Assembly: GCA_963743305.1 (NCBI GenBank)
Contig: CAVUPH010000014.1
Coordinates: 320,001 to 384,000, forward strand
Reading direction: 5' to 3'
DNA length: 64,000 bases
Source: an uncultured delta proteobacterium
GTDB lineage: Bacteria > Desulfobacterota > RBG-13-43-22
The notes under the pieces were generated by a model that saw only the letters and a program-made list of their open reading frames with translations, was not told the origin of the DNA and made no database searches. The position numbers and the translations under genes are program-made. Positions 1-64,000 of this stretch are shown here, piece after piece. The stretch's first letter is position 1; the number at the start of each line of letters is the position of its first letter.

Positions 1-55
1 AGGATTTTCTTTCATAATTCACTGCCTTTCTACTGGGATCAGTACCTCGTTTCTT

Positions 56-335
56 CTAGCGAAAAACAATCTTGATATCCTCCCGTTCCTGGGCCACGTG
101 CTTCAGGACCGTGCGTATTCTCTGGAAGTCCCGTATTCATGGCCTGCTTCGAAACCGTCGCGTGTTCCCAAAGGATCTCACAGGGTCCGTCCAGATCGGT
201 GGTCAACACATCGGCCAGGGCATCCAGGTTCCGACCGAAATAGTCCGGCAACGGCAGCACCTTTCCGATTACCTGATAGAACGAATCGAGCGACTGAATG
301 GCTTGACCGTCAAGCACATATTTTTTTACCGGCAT
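56..335 (-). CDS. Barstar-family ribonuclease inhibitor (one apparent 1-nt insertion near 131)
   Basis: MPVKKYVLDG...LPDYFGRNLDALADVLT matches the barstar motif. Removing one G near 131 gives ...DFQRIRTVLKHVAQEREDIKIVFR* (92 aa, barstar-sized). Confidence 0.85.
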
Positions 336-820
336 ACCGGTGCCTCCTTGAAAGTCTGGTAGTGATCGACCGTGACTACACGCAGGCCGTCGTTTGAGAA
401 ATATAAGGCGTTTCGGGCCGCGGTGGCCGCCGTGATAATCAAGATCCGCCTCGCGCCATTTTCGCCGGCCGTTGGGCAGCTTCTTTTCGTAATTGCCGAA
501 GCGGTCGCCGCCCAGGCTTTTGCCCCGGAGTTCCCTTAAGGCCCACAGGTTTTGGCCCGGCTTCCACCCGGCTGCTCTGGCCTCCTGTTTGGTCACGAAC
601 TTCGACGGCAGTTGGCGATTGCCGGTCCGGTTCAGAGCTGCGGAGGATATCAACCAACTCGGCCTCGTCGATTTTAGGCTGCAACTTCCCGCTCAGTTCC
701 TGGACGGCGGATTCACATGAGGCCGCCAGCAGCGATTCCATTGGAAACCAGGCTGCCGAAGAAAACCATCGAAGTCAGAACAATCGCCAAATAAGCATGG
801 TGCTTGAAGATAAACTTCAT
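326..820 (-). CDS. Secreted barnase-like ribonuclease (three apparent 1-nt insertions)
   Basis: LPSKFVTKQEARAAGW...GGDRFGNYEKKLP...WREADLDY..GHRGPKRLIF, then in another frame SNDGLRVVTVDHYQTF. Hydrophobic N-terminus from ATG 820. Frame changes near 742, 637 and 400. Confidence 0.8.
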
Positions 821-827
821 GGATTTC

Positions 828-1283
828 CTACCGTAACCCTACCCTATCCAGGTTGAAACCTTCTTCGAATGGATTTACGAAACGCACGCCTTCTATCACA
901 GCTCCCACATTGAAATCCTCTGAAAGAATGAGCGGAATCTGGTGTAATCGCGCCGAAGCCCATATCTGGGCATCCCAATAGGCCATTTTGTAGGTGCGAA
1001 CTCCTCGCACCGCCTCCAATATGATCGAGCCGCTCAAATCCAAAATCTCCCAGGACAAAAGGTAGTTCTGGATTCGCTCATAGACCTCTTCCCCGGTCAG
1101 TGGCCTTTCCAACTTACGCGTCGCATTGACGAAAAATTCCGCCAGTACCTGCGGCGTCAGCACCCCCAGACGCAGGGTTGCCAGATGGTCTAAAACCGCA
1201 GCCGCCTGAGATTGCTTTTCCGGTTCACCCTGGTCATAAGCATAAAGCAGGATATTGGTATCCACCAAGATCTTATCGGCCAT
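828..1283 (-). CDS. vapC: VapC-type PIN-domain toxin
   Basis: ILVDTNILLY...LAEF...YWDAQI...LSEDF PIN motifs; overlaps the upstream small gene. Confidence 0.9.
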   Translation of the reverse strand: MADKILVDTNILLYAYDQGEPEKQSQAAAVLDHLATLRLGVLTPQVLAEFFVNATRKLERPLTGEEVYERIQNYLLSWEILDLSGSIILEAVRGVRTYKMAYWDAQIWASARLHQIPLILSEDFNVGAVIEGVRFVNPFEEGFNLDRVGLR

Positions 1284-1551
1284 AGCGCGCTAGTCTCTCT
1301 TCGTAGGCTTCTTCCCGCCTGAATTTTCGTCCACCGGGAAGAGGTTTTCCGGCCATTCGTTGAGCTATAAAGGCCTTTTCCCGTTCCCAGGCTGAAAGAT
1401 CTCGAAGACCGGGAACCAGAACCGCCATCTGCCGGTCTATGGCCCGGCGCATAATCTCCGCCTCTGTTATCCCCAACTTTTTCGCCTGCCTTTTAAGGTT
1501 TACATCCTGCAGGGGTTCAATATAAACTTGCTTTCGGATCATCTGTGCCAT
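1273..1551 (-). CDS. Antitoxin with ribbon-helix-helix-like N-terminus
   Basis: 92 aa, MIRKQVYI...AKKLGITEAEIMRRAID, overlaps vapC start. Confidence 0.8.
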   Translation of the reverse strand: MAQMIRKQVYIEPLQDVNLKRQAKKLGITEAEIMRRAIDRQMAVLVPGLRDLSAWEREKAFIAQRMAGKPLPGGRKFRREEAYEERLARYGR

Positions 1552-1587
1552 ATCCGTGCCTCCCTAAAGAGCGACTATATACATTAC

Positions 1588-1617
1588 ATTGTACATCGTA
1601 CCACTTTGGAATGTCAA
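1588..1617 (-). promoter_or_regulatory. Sigma70-like promoter of the TA operon, with TACAT repeats as a possible operator
   Basis: TTGACA-18 nt-TACAAT on the minus strand upstream of the antitoxin. Confidence 0.55.
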
Positions 1618-1672
1618 GACGGATATCAAACAGCCAAACGGGCAATCTCAAAAACAACTAGAAAAGAGGCCG

Positions 1673-3157
1673 ATGTTGCACCCTAAAAATATAACCGGGG
1701 GAGAAGAACATCATCCCCGGCACCAAACTCAAAACCCGGTAACGAAAGGCTCTCCCCATAAATGGCTTTCCCTGGCGGCGGTGGGGTTGGGCGTCCTGAT
1801 GGCCACCATAGACATCAGTGTCATCAACGTTTCACTGCCCACACTGGTGCAGGCGCTTCGGACCGATTTCCCCACCATCCAGTGGGTTATCCTCTCTTAT
1901 ATCTTGGTAATCACCTCGACCATGCTGACCATGGCCCGACTGGGCGATATGGTGGGGAAAAAACAGATATATCAGTTGGGCTTGGGCATCTTCACCCTGG
2001 GTTCTTTTTTATGCGCCTTGTCTCCCACCGTCTATTGGCTAATCGGCTTCCGGGCCCTGCAGGGCTGCGGGGCCGTCATGGTCCAATCCCTGGGGATCGC
2101 CCTGGTTACCGAAGCCTTCCCGGCCCAAGAGCGCGGCCGAGCCCTGGGAATCTCCGGCGGGATCGTTTCGGTGGGGCTGGCGCTCGGGCCGCCGATAGGA
2201 GGTCTGATCATCGGGCTGGCCAGTTGGCACTGGATTTTCCTGATCAATATTCCCATCGGTCTCCTGGCCATCGGGGCTACCGGCCTGTTTATTCCTTCCC
2301 ATAAAACAAAAAGGGGAGACCAGCGCTTCGACTTCCTGGGCGGACTGGTCTTGTTGGCTACCATCATCGCTTATGCCCTGGGAATGACCATAGGCCAACA
2401 TCTGGGCTTCAATAATGCCAAGGTTTTATTGCTCCTGTCGGGTGCCGGCCTGGGACTCGGGCTGTTCGTTCGCGTGGAAAAAAAATCGCCCCAGCCTATG
2501 CTGAATCCGCAGCTCTTTAAAAACACCCTGTTTTCCATCAACCTGCTCATGGGCTGGCTGGTATTTATCGTGCTGGGCGGAACGTTTACCCTGCCCTTCT
2601 ATCTGGAGCTGGTCAAAGGCTATCCCACCGAGAAAGTCGGCCTGTTGATGATGGTCGTACCGATATCCATGGGGCTGATTTCCATTATCGCCGGGGCCTT
2701 GTCCGATCGGTTCGGTCCCCGGGGGATCAGTCTGTTAGGCCTCATGCTGCTGGTCCTCGGCTGCCTGTCCATTAGCGACCTGAAAGTCGAAACCACCGCC
2801 CTGGGCTATATCTTCCACCTGCTGCCGCTCGGGTTGGGCCTGGGACTTTTTCTGGCTCCCAACAACAGCGCGGTCATGGGCGGGGCACCCAAAGAACACT
2901 TGGGTGTGGCCTCGGGACTGCTGGCCCTTTCCCGGACCATGGGACACACCACCGGGATTCCTCTGGCCGGTGTGCTCTTCACCACCGGGATGATGGCTTC
3001 CGGCCGGGTCCGATCAGCCGCCGACCTTTCCCTGGCCCCGCCGCAGGACCTGGTAAATGGTCTGGCAGCCACCTTTCACACCACCGCCCTGATGATCGCT
3101 ACCGCAACTGCTCTGGCCGCCCTGGCCCTATGGCTGGACCGCCGCCGGCCAACCTGA
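1673..3157 (+). CDS. MFS drug:H+ antiporter (DHA2, EmrB/QacA-like)
   Basis: DISVINVSLP, RLGDMVGKK, FRALQG, ERGRALG, WHWIFLINIPIG; many TM helices; ATG 1673 after GAGG. Confidence 0.9.
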   Translation: MLHPKNITGGEEHHPRHQTQNPVTKGSPHKWLSLAAVGLGVLMATIDISVINVSLPTLVQALRTDFPTIQWVILSYILVITSTMLTMARLGDMVGKKQIYQLGLGIFTLGSFLCALSPTVYWLIGFRALQGCGAVMVQSLGIALVTEAFPAQERGRALGISGGIVSVGLALGPPIGGLIIGLASWHWIFLINIPIGLLAIGATGLFIPSHKTKRGDQRFDFLGGLVLLATIIAYALGMTIGQHLGFNNAKVLLLLSGAGLGLGLFVRVEKKSPQPMLNPQLFKNTLFSINLLMGWLVFIVLGGTFTLPFYLELVKGYPTEKVGLLMMVVPISMGLISIIAGALSDRFGPRGISLLGLMLLVLGCLSISDLKVETTALGYIFHLLPLGLGLGLFLAPNNSAVMGGAPKEHLGVASGLLALSRTMGHTTGIPLAGVLFTTGMMASGRVRSAADLSLAPPQDLVNGLAATFHTTALMIATATALAALALWLDRRRPT

Positions 3158-3216
3158 AGAATTTCTACCGTCAAGTTTGAAGACCGTTCCCCTCGATCCG
3201 TTCCTTCAGGAAAGGC

Positions 3217-5922
3217 TCAGGCCGCCCGGCCTATCGCTTCCAGGTCGATAAATTGGGCGGCCGTCAAACCCCGGTATCTTTCCGGGTGACAGGTGATGAT
3301 CAGGATCTGGAGGCGCTGGGCGGACTCTTCCAAAACATCCAGTACCCGGGCCATGCGGGCGGCGTCGGTAAAGGTCAGCACGTCATCCAGGACCACCAGT
3401 TGGCGTTCCGTGGAGGCCAGCAGTTCGGCCAGGGCCAGCCGGGTGGCCAGATAAATCTGCTCCCGTTCTCCGCCGGAAACCTGGTCCAGGGGAACGCCGG
3501 CTCCGGCCGGATCCGGAATCACCTCCGGGGTATTCAACCCCGCGTTTAATTTAAGCGGACCGGGTCTTCTTCCGGCTATGCGCTGCAGAAGATAATTGGC
3601 TTTCTTCTCCACCGGGGCCATGAGCCCCGCGGTCATCTCCGCCCGGCATCCTTTCAGGGTCTCGAAAAGCAGACGGACGGCATTGACCTGCAGGGTTTCG
3701 GCCGCCAGCTCCCGCTCCAGTTCGGCCGTCTCCTCTTCGGCCCGACTCAGTTGGGTGTAGGCCCCCTGGCCCCCCAATTGGCGCAGCGCTCCCTCAGTAA
3801 CTTTTTCATCCGCCAGCGCCCGGCGGGAGGTATCCCAGGCAGCCTCGAGTCGCTTCTGTAAACGCTCCAGCGTTGCCAAGGGATCTTCGTCGTACCCGGC
3901 CAGTTTCTTTTCCGCTTCCTGAAGCCCGGCCCTGGCCCCCTCAAATTCCAGGCCCGACCGGGCCAGCTCTTCGGCCAGGGACTTTTCATCGCCGACCTCT
4001 TTCAAGCGGTTGACCAGCTTGGCTTCCAGGGATTGAACCAGGTTCTGATTCCGGACCAGCTCCCCTTCCAGGTGGGATATCCGGCTGGCGGCCCCGGAAA
4101 GACTGATCTGGGCTTTCTCCCACTCCCCTTCCGCCTTTTCCACTTCCCGGACAAATTGCTCCTTGATGGTCCGGAATTCTCGCTGCAGCCGGTCACTTTC
4201 CGGAAGATTGTTCTCCCATTCCGGATACTTGTTCAAAAGGGTGGCCATCCGGCTTTCCAGAAGGGCCCGCCGCCCTTGAAGGGACTCGGGGGCTTCCCCG
4301 GCCAGCAGGGTTTCCAGGCGGGTCCGGTGTTCACCTATCCGGGCTTCCAGTTCCCGGGCCTGTTCTTCCCGCCGTTCCAGTTCCTCCAGCGGAACGGAAC
4401 CATAGAGTTCGGTCAGCTTTCTGATTTTCTCCTCGGCCCGTTCCGAGTTTTTCCTCAGCTCTCCAATGGAACCGGCCGGTCCCCTGGCCCGGATCCGGGC
4501 GATCCCCGGCAAGTTGACGGCGACTTCCGGGGAGCCCTTGATCCGGATCGGGACCCCGGGGTTCAAGGGTACCGGACCGGTCTGTTCCCCGGCAAGCACC
4601 TCGGCGGAGCCCGCTGCTTCCGGGACGATTTCCAGGGTGATCAGGGCATTTTCCAACCGCAACCGCGCCTCGTTTTTTTCGGAGATGGCTTTCCGCAGGA
4701 CCGTCAATTCCCGGGAGGACGGGGCGACCAGACGGCTTCTTTCTTCCTGGATGGAAAGCAGCGCTTTTTGAGTTTCCTGGATTTTGCCGAGGCGCCGGGT
4801 CAATTCGCCGGACTGATTTTTTTGAACCAGAAAGGCGGCCGCGTCATCGGCCGCTTCCTGGGCCAGATCCACTTTCTTCCGGCCCAGGCGCGCATCCTCC
4901 AGGGCCGCCTTAGCCCCATTGGCGGCCCGCTGCAGTTCTTCCACTTCTCGTTTCTGCAGAGGAAGGTCCCGGCTGCTTTTTTCCAGGTTAGTCCGGGCCG
5001 TCTGAAGTTCCTCCCGGGTGGACCGGATGCCTTCCTCCTGCTGTTTCCAACGCCGGTAACGGGCCTCCAGGGCCTGGAGCCGGGCCTCTCTTTCTTTTTT
5101 CTCCGACAGCAATTCCCGGTAGGCCTCGGTCCTGGCCTGCTGGGTCGCCAGGACCCTCTGGATCTCTTCGGCTTCATGACGAGCCTGGCTGCTTTTGAGC
5201 TGGAAATCCCGGACCTTTCGGGAAAGATCGTCATACTCCTCAAGCCTTCTCAAGGCCTCGGCCCGCTTTTCCACGGCCTTTTGCAAGGCCTCTTTCAGTT
5301 GGACCAATCGGGGGGCGTTTTTGCCGGAAAGGAGCTTGCCGCCCGGCGTGAAAAACTGGGCATAGCGTGCTTCGATCAACTTTTCCACCGGCCCGGCGCC
5401 TTCGACCTGGGCACCCAGCGACGTGCGGATATCCGCCAGGACTTCTCCCGACAGGGCCACCAGGGACAGGTCCCCCTGGGGGGCCCACAAGACCTGAGCC
5501 AGTCCCCAGTGTTCCGCCCTGGCCAGGCCTTTCACCGGCGCATTCCGGGTCAGGACGGCCCGGACCCGTTCGTCGGCCGACGGACCTTCGGCCAGGGGAA
5601 TCAAGCGTCCGTTTTCTTCCCGTTCGAGTTTGGAAAAGGGCTGGTCCAGGAACCGCTTGGTGATCCGAAAGGTCGCTCCCTGATGCTCGAAAAGAACCTG
5701 CACCGTAGGGGCCAGTTCCCTTCCCCAAGGCTTGATGGCTTCAATGTCTTTTCCTCCAACCTTATGATTATCGAGCAGCGCCCGGCGGAGGGCCTCAAAA
5801 AGGGTGGTTTTTCCGCAGGCATTGGGGGCAAAGAGGATGTTCAGCTTCTCATCAAAGGGTCCGACCACCATGGGGTCCAGGAAGCAACGCCACCCTTGTA
5901 CCATTATAGACCTAAGGATCAT
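3217..5922 (-). CDS. SMC/Rad50-like coiled-coil ATPase (YhaN/SbcC-like)
   Basis: Walker A APNACGKTT, long coiled coil, signature VSGGEREQ, Walker B VVLDD, H-loop IITCH. Confidence 0.85.
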   Translation of the reverse strand: MILRSIMVQGWRCFLDPMVVGPFDEKLNILFAPNACGKTTLFEALRRALLDNHKVGGKDIEAIKPWGRELAPTVQVLFEHQGATFRITKRFLDQPFSKLEREENGRLIPLAEGPSADERVRAVLTRNAPVKGLARAEHWGLAQVLWAPQGDLSLVALSGEVLADIRTSLGAQVEGAGPVEKLIEARYAQFFTPGGKLLSGKNAPRLVQLKEALQKAVEKRAEALRRLEEYDDLSRKVRDFQLKSSQARHEAEEIQRVLATQQARTEAYRELLSEKKEREARLQALEARYRRWKQQEEGIRSTREELQTARTNLEKSSRDLPLQKREVEELQRAANGAKAALEDARLGRKKVDLAQEAADDAAAFLVQKNQSGELTRRLGKIQETQKALLSIQEERSRLVAPSSRELTVLRKAISEKNEARLRLENALITLEIVPEAAGSAEVLAGEQTGPVPLNPGVPIRIKGSPEVAVNLPGIARIRARGPAGSIGELRKNSERAEEKIRKLTELYGSVPLEELERREEQARELEARIGEHRTRLETLLAGEAPESLQGRRALLESRMATLLNKYPEWENNLPESDRLQREFRTIKEQFVREVEKAEGEWEKAQISLSGAASRISHLEGELVRNQNLVQSLEAKLVNRLKEVGDEKSLAEELARSGLEFEGARAGLQEAEKKLAGYDEDPLATLERLQKRLEAAWDTSRRALADEKVTEGALRQLGGQGAYTQLSRAEEETAELERELAAETLQVNAVRLLFETLKGCRAEMTAGLMAPVEKKANYLLQRIAGRRPGPLKLNAGLNTPEVIPDPAGAGVPLDQVSGGEREQIYLATRLALAELLASTERQLVVLDDVLTFTDAARMARVLDVLEESAQRLQILIITCHPERYRGLTAAQFIDLEAIGRAA

Positions 5923-7046
5923 CAGGCCCCCCCCTTCGAGAGGAGAAAAAGCTCCATCAAGGCCTGGGCGGCGGTCTCCGGGGAGGCCCCCTCCGGACGG
6001 GGTCCGGGGAATCCGGGATCGGAAAGCTGACGTATTCGGGAAGCGGTTTCCCGGAGGATGCCGGGAGGAAGAGCGGCTATCCAGGTCTCGTCTTCGGGAG
6101 AGGGTTGCAGCCGGGAGAGGTCCACGTCCCGGTAGAGAAAGCGGGCGTTGATGATCTCTTGGAGGTGAACGAGTTCTCCCTGTTCTTCGGCCCGGATAAA
6201 TCCGGATACCTTCAGGGCCAGCAAGGTGTTTTCCGGCCGGGGCCAGGACTCGATCTTCTCTTTGAGCCGATTCAAGTCGCCCTCTTTCCGGAGGTCGGCC
6301 TCCAGCACCTCCCAGGCCAACCCGCCGACGGTCATCGGGGTAATCCGGGGGGGTGACTTCGGGGCGTCGATCTCCACGATCAGGATCTTCCCGCTGTCCC
6401 GCTCCCCGAAACGGGAAGGTTCGGGCGTGCCGGGATAGGCCGTGCGGGTGTCCCCCTGGCCCTCCGGGAAAAGGGCCAGGGAATGCCAGTGGCCCAGGGC
6501 CAGGTAATCCAATCCCGCCCGGGAGGCCGCATCCCGGGGAATGGGGAGTTCCAGGTCGTCCCCGCCGACCCCTTCAAAGGAGCCGTGGGCCAGGCCGACG
6601 CGGATTTCGGAGGTGGTTTCCAGGGGTATCCAGGAGGTAAGGTCTTTCCGGGAAAATTTTTCCCGGACCGGGCAGGGGTACAGCCGGCCCCCGGGCAGGG
6701 GTACCGGCTTTTCCTCGGAGAGTATTTGAATGTTGGGCTTGGAACTCCAGGAGGGGTGCTCCCAGACGGCTCCGGGAACCAGGGGATCATGGTTTCCGGG
6801 GATCAGATAAACCGGGAGATCGATACCGCCCAGCAGGTCGGCCGTCTGCTGGATCAGGACCCGCTCCACCGCGTTGTCCTCGAAGGTGTCGCCGGCCAGG
6901 AGGATGAAATCCACGTGTTGATCCCGCGCCAAGCGGACAATCCGCTCCGCCGTTTTGAGCCGTTCGGCGCGGACCCGCTCCCCGGCCCCGCCCACCTGGA
7001 CGGCCTTCATGCCCAATTGCCAGTCTGCGGTATGGAGAAATTTCAT
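5922..7046 (-). CDS. Mre11/SbcD-like metallophosphoesterase nuclease (YhaO-like)
   Basis: HTADWQLG, AGDTFE, PGNHD, AHGS, LGHWH motifs; TGATG overlap with the ATPase gene. Confidence 0.9.
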   Translation of the reverse strand: MKFLHTADWQLGMKAVQVGGAGERVRAERLKTAERIVRLARDQHVDFILLAGDTFEDNAVERVLIQQTADLLGGIDLPVYLIPGNHDPLVPGAVWEHPSWSSKPNIQILSEEKPVPLPGGRLYPCPVREKFSRKDLTSWIPLETTSEIRVGLAHGSFEGVGGDDLELPIPRDAASRAGLDYLALGHWHSLALFPEGQGDTRTAYPGTPEPSRFGERDSGKILIVEIDAPKSPPRITPMTVGGLAWEVLEADLRKEGDLNRLKEKIESWPRPENTLLALKVSGFIRAEEQGELVHLQEIINARFLYRDVDLSRLQPSPEDETWIAALPPGILRETASRIRQLSDPGFPGPRPEGASPETAAQALMELFLLSKGGA

Positions 7047-7108
7047 AAGAAATATCTTTTATCCCGTTGGGTACGTTTCGCTTTTCCTCATTCTCCTTGA
7101 CCGTAAAA

Positions 7109-8494
7109 TCATCCTCTGCCGCTTTTCAAAACTTCGCGCGCCGCCATGACTCCTGAAATCGAAGCCTGGATCAACCCGCGGGTTACTCCCGCACCGTCCC
7201 CGACGGCGAATAGATTCCTGACTTCCGTTTCCAGGCCGGGGGTGAGCTTAAGCTTCATGGAGTAGAACTTGACTTCTACACCGTAAAGAAGCGTATCGCC
7301 GGAGTTTACTCCGGGGGCCACGTTATCGAGCGCTTCGAGCATCTCCATCAGGTTGCTGAGATGCCGGTAGGGCAGCACGAAGCTCAGGTCTCCCGGGGTG
7401 GCGTCTTCCAGGGTGGGACGCACCGAGCCTTCGGCTATTCTCTCCGGCGTGGAACGTCGGCCCATCTTCAGATCGCCGAGCCGTTGGACAATGACGCCGC
7501 CGCCCAGCAGGTTGGCCAGGCCGGCGATGTACTTCCCATAGGATATCGGATCATTAAAGGGCCTGGTGAAATCGGTGCTCACCAGGAGTGCGAAGTTCGT
7601 ATTTTCCGTCTTCTTGTTTTTGAAGCTGTGCCCGTTGACGCTGAAGATGCCTTCGCTATTTTCCTTGACCACCTCGCCATAGGGATTCATGCAGAACGTT
7701 CTGACTTTGTCGTGAAATCTTCTTGAGAAATAGATGAACTTCCCCTCATAAGCCACATCCGTTATATCTTTCATTATCGCTGCCGGAAGTTCGACCCGGA
7801 CCCCGATATCCACCGGGTTCTTCTGGACCGAAAGATCCAACCGTTTGGCTTCTCCGGAAAGCCAGCTCGACCCTTCCCGGCCAACAGCGGTGATAACAAA
7901 CCGGGACTCAAAGGTCCGCCCGTCTCCCGTCCTGACCCCGGAAGCAAAGCCCTGGGTAGTCTGGATCTGCTCTACCGGCGAATCAAAGATTAGGTCAACC
8001 TTACCGTCCAGCGCGTCCCGAATCTTGCGCAGCACCTCTCCGCAGACCTCAGTGCCAATATGCCGGATCAATGCCGGAATGAGCTCCAGGTTATACCCGG
8101 CGGCTTTCTTCTTCAGACGGTCCAGGGCGTCCTTATTCCGGCCGTGGATTTCTCCTCCGGCCCCGAAAAAGCAGTAAATCGAATCCACATACTCGATCAG
8201 GACGGCCAGGTCTTCTTCGGTAACGTACTCTTTAAGCCATCCCCCGAATTCCGAGGTCAGGGTAAGTTTCCCGTCGCTATAGGCCCCGGCCCCTCCCCAG
8301 CCGCAGAGGATGCTGCAGAGGTCGCACTGGACACAGGGAATGGACGTCTCGGCCATGGGACAACTTCTGGCCTGGATGTCGCTGCCCTTCTCGATCATCA
8401 GGATTTTCAAGCGGGGATTCTTGATGAGTTCCAGGGCGGCGAATATCCCCGCCGGACCGGTACCGATAATGATCACGTCATAAGAGGGTGCCAT
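7109..8494 (-). CDS. FAD-dependent oxidoreductase with N-terminal Cys cluster
   Basis: GTGPAG Rossmann motif, GGAGAYSDGKL, GDGAGVTRG; CxxCxxC near the N-terminus. Confidence 0.8.
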   Translation of the reverse strand: MAPSYDVIIIGTGPAGIFAALELIKNPRLKILMIEKGSDIQARSCPMAETSIPCVQCDLCSILCGWGGAGAYSDGKLTLTSEFGGWLKEYVTEEDLAVLIEYVDSIYCFFGAGGEIHGRNKDALDRLKKKAAGYNLELIPALIRHIGTEVCGEVLRKIRDALDGKVDLIFDSPVEQIQTTQGFASGVRTGDGRTFESRFVITAVGREGSSWLSGEAKRLDLSVQKNPVDIGVRVELPAAIMKDITDVAYEGKFIYFSRRFHDKVRTFCMNPYGEVVKENSEGIFSVNGHSFKNKKTENTNFALLVSTDFTRPFNDPISYGKYIAGLANLLGGGVIVQRLGDLKMGRRSTPERIAEGSVRPTLEDATPGDLSFVLPYRHLSNLMEMLEALDNVAPGVNSGDTLLYGVEVKFYSMKLKLTPGLETEVRNLFAVGDGAGVTRGLIQASISGVMAAREVLKSGRG

Positions 8495-8573
8495 AGTTAA
8501 TCACCAACCCCAAAGGGTGTGCCTTCATAAATCATCAATGCCCTTCCTCTATTTCTCGCTGTTGGATGACCCC

Positions 8574-9014
8574 TCAACATTGTAGACGCCGCTTCTGCCC
8601 ACAGGAAAGGCATTGCGGTTTATGGACGCATAAGAGTTCACCGCACTTTGGACAGGTCCACCTTTCCTTTTCGTCCCTAATGAATTGCCTCAGGCCGAAT
8701 TTCCTGATGTTCTCCAGGTTGCCAATCACGCTCAGTCCATACCTGATTCTATAACGCTTATCCAAATGGTTCAGGTTATCACAAGGAAATGAGCCGCAAC
8801 GGAAGCAGTAATTGCCTTCGACTTTCCCTAAATCTCCGCAGTTCTTGATACGGCACGAAACGCAGGCCTGCGATTTGAAACTGTCGTCGCCTCGGCAACC
8901 GGGACAGGGCTTTCTATCCCTGATAAAGGCCCGACAGAGGCGGCAGTTCATTCCGCAGGGAGCAATCAGCCCCGTACGAATCGTATGGGTTTTGGTCGAC
9001 CGTACCGACAGCAT
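8574..9014 (-). CDS. DUF3795-like Cys-rich protein
   Basis: IAPCGMNCRLC, CPGCRG, CRIKNC, CFRCGSFPC, C-terminal CPKC/CLSC. Confidence 0.75.
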   Translation of the reverse strand: MLSVRSTKTHTIRTGLIAPCGMNCRLCRAFIRDRKPCPGCRGDDSFKSQACVSCRIKNCGDLGKVEGNYCFRCGSFPCDNLNHLDKRYRIRYGLSVIGNLENIRKFGLRQFIRDEKERWTCPKCGELLCVHKPQCLSCGQKRRLQC

Positions 9015-9057
9015 ATAGGTATTCCCGCAAACGCTTGCCTTGTTTCCCTGCTTTGGT

Positions 9058-9123
9058 GCCCAACGCAAAATCAGCCGACGGCAAGGAACCGGCTGGAATG
9101 AACGGGTGAACTGCTTATTGGGT
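9058..9123 (-). mobile_element. attC-like recombination site
   Basis: Minus strand ACCCAAT...TTCCAGCCG...CGGCTGATTTTGC-GTTGGGC; overlaps the phosphatase stop; inner stem has an unpaired G on the bottom strand. Confidence 0.55.
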
Positions 9124-9972
9124 CAGTGAGGGTTGTATGGCCAGCGCGGAGGCTTCCGCGCTGCAATCGCGCGCAGGTTTCAAGCCCTTTCCCCGGACGT
9201 CAGCGAGTTCGGCTTTGGCGGCCTCCAGATCGGCGCGGAACGCCGGCTCGGCGTGCAGTCGAGCCACGGTGGCCGCGGCCATTAAACGGCCCTGAATCAC
9301 GTCGCTATGCCAATGCACGTTACAGACATTACGGCTCTCTCCAAAGGCTCGACCCCGCAACAGGATAGCATCGGTCTGCTCCGGCGAAATCTCGGAAAGG
9401 ACCAGCGCCCAACCCCAACCGATGGCGGTATGCCCGGACGGATAAGAACCATCTTTTCTCAGATGTGCTTCCTCAGCCGGAGTGCAGATGGGCTCCTTGT
9501 TCACTTGAAAAGGGCGCGTGCGCTGGTAATGATTCTTGGCAGCATAGGTAGAAAGGCCCACATCAGTCAACGTTCGGCGCAGCAGCAAGTACAAATGCGG
9601 CGTTTCTTCTTCGGTGATCGGGGCCTGCAAGGCGCAGGAAAATGTGCCGGCCGCGTTCGGAAAGGACAGATCGGCGTCGGAAACAGCCAGCGACCAGCGC
9701 GCCGTGCCTCGTAAAGTGAAACTTCTCCGGCTGATGTCCTCATCGAGCGCGAAGGCGGCCGAACCTGCCGCAGGGGGAGGCGGAACCAAGACCTGACTGT
9801 TCGGGAGCGCTTGGGACTTTAGATAGCCCGCGAGAATTCCCGGACGAACCTCGGGCACGGCGGCAGACTGGTTCCGGATTTCGTGCCCGGCACAACCGAC
9901 CAGGATCGCAACGATCATCAGTGCCGGCAAAAGCCTGCGCCATCCATCCTTGTTAGTAATATTCACGATCAT
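9115..9972 (-). CDS. Class A non-specific acid phosphatase (PAP2 family), lipoprotein
   Basis: KNHYQRTRP, YPSGH, SRNVCNVHWHSD motifs; lipobox LVGC. Confidence 0.9.
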   Translation of the reverse strand: MIVNITNKDGWRRLLPALMIVAILVGCAGHEIRNQSAAVPEVRPGILAGYLKSQALPNSQVLVPPPPAAGSAAFALDEDISRRSFTLRGTARWSLAVSDADLSFPNAAGTFSCALQAPITEEETPHLYLLLRRTLTDVGLSTYAAKNHYQRTRPFQVNKEPICTPAEEAHLRKDGSYPSGHTAIGWGWALVLSEISPEQTDAILLRGRAFGESRNVCNVHWHSDVIQGRLMAAATVARLHAEPAFRADLEAAKAELADVRGKGLKPARDCSAEASALAIQPSLTQ

Positions 9973-10077
9973 ATAATTTCCTTTCGTCCCCTTAATATCC
10001 CCGTCGCATGCCGCGGGGTCATAGTGCTTCCGGCTTTGAGGAGAACCCCCCATTGAGCGCAGGTAGCCCTCTATCAA

Positions 10078-10130
10078 TCAGCTGAAATCGGCCGCGAGTG
10101 AAACGAGCCAGCTGGATTTTTTTGTTAGCC
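10078..10130 (-). mobile_element. attC-like site with the R' box lost
   Basis: GGCTAAC-5 nt-AATCCAGC...GCCGATT-5 nt, then TGATTGA instead of GTTRRRY; 10 nt after the protease stop. Confidence 0.55.
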
Positions 10131-10140
10131 GATAAGCCAC

Positions 10141-11049
10141 TTAAAATCCTCTTTGCTTTTTCATTTCATCAGAAAATAGTAATTCATGAACTTTGTATGC
10201 GGGCACAATAGCAGCAATCCCCATATTCGAAATCGAAAAAGGAGTTTTTTTTGTTTCAATTATTCTTATTTCTTGCGCATCTTGAAATGTTCCTTGCATA
10301 ACTCCAGCAAGTTTAAGGACAGGATTGCCCACGCTTAAAACTCCTGGAGTACGATCGCTCCCCAAGTAAAAAAAGACAGGTGATCCGCTATTGCCTCCAT
10401 AGGAGGCTGCTTCAATAAGGTAAAGAGACATGGGTTTACCCTGCCATTCAATTTTTTCGTCAGTTACCAATGCAACGCGTCCAAACCGGACAACAGGGTA
10501 ATTCTTTTCTGATCCGAGATACGGTGTAAACAAACCTGTAAAGAAAACGTCTGAACCTTCTCGTATATTGAGTTTTTTATAGTCTTCCTGCGTTGTAATG
10601 TATTCGTCAGGAAGAAACTTAAAATCAAACTGCGTTTGATCGGGTAAAAAGGGTATTGCGACTACATCAACAGCGGGATCACTATGAAAAAATACCGTCT
10701 TATTTTCGCCCTCAACCCTAATTGGGATTGGTCCTATTTTGGAGCCTCCCTCCCTCTTGTTTATGCGGACATAAACCTTGTCCCAAAATTCAGTAGAGTT
10801 AGGTTTGCGCAAAACATGCTTCGCTGTAATAAGATATACTGAAAAAGTTGCCGGCTCAGAGGAGTTTTTCACGCCTACAAAAAAGGCAGTTCCGTTAGGA
10901 ATTAACTTTCCATCTTTTTCTATAAATATGAAGACGACAACAGACTTAACTTCTGGGGGGATAGGACTCGCATTAGCTTGTCCTCCTGCAATTACGGTAT
11001 ACAACAATAATGCCGCAATTATAGATGAAAAATATTTAATTTGCATCAT
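10141..11049 (-). CDS. Secreted trypsin-like serine protease, AT-rich
   Basis: TAKHV (His), DVVAI (Asp), GNSGSP (Ser); signal peptide; GGAGGAG RBS. Confidence 0.8.
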   Translation of the reverse strand: MMQIKYFSSIIAALLLYTVIAGGQANASPIPPEVKSVVVFIFIEKDGKLIPNGTAFFVGVKNSSEPATFSVYLITAKHVLRKPNSTEFWDKVYVRINKREGGSKIGPIPIRVEGENKTVFFHSDPAVDVVAIPFLPDQTQFDFKFLPDEYITTQEDYKKLNIREGSDVFFTGLFTPYLGSEKNYPVVRFGRVALVTDEKIEWQGKPMSLYLIEAASYGGNSGSPVFFYLGSDRTPGVLSVGNPVLKLAGVMQGTFQDAQEIRIIETKKTPFSISNMGIAAIVPAYKVHELLFSDEMKKQRGF

Positions 11050-11151
11050 CTCCTCCGGCCAACAAGTTATTCTATGGTTTATTGCGAATTCCAAACATCC
11101 CAGAGTTTTCCAGCGGCCCAAACAAAAATAAATCTACATTGCTCGTCCCGA

Positions 11152-11193
11152 GCCCAACTAGACATATCCTACTTAAATCATTAAAAATGTCAA
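11152..11193 (-). promoter_or_regulatory. Sigma70-like promoter followed by a GTTGGGC core (attI-like)
   Basis: TTGACA-16 nt-TAGGAT, then 7 nt, then GTTGGGC. Confidence 0.45.
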
Positions 11194-11526
11194 CAAATCT
11201 CCTGGTGAATCTTTCGTTGCCGAGTAAATTTGATCTTTCCTGATATCATGTCTAATATATGTTTATATTAAGATGAGGATGACTCTTAATACCGGCCATC
11301 CTTCCTGCGGTTCAGTCAAAATTTGAAGTCTGTTTGCGAATTAGAACCAGTCCAGGTAGACAGCAAAGGAGGCCAGGAGTCCCCTGGGCTTTTGAAAAAT
11401 CTTAGAGGGCCTTGGATCCGACCCAAAACGGGCGTTTATTTTCTCTTAAGAAAACCGGCCCTCTCCGGCCAGGTTGATCCATATTTTTAAAGCCTTACCA
11501 TAAACCGTAACGGGAAGGAGGATTTC

Positions 11527-11555
11527 TTGTTTCATCTTTTTGTTTTGGTTATAAT
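11527..11555 (+). promoter_or_regulatory. Sigma70-like promoter
   Basis: TTGTTT-17 nt-TATAAT upstream of the ORF at 11623. Confidence 0.5.
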
Positions 11556-11622
11556 TCTTTTAGTTTAAGAGATATCCGGCAACCCAATCTAACGGAAGAA
11601 ACATTTATAAGGAACCAGGATC

Positions 11623-11862
11623 ATGAGAGCAATCGCCCTGAAAAGGCAGGCAAAAAAAGCCATAGATGAACTGACCGAAGAAAAGGTTAGAGTAGCCATA
11701 GATTTCATTGAATACCTGAAATCCAAGGAAGAGATGGAAGCCACATTGGAAATCCTTTCCAGCCAGGAACTGATGGCCCAAATCCAAGCCGCTGAAAGGG
11801 CCTTAATAAGTGGGGCGAAGACGGAGTTTATATCCTGGGAAAAAGTCAGGCGGGATGTATAA
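11623..11862 (+). CDS. Putative antitoxin
   Basis: 79 aa, DFIEYL...EATLEILSSQELMAQI...ISWEKV; overlaps a RelE-like start. Confidence 0.7.
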   Translation: MRAIALKRQAKKAIDELTEEKVRVAIDFIEYLKSKEEMEATLEILSSQELMAQIQAAERALISGAKTEFISWEKVRRDV

Positions 11863-11941
11863 GTTCTCGATTCATAGAAAAGCCTCCAAGTATTATCAGA
11901 CTGTCGACGATAATACCGCTTTTGAGCGCGTTTCGCCGTAA
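11855..11941 (+). pseudogene. Truncated RelE/ParE-like toxin
   Basis: MYKFSIHRKASKYYQTVDDNTA resembles a RelE N-terminus; stops after 28 aa. Confidence 0.55.
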
Positions 11942-12024
11942 TGTAATCTCCTTCTTAAGCTTTGGTTTTTCAAAGTTCTTCCCTTTCCAAATCCCAGTTT
12001 AACAACCCCCTTGGCCCTAATTTT

Positions 12025-12168
12025 GATGGTTTCGCAAAAAGTCCCCAGCGCTGTCATTGCGAGGAGTGAAGCGACGAAGCAATCCCCAAGAATCAGCTAG
12101 TTACCATGGTGGGGATTCGCTTCGCTTCGCTCGCAATGACAGGTTTTTGGACTTTTTGCGAGGTTGTC
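12025..12168 (+). mobile_element. MITE-like element, cargo type A (REP-like hairpin)
   Basis: TIRs GATGGTTTCGCAAAAAGTCC / GGACTTTTTGCGAGGTTGTC; flanking direct repeat AATTTT; internal GTCATTGCGAG...CTCGCAATGAC. Confidence 0.85.
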
Positions 12169-12341
12169 AATTTTTATCCTGGCTGCAATTCAGTATGGCC
12201 CTGCACGCCCCGGAGATCAAATACCAGGGCCCACGCTTGGCGCCCAGAACGTATTCCTGGAACGGAACCATTGACTTTCCGACCGAGGGTGGTAAGCTAG
12301 TGACCATGTCGTTCTCCAGAACGGCCAATAGGGGATATCCC

Positions 12342-13913
12342 ATGAGCAAAAAATCCAAAGCCATTCGACTCGGCATCGATTTCGGGACCACCCGCACGGT
12401 AGTCGCGTCCGTGGAAAACGGGAACTACCCGGTCTGCACCTTCTCCTGGGAAGACGAAGTGAAGGAGTACATCCCCACCCTGGCGGCCGTTGACCAGGGG
12501 AAACTCCTTTTCGGCTGGGAGGCGGCGAAGCGGCTCCAGGACCCGGAAGCGCGGGTCCTGCGCTCCCTGAAACGTCTGCTCGGCCAGGTTCGACCCGATG
12601 ACCTTTTGGAACTCGCCCCGGGTTTCTCCCTCCCGGCCCTGGAGCTGGTCACCCTGTTCCTGGCCCACGTCAAGGAAATGCTTATCCGCCACAGTCCGCT
12701 TAACCTCCCCCGGGGTCGGCCCCTGGAAGTTCTGGCCGCGGTCCCGGCCAACGCCGGCAGCAACCAGCGCTTCATCACCCTGGAGGCCTTTCGTCGGGCC
12801 GGCTTTCAGGTCCGGGGATTGATGAACGAGCCTTCGGCCGCCGCCGTGGAATTCGTACACCGCTATTTGCGCGATCTCGGACCCAAGAGCCCCAAAAAAT
12901 ACCTGGTGGTCTATGACCTGGGCGGCGGCACCTTTGATACCTCGGTGGTGGGTTTCGCCGAGAGCCACTTCGACGTCATCACCCATCAAGGGATCAACCG
13001 GCTCGGCGGGGATGACTTCGATCAGCTCATTCTGGAAATGGCCCTGGAAAAATTGAGCCTCTCCCGTGTAGAACTGCCTCCCGGCTTAGAACCCCGGCTG
13101 CTGGAGGAATGTCGGGAACGCAAGGAGGGTCTGAAGCCCAACACGCAGAAGATGATGGTGGAGCTGGCCCTGAAAGAAGGAGAAGAGCGGTCCCTCATCC
13201 TGGGAACGAAGGAGATCTATGCCCGCTGTCTGCCCCTGATCGAGCGCAGCCTGGCGCTGGTCCATAAGGTAATGGACGACCTGCAACAGGTCGGGATTGA
13301 TTCCGAAGACAGCCAACGCTTCGCGGCCGTCTATCTGGTGGGAGGCTCGGTGGCCTTCCCCCCGGTCTCCCGTCGATTGCGGGAACTCTTCGGACGCAAG
13401 GTCCGGATCTCGCCCTATCCCCAGGCCGCCACGGCCATCGGCCTGGCCGTCAGCACCGACCCCCAGGCCCGGATTTCAATCCGGGAGGCGGTTACCCGCC
13501 ATTTCGGGATCTGGCGGGAAGGGGAGGACGGGCGCGAAAAGATCTTCGACCCTATTTTTCGCAAAGACAGCCTGCTGGAAACCGGGGCGGGGGGGCCGGA
13601 GGTTGTTCGGGACTATCATCCGGTTCATAATGTGGGCCACCTACGTTTCCTGGAGTGCAGCGCCCTGGGGGAGGCCGGGGAACCCCAAGGCGACCTGTTC
13701 GTCTGGGAGGATGTTTATTTCCCTTATGACCCTCAATTGGAGCTGGAACCGGACCTGGCCCGCGTCTCCCTGGAAAAACGACCGGACCTGGCCGGGCAGG
13801 AAATCCGCGAGATCTACTCCTATGACCCACGGGGGATCATCACCGTTCAAGTTGAGAATTGTTCAGCCGGCTACCGCAGAGAATATACCTTCGACAGCAA
13901 ACCCCGAAAATAG
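12342..13913 (+). CDS. Hsp70-family (DnaK-fold) ATPase with divergent C-terminus
   Basis: GIDFGTTRT, VPAN, NEPSAAA, YDLGGGTFD, GGDDFD, LVGGS. The ORF-track upstream extension runs through the MITE and is not used. Confidence 0.85.
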   Translation: MSKKSKAIRLGIDFGTTRTVVASVENGNYPVCTFSWEDEVKEYIPTLAAVDQGKLLFGWEAAKRLQDPEARVLRSLKRLLGQVRPDDLLELAPGFSLPALELVTLFLAHVKEMLIRHSPLNLPRGRPLEVLAAVPANAGSNQRFITLEAFRRAGFQVRGLMNEPSAAAVEFVHRYLRDLGPKSPKKYLVVYDLGGGTFDTSVVGFAESHFDVITHQGINRLGGDDFDQLILEMALEKLSLSRVELPPGLEPRLLEECRERKEGLKPNTQKMMVELALKEGEERSLILGTKEIYARCLPLIERSLALVHKVMDDLQQVGIDSEDSQRFAAVYLVGGSVAFPPVSRRLRELFGRKVRISPYPQAATAIGLAVSTDPQARISIREAVTRHFGIWREGEDGREKIFDPIFRKDSLLETGAGGPEVVRDYHPVHNVGHLRFLECSALGEAGEPQGDLFVWEDVYFPYDPQLELEPDLARVSLEKRPDLAGQEIREIYSYDPRGIITVQVENCSAGYRREYTFDSKPRK

Positions 13914-13921
13914 TCGTTGCC

Positions 13922-14000
13922 AATAGTTTCGCTATAAGTCCTCGGGTCTGTCCTTGCGAGGAGTGAAGCGACGAAGCAATCCCCAAGAATCAGCTACTTG
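13922..14000 (+). mobile_element. Truncated, degenerate type A MITE copy
   Basis: AATAGTTTCGCTATAAGTCC (16/20 match to the TIR) followed by TTGCGAGGAGTGAAGCGACGAAGCAATCCCCAAGAATCAGCTA, identical to the 12.0 kb copy. Confidence 0.75.
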
Positions 14001-14133
14001 ACCCAAATCTGCGCAAGGAGGTTAAAACATCGGTAGCGTCGAGGTTTCCGGAAATGCCTGCATCCAGAAACAGGTCGAGAGTCTCTATCTGATTCAGATG
14101 ATTCGTTTCAAAAAAAACCAATTTACGGCCTTA

Positions 14134-14175
14134 TTGACATCCACTCTTCCTTACGATATATTGACAAAGTAAGGA
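14134..14175 (+). promoter_or_regulatory. Sigma70 promoter overlapped by an inverted-repeat operator
   Basis: TTGACA-17 nt-TATATT; TCCTTAC...GTAAGGA inverted repeat spans the -10. Confidence 0.65.
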
Positions 14176-14200
14176 GATTTTTTCAGAGAGGAGATCCGGC

Positions 14201-14434
14201 ATGCAATCGACCATTACCTCTAAATTTCAAACGACCATTCCCAAAGCCATCCGGGAGAATCTGGCGCTGGTGGTGAACGACACCCTGGAATGGAAGGTCG
14301 ACCACGGGAAAATCATAGTCTCCCCAAAACAAAAAAATTTCCTAAAATATCAGAACAAGGTAAAGGTCGGAAAAGGGGACATCGAGGCGGACATTACCTT
14401 AGCCAGAGACTTATGCCTGGAGGATCATCGGTGA
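14201..14434 (+). CDS. AbrB/MazE-type antitoxin
   Basis: STITSKFQTTIPKAIRENL...LEW. Confidence 0.85.
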   Translation: MQSTITSKFQTTIPKAIRENLALVVNDTLEWKVDHGKIIVSPKQKNFLKYQNKVKVGKGDIEADITLARDLCLEDHR

Positions 14435-14856
14435 AAAAATACATAATCGATACCAACGCCTTGATTTCCTTTGTAACCGACAGGAACCTGAAACAACAGC
14501 AGATCATGAAGGCTGTCTTTGAAACCGTTTCGCTGCTGAAAGGGATCATTCTCTGCCACTCCCATGTACTGACCGAATTTGTCTATGTTATGGAAAAAAT
14601 CTATCAGGTACCCCTGGAGGAGATCAAGGAAATGGTCATGGATTTTATGATCCTGCCGGGAGTGAGGGTCGTCCAGGAGATCAACTTTAAAGCCGTCTTC
14701 GACTACTGGCCGAAAGTTATTGCCGATTTTGGCGACGCCCTGGTCGCGGCCCTCTGCAAAGCGCAGAAGGGTTCCGTTCTCTTGACCTTTGACCAGAAAT
14801 TAATCAGGCAGATTGAAACCGCAGGGCTAACCGCTTATTCTCAGGAATCTAATTGA
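14431..14856 (+). CDS. vapC: VapC-type PIN-domain toxin
   Basis: YIIDTNALI...LTEF...DFGDAL...LTFD; GTGA overlap with the antitoxin. Confidence 0.85.
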   Translation: MKKYIIDTNALISFVTDRNLKQQQIMKAVFETVSLLKGIILCHSHVLTEFVYVMEKIYQVPLEEIKEMVMDFMILPGVRVVQEINFKAVFDYWPKVIADFGDALVAALCKAQKGSVLLTFDQKLIRQIETAGLTAYSQESN

Positions 14857-14998
14857 TGGTTACCATAATCCGGAAACTGAATTCCTCTTTATAGGTAAAA
14901 TCAAACCGGGGCGGGTTAATCCCCCCCGGCGCCCTGCCTTTGAGGTGTTGGGGTATTTCCCCGCGATAACATGACTTCTTAGATACCAAAGCTTCCCT

Positions 14999-15130
14999 TT
15001 ATATCTTCGGTCTGATGATCTGCTGTTTGGGAAAATAGGTCTGGTACCGCGCCCAATCCCTATCCAGGATGATGTTGCTGTCCACCAGGATATCCAACGC
15101 TCATCCCCGGGACAGGGCCATAATTTCCTC
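14999..15130 (-). pseudogene. Remnant vapBC: antitoxin tail plus internally deleted PIN gene
   Basis: EEIMALSRG* followed by (M)DILVDSNIILD fused directly to RDWARYQTYFPKQQIIRP*. Confidence 0.6.
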
Positions 15131-15215
15131 TTTTCCTGCTTGACGGCTGACTTGCTTTTCAATACATTAACCTATTCAACGGCAATTAAAATTTTGGGCC
15201 AGGGGGAAGTCAACC

Positions 15216-16388
15216 ATGGGAAAAAGAGGGTTTGCGGGTTTATTGACAGGTCTTTTGGTTTTAAGTTGGGCGGCATTGGGCTTGGCGGCCGAGGTCATCA
15301 AAGTGGGGTTCAACATCCCCCTGACCGGCGACATCCCCAAAGTGGGCGAAGGGTCCAAGTACGCCGGGGAGATGCTCAAGGAACGGATTAACAAGTCCGG
15401 CGGATTGAAGGTCGGCAACAAGACCTATAAGCTCGAGTTTGTCTACCAGGACAATGAGTCCAAGGCCGAATCGGCCACGGCCGTGGCCTTGAAGCTGATC
15501 GCCCAGGACAAAGTCCTGGCCATCATCGGCCCCCAGTCGAGCAAGCAGGCCATCCCGGCCGGAGAGGTCAGCGACGCCAACAAAACGGTGATGATCACCG
15601 CCTGGTCCACCAACCCCAAGACCACCCTGAACCGCCCCTGGGTCTTCCGGGCCTGTTTTCTGGACGACTTCCAAGGTCCGGTCCTGGCCAAGTTCGCCAC
15701 CCAGGAACTGAAGGCCAAAAAAGCCGCGGTCCTTTATGACATCGCCAGCGACTATCCCAAGGGCCTGGCCGAATTTTTTAAGGCGGCCTTCCAGAAAATA
15801 AACGGCGCCGGTTCCGTTGTGGCCTTTGAGACCTTTACCACCAAGGACCGGGACTTCAGCGCCCAGTTGACCAAAATCGTGGCTTCCAAGGCCGATGTCC
15901 TCTTCACCCCCCAGTACTACGATGAAATTCCCCTAATCGTGAAACAGGCCCGGGAATTAGGCTGGAATAAACCCGTCCTGGGCAGCGATTCCTGGGGCTC
16001 GGCGGAACTGATGAAGCTCTGCGGTAACGACTGCAAAGGCTACTATTTCAGCACCCACTACGCAGCCGCCGGGGCCAAGGGCGCCACCAAGGAATTCATC
16101 GACAGCTACAAGGCCAGGTACGGCTACGAACCCGACGATGTGGCCGCCCTGACCTGGGATGCCGCCCGTTTGCTCTTGCAGGCCGTCCAGAACACCAAGG
16201 GTCTAAGCGGCAACCTGGTCAAGGACCGGCAGTCCGTCCGGGACCAACTGTCCAAGATCCGGGGCTTTGACGGCATCACCGGCAAGATGACCTTTAACGG
16301 CAAGACCGGCGATCCGCAGAAGTGCGCGGTGGTGGTCAAAATCGGACAGGACGGCAGTTTTCAGTTTTATAAGTCGGTCTGCCCTTAA
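15216..16388 (+). CDS. livK: Branched-chain amino acid ABC transporter substrate-binding protein
   Basis: Signal peptide, IKVGFNIPLTG, VFRACFLDDFQG, DFSAQLTKI. Confidence 0.88.
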   Translation: MGKRGFAGLLTGLLVLSWAALGLAAEVIKVGFNIPLTGDIPKVGEGSKYAGEMLKERINKSGGLKVGNKTYKLEFVYQDNESKAESATAVALKLIAQDKVLAIIGPQSSKQAIPAGEVSDANKTVMITAWSTNPKTTLNRPWVFRACFLDDFQGPVLAKFATQELKAKKAAVLYDIASDYPKGLAEFFKAAFQKINGAGSVVAFETFTTKDRDFSAQLTKIVASKADVLFTPQYYDEIPLIVKQARELGWNKPVLGSDSWGSAELMKLCGNDCKGYYFSTHYAAAGAKGATKEFIDSYKARYGYEPDDVAALTWDAARLLLQAVQNTKGLSGNLVKDRQSVRDQLSKIRGFDGITGKMTFNGKTGDPQKCAVVVKIGQDGSFQFYKSVCP

Positions 16389-16397
16389 AAGGCAACT

Positions 16398-16510
16398 CAC
16401 CGCAAAGGCGCAAAGAACGCAAAGGAAAAAAAACATGTTTTTTGGGAGAAGCGGCGGCCGCCGCTTCTCCCAAAATAAGATTTCTTTGCGCCCTTTGCGT
16501 CTTTGCGGTG
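16398..16510. repeat. Nested palindrome with 3x CGCAAAG units per arm
   Basis: CACCGCAAAGGCGCAAAGAACGCAAAG ... CTTTGCGCCCTTTGCGTCTTTGCGGTG around a perfect central palindrome. Confidence 0.85.
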
Positions 16511-16535
16511 CAAAATTAATTCCGGGAACTCATCC

Positions 16536-17468
16536 TTGACCTTATCCCTATTCCTTCAAAACCTGATCAACGCCCTCCAGTGGGGCAGCTTCTACGCCCT
16601 GATCGCCTTGGGTTATTCCATGGTCTACGGGGTGCTGCTGCTGATCAACTTTGCCCACGGCGATATCTTTATGGTGGGGGCCTACTTCGGTTTTTTTATT
16701 TCCGCCTTCCTCTTGGGCGCTTACGCCTTGAAGCTGCCTTATACCCTTTCCCCGGAGATGGTCTTCTTCCTGACTCTCCTCCTGACCATGGCCCTGACGG
16801 CCGGGGTGGGAGTGACCATCGAACGGATCGCCTACCGGCCCCTGCGTCGAAAAGGGGCCAATCGACTTTACGTGGTCATTACGGCCCTGATGGTGGGATT
16901 GATCCTGGAGAACGGCAACCTGGCCCTGTTGGGCGCCAGTCGAAAGAATTTCCCTGAGTTGATTCCCCGGGTGATATACCACTGGGGGGGAATCACCTTC
17001 AGCAACCTCAAGATCGTCGTTATCGCCACCACCCTGCTGGTCTTTTTGTTACTCCAGATCGTGGTCCGCAAGACCCGCTGGGGGTTGGCGATGCGGGCCA
17101 TTTCCTATGACCGGGTGGCGGTCCCGCTGATGGGCATCCCGGTGGACAGCGTCATCGTCGTCACCTTCGCCCTGGGCTCCGCGCTGGCCGCCGTGGCCGG
17201 GATCCTCTTCGCCCTCTCCTACCCGGTGCTGGAACCCTATATGGGGGCCCTCATCGGCTGGAAGGCCTTTATCGCCGCCGTGGTCGGCGGGATCGGGGAA
17301 ATCCGCGGAGCCTTTGTGGGCGGATTTTTACTGGGCTTCATCGAGATCTTCTCGGCCACCGTCTTTCCTTCCACCTACCGGGACCTGATCAGCTTCGGCA
17401 TTCTGATGGCTATTCTCACTTTTAAACCCACCGGGATCTTCGGCCTGGCCCGGCGGACCAAGGTCTAG
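16536..17468 (+). CDS. livH: BCAA ABC transporter permease
   Basis: YALIALGYSMVYG..INFAHGD, KAFIAAVVGGIG; TTG start estimated. Confidence 0.9.
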   Translation: MTLSLFLQNLINALQWGSFYALIALGYSMVYGVLLLINFAHGDIFMVGAYFGFFISAFLLGAYALKLPYTLSPEMVFFLTLLLTMALTAGVGVTIERIAYRPLRRKGANRLYVVITALMVGLILENGNLALLGASRKNFPELIPRVIYHWGGITFSNLKIVVIATTLLVFLLLQIVVRKTRWGLAMRAISYDRVAVPLMGIPVDSVIVVTFALGSALAAVAGILFALSYPVLEPYMGALIGWKAFIAAVVGGIGEIRGAFVGGFLLGFIEIFSATVFPSTYRDLISFGILMAILTFKPTGIFGLARRTKV

Positions 17469-17537
17469 CCAAAAATTCTTCAAATTTTTGGCTGAAAGTA
17501 AAAACCAAAATTTGAGCGGCGAGCGCATCTATTACAA

Positions 17538-18605
17538 ATGTCGGAGATCGATTCTCACACAAAAATAGTAACCAGCAAAGGGCCGCTGAAACGCTTCCCC
17601 GCCGTAACCTGGGCAGCGTTACTTTTCCTGCTCTTGATCGGGTCTTCCTGGGCGGGCTGGCTGGACTCCTACACCCAACTGGTGATCCTCTTCATCGGCA
17701 TCAACATCATCATGTCCGCCAGCCTGAACCTGATCAACGGCTACATGGGGGAATTTTCCTGCGGCCATGCCGGCTTCATGGCCGTGGGCGCCTATGTCAC
17801 CTCTCTTCTGACGGTCTGGTTCTTCACCTCCGGTTCGGTGTTCGGCCCGGCCCTGCTGAACTCCCATTGGGCGATCCTCCTCTTTCCCTTGCTGCTCCTG
17901 ATCGGCGGTTTGGCCGCCGCCCTGGCCGGGTTGATGATCGCCGTTCCTTCCTTTCGGACCCGGGGCGATTATCTGGCCATCATCACTTTGGCCGCCAACT
18001 ATATTATCAAAAGCGCTATCGAAAACATCCAGGTCATCGGCGGGGCCCGGGGCTTCATGGGCATGTCCCGGGTGGTCAACGGGATGGAGGCCGTCTGGGA
18101 AATCCCCTGGATGCTGATTTGGACCGGGATCTTTGTGACCCTGACCGTGGTGGTGATTCAGCGTTTCATCCGCTCCACTTACGGCCAGGGGGTGATCGCC
18201 ATCCGGGAGGATGAAATCGCCGCGGAAATCATGGGAATTGACATCCGCAAGATGAAGATGATCGCCTTTATGCTCTCTTCGGGACTGGCCGGCGTGGCCG
18301 GCGGACTCCTGGCCCACGTTTTGGGCTACATCAACCCCGGCAGCTTTACCATCATGAAATCCACCGAGGCCATGGTCATGGTTTACCTGGGCGGCATGGG
18401 CTCCCTGAGCGGTTCGGTCCTGAGCGCCGTACTTTTCACCCTGCTCCTCGAGGTGCTGAGACCCCTGGAACTCTTCAAATGGGTCATCGTCCCTTTGCTG
18501 CTCTTTTTCCTGATGCTCTTCCGGCCTGAAGGCTTGTTGGGGCATCGGGAATTGACGGATGTTTTCCCGGGACTGAAACGCTTTTATCGCTCGGAGGGGA
18601 AATAG
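17538..18605 (+). CDS. livM: BCAA ABC transporter permease
   Basis: LNLINGYMGEFSCGHAGF, RGDYLAIITL, AIREDEIAA. Confidence 0.9.
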   Translation: MSEIDSHTKIVTSKGPLKRFPAVTWAALLFLLLIGSSWAGWLDSYTQLVILFIGINIIMSASLNLINGYMGEFSCGHAGFMAVGAYVTSLLTVWFFTSGSVFGPALLNSHWAILLFPLLLLIGGLAAALAGLMIAVPSFRTRGDYLAIITLAANYIIKSAIENIQVIGGARGFMGMSRVVNGMEAVWEIPWMLIWTGIFVTLTVVVIQRFIRSTYGQGVIAIREDEIAAEIMGIDIRKMKMIAFMLSSGLAGVAGGLLAHVLGYINPGSFTIMKSTEAMVMVYLGGMGSLSGSVLSAVLFTLLLEVLRPLELFKWVIVPLLLFFLMLFRPEGLLGHRELTDVFPGLKRFYRSEGK

Positions 18606-18607
18606 CC

Positions 18608-19378
18608 ATGGCGCTCTTTGAGGTGAAGGGGTTGACCCATTCCTTCGGAGGACTGCGGGCGGTCAATAATTTCAACCTGAACCTGGAAGGCGGGGAAATG
18701 GTGGGCCTTATCGGACCCAATGGGGCTGGGAAGACCACGGTCTTCAACTTGGTTTGCGGCGTCTATCAGCCCTCCGGCGGAACGATCCGCTTAAACGGCA
18801 AAACGCTGAACGGTCTCCACCCGCACCGGATCACTGCCACCGGGATGGCCCGCACCTTTCAAAACATCCGCCTCTGGCCCGCCATGACCGTTCTGGACAA
18901 TGTCCGCCTGGGCAACCATTTTCGCCTGGGCTACGGGCTCTGGGATATCCTGCTGCAGACGGTCCGCTATCGGTCGGGGGAAGCGGAAAGCACCCACTCC
19001 GCCCGGGAATTGTTGGCCCTGCTGGGTCTGGGAGACTGTAGCGGGGAGATGACCAAGAACCTGCCCTACGGGCTGCAGCGCAAAGTTGAAATCGCCCGGG
19101 CCCTCATGACCCGGCCGAAAGTGCTTTTGCTGGATGAGCCGGCGGCCGGGATGAACCTGCAGGAAAAAAGCGCCCTGGTCGATTTGATTCGCTGGCTTCG
19201 AAAGGAATTCAAGTTGACCGTCTGGCTGATCGAGCACGAAATGAAGGTGGTCATGAATCTCTGCGAAGTCATCCAGGTCCTGGATTTCGGCGAAACCATA
19301 GCCTCCGGCCCGCCGGAAGAAATCCAGCGGGACCCCCGGGTCATTGAAGCCTATCTGGGAAAAGAAGAGGCGGCGTAA
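18608..19378 (+). CDS. livG: BCAA ABC transporter ATPase
   Basis: GPNGAGKTT, ARTFQNIRL, LLLDEPAAG, VIEAYLG. Confidence 0.92.
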   Translation: MALFEVKGLTHSFGGLRAVNNFNLNLEGGEMVGLIGPNGAGKTTVFNLVCGVYQPSGGTIRLNGKTLNGLHPHRITATGMARTFQNIRLWPAMTVLDNVRLGNHFRLGYGLWDILLQTVRYRSGEAESTHSARELLALLGLGDCSGEMTKNLPYGLQRKVEIARALMTRPKVLLLDEPAAGMNLQEKSALVDLIRWLRKEFKLTVWLIEHEMKVVMNLCEVIQVLDFGETIASGPPEEIQRDPRVIEAYLGKEEAA

Positions 19379-19407
19379 GCCTCCCCGGTTTACTAAAAGT
19401 CAAGCTT

Positions 19408-19550
19408 GATGTGTTCGCAAAAAGTTGAAAAACTCATCATTGCGAGCGTAGCGAAGCAATCCCCACCTTGGCAAGTAGCTGAATATTGGGGATTGCTTCG
19501 TCGCTTCGCTCCTCGCAATGACAGCTTTGGGGACTTTTTGCTAGGTCCTC
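19408..19550 (-). mobile_element. MITE-like element, cargo type A (inverted copy)
   Basis: Reverse complement aligns with 12025-12168; flanking direct repeat AAGCTT. Confidence 0.85.
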
Positions 19551-19620
19551 AAGCTTGCCGTATTCGATATTCGGCCTTCGATGTTCATTTTTCTATTATT
19601 GAATTTAACTCGAGTCCTTA

Positions 19621-20349
19621 ATGTTGTTGGAAATTGAAAACCTGAAAGTGGCTTATGGACCCATCGAGGCCCTGCAGGGGATTTCGTTGCAGGTGGCGGA
19701 GGGGGAGATCGTTACACTGATTGGCGCCAACGGAGCCGGCAAGTCCACTACCCTGATGAGCATCATGCGACTGCCCCCACCCGAGGCCCCGACGGTTCTC
19801 TCCGGCCGACTTCAGTTTAACGGAGAAGACCTGCTCCTGTTTTCGCCCCATCAGGTGGTCAGCCGCCTGGGCTTGGCCCTGGTACCCGAGGGTCGCCGGA
19901 TCTTCGGCAACCTGACGGTCTGGGAAAACCTGAAAATAGCCGCTTTCGGGATCAAAGAGTCGCGAAAAATTCAGCAGAAGGCCCAGCGGGCTTTCGAGCT
20001 ATTTCCCCGCCTGGAGGAACGCCAGAACCAGATGGCCGACACCCTGAGCGGCGGGGAACAGCAGATGTTGGCCGTGGCCCGGGCCTTGATGACCGGGGGC
20101 AAAATGCTGCTTCTGGATGAACCCTCCATGGGGCTGGCTCCTCTTCTCATGTACGACCTCTTCCAGGTCCTCAAGGAGATCAACCGCCAGGGGACCACCA
20201 TTCTTCTGGTGGAACAGAACGCCCGCATCGCCCTCAAATACTCCCACCGGGGCTATGTCCTGGAGGCGGGGCGGATCGTCCTTTCCGGCCCGGCTCCGGA
20301 ACTGGCTAAAAACGAAGAGGTAAAAAAGGCCTATCTGGGGGAAGCATAA
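19621..20349 (+). CDS. livF: BCAA ABC transporter ATPase
   Basis: GANGAGKST, VPEGRRIF, LSGGEQQM, LDEPSMGL. Confidence 0.92.
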   Translation: MLLEIENLKVAYGPIEALQGISLQVAEGEIVTLIGANGAGKSTTLMSIMRLPPPEAPTVLSGRLQFNGEDLLLFSPHQVVSRLGLALVPEGRRIFGNLTVWENLKIAAFGIKESRKIQQKAQRAFELFPRLEERQNQMADTLSGGEQQMLAVARALMTGGKMLLLDEPSMGLAPLLMYDLFQVLKEINRQGTTILLVEQNARIALKYSHRGYVLEAGRIVLSGPAPELAKNEEVKKAYLGEA

Positions 20350-20362
20350 AGGTCATCAATTT

Positions 20363-20517
20363 GATGGACTCGCCAGAAGTCCGTCAACAGACCGAAGGCG
20401 AATGAGCCTCGGTCTGGGGTAGGGGTGGCACCATTTGAATTCACTTCAAATGGCGGGGGAGGGAGAGCCCTCCCCCGCCGAGCAGAAAGTCGTTTTTGGA
20501 CTTTTTGCGAGGTCATC
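20363..20517 (+). mobile_element. MITE-like element, cargo type B (three hairpins)
   Basis: Same TIR family as type A; the right TIR GAGGT lies 9 nt before the queE ATG. Confidence 0.8.
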
Positions 20518-20521
20518 ATAA

Positions 20522-21169
20522 ATGTCCCTTAAGATCAACGAAATCTTCTACAGCCTGCAGGGAGAATCTTCTTATGCCGGCCGCCCTTGCGTCTTCATCC
20601 GCTTAACCGGCTGCAACCTGCGTTGTTCCTACTGCGACACCCGGTATGCCTATGAAGAAGGAACGAAGATGGAATTTGATATGATTCTGGATCAAGTCTC
20701 CTCTTACCGCTGCCCGCTGGTCGAAATAACGGGAGGGGAACCTTTAATCCAGGCGGAGACGCCGGCACTCATCCTGCGGCTGCTGGAAAAAAGCTTTAAG
20801 GTCCTTCTGGAAACCAATGGGAGTCAAAACATTCAAGGGGTGGACGATCGGTGCGTTAAAGTAGTGGATGTGAAGTGCCCCTCCAGCGGGATGGAAGCCC
20901 AAAACGATTTGGAAAATCTTAGGAGGCTTTGTTCAACCGATGAACTTAAGTTTGTCATCGGGAACCGGATTGATTTCGAGTATGCCCGGGGAATTTTGGA
21001 TGATTACCAGCAATACTTTCCGGATAAAATCCCGGTCCACTTTTCACCGGTGTTTGGGATGTTGGAGCCAGAACTTCTGGCCCGATGGATATTAGAAGAA
21101 CACCTGGAGGTCCGCTTGCAGTTGCCGTTGCACAAAATCCTCTGGGATCCGAATCAAAGGGGCAGATGA
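20522..21169 (+). CDS. queE: 7-carboxy-7-deazaguanine synthase (radical SAM)
   Basis: EIFYSLQGE, CNLRCSYCDT, TGGEP, LETNG, LQLPLHK. Confidence 0.92.
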   Translation: MSLKINEIFYSLQGESSYAGRPCVFIRLTGCNLRCSYCDTRYAYEEGTKMEFDMILDQVSSYRCPLVEITGGEPLIQAETPALILRLLEKSFKVLLETNGSQNIQGVDDRCVKVVDVKCPSSGMEAQNDLENLRRLCSTDELKFVIGNRIDFEYARGILDDYQQYFPDKIPVHFSPVFGMLEPELLARWILEEHLEVRLQLPLHKILWDPNQRGR

Positions 21170-21323
21170 CGTACTCGCAAAAAGTCCGTCATCTGCCCGC
21201 GCGCGATTAAGCGCCGGGCTGGGGTAGGGGTGGAACCATTTGAATTCACTTCAAATGGCTGGGGGAGGGAAAGCCCTCCCCCGCCGAGCAGAAAGTCGTT
21301 TTTTGACTTTTTGCGAGGTTATC
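21168..21323 (+). mobile_element. MITE-like element, cargo type B
   Basis: Close copy of 20363-20517; flanking direct repeat AGAT. Confidence 0.85.
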
Positions 21324-21325
21324 AG

Positions 21326-22018
21326 ATGAACAACGAGAAAAAAGCGGTCGTCCTTTCCAGCGGGGGCCTGGATTCCACCACGGTCATGGCCCTGGCCCGC
21401 TCGGAAGGATTTACCCTTTACAGCCTCAGCTTCCGCTACGGCCAACGACATGCCCGGGAGTTGGAGGCTGCCCAACGGGTGGCTCGGGCACTGGGGGCCA
21501 AAGAGCATCTGGTGATCGATATCGATTTGGGGAAAATCGGGGGATCCGCTCTGACAGAAAATATGGATGTCCCCAAGGGCCGGAAAGAATCGGCGATGAC
21601 TCAGGAAATCCCGGTGACCTACGTTCCGGCCCGCAATACCATTTTTCTCTCCCTGGCCCTGGGCTGGGCCGAAGTGCTGGGGGCGGCGGATATCTTTATC
21701 GGGGTGAACGCCCTCGATTACAGCGGATATCCGGACTGTCGTCCCGAATATATCGCGGCCTTCGAACGACTGGCCAATCTGGCCACCAAGGCCGGGGTGG
21801 AAGGAAAAATAAAATTCCGGATCCAGACGCCTTTAATCCGGCTCACCAAGGCGGAAATTATTCGAAAAGGGTTGGCCCTGGGAGTGGACTATGGCCTGAC
21901 GCACAGTTGCTACGACCCGGCACCCGACGGCCGGGCCTGCGGTCAGTGCGACAGTTGCCTTCTCCGGAAAAAGGGCTTCCGCGAGGTCGGCCTGCCTGAT
22001 CCTGTTTCTTATCTATAA
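21326..22018 (+). CDS. queC: 7-cyano-7-deazaguanine synthase
   Basis: [35 protein letters not shown]. Confidence 0.95.
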
Positions 22019-22131
22019 AAAGTATTCGACCGGCGGTTCAAATAGACATTTTATATTGGGGGGTTCTTTGGAGGAAAAAATCCTGATTGGCGGAGCGGGA
22101 TCCTGGCCGGCCAGATCAAAAGGAAGGTGCT

Positions 22132-22425
22132 GTGCTGGAAACTAAACGGCTTTTTGACCCGGGCGACGGCGTGCGGAATTTCCAGGGGCAGTGTGGTCTG
22201 GTGCTTTCTCCCACGGAGTACAAGAACGTTAAATCCCGGTACCCGGAAGGGAGGCGGCCGGGTTCATTTTTCGCGCCCGGCTGTTGCCCTTCGCTTGATT
22301 ACCTTACCCAGGTGCCGGTATTGTTTGAAGATGGAACCTATGATGTCATGAAGGCCATGAACCTTCGGAAGGACCAGGACTTATCCGGAGAGAAAAAGAA
22401 GCAGTTGCAAAAAATGCTGGCTTAG
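22132..22425 (+). CDS. Hypothetical protein
   Basis: GTG after AAGGAAGG; FFAPGCC...TQVPVLFEDGTYDVM. Confidence 0.6.
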   Translation: MLETKRLFDPGDGVRNFQGQCGLVLSPTEYKNVKSRYPEGRRPGSFFAPGCCPSLDYLTQVPVLFEDGTYDVMKAMNLRKDQDLSGEKKKQLQKMLA

Positions 22426-22447
22426 TGTCTCCGGTTTCCGCCAGGCC

Positions 22448-22924
22448 CTATTTCGGGCCGTGAAAGGGACTGGCGGAGGGCGCGGTTCTCGGATCAGAGG
22501 TGAATTTTCTGACCCGGATCAAATCCCCCTTCGCCTGGAGCTGGCCACTGGGCAGGTACCAAAAAAATTCCAGTCTATCCGGCTGCATCTGAATCAGGCG
22601 GATGCTCCCCTGGTCGATACACTCCTTTCCATACCTTATGTTTTCCCGAAACCGGGCCCCCGTTTCCGATTGTTCGAGCAGGAGTAGATCTCCCCCGCAC
22701 TTTAAGGAAGGATAGCTTATGGCGCAGGCCCCGGAGGGTTCGACCCGAAGCTCAATGGTCCAACTTTCACCGCTGTATTGGGATCCGTTCCCTTTCCACT
22801 CCCCGACAATTTTTTGCGTTAATTCGGCCTGAACGCCCGGAGCAGTGATCAGCAGAATTCCAAAAAGGCCCAAGATCCATCCGATTCTCCCAGAAGTCAT
22901 TTGAATGGACCGTATTCGGTCCAT
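22448..22924 (-). CDS. Hypothetical secreted protein
   Basis: Signal peptide ending VQA; YPSLKCGG...CIDQG; start could be 22900. Confidence 0.6.
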   Translation of the reverse strand: MDRIRSIQMTSGRIGWILGLFGILLITAPGVQAELTQKIVGEWKGNGSQYSGESWTIELRVEPSGACAISYPSLKCGGDLLLLEQSETGARFRENIRYGKECIDQGSIRLIQMQPDRLEFFWYLPSGQLQAKGDLIRVRKFTSDPRTAPSASPFHGPK

Positions 22925-22925
22925 T

Positions 22926-23303
22926 CTATATTTTCCCGCTGCCGATCAACGGAAGTTCCTGCACGACCTGGAAATAAACCAAAAATTTTGGCTCCAGATC
23001 ATCATCGGCGTACTGGCGGCGCTTAAGCGCCTTGATCTTCTCCGGGTCCTGTTCTTCCCGCACCTTGGCCATATAAAGACGTTTTCCCTGGTAACCGGAA
23101 GCGTTTTCAATGAAAAGATAAGTGGCCTGGGGGTTGGATTGAAGATTGCGATGGGTCAATCGGTCCCGCATGATGAAGGCCAGGGTGCCGTCTTCCATGA
23201 CGTGGGGCCGGGAATATACCGCGGCGTCCACTTTGCCTTGGGCATCGGCCGTGGTCAGAATGCCGGTCCCCCGGGTGTTCTCAAAATACGCTTTCCGTTC
23301 CAT
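22926..23303 (-). CDS. Pyridoxamine 5'-phosphate oxidase-like FMN-binding protein
   Basis: GILTTADAQGKVDAAVYSRPH, THRNLQSNP, GYQGKRLY. Confidence 0.8.
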   Translation of the reverse strand: MERKAYFENTRGTGILTTADAQGKVDAAVYSRPHVMEDGTLAFIMRDRLTHRNLQSNPQATYLFIENASGYQGKRLYMAKVREEQDPEKIKALKRRQYADDDLEPKFLVYFQVVQELPLIGSGKI

Positions 23304-23498
23304 AATGATCCTCCTGGTCAACTCACATCAAGATCGAAGATGAGCTATTAACTTAATCATTGTCCCCCTCAACCGCAAGTGCTCCTAATTTATCCCTTGG
23401 TCCTTGCCAGACCGACCACTTTTCAGTATAGTTCAGGATTCGGAAACCAGACCGCGGGAAACCCGACTTTTCCATTCTACCTAAAGGAAAATACCATC

Positions 23499-24005
23499 AT
23501 GGAAGGGAAAAAAATTAAAGACAGCCTGGTCACCCTGGCCCAAGTGATGATCCCCGAGGACGCCAACCCGGCCGGTAATGTGCACGGAGGGGTGATTATG
23601 AAGTTGATTGATACCACGGCCGGCGTGGTGGCCGTCCGCCATGCCCGCTGCAATGTGGTGACCGCGTCCATCGACCGGCTTGATTTTCACAATCCGGTTT
23701 TTGTCGGCAACCTGGTCTTCTTCAAGGGCAGCCTGAACATGGTGGGTAAAACCTCCATGGAAGTCGGGGTGCGGGTGGAGGCCGAGAATGTCCTGACCGG
23801 TGAGGTACGCCATACCGCTTCCGCCTACCTGACCTTCGTGGCCTTGGATACCCGGGGCAAGCCCCACCCGGTCCCTCCTCTTCTTTTTGAAACCGAGGAA
23901 GAGGTCCGTCGCAACCGGGAAGCCCAGGTGCGCCGGGAGATCCGCCTGGCGGAAAAAAAGCGCGAAGCCGCCTGCCAGCAGGATGGTCAAAGTTGCCCTC
24001 TTTAG
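23499..24005 (+). CDS. Hotdog-fold acyl-CoA thioesterase
   Basis: PEDANPAGNVHGG, VVTAS, GKTSMEVGV, TFVALD. Confidence 0.9.
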   Translation: MEGKKIKDSLVTLAQVMIPEDANPAGNVHGGVIMKLIDTTAGVVAVRHARCNVVTASIDRLDFHNPVFVGNLVFFKGSLNMVGKTSMEVGVRVEAENVLTGEVRHTASAYLTFVALDTRGKPHPVPPLLFETEEEVRRNREAQVRREIRLAEKKREAACQQDGQSCPL

Positions 24006-24064
24006 CTCCCCCAAAATCTTTTGAAGAACGGCGTCACTTCTGATTTAGGCCGTCCTTTTAAAGC

Positions 24065-24095
24065 AAAAAAAGGCAGGTCCGGAGACCTGCCTTTT
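24065..24095. terminator. Bidirectional intrinsic terminator
   Basis: A-run, GGCAGGTC-CGGA-GACCTGCC, T-run, between convergent genes. Confidence 0.85.
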
Positions 24096-24126
24096 CAATT
24101 CAAACGGGGCTAGGAGCAAAGTTAGA

Positions 24127-24537
24127 TTAATGACCTCGTTCCGCCACCTTGAGGCGCAGCAGGGCGCGGCGCAGGGCCGCCTCCGCCCGGAGATGATCGA
24201 TGGCTTCAGACTTGGCCAGGGCCAAACGTTTTTCGGCCCGCTCTTTGGCCCGCTTGGCCCGATCCAGATCGATCTCCCGGGCCCTTTCGGCCGCTTCGGC
24301 CAGGACAGTCACCTTGTTCTGAGAGACTTCGACAAAGCCTCCGGTGACCACCATATAGTCCAGTTGGTTGTCCTTCCGGTAGCGAAGCTCGCCCGGCAAC
24401 AAGGGCGTCAGAAAAGGGACATGGTTGGGCAGGATGCCGAACTCACCCAAACTACCTATGGCCATGACAATATCCACCGTCTCGCTGAGTACCAGGCGAT
24501 CGGGGGTCACAACCTCTAATTGGAGTTTTTCAGCCAT
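24127..24537 (-). CDS. atpC: ATP synthase epsilon subunit
   Basis: [22 protein letters not shown]. Confidence 0.95.
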
Positions 24538-24561
24538 AATTGCTATCCGCCTCTTTTGTTG

Positions 24562-26010
<1,449 letters not shown>

Positions 26011-26036
26011 TTAAGAGTATACCGATTCGGTTATTA

Positions 26037-26903
26037 TTACTTGAGGGCCTCGGCGCCGCCCACGATGTCCATCAATTCCTTGGTAATGGCGCTCTGCCGG
26101 GCCTTGTTATACACTAAGGTCAGGCTGTTGATCAGATCCTTGCAGTTCCGGCTGGCATTATCCATGGCCGCCATTCGGGCCGCCTGCTCGCTGGCGGAAT
26201 TTTCCAGCATCCCCCGGTAGATCTGGACGTTCACATAACGGGGAAGCAATTCCTGAAAAATGGCCTCGGGGGACGGCTCAAAAAGATAATCCGGGCCGCC
26301 GGTCTGGGTCCCTTCAGCCGCCGGGGGAGTAATGGGCAACAGTTTCTGAAGCTTGGGCCGCTGGATCGCCAGACTGATGAATTCACCGTACAACAAGTAG
26401 ACCTCGTCGGCCTGGCCCAGCAAAAAGTTTTCCATGGCCCCCTGGCCGATGGTGGCGGCTACGGTCATATCGAAAGAACTGAACAGATCCGTATAGGCAT
26501 TGCGGACGCTGGCTTTTCGACGGCGGAAATAATCGGATCCTTTCTTGCCGACCGTAACCAAGGAGACCTCTATCTGTTCCCGGACTTTGGCTTTCCAGAA
26601 TTTTTCCGCCTGGTTGATCAGATTGACGTTGAAGCTGCCGCAGAGACCGCGGTCCGCGGTCAGACTGATCAGTTCAACTTTCTTAACCGGGCGCTGGGCC
26701 ATCAGCGGGAAGGACTCCGGATCGATCCGCGAAGACAGGTTATTGATCACTTCCAGGAACTTGGAGGCGTAGGGGCGGAAATTCTCCATACGCATCTGGG
26801 CGCCGCGCAGTTTGGACGCGGCGACCATGTTCATGGCCTTGGTGATCTGCTGGGTCTTTTTGACGGCCCCAATTTTGCTTCTTATATCACGAAGGGTAGC
26901 CAT
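26037..26903 (-). CDS. atpG: ATP synthase gamma subunit
   Basis: QITKAMNMVAASK, DRGLCGSFN, RQSAITKEL. Confidence 0.97.
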   Translation of the reverse strand: MATLRDIRSKIGAVKKTQQITKAMNMVAASKLRGAQMRMENFRPYASKFLEVINNLSSRIDPESFPLMAQRPVKKVELISLTADRGLCGSFNVNLINQAEKFWKAKVREQIEVSLVTVGKKGSDYFRRRKASVRNAYTDLFSSFDMTVAATIGQGAMENFLLGQADEVYLLYGEFISLAIQRPKLQKLLPITPPAAEGTQTGGPDYLFEPSPEAIFQELLPRYVNVQIYRGMLENSASEQAARMAAMDNASRNCKDLINSLTLVYNKARQSAITKELMDIVGGAEALK

Positions 26904-27001
26904 AGTGGCCTCTCTTTTGTTAGCTATTAGCGGTTAGCCGTGGGCGATCAGCTTTTGTGATCGCCATCCGGGCTGCCGGCCGACACCTGAACGCGGACGG
27001 C

Positions 27002-28519
27002 CTATTTCAATTGGGCCTGAAACTGAGTTTTGACCTCACCCAGGGCCTTTTTCATTTTTTCTTCCAGGTCGGGACTGATCTCCTTCTTTTCCTTGATCTC
27101 GGAAAAAATTTCCGGATACTTGCCCTCGATGAAAGACAGCAATTGGGGTTCGAAATCCTTCAGCACGTCAACGGCCAGGTCATCAAAGAAACCCCGGGTC
27201 CCGGCAAAAAGGACCGTGATCATTTTTTCCATGGGAATGGGCTGATACTGGGGTTGTTTGAGGATTTCGACCAGGCGGGCCCCGCGGTTAAGCTGGGCCT
27301 GAGTGGACTTGTCCAACTCACTGCCGAACTGAGCAAAGGCGGCCAGTTCCCGGTACTGGGCCAGATCCAGCCGCAAACTGCCGGCTACCTGTTTCATGGC
27401 CTTAACCTGCGCGCTGCCGCCCACACGGGAGACGGAGAGACCCACGTTGATGGCCGGACGAACCCCGGAGAAAAACAGACTGGGTTCCAGGTAGACCTGA
27501 CCGTCGGTAATGGAAATCACGTTGGTGGGGATATAGGCCGAGACGTCGCCGGCCTGGGTTTCAATAATCGGTAGGGCCGTTAAACTCCCGCCGCCTAAAT
27601 CCTCGCGCATCTTGGCGGCCCGTTCGAGTAGACGGGAATGGTTGTAAAAGATATCGCCGGGGAAAGCTTCGCGCCCGGGCGGCCGGCGGAGCAACAGAGA
27701 CATCTGCCGGTAGGCCACGGCCTGCTTGGAAAGATCGTCGTAAATAACCAGCGCATGACGGCCGCCGTCCCGGAAGTATTCTCCCATGGTGCAGCCGGCA
27801 AAAGCGGCGATATACTGCATGGGGGCCGGGTCGCTGGCGCAGGCCGCCACTACCACGGTCTTATCCAACACACCGTGACGGCGCAACGCTTCCACTACCT
27901 GGGCCACAGTGGATTTCTTCTGCCCGATGGCCACGTATATACAAAATATGTCCGAATCCTTCTGGTTGATGATGGCATCCACGCAGAGCGCCGTTTTCCC
28001 GATCTGGCGGTCGCCAATGATCAGCTCCCGCTGCCCTCGGCCGATAGGGGTCATGGCGTCAATGGCCTTGTAGCCCGTGTACATAGGTTCCTTCACCGGC
28101 TGCCGTTCAATAACCCCGGGGGCCTTTAATTCGATTTTTCGAAATTCCTTGGCATTGATCGGGCCTTTCCCGTCGATCGGTTCCCCCACGGCATCAATAA
28201 CCCGTCCCAGGACGGCCTCACCGACCGGGACTTCCGCGATACGACCGGTTCGCTTGACCGTATCGCCTTCTTTGATGTGGAAATCCTCGCCCAGAACGGC
28301 ACAGCCCACATTGTCTTCCTCGAGGTTAAGGGCCACCCCGTAGATACCTCCTGGAAACTCGAGCAATTCCATGGCCATGGTCTTTTCCACGCCATAGACC
28401 CGGGCGATACCATCCCCTACGGAGAGGACGGTCCCCGTTTCGCTCAGTTCGACCTTCTTGTCGAAATCCTTGATCTGTTGCCTAATAACCTGACTGATTT
28501 CTTCGGCTCTGATATCCAT
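27002..28519 (-). CDS. atpA: ATP synthase alpha subunit
   Basis: [29 protein letters not shown]. Confidence 0.98.
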
Positions 28520-28520
28520 A

Positions 28521-29072
28521 TTAGATCCCCTCACCCCTTCTTAAGGATTCTTTTAAGCTCTTGAGTTGTGTCTGCAGGCTACCGTCAAAAAGCAGGTCCC
28601 CCACCTGAGCAACGATACCCCCGATGATCCCCGGGTCCTGTTTGACGGTAACCAATACATCTTTTTTAACGATCTGTTTCAAGGCCTCCTGAATGCGGTT
28701 GATAATATCTTCGGAAAGCTTGGTGGCAGCGGTCACCACGGCCCGGGTGACATTGGATAATTCATCGGTGAGCTGCTGGTAGTACCGGCAGATCCCATCC
28801 AGGTATCCGAGGCGGCCTTTGCTCTGCAGTAGTTGCAGAAAGCTCTTGGTGGTTGGTGAAAAATCGGTTTTCTCCAAGATCATTTTGAGCAGTGTGGTCC
28901 GGCTGGTGGACTCATAGATAGGGCTGGCCAGGATTTCTTTTACCTGGCTTTCCTGTTGCAGTAAATTGCGAAAGGCCTCCAATTCCTGCCCATAACGGAG
29001 ATAATTTCCGTCTTCCTGGCCTAAAAAAAGGAGGGCCTTGGCGTAGCGTCTGGAAATAGTGAAGTCTCTCAA
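28521..29072 (-). CDS. atpH: ATP synthase delta subunit
   Basis: RRYAKAL, DPGIIGG...DGSL; operon position. Confidence 0.92.
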
Positions 29073-29713
29073 TGGGTCACCACCTTTGCTAAGTATTCGC
29101 CGATCAATATTTTTTGGTCGTTATCGTTGATATTCTTGCGAAGAATGTCTTCGGCCATTTTGACGGACAGTTCCGCCACCTCTTCCCGCAGCGCCTGGTT
29201 GGACTTCTGGATTTCCTGCTGGATGGTCAACTGGGCCTGCTCCACGATCCGAGAGGCCGTTTTTTCGGCGCTCTCAATGATCTTGGCCTTTTCACGTTCC
29301 CCTTCTTTTTTGAATTCTTTGACGATGGCCTCCCGTTCTTCTTTCAAGGCCCCCAGACGGGTTTCAAAATTCTGGAGTTCCCGCTTGGCATCCGCTTTTT
29401 TCTGTTCCAGTTCGTCCAATTCCTTCTGGATGTTTTCCCGGCGGCCGGCCAGACCTTGTTTCAGCGGCTTGCGCACCAGGACAACCAAGACCACAAAAAA
29501 GATAATGAAGTTGACGCTGCGCCAAAACAAACCCCACAGCCTTTCCGCGGATTCTCCCCCGCCGGCCGCCTCGCCACCATGCCCGCCGGAAGCGGCATAG
29601 ACCAGGCTGATGTTTAGAAGAAGGAATAACAGAAGGGGCAATAATAAAAGGAGGTGTTGGCTAAAACGGTGCTGCGTATTAAGTTTCCTAATCCTCTTCA
29701 TCCGAACGGCCAT
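29069..29713 (-). CDS. atpF: ATP synthase F0 subunit b
   Basis: TM segment WRSVNFIIF followed by coiled coil; operon position. Confidence 0.88.
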   Translation of the reverse strand: MAVRMKRIRKLNTQHRFSQHLLLLLPLLLFLLLNISLVYAASGGHGGEAAGGGESAERLWGLFWRSVNFIIFFVVLVVLVRKPLKQGLAGRRENIQKELDELEQKKADAKRELQNFETRLGALKEEREAIVKEFKKEGEREKAKIIESAEKTASRIVEQAQLTIQQEIQKSNQALREEVAELSVKMAEDILRKNINDNDQKILIGEYLAKVVTH

Positions 29714-30138
29714 TAAATGGTCCTCCCTAAGATTTTCTGGGCGATTTCCTGGGAAAAGGCGGCCATGTCCCCGGTCAGGCTTTTCCGGGCAGCCTCCAGT
29801 TGTTGGGCAATTTTTGAGCGGGCCTGGGTCAGCTCGCCGTCCACTTTCAGGTTGGCGGCCTGGACCAGCTTTTTTTCCTCCTCCTGGGCATCCAGTTTAA
29901 GCAGGTTCTTTTGCTCCATACCGGCCTTCCGGGCCTGTTGAATCTGTTCCTGAACCTCTTTTTCCTTCTGGCGCAGATTTTCTTGAACGGCAGTGCATTC
30001 CGAGGCCAATAAACCCATTTTTTCAGAACGCTGTTTAAGAATGGTCCGGATCGGTTTGTAGAGGAGGATGTTTAAGATCCACATTAAAAGAAGAATATTG
30101 ATGAGTTGAATAAAAAGAGACAGGTTAATGTCTATCAT
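29713..30138 (-). CDS. ATP synthase F0 subunit b'
   Basis: SLFIQLIN...LLYKPI plus coiled coil. Confidence 0.88.
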   Translation of the reverse strand: MIDINLSLFIQLINILLLMWILNILLYKPIRTILKQRSEKMGLLASECTAVQENLRQKEKEVQEQIQQARKAGMEQKNLLKLDAQEEEKKLVQAANLKVDGELTQARSKIAQQLEAARKSLTGDMAAFSQEIAQKILGRTI

Positions 30139-30364
30139 CTGGATAACCCTTTCATCTTGTTGTGGATAAGAATATGCGGCGCGCCCGGGCGGTGAAAATG
30201 ATTTTTTTCACACGGCGCAAACGGATGAACTATTATCGTATTTTTAGATATATGTCAAAGGTTTTTTTACAAAAACCGACTTTAATTTAGTCACATTATC
30301 TAGAATTGAAATCTTCTTCAGGCACAACATCTGGTATCCTCTAGGTCCATAACCCTCCTGATGG

Positions 30365-31471
30365 TTAAGATTGGATAATAAACCGACGCATCCGAATGTT
30401 TAATAGCAGACCAATCCCGATCAGGCTGGCCAGGATGGAAGACCCGCCGTAACTGATAAAGGGGAGCGGAACCCCCACTACGGGAACAAGCCCCACCACC
30501 ATCCCGATATTGATCACTCCCTGCCAGAAAAGAATAGCCGTCACCCCCAGGGCCAAGATCATGCCGAACCGGTCCTTGGCCTGGCGGGCGGTGTTCAAAG
30601 ACCAAAGTAACAAGACCAGATACAAGGTTAGTACGAAAAACGCCCCGATAAATCCCCACTCTTCGGCCAAAACGGAAAAGGCAAAATCCGTATGCTGCTC
30701 GGGCAAGAAGCGCAGTTGACCCTGGGTTCCTTTCATAAAGCCCTTCCCCAGGAAGGCCCCTGACCCTACGGCTATTTTGGATTGCAGGATGTGATACCCG
30801 GCTCCCAGGGGATCCGCTTCAGGTTGGATAAATATCAGAATTCGTTTCTTTTGATAATCCTTCAAGAAGTACCAGAGAAAAGGAAAGGCTACCAATAGCC
30901 CCCCCAGGGAGGTCAACAGGAGCTTCCATTCCACTCCCAGGAACAAGATGATGGAAAAAGCCGCCAGCAGCAGCAACAGCGCTGTTCCCAGATCCGGCTG
31001 CTTCATGATCAAAAGGGTCGGAAACAGAACCAGGGCCAGGGGTAGGTAGAGGTCCCTAAGGCCGTAGCTAAACGGTTTCTCATTTTGGGAAAAGTACTTG
31101 GCCAGGGCCAGAATCAAAGCGATCTTAACCAGTTCCGAGGGTTGGAAGGAAAAGGAGGCGATGGTGAACCAGCGCTGAGACCCGGAAATGCTTCGACCGA
31201 ATAACAGGACCCCCAGCAATAAGGCCACCGAAACCCCATATAACGGGTAGGCCAGAGAAAGCAATAGGTGGTAGTCGAAAACCACCACCACAATCAGGAA
31301 AAGGAGCCCGATGGCCGCCCAATAAATCTGTTTCATATAGATGGGGGTTTTCAGCCCCTCTTCTACCTGATAAGTGGCCGAATAGATATTGAGGACCCCG
31401 ATAAAAATCAAAGTCAGGGCGAACAAAATCAGATACCAATCAAAATTTTGGATTAATCGTCGGTCAATCAA
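30365..31471 (-). CDS. rodA: Rod shape-determining SEDS protein
   Basis: QPSELVK, QPDLGT, GYHILQSKIAVGSG, PEQHTDF, SYGGSS. Confidence 0.95.
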   Translation of the reverse strand: MIDRRLIQNFDWYLILFALTLIFIGVLNIYSATYQVEEGLKTPIYMKQIYWAAIGLLFLIVVVVFDYHLLLSLAYPLYGVSVALLLGVLLFGRSISGSQRWFTIASFSFQPSELVKIALILALAKYFSQNEKPFSYGLRDLYLPLALVLFPTLLIMKQPDLGTALLLLLAAFSIILFLGVEWKLLLTSLGGLLVAFPFLWYFLKDYQKKRILIFIQPEADPLGAGYHILQSKIAVGSGAFLGKGFMKGTQGQLRFLPEQHTDFAFSVLAEEWGFIGAFFVLTLYLVLLLWSLNTARQAKDRFGMILALGVTAILFWQGVINIGMVVGLVPVVGVPLPFISYGGSSILASLIGIGLLLNIRMRRFIIQS

Positions 31472-31567
31472 GGATAACCTCGCCAGGTTAATTCCAATGG
31501 TTCCACTAGTTCCCCTAACCGGGACTTATTCGCCCTCTTTTTGTTGACGGACTTTCCCGTAAGATCG

Positions 31568-33442
31568 TCAATCCGTAGGGTTCTCGACCACCGGCTCCGA
31601 GACATCCGTTCCCTCCGCCTTGGGAAGGGCCGCAGCCCTGGGCGCCAGAGCAAAAAAAGCCTCGAAGATTTTGCGGGCGATCGGGGCCGCCGCCTCTCCT
31701 CCGTGGCCCCCGTGTTCCACCACAACGGCCACTGCGATTTCAGGGGATTCCAGAGGGGCAAAAGCGACGAACCAGGCATGGTCGCGGCTGCTGCCCCCGA
31801 CCGCCTTTTTACCTAAAGTCACCACCTGGGCCGTTCCGGTCTTTCCGGCGGCAATAATGCCCGGTAACCGGCAGGCCGCCCCGGTACCACCCGGTTCATT
31901 GACCACTCCGGCCAGTCCTTGGCGGACCAGCTTGAGGGACTCCGCACTGACCTTTGCCTGTTGAATCAGTTGGGGTGGGTATTCCCCCAGCACCACTCCC
32001 TGGGGGGAAACCAACCGTTTGACCAATTGCGGACGATACACCGCCCCCCCGTTGGCCACGGCGGCCGTCAGCACGGCCATCTGCAGGGGAGTGACCAAGT
32101 CATAGCCTTGGCCGATGGAAATGGACAGGGTTTCCCCCGGCTGCCAGGGAGTTTTAAACCGATTTAACTTCCAAGCCGAGGAGGGGATCAATCCTTTTTT
32201 TTCATGGGGCAGGGAAATTCCGGTGAGCTCCCCCAATCCGAAAAGCCGCGCATAATGGGCCAGACGGTCCACGCCCACCCGCTGGCCTACCTGATAAAAG
32301 TAAACATCGCAGGATTGGACGATGGCTTTATGAAGCTCCACCTGACCGTGTCCCCCTTTCCGCCAACAGTGAAAGACCCGGTTGCCAAAAGGCAAAGCCC
32401 CATTGCAGTAGAATGACGTCGTGGGGGTAATCACGCCCTCTTCCAAGGCAGCCAAGGCCGTCACAATTTTATAGGTGGAACCCGGGGGATACTGCCCCTG
32501 GATGGCTCGATTTTGAAAAGGCTTTAAGGGATCATTGATCAGAGCGTTCCATTCCTTGCCCGAAAGGTGCCGGGAAAAGGTGGTCGGGTCAAAAGCCGGG
32601 GTGCTGACCATCGCCAGCACCTCGCCGGTGGCAGGTTTGAGGGCCACTACGGCCCCTGTTTTCCCTTTGAGCGCCTCCTGGGCCACCTGCTGGAGCTTCC
32701 AATCCAGGGTGGTGATCAGATTGTTCCCGGCCACCGATTCTTTATAGGAAAGAGGCCGGATTTCATCCCCCAGGGCGTCCACCTCTATATAGCGCCCCCC
32801 CTTGACCCCGCCGAGTTCCGATTGCCACTGGTATTCCAGTCCCCATTGACCGATAAAATCCCCCATCCGTCGTTGGGGGAAAAGGCCGCTTTTTATCTGC
32901 TTGGGGGTAATTTCACTGAGGTAGCCGATCAGATGAGGAGCTACCACCCCCAAGGGATAGTTGCGCTGAGGGCTGACCTCGATATAGATCCCCGGCAATA
33001 GATATTTATAGGTTTCGAGCAGTCCCAGTTCGTCCCGGCTGATATCCAATTTTATCGGTACCGGCTTCAATGGTCCGACCTTGCTATCGGAGTAGCGCTG
33101 CTCGATTTCCTCCGCATCCATTTTTAGCAGATGCCTCAAGCGGTTTTTAAGCACTCCCCAATCCTGGACATCATCCGGAATGACATAAAGGTTAAAGGAG
33201 GGCCGGGAACTGACCAGCATAATTCCATTACGATCAAAAATAATTCCCCTGGAGGGCGGCACGTCCAGGACCCGGATGCGATTATTTTCTGAAAGTTGCT
33301 TGAAATAAGTCCCCTTGGCAATCTGCAGGTACCAGATACGAACCACCAGGGCGAAAAACACAGCTAAGATGATCAAGGTAGCGATAAAAAATCGCTTCAA
33401 GACATCCAGGGGTTCATTGGTCAGGAGCTGAAAAATGGACAT
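31568..33442 (-). CDS. mrdA: Penicillin-binding protein 2
   Basis: PGSTYK, SCD, KTGT; mre operon context. Confidence 0.95.
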   Translation of the reverse strand: MSIFQLLTNEPLDVLKRFFIATLIILAVFFALVVRIWYLQIAKGTYFKQLSENNRIRVLDVPPSRGIIFDRNGIMLVSSRPSFNLYVIPDDVQDWGVLKNRLRHLLKMDAEEIEQRYSDSKVGPLKPVPIKLDISRDELGLLETYKYLLPGIYIEVSPQRNYPLGVVAPHLIGYLSEITPKQIKSGLFPQRRMGDFIGQWGLEYQWQSELGGVKGGRYIEVDALGDEIRPLSYKESVAGNNLITTLDWKLQQVAQEALKGKTGAVVALKPATGEVLAMVSTPAFDPTTFSRHLSGKEWNALINDPLKPFQNRAIQGQYPPGSTYKIVTALAALEEGVITPTTSFYCNGALPFGNRVFHCWRKGGHGQVELHKAIVQSCDVYFYQVGQRVGVDRLAHYARLFGLGELTGISLPHEKKGLIPSSAWKLNRFKTPWQPGETLSISIGQGYDLVTPLQMAVLTAAVANGGAVYRPQLVKRLVSPQGVVLGEYPPQLIQQAKVSAESLKLVRQGLAGVVNEPGGTGAACRLPGIIAAGKTGTAQVVTLGKKAVGGSSRDHAWFVAFAPLESPEIAVAVVVEHGGHGGEAAAPIARKIFEAFFALAPRAAALPKAEGTDVSEPVVENPTD

Positions 33443-33452
33443 AGCCGATTTA

Positions 33453-33947
33453 TTAATGGAGAGGCAGTCTCTTTTTCATCAGGTGCCGATGAAAGTAGAC
33501 CAGCGGCAACCCGATCAACATGGTAATCAGGCCCTGCACCAGTATGTAGAGCACCTGGATTTGGGAAAATTCAACACCGACATTTATTCTTAATAGGACC
33601 TGGACCAGGAAAACGTAAAAAACCTGGAGCACGAAAATGGAAACGAATTGTATCCACAGGGATTGCAACTGGGTGCGGGTCCAGATCAGGTGGCACAACA
33701 AAAAAATCAAAGGATAGAGGATCAAGGTCAATCCCAGCATGTCCCAGGAAAGGATGTCCACCAGCATGCCCAAAAAGGCGCTGATCAGGAGCCCCGAGCC
33801 GAACTGGCTTAACGTGCCCAGGAGTGTGACCAGGACGAAAACCAGGTCCAGCCGGAAAGGGTTGATTTCCTCCCCGTAAAACCAGGTGGATTGCAGGACC
33901 AGAAAGGCTATTCCAATCCCCAACCAGATAAAAAAATCCTTAATCAC
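33453..33947 (-). CDS. mreD: Rod shape-determining protein MreD
   Basis: Hydrophobic ~164 aa protein between mreC and mrdA. Confidence 0.75.
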   Translation of the reverse strand: MIKDFFIWLGIGIAFLVLQSTWFYGEEINPFRLDLVFVLVTLLGTLSQFGSGLLISAFLGMLVDILSWDMLGLTLILYPLIFLLCHLIWTRTQLQSLWIQFVSIFVLQVFYVFLVQVLLRINVGVEFSQIQVLYILVQGLITMLIGLPLVYFHRHLMKKRLPLH

Positions 33948-34788
33948 TGGGGGAGTCGTCCTCCAGAGAAGCAAACCGGGGTTTTTTCTGGATGACCAGG
34001 ACCTCTTCGATCTGTCCCAGGTTGACTTGGGGACTGACCTCAACGAACAAAAAGTTGCCCTTGACTTGCGAAACCACCCTTTTTACCCTCCCCAGGGTGA
34101 TCCCTTTGGGAAACAATTCATCCAGCCCGGAGGTGATTATGGTGTCGCCGGTCTGGATATCGTCATTGCGGGAAACATATTTAAGCTGACAAAACCCGTC
34201 GGGATGACCGGTCCAAATCCCCCGGACACGGGATCGCTGGCTGAGGCAATCCACCGCAAAGCCCGGGTCGTTTAACAAAAGGACCTGCGCGTGGTGTTCC
34301 GAGGTTTTTTCCAGTCGGCCTACCAGACCGTCGACCTGAAGGACCGGCATCCCCCGGACCAATCCATCTTTTCGGCCCTTATTGATAAACAAGGCCTGCA
34401 GGAAGGGGCTGGGCCCCCTCCCCACCACTTCAGCGATCTGGGCGGGTCCGCCAATTTGCGTCTTTAGTTGAAACAGCTTGCGCAGGCGTAATTCCGACTG
34501 AATCTGTTCCCGCAATCGGCTGTTTTCGCTTCGAAGTTGGGCCAACTGCTTTTTAAGCTGTTCATTGTCGTCCTGGGTGTGCACTAAATAGAAATAATGA
34601 TCCCAACCCGAGAGGACCGATATCTTGAGGGTATTAAAAATAGAAAAAACGGGGAGGAGGCCGTCGACGATGGAGCTTTCTACCCGATTATAGTCTCGCT
34701 GACGATGGGTCAGGGTAGAAAATAAAGCCAGCAGTACCAGGAGGCCGAGCCAGACGAGCAGCACATTGCGCAATTTTTTAATAAACAC
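33940..34788 (-). CDS. mreC: Rod shape-determining protein MreC
   Basis: TM plus coiled coil, INKG..DG, GLVGR, TSGLD..FPKG. Confidence 0.92.
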   Translation of the reverse strand: MFIKKLRNVLLVWLGLLVLLALFSTLTHRQRDYNRVESSIVDGLLPVFSIFNTLKISVLSGWDHYFYLVHTQDDNEQLKKQLAQLRSENSRLREQIQSELRLRKLFQLKTQIGGPAQIAEVVGRGPSPFLQALFINKGRKDGLVRGMPVLQVDGLVGRLEKTSEHHAQVLLLNDPGFAVDCLSQRSRVRGIWTGHPDGFCQLKYVSRNDDIQTGDTIITSGLDELFPKGITLGRVKRVVSQVKGNFLFVEVSPQVNLGQIEEVLVIQKKPRFASLEDDSPSD

Positions 34789-34823
34789 GCCACGTTTCCG
34801 GGATCAAGGAGGATGAGGTTGCT

Positions 34824-35864
<1,041 letters not shown>

Positions 35865-36129
35865 TTAAAACGTTCAAAACCGGGCCTTTGTCGGGCCAAT
35901 CGGCTGCTTTTACCATAAATAATAAATCTATCAAACTAATCTATCTAATACAAGGTTTATTTGGATTTTCACTTTCCAGGGAAGCGGTTCGGTGGGTATT
36001 CTCCTGCAAATCAATCGGACCAACAAAATTCTTCCCTAGTCGCCATTCTCCCAAGTTCGTCTTTTTCTTTATTCCCAGTATGGTATAGTAGGAAGGGTTA
36101 TACGGTTACCGGCCAAAAGGAGTGCACTG

Positions 36130-36870
36130 ATGAAGCGTCTCAACTGGCAATTATTTCTGGTCATCTTTCTTCTCGGCCTTTCGGCCTGCTTTTACCTGTT
36201 GCAGATCGAACTCTTTCATCGACTGGAAGATACGGCCTTTTACTTCTTTCAAGACCTGGCCTTTGTTCCGATCCAGGTGCTGTTGGTCACCCTGATTATC
36301 AACCAGGTGCTGGCCGCTCGGGAAAGAAAGTCCACCCTGAAAAAACTGAATATGATCATCGGGGTCTTTTACTACGAAATCGGGACACCGTTGCTAAAAT
36401 TCTTTTATCGACTGGAACCCCGAGCCGAGGAGATCAAAGAAAATCTCTGGGTGCAGGAACACTGGTCCAAGAAGCAATTTGCCCGGTCCAGTAAACTTTT
36501 TAAAAGGTTTAAATACCGGGTGGAAATCCGGTTGGACTTGCTCGAAGAAATGCGGGTTTTTTTGATGGCCAAGCGGGAAATGATGCTCCGTCTGCTGGAG
36601 AACCCCAATCTGCTGGAACATGACGCCTTCACCGATATGATGCTGGCGGTCTTTCATCTTCATGACGAACTGGCCAGCCGTGAGGCCTTTGGCGAGCTGC
36701 CGGAAAACGACCTGGCCCATCTGTCCGGGGACATCAAGCGGGCCATGCAGTGGGTGGTTTCGGAATGGCTGCTTTACTTAAGGCATCTCCAGGAAAACTA
36801 TCCGTACCTTTATTCCCTCGAGGTGAGGAAAAACCCCTTTGACCCTGAAGCCTCCGCCATCGTAAAATAA
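36130..36870 (+). CDS. Hypothetical membrane protein (2 TM)
   Basis: DLAFVPIQVLLVT, KLNMIIGVF, LLENPNLLEH, HLSGDIKR; GGAG RBS. Confidence 0.75.
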   Translation: MKRLNWQLFLVIFLLGLSACFYLLQIELFHRLEDTAFYFFQDLAFVPIQVLLVTLIINQVLAARERKSTLKKLNMIIGVFYYEIGTPLLKFFYRLEPRAEEIKENLWVQEHWSKKQFARSSKLFKRFKYRVEIRLDLLEEMRVFLMAKREMMLRLLENPNLLEHDAFTDMMLAVFHLHDELASREAFGELPENDLAHLSGDIKRAMQWVVSEWLLYLRHLQENYPYLYSLEVRKNPFDPEASAIVK

Positions 36871-36887
36871 GTAAGAAGAAATATAAC

Positions 36888-39158
36888 ATGCCTCCCACGG
36901 CTATGAAAAGAGAAATCAGTTGCCAAAACTTTCGCGGCCTGTTGGTCTACCTAGGCAAACATTACGGGGAAGCGGCGATCCAAAAAGTCACCGAGGGACT
37001 GGTGAACAATGACCACTACTTGCTGGCCGACCAAAAAGATCCGTCACGGCTCACGCAGGTTCAAGAACGACACTTGATGGATTCGTCCTACTGGGTCTCC
37101 AATGAATTTTCCCTCCGCTTGCTCGCTAGTGTTAAAAAGGTGGTTCCCGGACCCGACCCCCTGTTTACCGCCGGGGAAGGGGCGACCCTGGAAAACTTTT
37201 CCCGAAATACCCTATTTGTCGCCAGGGTCGTCGGGCCCAAAGTCCTGGCCAGACAGGCCCCGCGGTTAAACGCCCTGTTTAACAAAACCAAAACCGTTGA
37301 ACTCCCGGCTTTAAGCGACCATTCTGCTACGTTCCGGCTTACCTATCTTCCCGACGTTCGGGTGACAGAAGATGTTTGTCATTGGAATCGCGGCATCTAT
37401 TCCGGGATTACCCGCTCGACCGGGGCGAAAGACGTAGAAGTCCGGGAAACGACCTGTGTCCTGGCCGGGGATCCCTATTGTACCCTTCAGGTTACCTGGA
37501 AAAGGGTTGGCCTAGCTAAGCAACTCTTTCGCCAGTTGATGAAAGCCGGATTATCCGATCTGATCGCCGATTATGGAAAGGCTCTGCAGGATCGCGATCA
37601 ACTGATCGAGGAGCTCTCCCGCTCCGAACAGAGGTATCGGTCTTTAACCGACCATTCCCTGACCGGGATTTTCATTGCTCAAGATCAGGGCTTTATTTAC
37701 GTTAATGACGGTCTGGCGAAAATACTCGGTTTTTCCTCGGATGAATTGATCGGAAAATCCTTCGCCGACCTGGTACTCTCCGATTATACCGAGGCGGTTC
37801 AATCCCTCGATAGTTCCGCGAGTGGAGGTGAACAAGCGGCTCAACGCGGTGAACTTCAAGTACGACGAAAAGACGGCTCCTTCGTCTGGCTGGAAATCCT
37901 GTCCTCCACCATCCCTTTTAGGGATTCCCAGGCCCGTATGGGAAATGTGATTGATATCAGTGCCCGTAAAACGGCAGAAGAAGAGAAAAGGAGCTTGGAG
38001 GAGCGGCTTTTACGATCCCAAAAAATGGAGGCCCTGGGTCTATTGGCTGGAGGAGTAGCCCACGATCTCAACAACATCCTCTCCGGAATCGTCACCTATC
38101 CCGAATTACTCCTTTTGGACCTGCCTGAAGAAAGCCCCTTACGTCAACCCCTGATCACCATCCAGGATTCCGGGCTAAAGGCGGTGACCATCATCCAAGA
38201 CCTGTTGACTTTGGCCCGGCGGGGCGTTACCCAGACACAAGTGACCAACCTGAATGATCTGATCTCGACCTACCTCCGCTCACCGGAACATGAAAAAATA
38301 ATGAGCTTTCATCCCGGCATCCGGATCAAGACCTCCCTGGAAGCCGATCTGCCCAATATTTCCGGATCACCGACCCATTTAGTAAAAACCGTCATGAATC
38401 TGGTCTCCAACGCCGCCGAGGCCCAACCCGGGGAGGGAGAGATCTTGATCTCAACCGAGAGCTGCTACCTGGACAGCCCTTTTAAGGGCTATCAGACAGT
38501 CCCCGAGGGAGAATATGCCCTTTTAAAAATTCAGGACAGGGGAATCGGCATTGCTCCCGAGGATCTCCAGCGCATTTTTGAGCCCTTTTATACCAAAAAA
38601 GTCATGGGCCGGAGCGGGACCGGTTTAGGAATGGCCGTGGTTTGGGGCACGGTCCAAGATCATCGGGGCTACCTTCAAGTGACCAGCGAAATAGGTCGGG
38701 GAAGTGCCTTTGCCCTCTATTTCCCCATTACCCGTCAGGCCAGGGGCCCGGAGATTGAAAGCCTCCCCTTAGAGGCCTATTTGGGGCACCAGGAAAAAGT
38801 CCTGGTGATTGATGATCTCCTCGAACAGCGAGAAATCGCTCAGAAGATATTAATCCGGCTGGGCTACCAGGTCTTTTCCGTAGCCAGCGGCGAAGAAGCC
38901 GTTGAATTCCTAAAGAACACCCCCGTGGATGTTTTATTGCTGGATATGATCATGGATCCTGGAATCGATGGCCTGGAAACCTATCAAAGAATCCTGAAAA
39001 TCCATCCCCGGCAAAAGGCCGTTATCTCCAGCGGGTTTTCAGAAACCGACCGTGTCTTGGAGGCCCAATGCCTAGGGGCCAGGGGTTACCTGAAAAAACC
39101 CTACACCCTGGAAAAATTGGGACTGGCCCTCCGAGAAGAACTGCATCGCTTAGAATAA
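36888..39158 (+). CDS. Hybrid histidine kinase (V4R-like, PAS, HisKA, HATPase, REC)
   Basis: AHDLNN, NLVSNA, DRGIG, FEPFYT, GTGLG, LLDMIM; N-terminal C..E..C....C. Confidence 0.9.
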   Translation: MPPTAMKREISCQNFRGLLVYLGKHYGEAAIQKVTEGLVNNDHYLLADQKDPSRLTQVQERHLMDSSYWVSNEFSLRLLASVKKVVPGPDPLFTAGEGATLENFSRNTLFVARVVGPKVLARQAPRLNALFNKTKTVELPALSDHSATFRLTYLPDVRVTEDVCHWNRGIYSGITRSTGAKDVEVRETTCVLAGDPYCTLQVTWKRVGLAKQLFRQLMKAGLSDLIADYGKALQDRDQLIEELSRSEQRYRSLTDHSLTGIFIAQDQGFIYVNDGLAKILGFSSDELIGKSFADLVLSDYTEAVQSLDSSASGGEQAAQRGELQVRRKDGSFVWLEILSSTIPFRDSQARMGNVIDISARKTAEEEKRSLEERLLRSQKMEALGLLAGGVAHDLNNILSGIVTYPELLLLDLPEESPLRQPLITIQDSGLKAVTIIQDLLTLARRGVTQTQVTNLNDLISTYLRSPEHEKIMSFHPGIRIKTSLEADLPNISGSPTHLVKTVMNLVSNAAEAQPGEGEILISTESCYLDSPFKGYQTVPEGEYALLKIQDRGIGIAPEDLQRIFEPFYTKKVMGRSGTGLGMAVVWGTVQDHRGYLQVTSEIGRGSAFALYFPITRQARGPEIESLPLEAYLGHQEKVLVIDDLLEQREIAQKILIRLGYQVFSVASGEEAVEFLKNTPVDVLLLDMIMDPGIDGLETYQRILKIHPRQKAVISSGFSETDRVLEAQCLGARGYLKKPYTLEKLGLALREELHRLE

Positions 39159-39256
39159 CCTTGATAATAATGCGCTAATTCAACAGATTATCCGCGATTT
39201 TTGCGGAAAGGCCGGTTCGTCCCAGGAAAGGAGGGGAGACTGGATCGGCCGGGAAT

Positions 39257-39583
39257 CTATCGACAGAGTAAAGATTTAATAATCGCCTTTTGTTCCTCAG
39301 CCGACACTTCGGCTACCTCTTCGGCCGCCTTTCGGCCGTCTTGGAAGAGACAGAGGGTCGGATACCGTTCCACCTTGAGATCCATCTTGGAAAGCGGATT
39401 TTTATCCACATCCATCTTCAGGAAACAGACCTGCGTATATTCCGGCAAACAGGAAATAGTTTCTAAAAGGGGCAGGATCCGCTGACAATCCCCACACCAG
39501 GGCGCATAGGCCAATAAGAGTACCGGCCCTTCCTTTCCTAGAACTTCTTTTTTGTAATCGTCATCCTTAATTTCACTGATCAT
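39257..39583 (-). CDS. Thioredoxin
   Basis: YAPWCGDC, KMDVD, YPTL. Confidence 0.85.
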   Translation of the reverse strand: MISEIKDDDYKKEVLGKEGPVLLLAYAPWCGDCQRILPLLETISCLPEYTQVCFLKMDVDKNPLSKMDLKVERYPTLCLFQDGRKAAEEVAEVSAEEQKAIIKSLLCR

Positions 39584-39599
39584 GGAATACGCTCCTTTC

Positions 39600-40367
39600 C
39601 TAAGTATCAAAGCCCGGTCGAATGAAGTCCCTGGCCAGGGGAAATTCTTTCTCGACCATTTCTCTCAAGCGAGTAAGCTGATTTACGATTTTTCTCATTG
39701 CCACTCCCGGCCCTTCCCACTGGGCGGCCAATTCTCCCCAGGCGCTCAAGGACCGATCCATCCCGATCAAGGCTATTTTGGCCGATCCATTGGAATCCTT
39801 CGGAAAATCATCCGCTTCCGTCTCCATTTCTTCCGCCTTGCTTAGCAAGGCCCGGCTCAGTTTTGGAGGCAGAAAAACCTGATACCAGAGAATAACCTCC
39901 ACGGCCTCTTTTCGGGAAATCGGAGGTTCCTGGGGATTCGAGGCCGCTCCGACTACATGAAGATGATTAGGGGAGGGCGTAGGTTCCGGTTCAAGCCAGT
40001 CGCCGTTGTTTTTCACCCACTCGTCGACCAAAAGCGCATATCGTTGGGCCATCGTCGGCAGCAGGTGAACCACCCGGGGTTTATCTGCCTCCGGTTCATC
40101 CACCACCGCCTCCAAATCGATCCCTTCTTCTTCCGCCAGGTCCTGCAACAGACTGAAGGCCATCTCCAGGGATTCCGAAATTTTTTTCCAGAACCGATCA
40201 TTGGCCAGATCCAGGTCTTCGGCCCGGGTCCCCGAATCCTCTTCCATCGCAAAAGTCAAACAGCGCGCGGTCAACGGACAGCGTTCGCACCAGCGGTCAC
40301 AATAATTATATATTCCCGGTATATGCCGGGGATTTTTTGCCCGTCTCAAGAGCTCTTCTTTATCCAC
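39600..40367 (-). CDS. Hypothetical protein with N-terminal 4-Cys motif
   Basis: YNYCDRWCERCPLTARC; DSNGSAKIAL; FIRPGFD. Confidence 0.75.
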   Translation of the reverse strand: MDKEELLRRAKNPRHIPGIYNYCDRWCERCPLTARCLTFAMEEDSGTRAEDLDLANDRFWKKISESLEMAFSLLQDLAEEEGIDLEAVVDEPEADKPRVVHLLPTMAQRYALLVDEWVKNNGDWLEPEPTPSPNHLHVVGAASNPQEPPISRKEAVEVILWYQVFLPPKLSRALLSKAEEMETEADDFPKDSNGSAKIALIGMDRSLSAWGELAAQWEGPGVAMRKIVNQLTRLREMVEKEFPLARDFIRPGFDT

Positions 40368-40380
40368 TGGGTGCTGTTCC

Positions 40381-41448
40381 TTACCGGAGAACCATGGCCT
40401 TTTCCGGGCAGATTTCCTGGCAGCAAAAGCAGGTAATACAGGTCTCCTCCTTCACCCGGGGAAGGTCATCCTCCATGCTCAGCGCGGATACCGGGCACTG
40501 TTCCAGGCAGGTGCCGCAGCCGGAACACAGCTCGGGGTCGGCCTGGGGGCGCAGGAGGGTTTTTCCGTGGATGAAGGCCTGGATGGTTTGGTTGCCGCTG
40601 ATCGCTTCGCCCCCCAAAGGAGGAAGCCGGAAATCGGGCAGCCGCTCCAGCTTTCCCACGATTTGGATCCCCTCCAGGTCATAGTCCCCCAGGCCCATTT
40701 CCCGGGCCTTCTGCAGGAACCGCAAGCGGCCCGGGTCACAACCGACCATGAAGGCCATCACCGAGTCCAGTGCCACGGCGTTGTCGGAAGCCAGGATCAG
40801 ACCGATCTCCTTGAGATCCGGGGAGGCCGGCCCGTTACCCTCCATGCCTACTACGGCATCCAGGATAAAAAGATCGGGCACCCGCAACCGGAACACTTCG
40901 ACCACTGCCTCATGGAACCTGGCGGGGCTCCCCGCCGCCTGGTGAAGCTTGGCCTTTTGAGCGCCGGGCAAAATGCCGTAGCTGTTCTTGATGGCCCCGG
41001 TGATGACGGTCAGTCCGTGGGTCTTGAATTTCGGCAGGCTGATGAAGACGTCGGCCTCCAGGACCATCCGGGAAACGCTCACGGCAGGCAAAAAATCGGG
41101 ATTGAAGGCCACCGCGCAGGCATCTTCACCGATATTGCGGTAGTAGCCTTTCGCGGCCTCCAGCAAACCGGATTTTTTGAAACTTTCTTCATTGGCCCCG
41201 TAGCTGAAAAGGCCGGGATTGTCCCCCACCACGATGGAGGCCGGGGCCAGGGTTTCCAATTTTTCCACCACGGCCCGCAGCACGGCGGGATGGGTCACTA
41301 TCCCCTCCCCGGCCTCGGAGGCCCGCAGCACATTGGGTTTGACCAGCACCTTCTTCCCGGCCAGATTCAGGGGAAAAAGTGCAAAGGCCCGGTCTACGGC
41401 CAGGCGGACGTTCTCGTAAGTGGCGGGCTGGATCATCACCTGGGACAT
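40381..41448 (-). CDS. DUF362 protein with C-terminal 2x[4Fe-4S] domain
   Basis: VLVKPN, THP, PKFKTH, KNSYG, MEGNGP, two CxxCxxCxxxCP motifs. Confidence 0.88.
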   Translation of the reverse strand: MSQVMIQPATYENVRLAVDRAFALFPLNLAGKKVLVKPNVLRASEAGEGIVTHPAVLRAVVEKLETLAPASIVVGDNPGLFSYGANEESFKKSGLLEAAKGYYRNIGEDACAVAFNPDFLPAVSVSRMVLEADVFISLPKFKTHGLTVITGAIKNSYGILPGAQKAKLHQAAGSPARFHEAVVEVFRLRVPDLFILDAVVGMEGNGPASPDLKEIGLILASDNAVALDSVMAFMVGCDPGRLRFLQKAREMGLGDYDLEGIQIVGKLERLPDFRLPPLGGEAISGNQTIQAFIHGKTLLRPQADPELCSGCGTCLEQCPVSALSMEDDLPRVKEETCITCFCCQEICPEKAMVLR

Positions 41449-41526
41449 GTTTAGTCCTCCTTTTCCCAAAGATCCCCTTTTAGCGGATAACCTATACTAC
41501 TATCTTTTCGGGATAAAAGAAAGTGG

Positions 41527-41590
41527 CGCTTCGCCCTTTTGGATGGGTGCCCCCCAGATCCGGTATGGCCGTGGGGTCTCGGCGAAAGGG
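41527..41590 (+). repeat. Single arm of the repeat family also found at 61.1 kb
   Basis: 37/45 identity (by hand) to the reverse complement of 61111-61155. Confidence 0.7.
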
Positions 41591-41672
41591 TTTTCCATGT
41601 TGCTTTATAGGTTCTAACCCGGCCCTTTTACTTTCAAATTTTCCAGGTGGAAGGGCCAGCCAAGAGAGCATC

Positions 41673-41720
41673 AAAAAAACAAAGGCCGCTTTTTTATTGG
41701 AAAAGCGGCCTTTGTTTTTT
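41673..41720 (-). terminator. Intrinsic terminator of the acs operon
   Basis: AAAAAACAAAGGCCGCTTTT...AAAAGCGGCCTTTGTTTTTT just after acsE. Confidence 0.85.
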
Positions 41721-41741
41721 AATTGTAAAGGTGAATGGTTA

Positions 41742-42620
41742 CTAAATTTCCAGCCAGGAATCCGAATACAAGGTATGGCCCAGGATGACCTTGGCCGTTT
41801 TAGCATAGTCCTGCATTTCTTTGGACAGACCGCCCAGATCAAGGGCTTCGCCGTCCATGACCTTGTGGACGATCTCCACGATGTCCGGACGGTTTCCGCG
41901 GGCGATGTCCATGATCTTATCGTCAAAGGCATCAATAATACAGGAATACATCCCGTGGCGTTCCAGCATGATCATGTAGGTCTGGTTGAGAATGGGCCGC
42001 AGGTGATCCGGAGGCCCATTGGAGACGTTGGACAGACCGCAGGTGGACTTGGCCCCCGGAGCGATATCCTGGACCATGCTCATGAAGGTCAGCGTGCTCA
42101 TGAGCTGCTGTTGCTGAATGTTGACCGGGGTAATGATCGGGTCAACGAAAATATTTTCATTGGGAATCCCCGCCTCGTTGGCCGCGTAAAGCAGTTCGGC
42201 GGCCAATGATCCCCGCTCGTTCTCGTCCCGGGGCAATCCATCCGGCCCCCAGAGCAAGGCGATCATCATAGCCTCATACTGTTTACAGATGGGCAGCATG
42301 ACCGTGTAACGCTCCGGGCGGGCCATAATGGAATTGATGATGGCCTGACCTTTATGGACCTTCAGTCCAGCTTCAATGGCCGCGATGTTAGAAGTGTCCA
42401 GGGCCAGAGGGATGTCGGTCACCTCCTGAACGGTCTTGACCACCCAAGACATCAGTTCCTCGCCGCCTTTGCGGGCTGGGCCCAGGTTGATATCGATAAA
42501 ATCCACCTTGGCGGCGGCCAACTTTTCCGCCATTCCCCGGATAGGAGCGGGATCCATTTCTTTAAAGGCCCGACCGATGCCTTTATTAATCACGTTTAAA
42601 TTTTCACCGATGGTATACAT
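41742..42620 (-). CDS. acsE: Methyl-THF:corrinoid Fe-S protein methyltransferase
   Basis: IGENLN, IDINLG, LALDT, IINS, GLSNVS; acs context. Confidence 0.9.
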   Translation of the reverse strand: MYTIGENLNVINKGIGRAFKEMDPAPIRGMAEKLAAAKVDFIDINLGPARKGGEELMSWVVKTVQEVTDIPLALDTSNIAAIEAGLKVHKGQAIINSIMARPERYTVMLPICKQYEAMMIALLWGPDGLPRDENERGSLAAELLYAANEAGIPNENIFVDPIITPVNIQQQQLMSTLTFMSMVQDIAPGAKSTCGLSNVSNGPPDHLRPILNQTYMIMLERHGMYSCIIDAFDDKIMDIARGNRPDIVEIVHKVMDGEALDLGGLSKEMQDYAKTAKVILGHTLYSDSWLEI

Positions 42621-42686
42621 GGTTCTCTCCTTTTAAGCGTAGTGACCAGTAACAAACGTTAGCCTGAGGATCCTTTACCTCACGAC

Positions 42687-44030
42687 CTATTTCAGATCCC
42701 GCAGGAACTTGGGAATGTGGGCGGCTTCCCGCGGTCCGACCTTGATCGTCCAACCCGGCAATTCTTCTTCCAGGTCCCCGGCAATGGAGGCCGCATACCC
42801 CGGAATGATCAGGTTGCGGTGTTTCACCTTGTCGGCGATTCCGGATTTCTTGATAAAAATCCCCACGGCGTCCCCGACGAATTTTCCGGCCGCCCAGGCG
42901 GTCATGACCGACAAGCCCTCGGTGTCCATAATGCAGAGCCAGGTGGGCACGCGGCTGCCTTCGATCTCTCCCGAGACGATAAAATAGGTCAGGGAGAAGT
43001 TGGAGGTCACGCAAACCGGCGAATTTTCATCCGGGCCGTTGATTTCGTAGATGCCCTGGGTAACCGTCATGGGCCGCTGCGGGTCGGTAAAGATGTTCAG
43101 CCGTTCCAGCAGGAGAGGGAAGATGGACTGGCCTTCGAAATCGGACAAGACCAGCACCCCGGCATACTTGGCCACCATGAGGGCCCCGAACAGGGTCTCG
43201 GTTTCCAGATCCGGGGCCATATCACAGGGAAAGCAGATGGTGGGAAAACCGAGCGCCTTTTCCTTCTGGGCTAAAGCGGTCCGACGGATGGCCACCTGGT
43301 CTTCCAGGACCTTTTTGATCGTCCGGGCCCCGGAGTCCAGCACCAGGTCCTTCAATCCGGCCTGGGTCAGTTTGTTGGACAAGGCGATCAGTTCATCCAG
43401 ACCGTCCCCCTTGACCGCCAGAGGACATTTGGCTTCCTTGGCCAGTTCGCCCATGACTTCCACATTGTCCTTGGTGGCCGCATAGAGCAGCGGGTTGCCG
43501 CCGGGACAGGCCGCCACACCGGCTTTCAACACTTCGGGCTTATCGCTCATCAGGATCAAACTGAAATTGCTGGTTTCGAAGACCTGTTTGACGACCGCGG
43601 CAAAGGCGGCGGCATCGCCGTTCAGGTCTTTGACCGCCACCATTTCAGGACGCAGGTTCAACCCCACGCGTTCGTACTGAAAGCTATCCCATTTGCGCAG
43701 TTTGGCCGAAACGGTGTCGGCTTTCATGTCGCTGGTCAGCAGGGCACCCAGTCCGGTGGGATTGAAAAATGTTTTTTCATGACGGAATAGAACGGTTTCT
43801 CCACCGGTTTTCACGGCGTGATCGCCGGCACCGATGGTCAGTGGACGAATCGGCGGGGCCGAGGCTTCAGCCAACTGGGCCTTGGCCTCTTCGGAAACAT
43901 AAGGACACAAAGCCAGCTCGGCCTTGCCGGCAGCCAGGTTCATGGCAAAGGCCAGACACGTCGGTACTCCACACTCACCACAATTCGTTTTGGGAAGCAG
44001 CTTGAAAATTTGAATTCCTGTTAGACCCAT
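42687..44030 (-). CDS. acsC: Corrinoid Fe-S protein large subunit
   Basis: LPKTNCGECGVPTCLAFA, GETVLFRHEK, TDPQRP, AWAAGKF. Confidence 0.95.
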   Translation of the reverse strand: MGLTGIQIFKLLPKTNCGECGVPTCLAFAMNLAAGKAELALCPYVSEEAKAQLAEASAPPIRPLTIGAGDHAVKTGGETVLFRHEKTFFNPTGLGALLTSDMKADTVSAKLRKWDSFQYERVGLNLRPEMVAVKDLNGDAAAFAAVVKQVFETSNFSLILMSDKPEVLKAGVAACPGGNPLLYAATKDNVEVMGELAKEAKCPLAVKGDGLDELIALSNKLTQAGLKDLVLDSGARTIKKVLEDQVAIRRTALAQKEKALGFPTICFPCDMAPDLETETLFGALMVAKYAGVLVLSDFEGQSIFPLLLERLNIFTDPQRPMTVTQGIYEINGPDENSPVCVTSNFSLTYFIVSGEIEGSRVPTWLCIMDTEGLSVMTAWAAGKFVGDAVGIFIKKSGIADKVKHRNLIIPGYAASIAGDLEEELPGWTIKVGPREAAHIPKFLRDLK

Positions 44031-44040
44031 GCTCATCTCC

Positions 44041-44183
44041 TTATAAAATCGCGCAGCGATTTTATAAATGCAAAACCTCCGGCTGCGCTCATTTTAATCT
44101 GATCTCCCGTCAGGGGTGGATTAAAGGTAATGGTTGTGGGCGGGCTTGCGCCCGCCCTTTATAAAATTTCGAAGAAATTTTAT
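44041..44183. repeat. Three palindromes in the acsB-acsC spacer
   Basis: TTATAAAATCGC..GCGATTTTATAA; GGGCGGGC..GCCCGCCC; ATAAAATTTC..GAAATTTTAT. Confidence 0.7.
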
Positions 44184-46393
44184 CCGACAATGGACTCCAT
44201 GGAAACGGCCGGGTGCCCTTTTTCCTGAAGCCAGGGCAGGATCTCGTCCTCGGTCAGGCCCACAGTCTCATCGGCGATCATGTCGACGAGATTGGGGTAA
44301 CCCATTTCCGCTCCCCTTTTCAGCAGCCGTTCGCGGATTTCTTCCTTGAGCTGCTTGGGCATCCAGACCATGCGCAGTAAGCCGCCGTCGCCGGCGACGA
44401 ATTTACCCTGGGTGATGTTGAACTTGCTGTGGCCCACGAAACCGGGGGAAGAGGCCCCGCCGCCCATCACGCCGGCCAGAGTGGTGAATTTCATCCCGGA
44501 GGGGGTCATGCCGGTGTAGTCCCGGTTGACGGTCATGATGCCGTTGCAGGAAGGCAGCACGGCGGCAATGCACTCGCAGCAACCGCAAGTGGTCATGGGG
44601 TCCACCACCAGGCTGTAGAAATTATAATGATCGACCTTTTGCCGGGAGGCCTTATAGACAAAGTCGTTGACCCCTTTCCACTGACCCATCTTGGGATCCA
44701 GACATTCCCCCTTTTGTACCGGCTGGTTGGGACCGGTGGGATTGATTTCAAAAGAAGCCTTGCAATCCATCCAATTGTAGGCGCCGCACAGTCCGGTCCG
44801 TTCCGGGCTGACCATGCAGACGTGACTGGGGGCGAAGGACTGGCAGAGGGTGCAGGAATAGTAGGTCTCCACCGACTCATCGGTCATTTTCTCCACCCGT
44901 TCATCCCGGGTCCGGTAAATCTGTCGGGCCTCTTTGGTCAGCTTGTCCACGTCTTCCTTCTTCGTATAAAGGGTTACCTGGACCTTGTCTAAAATGGAGC
45001 CGAAGTCCTGGTGGAACTTAGCGTGGATGATCACCCCGATGTCTTTCAGGGTAAAGCCTTTCTGTACGGCCGGTTCACCGACCCGGACCCAGGCGATGTC
45101 CCGCTGCCCGATATGCATGATGCCCTGGGCATAGTTGATCAGGTGATGGATCTGGCGTTCCAGGATGGGCTCAAAGTCCTCCTGCATCTGCCGACCGGCT
45201 ACCTGGACGAAAATTCCCAGGGGCAGGCGATCGCCCTTTTTGCTGTCGGCTACGTCCGGACCCAGAACCTCGACCTTGCCGTCCTCGATGGCGTTCATGT
45301 CGACCATGCGGACCAACTCGGTGGCCTGAGTCTTACCGCCGCCCAGCTCTAAATAGAGATCCTCTTTTCGGACCCGTTCCCCCTCGAAGGCCGGGCCGTA
45401 GGCCAGGGGAATGGCGACATTGGCCACCGTGACCTTCAAGCCCCGGATCTCGATGGATCTCTGGGGCATTTCCCGGTGGGGCACATTAGCCACCACGTGT
45501 TCGTAGGTGCAGACCCCGGTGGGCAGGATTTCCGGTATATCGGTATCGGCGATGGTGGGGAAGCCCCAGTTCACGCAACCGGCGGCATTGGCCGCCCATT
45601 CGGCGCCGACATCCCCCAAGGCATTGACAAAGGCAAAGATTCGGTCCTTGTTATAAAGCAACATCTTCTTGTAATCGCCGGGTTTAACCCCGCCGAAGGC
45701 CATGGCCGCCCGGTTGGCAAAACCCAGGGCGAAAACCGCGGCCGAGATGTCCGGGCCGAAGGGCACCAGACGGGTGTTCCAGCCGATCTGCACCCCGGCC
45801 TGCAGGAGCTGCTCGGAAAAGGTGGTGCCGTTCTGGTTGGCGCACATGAAAACATAAAGGTTTTTCTTCTGGTATTCTTCGGCGATAAACTTGGCCGTTT
45901 CGGGATCCGGGGCGGCGCCGACAATGGCCGCAAATCCCGGAGCGGAACCGTCCACGAATTCCACGCCCCTTTTACGAAAAACCGTGTCCTCGGCGGCGCC
46001 CAGCCAGATCTTGCCGGCCGCCTCATCGATGTCTTCGCTGACCAGATAGAAGTCGGGGTCTTCCAGATAGCGGATGCATTCCGATACCTCTTCGGCGAAG
46101 AGGGTGGCCATCCCGGCATCCAACAAAGGCCCTAAATAAGGCAAGTGGGTCATGTTCTTGACGTGGGCCGGAAGGAGCTTCCGGGCTATTTCCATGGGTT
46201 TCTGGGCATCTCCCAGGGTTTTTACCGGGATACCCAAGATGGAGTAAATGATCGGTAAATAATAAGCGGTATTGGGAAACTCGATCTTTTGATCGGGGCC
46301 GTATTTTTCAATGGCTTTCTTGAGAGTCCCCTCGCCTTTGGAAACGATGTTATAAGCGCCCTGAATGGCCGCAAAAGCAACTAATTTAGACAT
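44180..46393 (-). CDS. acsB: Acetyl-CoA synthase
   Basis: FPNTAYYLP, CTLCQSFAPSHVC, GLCGA, PMTTCGCCEC. Confidence 0.97.
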   Translation of the reverse strand: MSKLVAFAAIQGAYNIVSKGEGTLKKAIEKYGPDQKIEFPNTAYYLPIIYSILGIPVKTLGDAQKPMEIARKLLPAHVKNMTHLPYLGPLLDAGMATLFAEEVSECIRYLEDPDFYLVSEDIDEAAGKIWLGAAEDTVFRKRGVEFVDGSAPGFAAIVGAAPDPETAKFIAEEYQKKNLYVFMCANQNGTTFSEQLLQAGVQIGWNTRLVPFGPDISAAVFALGFANRAAMAFGGVKPGDYKKMLLYNKDRIFAFVNALGDVGAEWAANAAGCVNWGFPTIADTDIPEILPTGVCTYEHVVANVPHREMPQRSIEIRGLKVTVANVAIPLAYGPAFEGERVRKEDLYLELGGGKTQATELVRMVDMNAIEDGKVEVLGPDVADSKKGDRLPLGIFVQVAGRQMQEDFEPILERQIHHLINYAQGIMHIGQRDIAWVRVGEPAVQKGFTLKDIGVIIHAKFHQDFGSILDKVQVTLYTKKEDVDKLTKEARQIYRTRDERVEKMTDESVETYYSCTLCQSFAPSHVCMVSPERTGLCGAYNWMDCKASFEINPTGPNQPVQKGECLDPKMGQWKGVNDFVYKASRQKVDHYNFYSLVVDPMTTCGCCECIAAVLPSCNGIMTVNRDYTGMTPSGMKFTTLAGVMGGGASSPGFVGHSKFNITQGKFVAGDGGLLRMVWMPKQLKEEIRERLLKRGAEMGYPNLVDMIADETVGLTEDEILPWLQEKGHPAVSMESIVG

Positions 46394-46427
46394 GGATAGT
46401 GTTCTCCTTTCTTAGGGGTCGCTCGAA

Positions 46428-48470
46428 TTAAACCGCCGCCAGCTTCTGCCGGTCGGCCATATCCATGAGCACCCGCTCACGGGCCTTGTCAATACCCAAG
46501 GCTTTACGTTTGGCGTCGATATGGGCTATCATCTTGTGGGCCATTTCGTAGGGATCTTCAACCAGATCCCATTTGCCGCCAAATACATTTTCCATCCCGT
46601 TAAACAAATAGTCCTGGAACACCGGGGACCCGGACGTTTGGAGGGCCACTCCAAACAGGGTATAGACCCCGGAAGCCACAAAGTATTGCCCGATGGAAAT
46701 GGCCTTCTCGCTCATCCATTCGGGCGCGCAACCGGCCGCCGGAAGGTCACTGATGTCGTTTCCCAACCCTCCGGCCTTGACTACTTCAGTAGCGGCCATC
46801 AGAATCCGGCTGTTATCCACGCAGGACCCCATGTGCAGGACCGGCGGGATCCCCACGGTTTCGCAGACTTCCGCCAACCCGGGGCCGCAGAAAACCCGCG
46901 CCGCCTCAGGGGTGAGGAGGCCGGCCTTGCCGCAGGCCATGGCGTTGCAACCGGTGGTCAGGACGATGACATCGTTTTTCAACAGTTCCTTGACGACAAT
47001 CAAGTGCGCGCTGTCATGCATGGTTCGGGCATTATTGCAGCCCACCACGCCGCCGATACCGCGGATCCGGCCGTTAATAATATTATCGTTTAAGGGGGTG
47101 TACGACCCTCGGAAGGTCCCGCCCAAATGATAGTTGATGGCTTCATAACTGAAGCCAACGACCATTTTTTCCTTGTCTTTGGGGATGAGTACCTCAGCGC
47201 TTCGGTTGGTATAGTTGTCAATAGCGGTCTTGACAATCCGTTTGGCGTCTTCCAGGGCATGATGTTCGTCAAATTGGATGTGCACGGTATCGCCGGAAGC
47301 GATTTTGCATCGGGTATTGGTGGTAATCAGCTTGGTATGGTAACACTGGGCCACGTTGGCCAGGTTCTCCATGATGCACTGGACATCGACCACCATGGCA
47401 TCCACCGCCCCGGTAATGATCGCTAGTTCCTGCTGCAGATAATTACCGGCAATGGGCATGCCGTGACGGACCAGGATCTCATTTGCCGTGCAACACATGC
47501 CGGCCAGGACGATCCCTTTGGCCCCCTTGGTGGCGGCGTACTGAAGCATCTCCGGGTCCTGAGAGGCCACGACGATCATTTCGGATAGCAGGGGTTCATG
47601 ACCATGGACAATGATATTGACATGATCTTTTTTCAAAACCCCCAAATTGATTTCCCCATGAACCGGATAGGGGGTCCCGAAGAGAACGTCCTGCATATCG
47701 GTGGCCATCATGGATCCGGCCCAACCGTCGGCCAAGGCGGCCCGCGATCCCTGTTTCATCAGGTTTTTATAATCCTGATCCACGCCCATATGGGTGCGGT
47801 GCATGATTTCGACGATCTCCCGGTCGATGCCGCGGGGGATGACGTCCAATTTTTTCCAAAGATCATAGCGGGCCTTGGGAGCGCGTTTGGCATAATAGAT
47901 TTCGCCCTCCTGCTTGCCCCATTCTCCTAATATTTTTTCACCTACCTCCACGGCGATGTCGTAAATATCCCGGTCTTTTTCTTCTCCGTCCACCATCACC
48001 GTTTTAGCTACCCCAAAATCTCCGGCGATTTCTTTCAATTTAACTTCATCTTTGATTTTATAATCCTCTGACTCTTTACGGGCGGCCGACAAAAAGACTT
48101 CGGCCACTCCGCGACCATGGTCGGAGTGGGCCGCCGCACCGGCGGCGATCATCCGGACAAAGTTACGGGCGGCAATGGTCTCCGGAGTGGCCCCGCAGAG
48201 ACCCATACGGGAATCCTTTCCTTCCAGATCCTTTTTAGTTAAAGGAAGGCGGCAAGGACCCTGGGCACACATCTTACAACAGGTTCCCTGAATCCCGATA
48301 TTACACGGTTTCATGGAATCGGCCCGATCAAAGATCGTTTCCACCCCATCCTGCTGGGCCTTATAGAGCATGGTAATGGTGGCCGGATCAACGCTCTTTT
48401 CTTCGGGTTTGATTTTCTTCTTTTCTTTCTCCACAACCTTCAATGTTTCTTTGGCTTCTTCTGATGCCAT
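46428..48470 (-). CDS. cooS: Anaerobic Ni-CO dehydrogenase catalytic subunit
   Basis: CCKMCAQGPC, AAHSDH, HGHEP, GMCCTANE, GSCVDNSR, EKAISIG. Confidence 0.97.
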   Translation of the reverse strand: MASEEAKETLKVVEKEKKKIKPEEKSVDPATITMLYKAQQDGVETIFDRADSMKPCNIGIQGTCCKMCAQGPCRLPLTKKDLEGKDSRMGLCGATPETIAARNFVRMIAAGAAAHSDHGRGVAEVFLSAARKESEDYKIKDEVKLKEIAGDFGVAKTVMVDGEEKDRDIYDIAVEVGEKILGEWGKQEGEIYYAKRAPKARYDLWKKLDVIPRGIDREIVEIMHRTHMGVDQDYKNLMKQGSRAALADGWAGSMMATDMQDVLFGTPYPVHGEINLGVLKKDHVNIIVHGHEPLLSEMIVVASQDPEMLQYAATKGAKGIVLAGMCCTANEILVRHGMPIAGNYLQQELAIITGAVDAMVVDVQCIMENLANVAQCYHTKLITTNTRCKIASGDTVHIQFDEHHALEDAKRIVKTAIDNYTNRSAEVLIPKDKEKMVVGFSYEAINYHLGGTFRGSYTPLNDNIINGRIRGIGGVVGCNNARTMHDSAHLIVVKELLKNDVIVLTTGCNAMACGKAGLLTPEAARVFCGPGLAEVCETVGIPPVLHMGSCVDNSRILMAATEVVKAGGLGNDISDLPAAGCAPEWMSEKAISIGQYFVASGVYTLFGVALQTSGSPVFQDYLFNGMENVFGGKWDLVEDPYEMAHKMIAHIDAKRKALGIDKARERVLMDMADRQKLAAV

Positions 48471-48528
48471 ATTATGTTCCTCCTTGATGTACAGTCTCCA
48501 GAAGGACTGTCTTCCTGCCAGATACTGA

Positions 48529-50088
48529 TTAGCTTCTTTTATTTACTCGATTAATTTGGGCCAGCAATTTATCTACGGGAGAAAGTTGGATTGCCGCCGC
48601 TTTCATCACCTTCGGCCCTTCAGCCCCAGGGGCTTCTTTTCCCGCGTCTCGCTTAGCCCTTTCGGCAGCCCTGGCTGCGGCTAAGGTCTCCTCCGCGGCC
48701 TGGGCCTGGGCCTTGGCTTCTTCTTTGGCCTTTCGTTCGGCCTCTTCCTTAGCCTTGACTGCCGCTTCAGCCTGGGCCTTGGCCGCTGCTGCCTCCTGGG
48801 CCTTGGCCGCCGCTGCCGCTTTGGCCTGGGCTTCGGCCTCAGCTTTGACCTTCGCCTCGGCATCGGCTTTGGCTTTGGCCGCTGCCGCCGCGTCGACCGG
48901 GGGCGCCTCTTTCGGAGCGGCGGCCGGGGCTTCCGGTTTCGCCGCCGCCACGGGTTTGGCCGCGGCCGCCGGTTTGGGGGCCGTGGCTTCCTTGGGGACG
49001 GCGGCTTTTTCTTTCGGTGGAGCCGCGGCTTTCTTCTCTTCCTTTACAGCCGCGGCGGTTTTGACGATTTCCGGATAATTTCCTTCCGGCTTGACGTTCA
49101 GGGCTTTGTATTTAGCCGCCAGATCGGCAGGGGCCAGGACCGTATCCCCGGTAATCAGCAGGTCGATAAATTTCCGGACCAGTTTGGCGGTCTCGGGATG
49201 GCGGAGAATCAACAGGTCCGATCCGGCCAACAGATACGACACCGCGGCGACCGCTTCCATCAGGACACCCCGTTTGGCCGCTTCCCCCAAGGTGGGGGCC
49301 TCCTCGGTGGTCAACTTGGCTTCTTTAGACTTCCAGACTTCATTGCCTACGTTATTGATCAGGGCATATTGGAGTTTGTCGTCCTCCTGGGCCAGGGCCG
49401 CCATCCGAATCCGTTCCATGACCGAATAGGAATATTCCAGCCCGTACCCCAAACCGCCGGTAGTCGGATCGACAATGATCCGTTCCTTAGGGACGCCCAA
49501 GTTTTCCAGCAGGATGTTGAGCTGCTTGGCCAAATTGACGTCGATGGGGGTTGAAGAGATGACCGTGTGATTATAGGCCATGGCCGAGGCCCCGATCTGT
49601 TTATGATTCCCTTCGGCCACCGGTCCCAGGGTTAAATTGGCGCCCTGACAATCCTCGCTGATTTTCCGCAGGACTTCGGCATCTTTTTTTTCATTCCCCG
49701 ATCCCCAAATAATCACGGGAACCTCGACCGCCTTCAAGACCTTCTGGACGGTTTGGCTAGCCTCTTCCGGCCCTTTATCCAGGCCGTTGGGATCGGTGCT
49801 TTTGAGTTGAATGACAATGGCCTCGGCGCCGAAATCCTTGACACACTTGGAGGCCCAGGCCGCCGGGTCATCCAGGACATCTTGATAGGGCGCCAAGGCC
49901 GAATCCGGCCAGTCATCGGGTCGCATATCCCAGATCTCCATGGCAATCCGGGGCGGATGGGGTAGGTTCCCCTCAAATAAATAGAAAGGGTAGGAATCTT
50001 CCCCTCCCAACGTTATCGGATTGTTTTTGCCGATTGAAACCGGATTGATTTTGCCCGAATACGTCGCTTTTGGAATTTCAAAGGCCAA
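48529..50088 (-). CDS. acsD: Corrinoid Fe-S protein small subunit with Ala/Lys/Pro-rich C-terminal extension
   Basis: STPIDVNLAKQLN, LGYGLEYSYSVMERIR, LILRHP; TTG start after GAGG. Confidence 0.92.
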   Translation of the reverse strand: MAFEIPKATYSGKINPVSIGKNNPITLGGEDSYPFYLFEGNLPHPPRIAMEIWDMRPDDWPDSALAPYQDVLDDPAAWASKCVKDFGAEAIVIQLKSTDPNGLDKGPEEASQTVQKVLKAVEVPVIIWGSGNEKKDAEVLRKISEDCQGANLTLGPVAEGNHKQIGASAMAYNHTVISSTPIDVNLAKQLNILLENLGVPKERIIVDPTTGGLGYGLEYSYSVMERIRMAALAQEDDKLQYALINNVGNEVWKSKEAKLTTEEAPTLGEAAKRGVLMEAVAAVSYLLAGSDLLILRHPETAKLVRKFIDLLITGDTVLAPADLAAKYKALNVKPEGNYPEIVKTAAAVKEEKKAAAPPKEKAAVPKEATAPKPAAAAKPVAAAKPEAPAAAPKEAPPVDAAAAAKAKADAEAKVKAEAEAQAKAAAAAKAQEAAAAKAQAEAAVKAKEEAERKAKEEAKAQAQAAEETLAAARAAERAKRDAGKEAPGAEGPKVMKAAAIQLSPVDKLLAQINRVNKRS

Positions 50089-50278
50089 CGGTTGTTCCTC
50101 CTTTAACGATTGATATAGTTAATTCCGTGAATTTTTGAACAATCAGAAACCTTACTTCCCACTTTCTACTGACCCGCTTTGTTTGATTAACCACAGTTTC
50201 TAACGCCTAACGACCCAATAAGGCAGGAAAAAACGGGAAGAAGTGACTTTTTTCGTCACTTTTCTACGATATAAGGAC

Positions 50279-50307
50279 TTCTTAATGGAGACAATAGGCT
50301 TTGTCAA
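50279..50307 (-). promoter_or_regulatory. Putative sigma70 promoter of acsD-cooS-acsBCE
   Basis: TTGACA-17 nt-TAAGAA on the minus strand; AAGTGAC-N7-GTCACTT palindrome just downstream. Confidence 0.4.
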
Positions 50308-50597
50308 GAAAAAATCTTTAGTGTTTATCGCAGATTATAGGGAAGGGAGTCCTAAAAAGTTTTCACTCAAATAAAGCTATAAAGAAGCTGAAGTAAATTA
50401 AGGTGGTTATCGTATTCTGAGGCCTTAAGGCGATTTATATCAGCGCCTAACGGGCCTTGAAAAAAGCTGACCCCCCTATTGGAAGAGTCCCATCAAGGTT
50501 AGTAGCAGGGCGTCAGTATACCACTATATATAGTGTTATAAGGTATTAATCGAATCGTTTATCTAAGATTAAGATAATGCTCCAAAGGCCCATACTA

Positions 50598-51362
50598 TTA
50601 CTGCACCTGTCCAAAGAGGGTTTCAAAAAGGGTAAACGCCGTTTTTACGGCCGGCGCCTCGTCGGGCAGGGTAAAGGTCGGCTTTCCCTCCTTGTCGTAT
50701 TGGTAGATGTGATCGTCTTGTGGAACCACCCCCAACAGGCGGAGATCGTTTTTTTCCAGGAGATCTTTCCATTCTTGCCATTGGCCGTCATCCTTTTGTT
50801 CCGCCTGGTTGATAATGACGTATTTGTTAATAACGGTCAGGCCTAACTCCCGGGTTAATTCCCCGATCCGGACAGCGGCCTGCAGACCTCGGCGGGAGCC
50901 GTCGGAAACAATCAAGAGCAAGTCAATATGACGGGTGGTCAACCGGCTGACATGCTCCATGCCGGCCTCGTTATCCACCACCAGATAGCGGTAATTATGG
51001 GTTAACTTTTCTATCACCTCCGAGAGTAAGTTGTTGGCCGCACAGTAACAACCCTGACCTTCGGGACGCCCCATGACAATCAGGTCAAAGCCTTCGGCTT
51101 CTACCAAGGCCTGCTGAATGCGCATATCCATGAAGATGTCCTTGGTCATCCCTTCAATACCGCCCTTTTTCATTTCTTCCCGGGCATCGCCTATGGTGTT
51201 GGTGTAGGTAACTCCCAAGACCTCGTTTAAATTGGCGTTGGCGTCCGCGTCGACCGCTAAGACCGGTTTCAGACCGTTTTTCAACATATAGCGGATCAGC
51301 AGACCGGCCATAGTGGTCTTTCCGGTTCCCCCTTTTCCAGCTAAGGCAATGGTAAAACTCAA
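50598..51362 (-). CDS. cooC: CooC/AcsF nickel-insertion ATPase
   Basis: GKGGTGKTT, VDAD, GCYC, DNEAGMEH. Confidence 0.92.
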   Translation of the reverse strand: MSFTIALAGKGGTGKTTMAGLLIRYMLKNGLKPVLAVDADANANLNEVLGVTYTNTIGDAREEMKKGGIEGMTKDIFMDMRIQQALVEAEGFDLIVMGRPEGQGCYCAANNLLSEVIEKLTHNYRYLVVDNEAGMEHVSRLTTRHIDLLLIVSDGSRRGLQAAVRIGELTRELGLTVINKYVIINQAEQKDDGQWQEWKDLLEKNDLRLLGVVPQDDHIYQYDKEGKPTFTLPDEAPAVKTAFTLFETLFGQVQ

Positions 51363-51365
51363 AGT

Positions 51366-53333
51366 TTACTCCTTTCTGGCTTCAGTCAGACCTTTTTCTC
51401 TGCAGGATATTCGTTCAAAGACCCGGGGAAACAACTTATTGTTTGTATGGGGCAAAAACAAGGCGGCAATATAATTATTCATAAAATTGATATTTTCGCT
51501 CAGTTCTATGTTGGTGATTTTAGTAAAAATGCGCTTTACTTCCGTTCGGAGCACATTAGAAAAGCAGATCAAGCGGGCGCCCAACAGCGAACCGTTGCCG
51601 ATGAATTTAACTTTTTGAATCGGGAAGTCGGGCAGGAGACCAATGGTAATCGCCTTTTCAATATTCATATAGTTTCCAAATCCGCCGGCAATGATCACCT
51701 GTTCCAGATCCTCCATGGCCAGCCCCACCTCTTCCAGCAAGGTTACATAACCGGCATACATGGCTCCTTTGGCCCGAATGAGGTTGTCAATGTCCACCTC
51801 GGTAATCACAATATCCCGTTCGATTTGGGTATCGGAAGCCCAGGCCAGCACATATTCCCACCCGTCTTCCCCTTCCCGAATACGGTCCGTCTTCAACCCC
51901 GGTTTAAATTTTCCATTTTGATCCAGCACACAGGCTTCCAGAAATCCGGCGACAATATTAATCAGCCCCGAACCGCAGATCCCCTTAGGCTTGACCATAC
52001 CGACTGTCAGGATCATGGGTTCAAAAGTCGTTGGATTTATGCTGAAATCCTCAATCGCCCCCTGGGTAGCCCGCATGCCGTGTTTAATGCCTCCCCCCTC
52101 AAAGGCCGGCCCGGCGGAACAGGCCGCGCAGGTCATCCACTCCGAATTGCCGACCACAATCTCTCCATTAGTTCCCAAATCAATATACAGGGTTAATTTA
52201 TCCTGGCGGGACATCCCGGAACCCATAACTCCGGCAATAACATCCCCTCCCACATAACTGGCTATGGAAGGAAATAAATAAACCTGCACATGGTCCGCCA
52301 GCTCCAGTCCCAGTTCCCTGGCCCGGATTAAAGGGACATAGTTCATCGGAGGCGTATAAGGAGCCTCGCGGATATACCGCGGTTCAATCTCCAAAAACAA
52401 ATGGGTCATGGTGGTATTACCCGCCACGGTCATCTGATTGATGGTTTCCATGGGGACTTTATGCTGTTTTAACAACTGCTTAATAATTCCATTGATGGTG
52501 GAAACCACCAAGTCCTTCATTTTTTTAAGCCCGTTGGCTTTTTGGGTATAGGCGATCCGGGAGATGACATCTTCCCCATAGGCAATCTGGGAGTTATACT
52601 CTACCGCCTGGGCTAAAATTTCGCCGTTATTTAAATTCAGCAATTGACCCCAAACCGTGGTGGTTCCAATATCGACGGCCACGGCGAAATTACTGCTGGT
52701 GGTGTCACCGGATTCGATGTTGATCAGTTGGACTTTGCCGCCCTTTTTTCTGGAATTGGCTAACGTTACCGTAATCTTCCAATCTTTTTCCCTTAAAGTG
52801 GAAGCCATTTTCCGGACGGCATAAAAGTCGACGTTGATGTTCCCGATCTGATGACTTTGCTTTAAGGCGCGGATGACTCGGGTCAGGTCGCTCAGGTTGT
52901 CGGCTATGGTGGGAGGGGTAATTTCCAAATATTTCTTTTCTACCGGCGGGTGAAATTTTCCGTCAACGATCAGGTCTTCGATCTTAATTTCAGTGACCAC
53001 CTGCCAGGCCCCGGAGCGAGGTCTTTCTTTAGCCAAGACCTTACGGTCCAACTGTGATTCAAGAGGAATGGTAACATCTAAATCACTTTTAATAATAGTT
53101 TTACAGGCTTGTCTTACGCCAAGATCGAAGTCCGCCGTCGAAATTTTGTCGCTCTGTTCGCTTTCGACCTCTCCACGATCGACGATCACCCGGCATTTTC
53201 CACATACTCCCTCTCCTCCACAGGAGGCATTGATATGGACACCGGCCTGCATGGCAGCCCGGAGGAGGTTTTCACCAGAGGCTACCCAAACTTCAGCTTT
53301 ATCCGGATAAAAAGTAACTTTTTTTGTTTCCAT
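51366..53333 (-). CDS. acsV: Reductive activator of corrinoid protein (RACo/AcsV, 2Fe-2S plus ASKHA)
   Basis: CGGEGVCGKC, DIGTTT, DLGTNGE, SAGPAFEG, AGGFG. Confidence 0.9.
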   Translation of the reverse strand: METKKVTFYPDKAEVWVASGENLLRAAMQAGVHINASCGGEGVCGKCRVIVDRGEVESEQSDKISTADFDLGVRQACKTIIKSDLDVTIPLESQLDRKVLAKERPRSGAWQVVTEIKIEDLIVDGKFHPPVEKKYLEITPPTIADNLSDLTRVIRALKQSHQIGNINVDFYAVRKMASTLREKDWKITVTLANSRKKGGKVQLINIESGDTTSSNFAVAVDIGTTTVWGQLLNLNNGEILAQAVEYNSQIAYGEDVISRIAYTQKANGLKKMKDLVVSTINGIIKQLLKQHKVPMETINQMTVAGNTTMTHLFLEIEPRYIREAPYTPPMNYVPLIRARELGLELADHVQVYLFPSIASYVGGDVIAGVMGSGMSRQDKLTLYIDLGTNGEIVVGNSEWMTCAACSAGPAFEGGGIKHGMRATQGAIEDFSINPTTFEPMILTVGMVKPKGICGSGLINIVAGFLEACVLDQNGKFKPGLKTDRIREGEDGWEYVLAWASDTQIERDIVITEVDIDNLIRAKGAMYAGYVTLLEEVGLAMEDLEQVIIAGGFGNYMNIEKAITIGLLPDFPIQKVKFIGNGSLLGARLICFSNVLRTEVKRIFTKITNIELSENINFMNNYIAALFLPHTNNKLFPRVFERISCREKGLTEARKE

Positions 53334-53395
53334 TTAGTTTTTCTAAATAACCTGTATCCCTTTGTCAAGAAATAAGGGGGTAATTTAAATAGCAG

Positions 53396-53424
53396 TTGAT
53401 TTTTTTCACTAAATTAAGTATAGT
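53396..53424 (+). promoter_or_regulatory. Putative sigma70 promoter of dnaN
   Basis: TTGATT-17 nt-TATAGT. Confidence 0.5.
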
Positions 53425-53479
53425 ATGACGATTTGATTTTATAATAATTTCAAAGAAGTAGGGTCCGGAAAGGTCAATC

Positions 53480-53725
53480 GGCCCTGGGGATGGCCGTGAA
53501 TAGCCGGGTCAAATTCATATCCACAGGGATAAACTGTTAATAATTTCTCTTTTTTTGACCTAAACGCTTAAGGGATGATGGGGTAGCTAAATAGTTCAAG
53601 GATAGGCCGTTCAAGGTTTATTGATATTTTGTATAATTATTTCAATAGAATATTGTAGATTTCCCTATGTTACCGTCTTAATAATAAATAATAAAAATAA
53701 TTTATCATTTTTTTAATACTTATTT
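53480..53725. other. Candidate replication origin (oriC)
   Basis: Degenerate DnaA boxes (ATATCCACA 53517-25, TGTTAATAA, CGTGAATAG, TGGGGATGG), AT-rich TAA-repeat tract before dnaN, switch in gene orientation. Confidence 0.55.
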
Positions 53726-53740
53726 TAAGGAGAACTCTTT

Positions 53741-54874
53741 ATGGAACTGACCATCCAAAAACAACCTTTATTGGATGGACTGCAGATGGTCCAGGGAATT
53801 GTGGAAAAGAAGAGTTCTATGCCTATTCTTTCCAATGTGCTTCTTGAAACCATCGATGAAGGGATTCATATTGTAGCTACGGATCTCCAGATCGGGTTGC
53901 GTCTTACCTGTCCGGCCAGGATAAAGCAACCGGGAGGAATTACCGTTCTAGCGCGCAAATTTTTTGAAATCATCCGGGAATTACCGGATGGTGATATTGA
54001 TATCCGTTTAAATGAAAATAATCGATTATTCATATCCTGCAAGGATATTCAGTACCAGTTGGTCGGTTTGCCCCTTTCGGATTTTCCAGCACTCCCGGAA
54101 ACCGAACAAAATCAATTAATTTCCCTGGAGGGGGCTCTGATTAGAGAAATGATTCAAAAGACCATTTTTTCTATTTCCCTCGAGGATACCCGTTATAACT
54201 TATCGGGAGTCTACTTTGAACATCTGGAAGAGGAAGGTCATAAAATACTGCGGATGGTGGCCACCGATGGACACCGTCTTTCCTTAATGGATAAAGAAAT
54301 AGGGGAGTTCAATGAGGAAGTTTTTCCAAAAGGGGTCCTATTGCCACGAAAGGCGGTTACCGAACTGCTGAAAATTTTAGACAAACCGGGAGGAATCCAA
54401 TTCGGATTTAAAGAGAATAACGGGTTGATCATTAAGGATCAAATGTTGTTTATTATGCGGTTATTGGATCGAAAGTTTCCAGATTACAATTTAGTGCTGC
54501 CTAAGAAGAAAGATAAAATTATCACCATTCCGAAAAATGATTTTTTAGACTCCATGCGCCGTATGGCCGTACTTTCAACGGACAAATACAAGGGCGTTAA
54601 AATCATTTTAACTAAAGGAAAAATGGAAATTCAATCCATCAACCCGGAAATTGGGGAAGCCAAGGAAAGTTTAGCCTTGGAATACAAGGAAGAGAAAATG
54701 GATATTGGATTTAACCCCCGTTATTTTATCGACGCCCTGCAGGTGATGAACAGCGACCAGGTGCTGATGGAACTCAATGACGGAGTCAGCCCGGCCATTT
54801 TAAAAGGCGAACAGGATCCGGGATATCTAGCCTTGATCATGCCGATGAAAATTTTTGATGAGACCGGACAGTAA
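53741..54874 (+). CDS. dnaN: DNA polymerase III beta clamp
   Basis: MPILSNVLL, ATDL, VATDGHRL, GFNPRY, LIMPM. Confidence 0.97.
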   Translation: MELTIQKQPLLDGLQMVQGIVEKKSSMPILSNVLLETIDEGIHIVATDLQIGLRLTCPARIKQPGGITVLARKFFEIIRELPDGDIDIRLNENNRLFISCKDIQYQLVGLPLSDFPALPETEQNQLISLEGALIREMIQKTIFSISLEDTRYNLSGVYFEHLEEEGHKILRMVATDGHRLSLMDKEIGEFNEEVFPKGVLLPRKAVTELLKILDKPGGIQFGFKENNGLIIKDQMLFIMRLLDRKFPDYNLVLPKKKDKIITIPKNDFLDSMRRMAVLSTDKYKGVKIILTKGKMEIQSINPEIGEAKESLALEYKEEKMDIGFNPRYFIDALQVMNSDQVLMELNDGVSPAILKGEQDPGYLALIMPMKIFDETGQ

Positions 54875-55105
54875 GGAAAAAAATAAAAAAATTTTACCAG
54901 GACGGAGTCGCCGATAGTGTCTCAGCCAGGTCCAGCGAGTCCCGATTAACTGCTCCTAACAATTCCTTTTCTAAAAGATTTATTAATACCTCCCAACCTC
55001 CCTTTAACCACGCCGTGGCGTGGCAGGCCGGGGAGAAGTCCGATGATAATAGGTTTTTCCCTTGGAATGAGGAAATCTGGCGGAGATTGGTCGAATTTTT
55101 TTTAA

Positions 55106-57505
<2,400 letters not shown>

Positions 57506-57524
57506 AAAAAATAATGGGAAAGAT

Positions 57525-59957
57525 ATGAAATTAATACCTCAGGAAGTTTCCACCAATATTGAAGACGAGATGAGACGCTCTTACATGGATTATGCCATGA
57601 GCGTGATCATCGGCCGGGCCTTGCCGGACATCCGAGATGGCTTAAAACCGGTCCACCGCCGAGTCCTTTACTCCATGCGGGAATTGGGAAACGAGTACAA
57701 CAAGGCCTATAAAAAATCGGCCCGCATCGTGGGGGATGTCATCGGTAAATACCATCCGCACGGGGATACGGCGGTCTACGACACTATCGTGCGGATGGCC
57801 CAGGATTTCTCCCTGCGCTACCCTTTAGTGGACGGCCAGGGCAATTTTGGCTCCGTGGACGGCGATTCGCCGGCCGCCATGCGGTATACTGAAATTCGTT
57901 TGACCCGTCTGGCACATGAATTTATGGAAGACCTGGACAAGGAGACCGTGGACTTTATCCCCAATTACGACGGATCTCTGAGCGAACCGACGGTCCTGCC
58001 CACCAGCGTCCCCAACTTGCTGATCAACGGTTCCTCGGGTATCGCCGTGGGGATGGCCACCAATATTCCGCCTCATAACCTGGGGGAGATCGTTCAGGGG
58101 CTGCTGGCGCTGATTGATAATCCCGATCTCACCGTACCGAATTTGCTGACCCATATTCCCGGCCCCGATTTTCCTACCGCCGGGTTTATCTACGGGACGG
58201 CCGGAGTCCGGCAGGCCTATGAGACCGGGAGGGGAATCATCCGGATTCGGGCCCGGGCCATGATCGAAAAGAGAAAAACCCAGAGCAGGGAAAGCATTGT
58301 TATCAACGAACTTCCGTATCAGGTTAATAAAGCCCGGCTGATAGAAAAGATCGCCGAACTGGTCAAAGAGAAAAAAATCGAAGGCATCCAGGACCTGCGG
58401 GATGAATCGGATCGAGAAGGGATGCGGATCGTTTTAGATCTTAAACGGGATGAAGTGGCCGAGGTTATACTCAATCAGCTTTATAAATTTACGGCCATGG
58501 AAACCACTTTTGGTATCATTCTTTTAGCCATTGTTAAAAATCGACCCCAGATCATGGGTCTGAAGACCATTCTGGTTCATTTTCTGGATTTTCGGCAGGA
58601 GATCATCCGTAAGCGGACAGCCTTTGAACTGCGAGAGGCCGAAAAAAAGGCTCATATTTTGGAAGGCCTGAAGATCGCCATCGATCACTTGGACGAAGTC
58701 ATAGCGCTGATCCGCAAATCCAAAAATCCGGCGGAAGCTAAGAGCCAACTAATAAGGAGTTTTGAATTTTCTGAAACCCAGGCTCAGGCCATCCTGGAAA
58801 TGCGCCTGCAGCGGTTAACGAATCTGGAAAGGGAAAAAATCCAGGAGGATTACCGGGAGATTCTAAAGACCATTGAACGATTGAAGGGCATCTTAGCCAG
58901 CGAGGCGTTGATTTTAAATATCATCCGTGAGGAACTGACGGAACTTAAGAAAAAATTTGGCGATCCCCGTCGGACCGAAATCATCGAAGATACCACGGAA
59001 ATCAAATTGGAAGACCTGATCGTGGAAGAGGATATGGCCGTCACCATTTCCCACGCCGGTTATATCAAGCGCAACCCGGTCAGCCTGTACCGCAGCCAAC
59101 ACCGGGGGGGAAAAGGGATTACCGGCATGGAGACCAAGGAAGATGATTTTGTCGAACATCTCTTCGTGGCCTCCACCCACGATTATTTTCTGTTTCTAAC
59201 CAATCAAGGCCGGCTTTACTGGCTAAAAGTTCACGAGATCCCCCAGGCCGGCCGTCAAGCCCGGGGCAAGGCCATGGTCAATCTGCTCAACCTGCAACCG
59301 CAGGAGAAAGTGGCCACCATCCTACCGGTCCGGACTTTTGAGGAAGGAAAATACATCTTCATGGTCACCCGAAAGGGTTTGGTCAAGAAAACCGATCTGA
59401 TGGCCTTCAGCCGACCCCGGTCCGGAGGAATCATTGCCACCACCATCGTCGAAGGAGATGAAGTAATCGCCGCCGAACTGACCAAAGGAAAACAGGACAT
59501 CTTTTTAGGGACGCGCAAGGGCTTATCCATTCGATTCCATGAAGGGGAAGTGCGGGAAATGGGACGATTGGCCCAAGGGGTTCGCGGCATTCATCTCCAA
59601 GAGGACGACTGGGTCGTTGGAACCGCCGTGCTGGCCCAGGAAGGGACCTTGTTGACGGTGACCGAGAATGGTTTTGGCAAAAGGACCCATACCGCGGAAT
59701 ATCGAAAGCAGGCCCGGGGCGGAAAGGGCATTATTACTATGAAGACCACTGAAAGGAACGGGGCGGTGGTCGGGGTGCTGCCGGTAACGGATGATGACGA
59801 CTTGATGATTATCACTGACGGTGGAAAAATCATCCGCCTGCGGGTAAATGACCTCTCCATCATTGGTCGGAACACCCAGGGGGTCCGCCTCATCAATTTG
59901 GATGAACAGGAAAAATTGGTCGGCGTCGCCCGGGCGGTGAAACGGGAAGAGGAATAA
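57525..59957 (+). CDS. gyrA: DNA gyrase subunit A
   Basis: YHPHGD, AAMRYTE, GyrA-box QHRGGKG. Confidence 0.98.
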
Positions 59958-60004
59958 GCGTAACGGACGGGTAAGGAGTCCGTCAAGCAGCGAGGGGATC
60001 ATCG

Positions 60005-61042
60005 ATGGCCGGATTAAAAAAGAAAAAGCACGTGGGGGTGATCGGTGCCGGGAGCTGGGGCACCGTCCTGGCCCGTTTATTGGCCGACAACGGGCATGCG
60101 GTTCAATTGTGGTGCTTTGAGGAAGAGGTGGCCCGACAAATCAGGGAGAGGCGGGAGAACCGGACATTTCTACCGGGCTTTCATTTGCCGGAATCCATTG
60201 AACCGGTCACCGATCTGGTCGAGGCTATCCACCAAAAGGATATGCTGCTGTTGGTCGTCCCTTCTCATGTGTTTCGAGATGTCCTCAACCGAATGATTCC
60301 CAACCTTTCCGCCCTCAAGCCGGGTTGTCTATGGATCAGCGCCGCCAAGGGAATTGAAACGGAAAGTCTGCTGACTATGACCGGGGTCATGAAGGAGGTC
60401 CTGGGAGACGCCTATCCTCCCTTTATCGGATGTTTGTCCGGACCCAGTTTCGCGCAGGAAGTCGCCCAGGAATTACCCACGGCCATTTCGCTGGGAGCGT
60501 TCCAAAAAGAAGCGGCGGAGCGGGCCCAACAGTTATTCGCCAACGGCTATTTTCGGGTTTATACCAACCGGGATACGCTCGGTTTGGAAATAGGCGGGGC
60601 TTTGAAGAATGTGATCGCCTTGGCAGCCGGTATTTCCGACGGTTTAGGGTTGGGACACAATACTCGGGCGGCAATAATAACTCGGGGGTTAGCGGAAATC
60701 AGCCGTCTGGGGATCAAGATGGGTGCGCAGCAAGCCACCTTTTTTGGGTTGGCCGGCATCGGAGATTTGGTGTTGACCTGTACCGGGGATTTAAGCCGGA
60801 ATCGTACCGTCGGGCTTCGTCTGGGTAAGGGCGAAAAATTAAACAGTATCTTAGCTTCCATGACCATGGTGGCGGAAGGAGTTAAAACATCCCGGGCCGC
60901 CTATCAACTGGCGCTCCGGGAACAAGTGGAAATGCCTATCGTCACCCAGGTCTATGGCCTACTTTACGAGAATCAGGTCCCTCGACGCGCCGTTCGGGAT
61001 TTGATGAACCGCGATTTAAAGTCCGAGACCGGGGACGATTAA
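60005..61042 (+). CDS. gpsA: NAD(P)H-dependent glycerol-3-phosphate dehydrogenase
   Basis: GAGSWGT, SGPSFA, GALKNV, GDLVLTC, SRNR, AEGV. Confidence 0.96.
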   Translation: MAGLKKKKHVGVIGAGSWGTVLARLLADNGHAVQLWCFEEEVARQIRERRENRTFLPGFHLPESIEPVTDLVEAIHQKDMLLLVVPSHVFRDVLNRMIPNLSALKPGCLWISAAKGIETESLLTMTGVMKEVLGDAYPPFIGCLSGPSFAQEVAQELPTAISLGAFQKEAAERAQQLFANGYFRVYTNRDTLGLEIGGALKNVIALAAGISDGLGLGHNTRAAIITRGLAEISRLGIKMGAQQATFFGLAGIGDLVLTCTGDLSRNRTVGLRLGKGEKLNSILASMTMVAEGVKTSRAAYQLALREQVEMPIVTQVYGLLYENQVPRRAVRDLMNRDLKSETGDD

Positions 61043-61048
61043 ATAAAT

Positions 61049-61159
61049 TATCGTTCGCCCTTTGGGGTGGGCGGTCACAACTTATGGTAGTTTAAAGATT
61101 AACCTGATATCGGCACTACCAGATATGGGGGGTACCCACCCGAAAGGGTGAAGCGGTAA
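61049..61159. repeat. ~110-bp imperfect inverted repeat (MITE/REP-like)
   Basis: CGTTCGCCCTTTGGGGTGGG...GGTAGT / ACTACC...CCCACCCGAAAGGGTGAAGCG. Confidence 0.7.
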
Positions 61160-61216
61160 ATAAGAGTTGGAATAGGATTTGCATAATTATTCCTTCGACT
61201 TGGTGAACAAAAAGAT

Positions 61217-61244
61217 TTGACAAAGAGGTTTTTTTTGCTATATT
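61217..61244 (+). promoter_or_regulatory. Sigma70 promoter with extended -10
   Basis: TTGACA-16 nt-TATATT with a TGn motif. Confidence 0.6.
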
Positions 61245-61305
61245 GCCCTAACCTAGTCCAATTTTGCCCGTTGAATAACCCAATCCTTCATCTGAGGAGA
61301 GAGCT

Positions 61306-62145
61306 ATGATAATCAATAGATGGGCTGCTTTTATTTCCATAGTCCTTTTAGTCCTATTCCCGGCCAGTAGTTTCAACGCTTCCGCGAAAAGTACCGTCAA
61401 GAAAAAAAATACGGTTTCTTCAAAAAAGGAAACTCAAAAAAAATCGGCAAAAATTGCCCCAAAAGGGAAAAAATCGACCAAAACCAGGAGAAGACACCAT
61501 AAAAAAATCGCTCAGGATGCCCCACAGGAACCAAAAGCGGGAAATCCGGTGTTCAAGGTTACTCCCTTGGACAATGGGAAATTCCTCATTGAGCCCACGG
61601 AGTCATCTCATCAACAGGATAGTGGTCCGGACCAACTTAGCCTGATTAAAAAGCCGGTTTTCGAGGAAGAGATGAAAAACACGGAGGACTCCCAGGAAAC
61701 CAAAAACGAATCGGGCAGTTTTCCGGAACTTTTGGTAGATTTTTCCAAACAACTGTTGGGAAAAGCCTACCGCCTGGGAGGAAATGGTCAAGGAACTGAC
61801 GGTATTGATTGTTCGGGGTTCATGAAAAAAATCTATCAATCCGTAACCCTGAACCTGCCCCATTCCAGCCGGGAACAAGCCAGGTTTGGTGCCCTGGTGA
61901 CTACGGACTGGGATCTCAGTCGTCTTCGAATCGGGGATTTGCTTTTTTTTAAACGGAAACGCGGGACCAATATCGGCCACACCGGGATGTATATTGGCGA
62001 GGGGAAGATGATCCATTCCTCGAGCAAGAAAGGCGTTATTATTACGAATCTGAAGCATTCCGATTATTATAACCGGAATTTCGTCATGGCCCGCCGGTTG
62101 TTTATCATGGATGATCCGCAGATGGCTCAATTTAAATCCTTTTAG
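61306..62145 (+). CDS. NlpC/P60 peptidoglycan endopeptidase
   Basis: Signal peptide, Lys-rich region, YRLGG, DCSGF, GDLLFF, HTGMY, IHSS. Confidence 0.92.
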   Translation: MIINRWAAFISIVLLVLFPASSFNASAKSTVKKKNTVSSKKETQKKSAKIAPKGKKSTKTRRRHHKKIAQDAPQEPKAGNPVFKVTPLDNGKFLIEPTESSHQQDSGPDQLSLIKKPVFEEEMKNTEDSQETKNESGSFPELLVDFSKQLLGKAYRLGGNGQGTDGIDCSGFMKKIYQSVTLNLPHSSREQARFGALVTTDWDLSRLRIGDLLFFKRKRGTNIGHTGMYIGEGKMIHSSSKKGVIITNLKHSDYYNRNFVMARRLFIMDDPQMAQFKSF

Positions 62146-62167
62146 GGGACCCTCTACCTCCGGTGTA

Positions 62168-63187
62168 CTAAAGGATTTCCAACCCCCCCAACAGGCATTC
62201 GTTGGCTTCTCCAATTAAAATTCTTCGATAAGGCCGGTCCAGGTAAGTATTCCGGGCGATCCGAAGTTCGGTAATCGCCATGATAAAAGGCATACTCCGA
62301 CAAATCCGTTTGAATATTTTTTCCGGTTCAGGAAAGAAAGAAGCGTAGCTTCCCAGAAAATGGCGGATGAAAGGCTCGGCCCCCGACCGGTCCCGATGAC
62401 GCCAGAGAAAGGCATGTTTGATTTCTCCGCAAACCATCCCCAGGTCCCAAACCCGATCGCCGGATTTTACCCGTTCTAAATCAAGCGCCACCAGTTCCCG
62501 CTCAGAGGGAAAAATAAAATTAGTCGGCGTGGCGTCCCCATGGACCAGAACTTGAAAGGTCGTACAGCCGGCAAGTCGGCTTAACCATTGGTCGATCAAC
62601 CCCAGAAAGTTTTTAATTTCCTCGTTGGAGACCAAGCCCTGCGCGCTGAGCTGGGTCAAGACCTTTCGGTAATAGCTTTGCACCGACTGCCACTCCACCG
62701 CTCGTCCATTTTGAGTTTTCTGATGAAGTCCGGCCAAAAAAGAAGCCAACTGTCCCAGCCGGGCGCACAGGGGAGACCCTTCATTTTCGTAAATAGCCCG
62801 CTGCAAAAAATAATCTAAGTTCCTGCCCGCTTCCCATTCTTGGACCAAGCCCAGCGGTAAATGAATTCTGTTACCTAAGGGACGGGCAACCCGGCAGGGA
62901 GTGCCGTTGAAACCTAGGCCTCGCAGGAGAAGCATCTGGTCGTACTCCCTCTCGATCAAGGCCAGATTTCGGTTTTTTAGGGATTCCGGCAGAAAACAAT
63001 ATTTGGCGATGACCCGCTGTTCGGACGTTTCCTCTGAAAAAAGATAAACCCAGTGCGATCCAACCAACGGCGCTATTCGGAACCGAGGTTTTTTCAATTG
63101 AGCGCCCAATTGGGGATAAACAATGTGAGCTAAAAAATGAAAGAATGGATGGCGGGGATTCAGAAGCGCTTTATGGTTGAAGGGCAT
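62168..63187 (-). CDS. APH/choline-kinase-like phosphotransferase
   Basis: IAKY, HGDATPTNF, ALDLE, WDLG. Confidence 0.8.
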   Translation of the reverse strand: MPFNHKALLNPRHPFFHFLAHIVYPQLGAQLKKPRFRIAPLVGSHWVYLFSEETSEQRVIAKYCFLPESLKNRNLALIEREYDQMLLLRGLGFNGTPCRVARPLGNRIHLPLGLVQEWEAGRNLDYFLQRAIYENEGSPLCARLGQLASFLAGLHQKTQNGRAVEWQSVQSYYRKVLTQLSAQGLVSNEEIKNFLGLIDQWLSRLAGCTTFQVLVHGDATPTNFIFPSERELVALDLERVKSGDRVWDLGMVCGEIKHAFLWRHRDRSGAEPFIRHFLGSYASFFPEPEKIFKRICRSMPFIMAITELRIARNTYLDRPYRRILIGEANECLLGGLEIL

Positions 63188-63193
63188 AGCCTT

Positions 63194-63243
63194 AAAAAAA
63201 AGATTCCCGGATTCGGAATCGGTTGGCGGAATCCGGGAATCTT
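63194..63243 (-). terminator. Intrinsic terminator after the thiolase gene
   Basis: AAGATTCCCGGATTC...GAATCCGGGAATCTT stem followed by a U-tract on the minus strand. Confidence 0.75.
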
Positions 63244-63269
63244 GAAAAACGGTCCGAGGGAAGATGAAA

Positions 63270-64000
63270 TTATTCGTTTTCGATAATGGTCGTCATGCCC
63301 ATACCGCCGCCCACGCAGAGGGTGGCTAGTCCCAAGGCGAGGTTGCGGCGCTTCATTTCGTAGAGCAGGGAAATGATAATCCGCACCCCGGTAGCGCCTA
63401 CCGGATGACCCAGACCGATCCCGCTGCCGTTCACGTTGGTAATTTCCCGGTTCAGCCCTAATCCCCGCTCGCAGGCCAGGTACTGGGAGGCGAAGGCCTC
63501 GTTTACTTCAAGGAGCTGGATATCCGAGATGGCCAATCCGGCCTTTTTTAGACATTTTTCAGTGGCCGGTACCGGGCCGTAGCCCATGAATTTGGGATCC
63601 ACCCCGGCGACGGCCTGGGCCACGATTTTGGCCATGGGGGTCAGTCCCAATTCCTGGGCCCGCTGCCGGCTGGTAACCAGGACCGCGGCGGCTCCGTCGT
63701 TCAGGCCTGAGGAATTACCAGCCGTAACCGTTCCTTCCTTTTTGAAAGCGGGGGCCAACCGCTCCAGGTCGGCCAGGGTCAAGCCGTAGCGGACATGTTC
63801 ATCGGTGTCCACGACCTTGGGCTCCCCCTTTTTTTGGGGGATGGCCACCGGTACGATTTCTTCTTTAAATCTTCCGGCTTTGATGGCGGCTTCGGCATGG
63901 TTGTGGCTGCGCAGGGCCACGATATCTTGGTCCTGACGGGAAATGTCGTATTTCTCAGCCAGGTTTTCCGCGGTTTGTCCCATGATATACCCCTTCTTTT
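63270..64000 (-). CDS. Acetyl-CoA C-acetyltransferase (thiolase), 5' end outside the window
   Basis: MGQTAE, TAGNSSGLNDGA, NEAFA, GHPVGATG, CVGGGMG. Confidence 0.95.
   Translation of the reverse strand, partial: KKGYIMGQTAENLAEKYDISRQDQDIVALRSHNHAEAAIKAGRFKEEIVPVAIPQKKGEPKVVDTDEHVRYGLTLADLERLAPAFKKEGTVTAGNSSGLNDGAAAVLVTSRQRAQELGLTPMAKIVAQAVAGVDPKFMGYGPVPATEKCLKKAGLAISDIQLLEVNEAFASQYLACERGLGLNREITNVNGSGIGLGHPVGATGVRIIISLLYEMKRRNLALGLATLCVGGGMGMTTIIENE

Follow-up and report, generated by a model that had tools for sequence, protein, structure and literature searches.

Two structured elements stand before queE and queC in the window (the whole stretch of 64,000 nucleotides that was analysed), and both are copies of a non-autonomous transposable element (MITE) of about 157 bp. 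They probably belong to a new MITE family adapted to life in operons, with the copies in the livF/queE and queE/queC spacers representing separate insertions rather than anything specific to queuosine. The repeat family has defined ends, a target duplication and empty sites in sister genomes, its copies covary across five hairpins, and both their orientation and their position among genes are biased. No earlier MITE of the Desulfobacterales was found in the literature searched.

Two copies in the window

The two type B copies are 87% identical in a MAFFT alignment (Table 1). The sequence-only reading had placed the structure at 20390..21219, which holds for the hairpins, while the full extents of the elements are wider. 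The structure itself was present as it had been described: hairpin 1, here H1, has nine pairs, a bulged base at the same position and a 6-nt loop in both copies, the three double substitutions (A-T to C-G, A-T to G-C and G-C to C-G) can be read by hand from the two copies, and the downstream near-identity begins at the G-rich linker and runs through to the 3′ end, including the stems CCATTTGAA/TTCAAATGG and GGGGGAGGG/CCCTCCCCC. Queuosine-pathway genes do directly follow both copies by TIGRFAM match. The gene 3′ of copy 1 is QueE-like (TIGR04349, E 2e-76, under the curated cut-off), and the gene 3′ of copy 2 encodes QueC (TIGR00364, over the curated cut-off). The first three bases of copy 2 are the queE stop codon, and the queC ATG (21326) lies one base past its 3′ end.

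A scan of both window copies returned no promoter-like or terminator-like sites. A 62-aa ORF (20331-20519, - strand) runs across copy 1, an 85-aa ORF overlapping copy 2 has a negative codon score, and in the alignment of the copies the H4 indels change the reading frame between them. A 16-codon ORF from an ATG in H3 was rejected, since no ribosome-binding site precedes it and H4 variants disrupt its frame.

Table 1. Elements, hairpins and ribosome-binding-site-like motifs in the window
Feature	Position	Strand	Description
Type A element	19407..19551	+	livG-like/livF-like spacer; same kind of ends as type B
Type B element, copy 1	20362..20518	+	157 nt, TGA...TCA; livF-like stop upstream at 20347-20349, queE ATG downstream at 20522
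H0, copy 1	20362..20386	+	TGAYGGACT / AGTCCRTCA; holds left terminal inverted repeat
H1, copy 1	20389..20415	+	hairpin 1 of the sequence-only reading
H3, copy 1	20431..20453	+	CCATTTGAA-TTCAC-TTCAAATGG
H4, copy 1	20454..20477	+	GGGGGAGGG / CCCTCCCCC
H5, copy 1	20483..20507	+	CAGAAAGTC / GACTTTTTG; 3′ arm is core of right terminal inverted repeat
GAGG, copy 1	20509..20512	+	Shine-Dalgarno-like, right end of copy 1; 9 nt upstream of queE ATG
Type B element, copy 2	21167..21324	+	158 nt, TGA...TCA
H0, copy 2	21167..21191	+	
H1, copy 2	21195..21219	+	
H3, copy 2	21236..21258	+	
H4, copy 2	21259..21283	+	
H5, copy 2	21289..21313	+	
GAGG, copy 2	21315..21318	+	7 nt upstream of queC ATG
Type B element, degenerate	31472..31570	-	internal deletion

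A family of mobile elements

BLAST returned 43 matches to the element in the window's genome. Across its 4.9 Mb there are 38 near-full copies, on both strands and spanning 149-234 nt; where both ends could be recognised, in 37 copies, the length is 152-165 nt. Three congeners (G001, G002 and G003) hold at least 20 scored matches each, 10 of the 14 genomes of a sister genus have matches, and many further copies occur in related uncultured Desulfobacterales genomes. Outside the family a single genome of 20 matched, and by a 24-nt end only.

The ends are inverted repeats of about 20 bp, TGAYGGACTCGCAAAAAGTC on the left and the reverse complement of GACTTTTTGCGAGGTYATCA on the right, which agree at 17 of 20 positions when read by hand from the alignment; the end core occurs 256 times in the window's genome. 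A perfect 4-bp duplication lies outside TGA...TCA in 37 of 71 small elements with these ends, and the next base on each side matches as well (A-NNNN-T) in 33 of the 71, a count by which TGA...TCA plus 4 bp is indistinguishable from GA...TC plus 6 bp because the target prefers TCA-NNNN-TGA. Roughly half of the elements show an imperfect target duplication; the junction of copy 2 is 2 bp under the norm and the duplication of copy 1 is not clean. The type A element shares its ends with type B and has a quite different interior, and its window copy is bounded by a perfect 4-bp duplication, AGCT (19403-19406 and 19552-19555). Minimal forms that consist of the ends alone (~25-50 nt) were also found.

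Mobility, which the sequence-only reading had raised as one possible reason for the structure, is borne out by these ends and duplications together with empty orthologous sites. Copy 2 is missing from G001, G002 and G003, whose queE and queC genes share an ATGA overlap. The site of copy 1 is occupied in G002 and G003, G001 retains only the first ~85 nt, and in a more distant relative a DNA contig links position 20342 to 20535 through 20 different letters. Elsewhere in the genome, C10_55418 has an empty site in G002 and G003, and C20_189749 has one in G001 and G002. For three of four tested copies, two or more congeners have an empty site, and for the fourth one congener keeps a 25-nt remnant and another a full copy. 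At each of the three pre-insertion junctions the genes overlap or abut: one reads ATGA, one has an 8-nt overlap and one reads TAGATG. The flanks of the insertion-polymorphic sites are 96-99% identical between genomes.

The search for an autonomous partner covered the 90%-complete assembly of the window's genome. Only three pairs of ends lie 0.2-6 kb apart, none of them around a transposase, and the ORFs inside encode a glycosyltransferase, a ferredoxin-domain protein, GluRS and a GGDEF protein. This genome has 10 Y1_Tnp and 5 rve matches, none of them framed by the element's ends; one broken Y1 gene has another small element near it. REP/RAYT elements are palindromes of 20-40 nt without target duplication that flank a Y1 transposase gene. 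Membership of the element in that group was rejected based on the presence of target duplications and on Y1 genes that are not flanked by its ends.

A conserved fold

Selection on the fold, proposed from two copies and with the caveat that two were too few for statistics, is supported by covariation in an alignment of 105 distinct full-length copies, and that caveat is thereby lifted. Of these copies, 74 came from outside genomes and were fetched by an exact 18-mer in H3, to which the near-invariance of H3 is partly owed. Pairing is kept in 95.3% of 4832 cells over 47 pairs, cells that are not independent of one another, since the alignment takes in orthologous copies from sister genomes. Changes on both sides occur at 23 of the 47 pairs (211 cells), spread over all five hairpins, and none of 500 shuffles reached the observed values. 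Slid controls gave at most 52% paired cells, at most 50 double-change cells and 10-15 double-change pairs. A tree of all columns requires at least 40 switches between Watson-Crick pair types, and one of the unpaired columns 70. On the + strand there are 222 G-U cells against 64 A-C cells, an excess that a transcription-linked C-to-T bias could also yield without selection.

Each hairpin contributes to this signal. In H0, columns 4/26 are UA in 54 copies and CG in 45, and about half of the copies read GACG...CGTC and about half GATG...CATC. Both-side changes affect 7 of 10 pairs in H1, with CG 48, GC 25 and AU 12 at columns 72/102 and GC 43 and CG 42 at columns 86/97; H1 by itself has no G-U excess (24 against 21 A-C). 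H3, which RNAalifold predicts independently, has UA 95 and GC 8 at columns 179/191. H4, also predicted by RNAalifold, has both-side changes in 7 of 10 pairs and 68 G-U cells against 13 A-C cells, and columns 236/261 of H5 are CG in 61 copies and UA in 32. Entire stems have been swapped for unrelated pairing sequence, as in the H4 tops of three copies (L072, L089 and L128) and in 143-nt forms that carry CCCGCAAAGCGGG in place of H1. Among the aligned copies two loops, TTCAC and GATTAA, are strongly conserved, as is the GGGGTAGGGGTGG linker.

Both window copies are far more stable than shuffled sequences, and for copy 2 (z = -6.2 on the + strand and -7.9 on the - strand) none of 200 shuffles matched either value. 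The minimum-free-energy structure of the bare element is an end-to-end helix (-74.7 against -58.5 kcal/mol) of 14 bp, which includes the GAGG and has a both-side change in one pair only. It was rejected as the main fold, since with their natural flanks both window copies are predicted to form the local hairpins, and it is kept as a predicted alternative state. Pairing between the G-rich linker and the 3′ arm of H4 was likewise weighed as a possible switch; the two could pair on paper, and the alignment showed no compensating change for this.

Placement at operon junctions

The flanking-gene classes of the 37 copies in the window's genome are ++ 25, -+ 6, -- 6 and +- 0, from a codon-usage gene caller with Pfam matches checked for 33 of the 37 neighbours. 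Co-directional pairs are therefore biased toward sense placement (25 sense versus 6 antisense; 25/31, binomial p 9e-4), and 31 of the 37 copies are directed toward the gene on their 3′ side (binomial p 4e-5). The sequence-only reading had held that many copies beside unrelated genes in both orientations, together with a lack of ligand response, would speak against a regulatory role; the many copies and the unrelated genes are there, but the two orientations are not equally frequent. The ++ copies begin at the upstream stop or close to it, and their terminal GAGG stands a few bases ahead of the next start. For 23 of these 25 copies, the distance from the element to the first start codon in frame is -1 to +15 nt, and for 17 of them the stop of the upstream gene falls between -13 and +8. 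The element's own TGA is the stop in 5 of those 17, and in 4 more copies the upstream frame continues into the element. Sense-strand features are not obligatory, because six copies lie antisense within operons. Copies in other genomes are distributed as ++ 21, -- 7, -+ 3 and +- 2. The type A family (++ 8, -- 10, -+ 7, +- 5) has no such bias and lies farther from genes.

Of the sequencing runs searched for the locus none covered it well, the best share being 0.16. The sequences compared with it were contigs of relatives, from which a transcript cannot be read and in which stretches lacking cover carry no weight. One 151-nt contig of an RNA library contained 109 nt of element-like sequence with 14 differences, which is in itself no sign of transcription.

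Interpretation

The sense bias, the position at stop/start junctions and the covarying fold are combined here into a picture of a MITE that has adapted to operons. The element is presumably transcribed along with the operon, its initial TGA could terminate the upstream reading frame, the interior folds compactly into five hairpins, and the terminal GCGAGGTYATCA puts a putative GAGG ribosome-binding site 6-12 nt ahead of the next start codon, where it may drive translation of the downstream gene. The window copies have no terminator-like site, which would suit a sense placement inside an operon. The fold probably acts as RNA, and the compensatory changes probably accumulated because only lineages that keep the + strand fold multiply further or stay tolerated. 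Should this mechanism hold, it would illustrate how a selfish element can cut its cost by bringing along a stop, a folded interior and a ribosome-binding site, and how operon spacers and new ribosome-binding sites could originate in a single step.

A more specific proposal, and a doubtful one, sees in the element a mobile intercistronic module, evolved for life inside operons, which re-creates translational coupling at the overlapping or abutting junctions where it lands, with its own TGA for the upstream frame, its own GAGG for the downstream gene, a compact fold of the 150 nt between them and the GAGG-containing 14-bp end helix. Termination of a ribosome at the 5′ end would open the end-to-end helix and so free the 3′ ribosome-binding site. 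If true, at least 25 unrelated operons of one genome would carry a common structured RNA handle for a nuclease, a protein or temperature.

It is unlikely that the hairpins are instead kept for transposition as DNA, with subterminal binding sites, a cruciform or single-strand hairpins that the transposase or factors of the host would recognise, and with the orientation bias arising only through selection on the end stop and GAGG. The family has been recently mobile, forms made of ends alone exist, and H0 and H5 are made from the terminal repeat; column 261 at the right end covaries with both internal column 236 and column 15 at the left end, as expected if three binding sites co-evolve. Yet H1, H3 and H4 are unrelated to the ends in sequence and have both-side changes in 16 of their 29 pairs. 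Type A has the same ends and a different interior, and the type B interior is therefore dispensable for mobilisation by the shared ends. The excess of G-U over A-C, in addition, requires a single-stranded + strand.

That hosts have adopted the element as a common RNA motif, a protein, small RNA or ligand site co-regulating twenty or more operons, would fit the highly conserved loop and linker sequences and the sense orientation of 31 of the 37 copies. It is nonetheless quite improbable: there is no common theme among the neighbouring genes, the conservation of H3 is in part a product of how copies were collected, and insertions vary between genomes whose flanks share 96-99% identity, which fits a selfish element better than a regulon. 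Very little probability is given to a fold without selection, in which the pattern reflects the history of a few subfamilies and gene conversion between palindromic copies. Related sequences may outdo every shuffle without any structure, and a few large subfamilies do hold most of the double-change cells (e.g., columns 72/102 of H1), but the 23 double-change pairs in all five hairpins exceed the 10-15 of the slid controls, at least 40 switches remain on the most conservative tree, and whole stems have been replaced by unrelated sequence that still pairs. Finally, a riboswitch or leader for preQ0, preQ1 or queuosine status that controls queE and queC, as the sight of two structured copies directly ahead of two queuosine genes had suggested, can be discarded with near certainty, as queuosine genes are 2 of the 37 3′-side neighbours (others include amidase, MetRS, SecY, MreB and fmt), copy 2 is missing in 3 of 3 congeners with the queE-queC ATGA overlap kept, and Rfam gave no match at gathering scores in the whole window. 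This agrees with the earlier remark that the element has no likeness to preQ1 riboswitch classes; with E up to 10, the region 20330-21340 returned only flavivirus xrRNA and Acido-1 (E 1.2 and 5.4, chance level) and no preQ1 family.

For annotation, a riboswitch-like covarying motif before two genes of the same pathway is here a repeat, and it will mislead motif searches in Desulfobacterales unless masked. The two MITE families with common ends and different interiors provide a natural comparison in which only one accumulates in the sense orientation at operon stop/start junctions. The presence/absence differences among close genomes are also a useful strain marker.

Comparison with known systems

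The enterobacterial ERIC or IRU, a 127-bp MITE, is, in the parts of the ERIC literature covered here, like the element in its small size, its inverted-repeat ends and its place in transcribed intergenic regions. The passages of Delihas 2008 (PMC2229807) that concern Yersinia describe ERIC as co-transcribed with flanking genes with an orientation-dependent effect, for which the proposed mechanism is a ribosome-induced RNA refolding that uncovers an RNase E site. ERIC forms one long end-to-end stem and the element five separate hairpins, the copies of the element cluster at stop/start junctions, 25:6 in favour of the sense orientation, and no likeness in sequence is claimed.

REP2 of Neisseria (120-150 bp), as presented in the relevant sections of Delihas 2011 (PMC3184786), lies directly upstream of genes, brings a ribosome-binding site and has internal stem-loops, and it shares with the element this pre-gene placement, the supplied ribosome-binding site and the stem-loops. 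In those sections REP2 is without terminal inverted repeats and carries a promoter and an ATG, whereas the element is bounded by inverted repeats and target duplications, relies on a start codon in its flank and lacks a promoter-like site in both window copies.

Chunjie, a MITE of Geobacter uraniireducens, was reportedly described by Chen et al. in 2008. The account of it within PMC3184786 gives 178-235 bp, an A+T-rich composition, 21-bp ends and 9-bp duplications, compared with ~157 bp, G+C-rich stems and a 4-bp duplication for the element. The Correia elements (NEMIS/CREE) of Neisseria, in the portion of PMC10969869 devoted to them, are MITEs of 104-157 bp that are co-transcribed and act on mRNA, for which cleavage by RNase III is reported; they carry an IHF site and promoters, and the promoter scan of the window copies was negative. 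The RAYT-mobilised REP/BIME, like the element, are hairpin-forming repeats in operon spacers, and the GACG...CGTC that H0 shows in about half of the copies recalls the CGTC-tagged REPs named in PMC3733652. Target duplications and inverted ends of 20 bp set the element apart from REP/BIME.

Mobility of the type B element

The type B element, a repeat of ~157 bp found before queE (copy 1) and queC (copy 2), is mobile, looks non-coding, and has inverted ends and a fold conserved through compensating changes; it is enriched in the sense direction within operons, in spacers that are very short. Queried with copy 2 (157 nt), the 4.9-Mb assembly to which the window belongs gave 43 matches, and a more sensitive BLAST search located 77 places, of which 38 contain near-full copies of 149–234 nt on both strands and the remainder are partial, chiefly 3′-end pieces. 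Alignment of the 38 near-full copies with their flanks defined the ends as the points where similarity begins and stops, TGAYGGACTCGCAAAAAGTC on the left and GACTTTTTGCGAGGTYATCA on the right, an imperfect terminal inverted repeat of 20 bp. A 12-nt core in the ends is present 256 times in the genome and frames 71 small elements of three size classes, among which type A, a family with a different interior, outnumbers type B. When every register was tested across the 71 elements, a perfect 4-bp direct repeat lay directly outside TGA...TCA in 37, and the next base on each side matched too in 33; TCA-NNNN-TGA seems to be the preferred target, and counting therefore does not pinpoint the cut. Termini of the form TG...CA with 3–5-bp duplications are typical of IS3- or IS21-like elements.

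Comparison with three congeners (G001–G003) revealed both filled and empty sites. A 2.4-kb query across the locus matched G002, the nearest of the sister genomes, with 96% identity, in two pieces with the gap exactly at copy 2; G001 and G003 likewise lack this copy, and in all three the site reads ...GGGGCGTATGAACAA..., where the stop of queE and the start of queC share the overlap ATGA. G002 and G003 carry copy 1, G001 retains just its first ~85 nt, and on the contig of a more distant relative 20342 is joined to 20535 with 20 other letters between. Three further copies from the window's genome were compared at orthologous sites. G002 and G003 have no insertion at the site of C10_55418, the two flanking genes overlapping there by 8 nt; G002 and G001 have none at that of C20_189749, the stop being followed directly by the start (TAGATG and TAAATG); and C13_49754 has a full copy in G003 and a 25-nt remnant in G002. 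All three true empty sites are tight junctions of co-directional genes. The presence of filled and empty orthologous sites means that the type B family moved after these genomes diverged. By every defining feature that could be tested the element is a bacterial MITE, with the exception of an autonomous partner, none with the same ends being found in the genome's own, incomplete assembly. It represents a new family within a known kind of element, and a literature search whose coverage largely excluded subscription journals found no described MITE of Desulfobacterales.

Several related features accompany the family (Table). The type A element beside copies 1 and 2, with a TCATTGCGAG...GAAGCAATCC motif in its interior, makes this one operon with three successive small-element insertions, and in G003 (C41:6076-6482, locus L143) ~400 extra bases, absent from the window, separate copy 1 from the livF-like gene. 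Directly before copy 1, AGGTCATCA (20351-20359) is a copy of the type B right terminus; a right end also precedes a left end at C17_55037, C12_41176, C20_149490, C14_163627 and C19_41072 and in loci L032, L067 and L131, an arrangement that could reflect insertion in tandem, targeting of ends already in place or the remains of deleted copies. Minimal ends-only forms occur as ~50-nt elements with two end cores 31–41 nt apart and as 25-nt single palindromes, such as the G002 remnant at the C13_49754 site. Open frames of 321–351 aa, about twice the usual length of Y1_Tnp transposases, contain four Y1_Tnp (PF01797) matches, and these have no link to element ends.

Table. Locations of small elements, hairpins and transposase matches (window positions unless a contig or locus is named)
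Feature	Location	Strand	Remarks
Type A element	~12030-12161
Type A element	19407-19551		between livG-like and livF-like genes; perfect 4-bp duplication AGCT
Type B copy 1	20362-20518		extent set by ends
Hairpin 1 (H1), copy 1	20390-20414
Type B copy 2	21167-21324		extent set by ends
Hairpin 1 (H1), copy 2	21195-21219
Degenerate type B copy	31472-31570	-	jumps from first half of H3 to right end
Minimal ends-only forms	own genome C33:11471-11520, C24:15040-15074; G002 locus L160
Third small-element type	own genome C18:30335-30525		same right end, third interior (GTCATCCTGAGCGAAGCGAAGGATC...); adjoins broken Y1 gene
Y1_Tnp matches	own genome C18:80483-80809, C6:109780-110100, C30:13296-13616, C24:104491-104814
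Hairpin module	alignment A2: L049, L048, L121, L128, L120, L111, L109, L103, L072, L089, L051
Hairpin module	own genome C15:13838-14098, C14:118738-118998

Conservation of the fold

The observation made from the sequence-only reading is itself confirmed. In both copies hairpin 1 consists of nine pairs with a single, identically placed bulge and a 6-nt loop, the three double substitutions between them hold on reading by hand, and the 3′ ~100 nt are almost identical, with 87% identity overall. Folding of copy 2 is much better than that of shuffled sequences on either strand (z = -6.2 and -7.9). The homologues that this reading had proposed to collect amounted to 105 distinct full-length copies, 31 from the window's genome and 74 from others, aligned with MAFFT after removal of partial copies and exact duplicates. 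Across five hairpins (H0, H1, H3, H4 and H5 from 5′ to 3′; 47 pairs), 95.3% of 4832 cells hold standard pairs, compared to at most 52% in slid controls. Changes on both sides affect 23 of the 47 pairs (shuffled mean 9.6, slid 10–15) and 211 cells (shuffled mean 78, slid at most 50), where cells are not independent events and include sister-genome orthologues; none of 500 shuffles attained the observed value on any measure. Parsimony counted at least 40 switches of Watson-Crick type on an all-column tree and 70 on an unpaired-column tree, both poorly resolved.

Covariation is strongest in H1, with one pair occurring as CG 48, GC 25 and AU 12 and another as GC 43 and CG 42, and in some copies a whole stem top has been swapped for unrelated sequence with pairing kept. 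RNAalifold, given no structure, recovered H3, H4 and H5, the invariance of H3 being partly built in because the outside copies were picked through an exact word within it. Plus-strand cells favor G-U over A-C (222 vs 64 overall; 68 vs 13 in H4; 24 vs 21 in H1). As H0 and H5 are both built from the terminal repeat, their covariation may instead mean co-evolving binding sites, an alternative that does not extend to H1, H3 and H4. Column 261 of the alignment shows covariation with column 15 as well as with column 236. Selection on the structure of the element is supported. The bare element folds best as an end-to-end helix, possibly a coupling switch, that would mask the GAGG; copies with their flanks do not. 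A hairpin module, TCCCGC-N4-6-GCGGGA (or GTCACGCC...GGCGTGAT), varies in location among copies. In every case it lengthens the upper part of a stem already there (H1, H3 or H4) or takes its place, as though small hairpins could be inserted or exchanged as units.

Neighboring genes and position in operons

Structural selection, mobility and an undescribed cis-regulator had all been proposed from the two copies; the first is upheld by the 105-copy covariation and the second by ends, duplications and empty sites. The riboswitch reading is refuted, as the Rfam scan gave no match and only queE and queC, the QueE-like and QueC genes that follow copies 1 and 2, belong to queuosine synthesis among 37 3′-side neighbors. 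These genes were called with a custom codon-usage scorer (a 38th copy, whose ends were not placeable, was left out), and a Pfam family was found for 33 of the 37, including amidase, heterodisulfide-reductase-like, BCAA permeases, GcvH, MetRS, ETF, SecY, MreB, fmt and LysR, among others.

Flanking genes were classed relative to element orientation wherever a gene was called on both sides. The 37 copies in the window's genome divide into ++ 25, -- 6, -+ 6 and +- 0 (binomial p = 9e-4 for 25/31 and 4e-5 for 31/37). In other genomes 33 of 70 copies could be classed (++ 21, -- 7, -+ 3, +- 2), 17 having a gene on one side only and 20 none; a further four with short flanks were left out. The first in-frame start codon falls -1 to +15 nt past the last base of the element in 23 of the 25 ++ copies, placing the GAGG of the element 6–12 nt or slightly more upstream of the start. 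For 17 of the 25 the end of the upstream frame falls between -13 and +8, five of these using the element's own TGA, and in four more the frame continues into the element, its stop within not located. Type A elements of the window's genome have the same ends (33 were orientable, one a misfiled type B variant), are usually tens to hundreds of bases from genes, and divide into ++ 8, -- 10, -+ 7 and +- 5 (30 of 33 classed). The bias is therefore a property of the interior and ends of type B and not of insertion machinery common to both types. These counts make the apparent adaptation of type B to operon junctions unusually clear.

Insertion into an overlapping stop/start junction would normally leave the downstream gene cut off from the ribosome-binding site it had used. 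By ending with GAGG at the right spacing, a sense copy could mend this separation; it also brings a TGA at its first base, and the self-folding interior may mask a strong GGAGG-like run within H4. The operon would be transcribed through the element, since it appears to lack a terminator; no promoter-like or terminator-like site was found in copy 1 or copy 2. Lineages that keep the fold would be tolerated and continue multiplying, which may have produced the covariation.

Distribution and comparison with known elements

Type B matches were present in 17 of 41 related genomes, counting the window's own. All three congeners and 10 of 14 genomes of a sister genus have at least 20 scored matches each; outside the family 1 of 20 genomes matched, with merely a 24-nt end. 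An 18-mer from H3, scanned against 185,579 species genomes, occurred in at least 106 stretches, with ~35 chance matches reckoned for an 18-letter word in a collection of that size. Among the matches listed, carriers were labelled as uncultured Desulfobacterales, Desulfobacteraceae or 'delta proteobacterium' genomes, with a few single matches in unrelated phyla, and nhmmer identified the element in most fetched loci (97 hits).

In its probable mode of action the element most resembles ERIC, which is described as co-transcribed, orientation-dependent and ribosome-sensitive (PMC2229807). Neisseria REP2 equips the gene that follows with a ribosome-binding site (PMC3184786), a function putative for type B. 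Type B also recalls Chunjie of Geobacter, which is reported within an operon. It differs from each of the three in its ends, duplication length, fold and junction bias.
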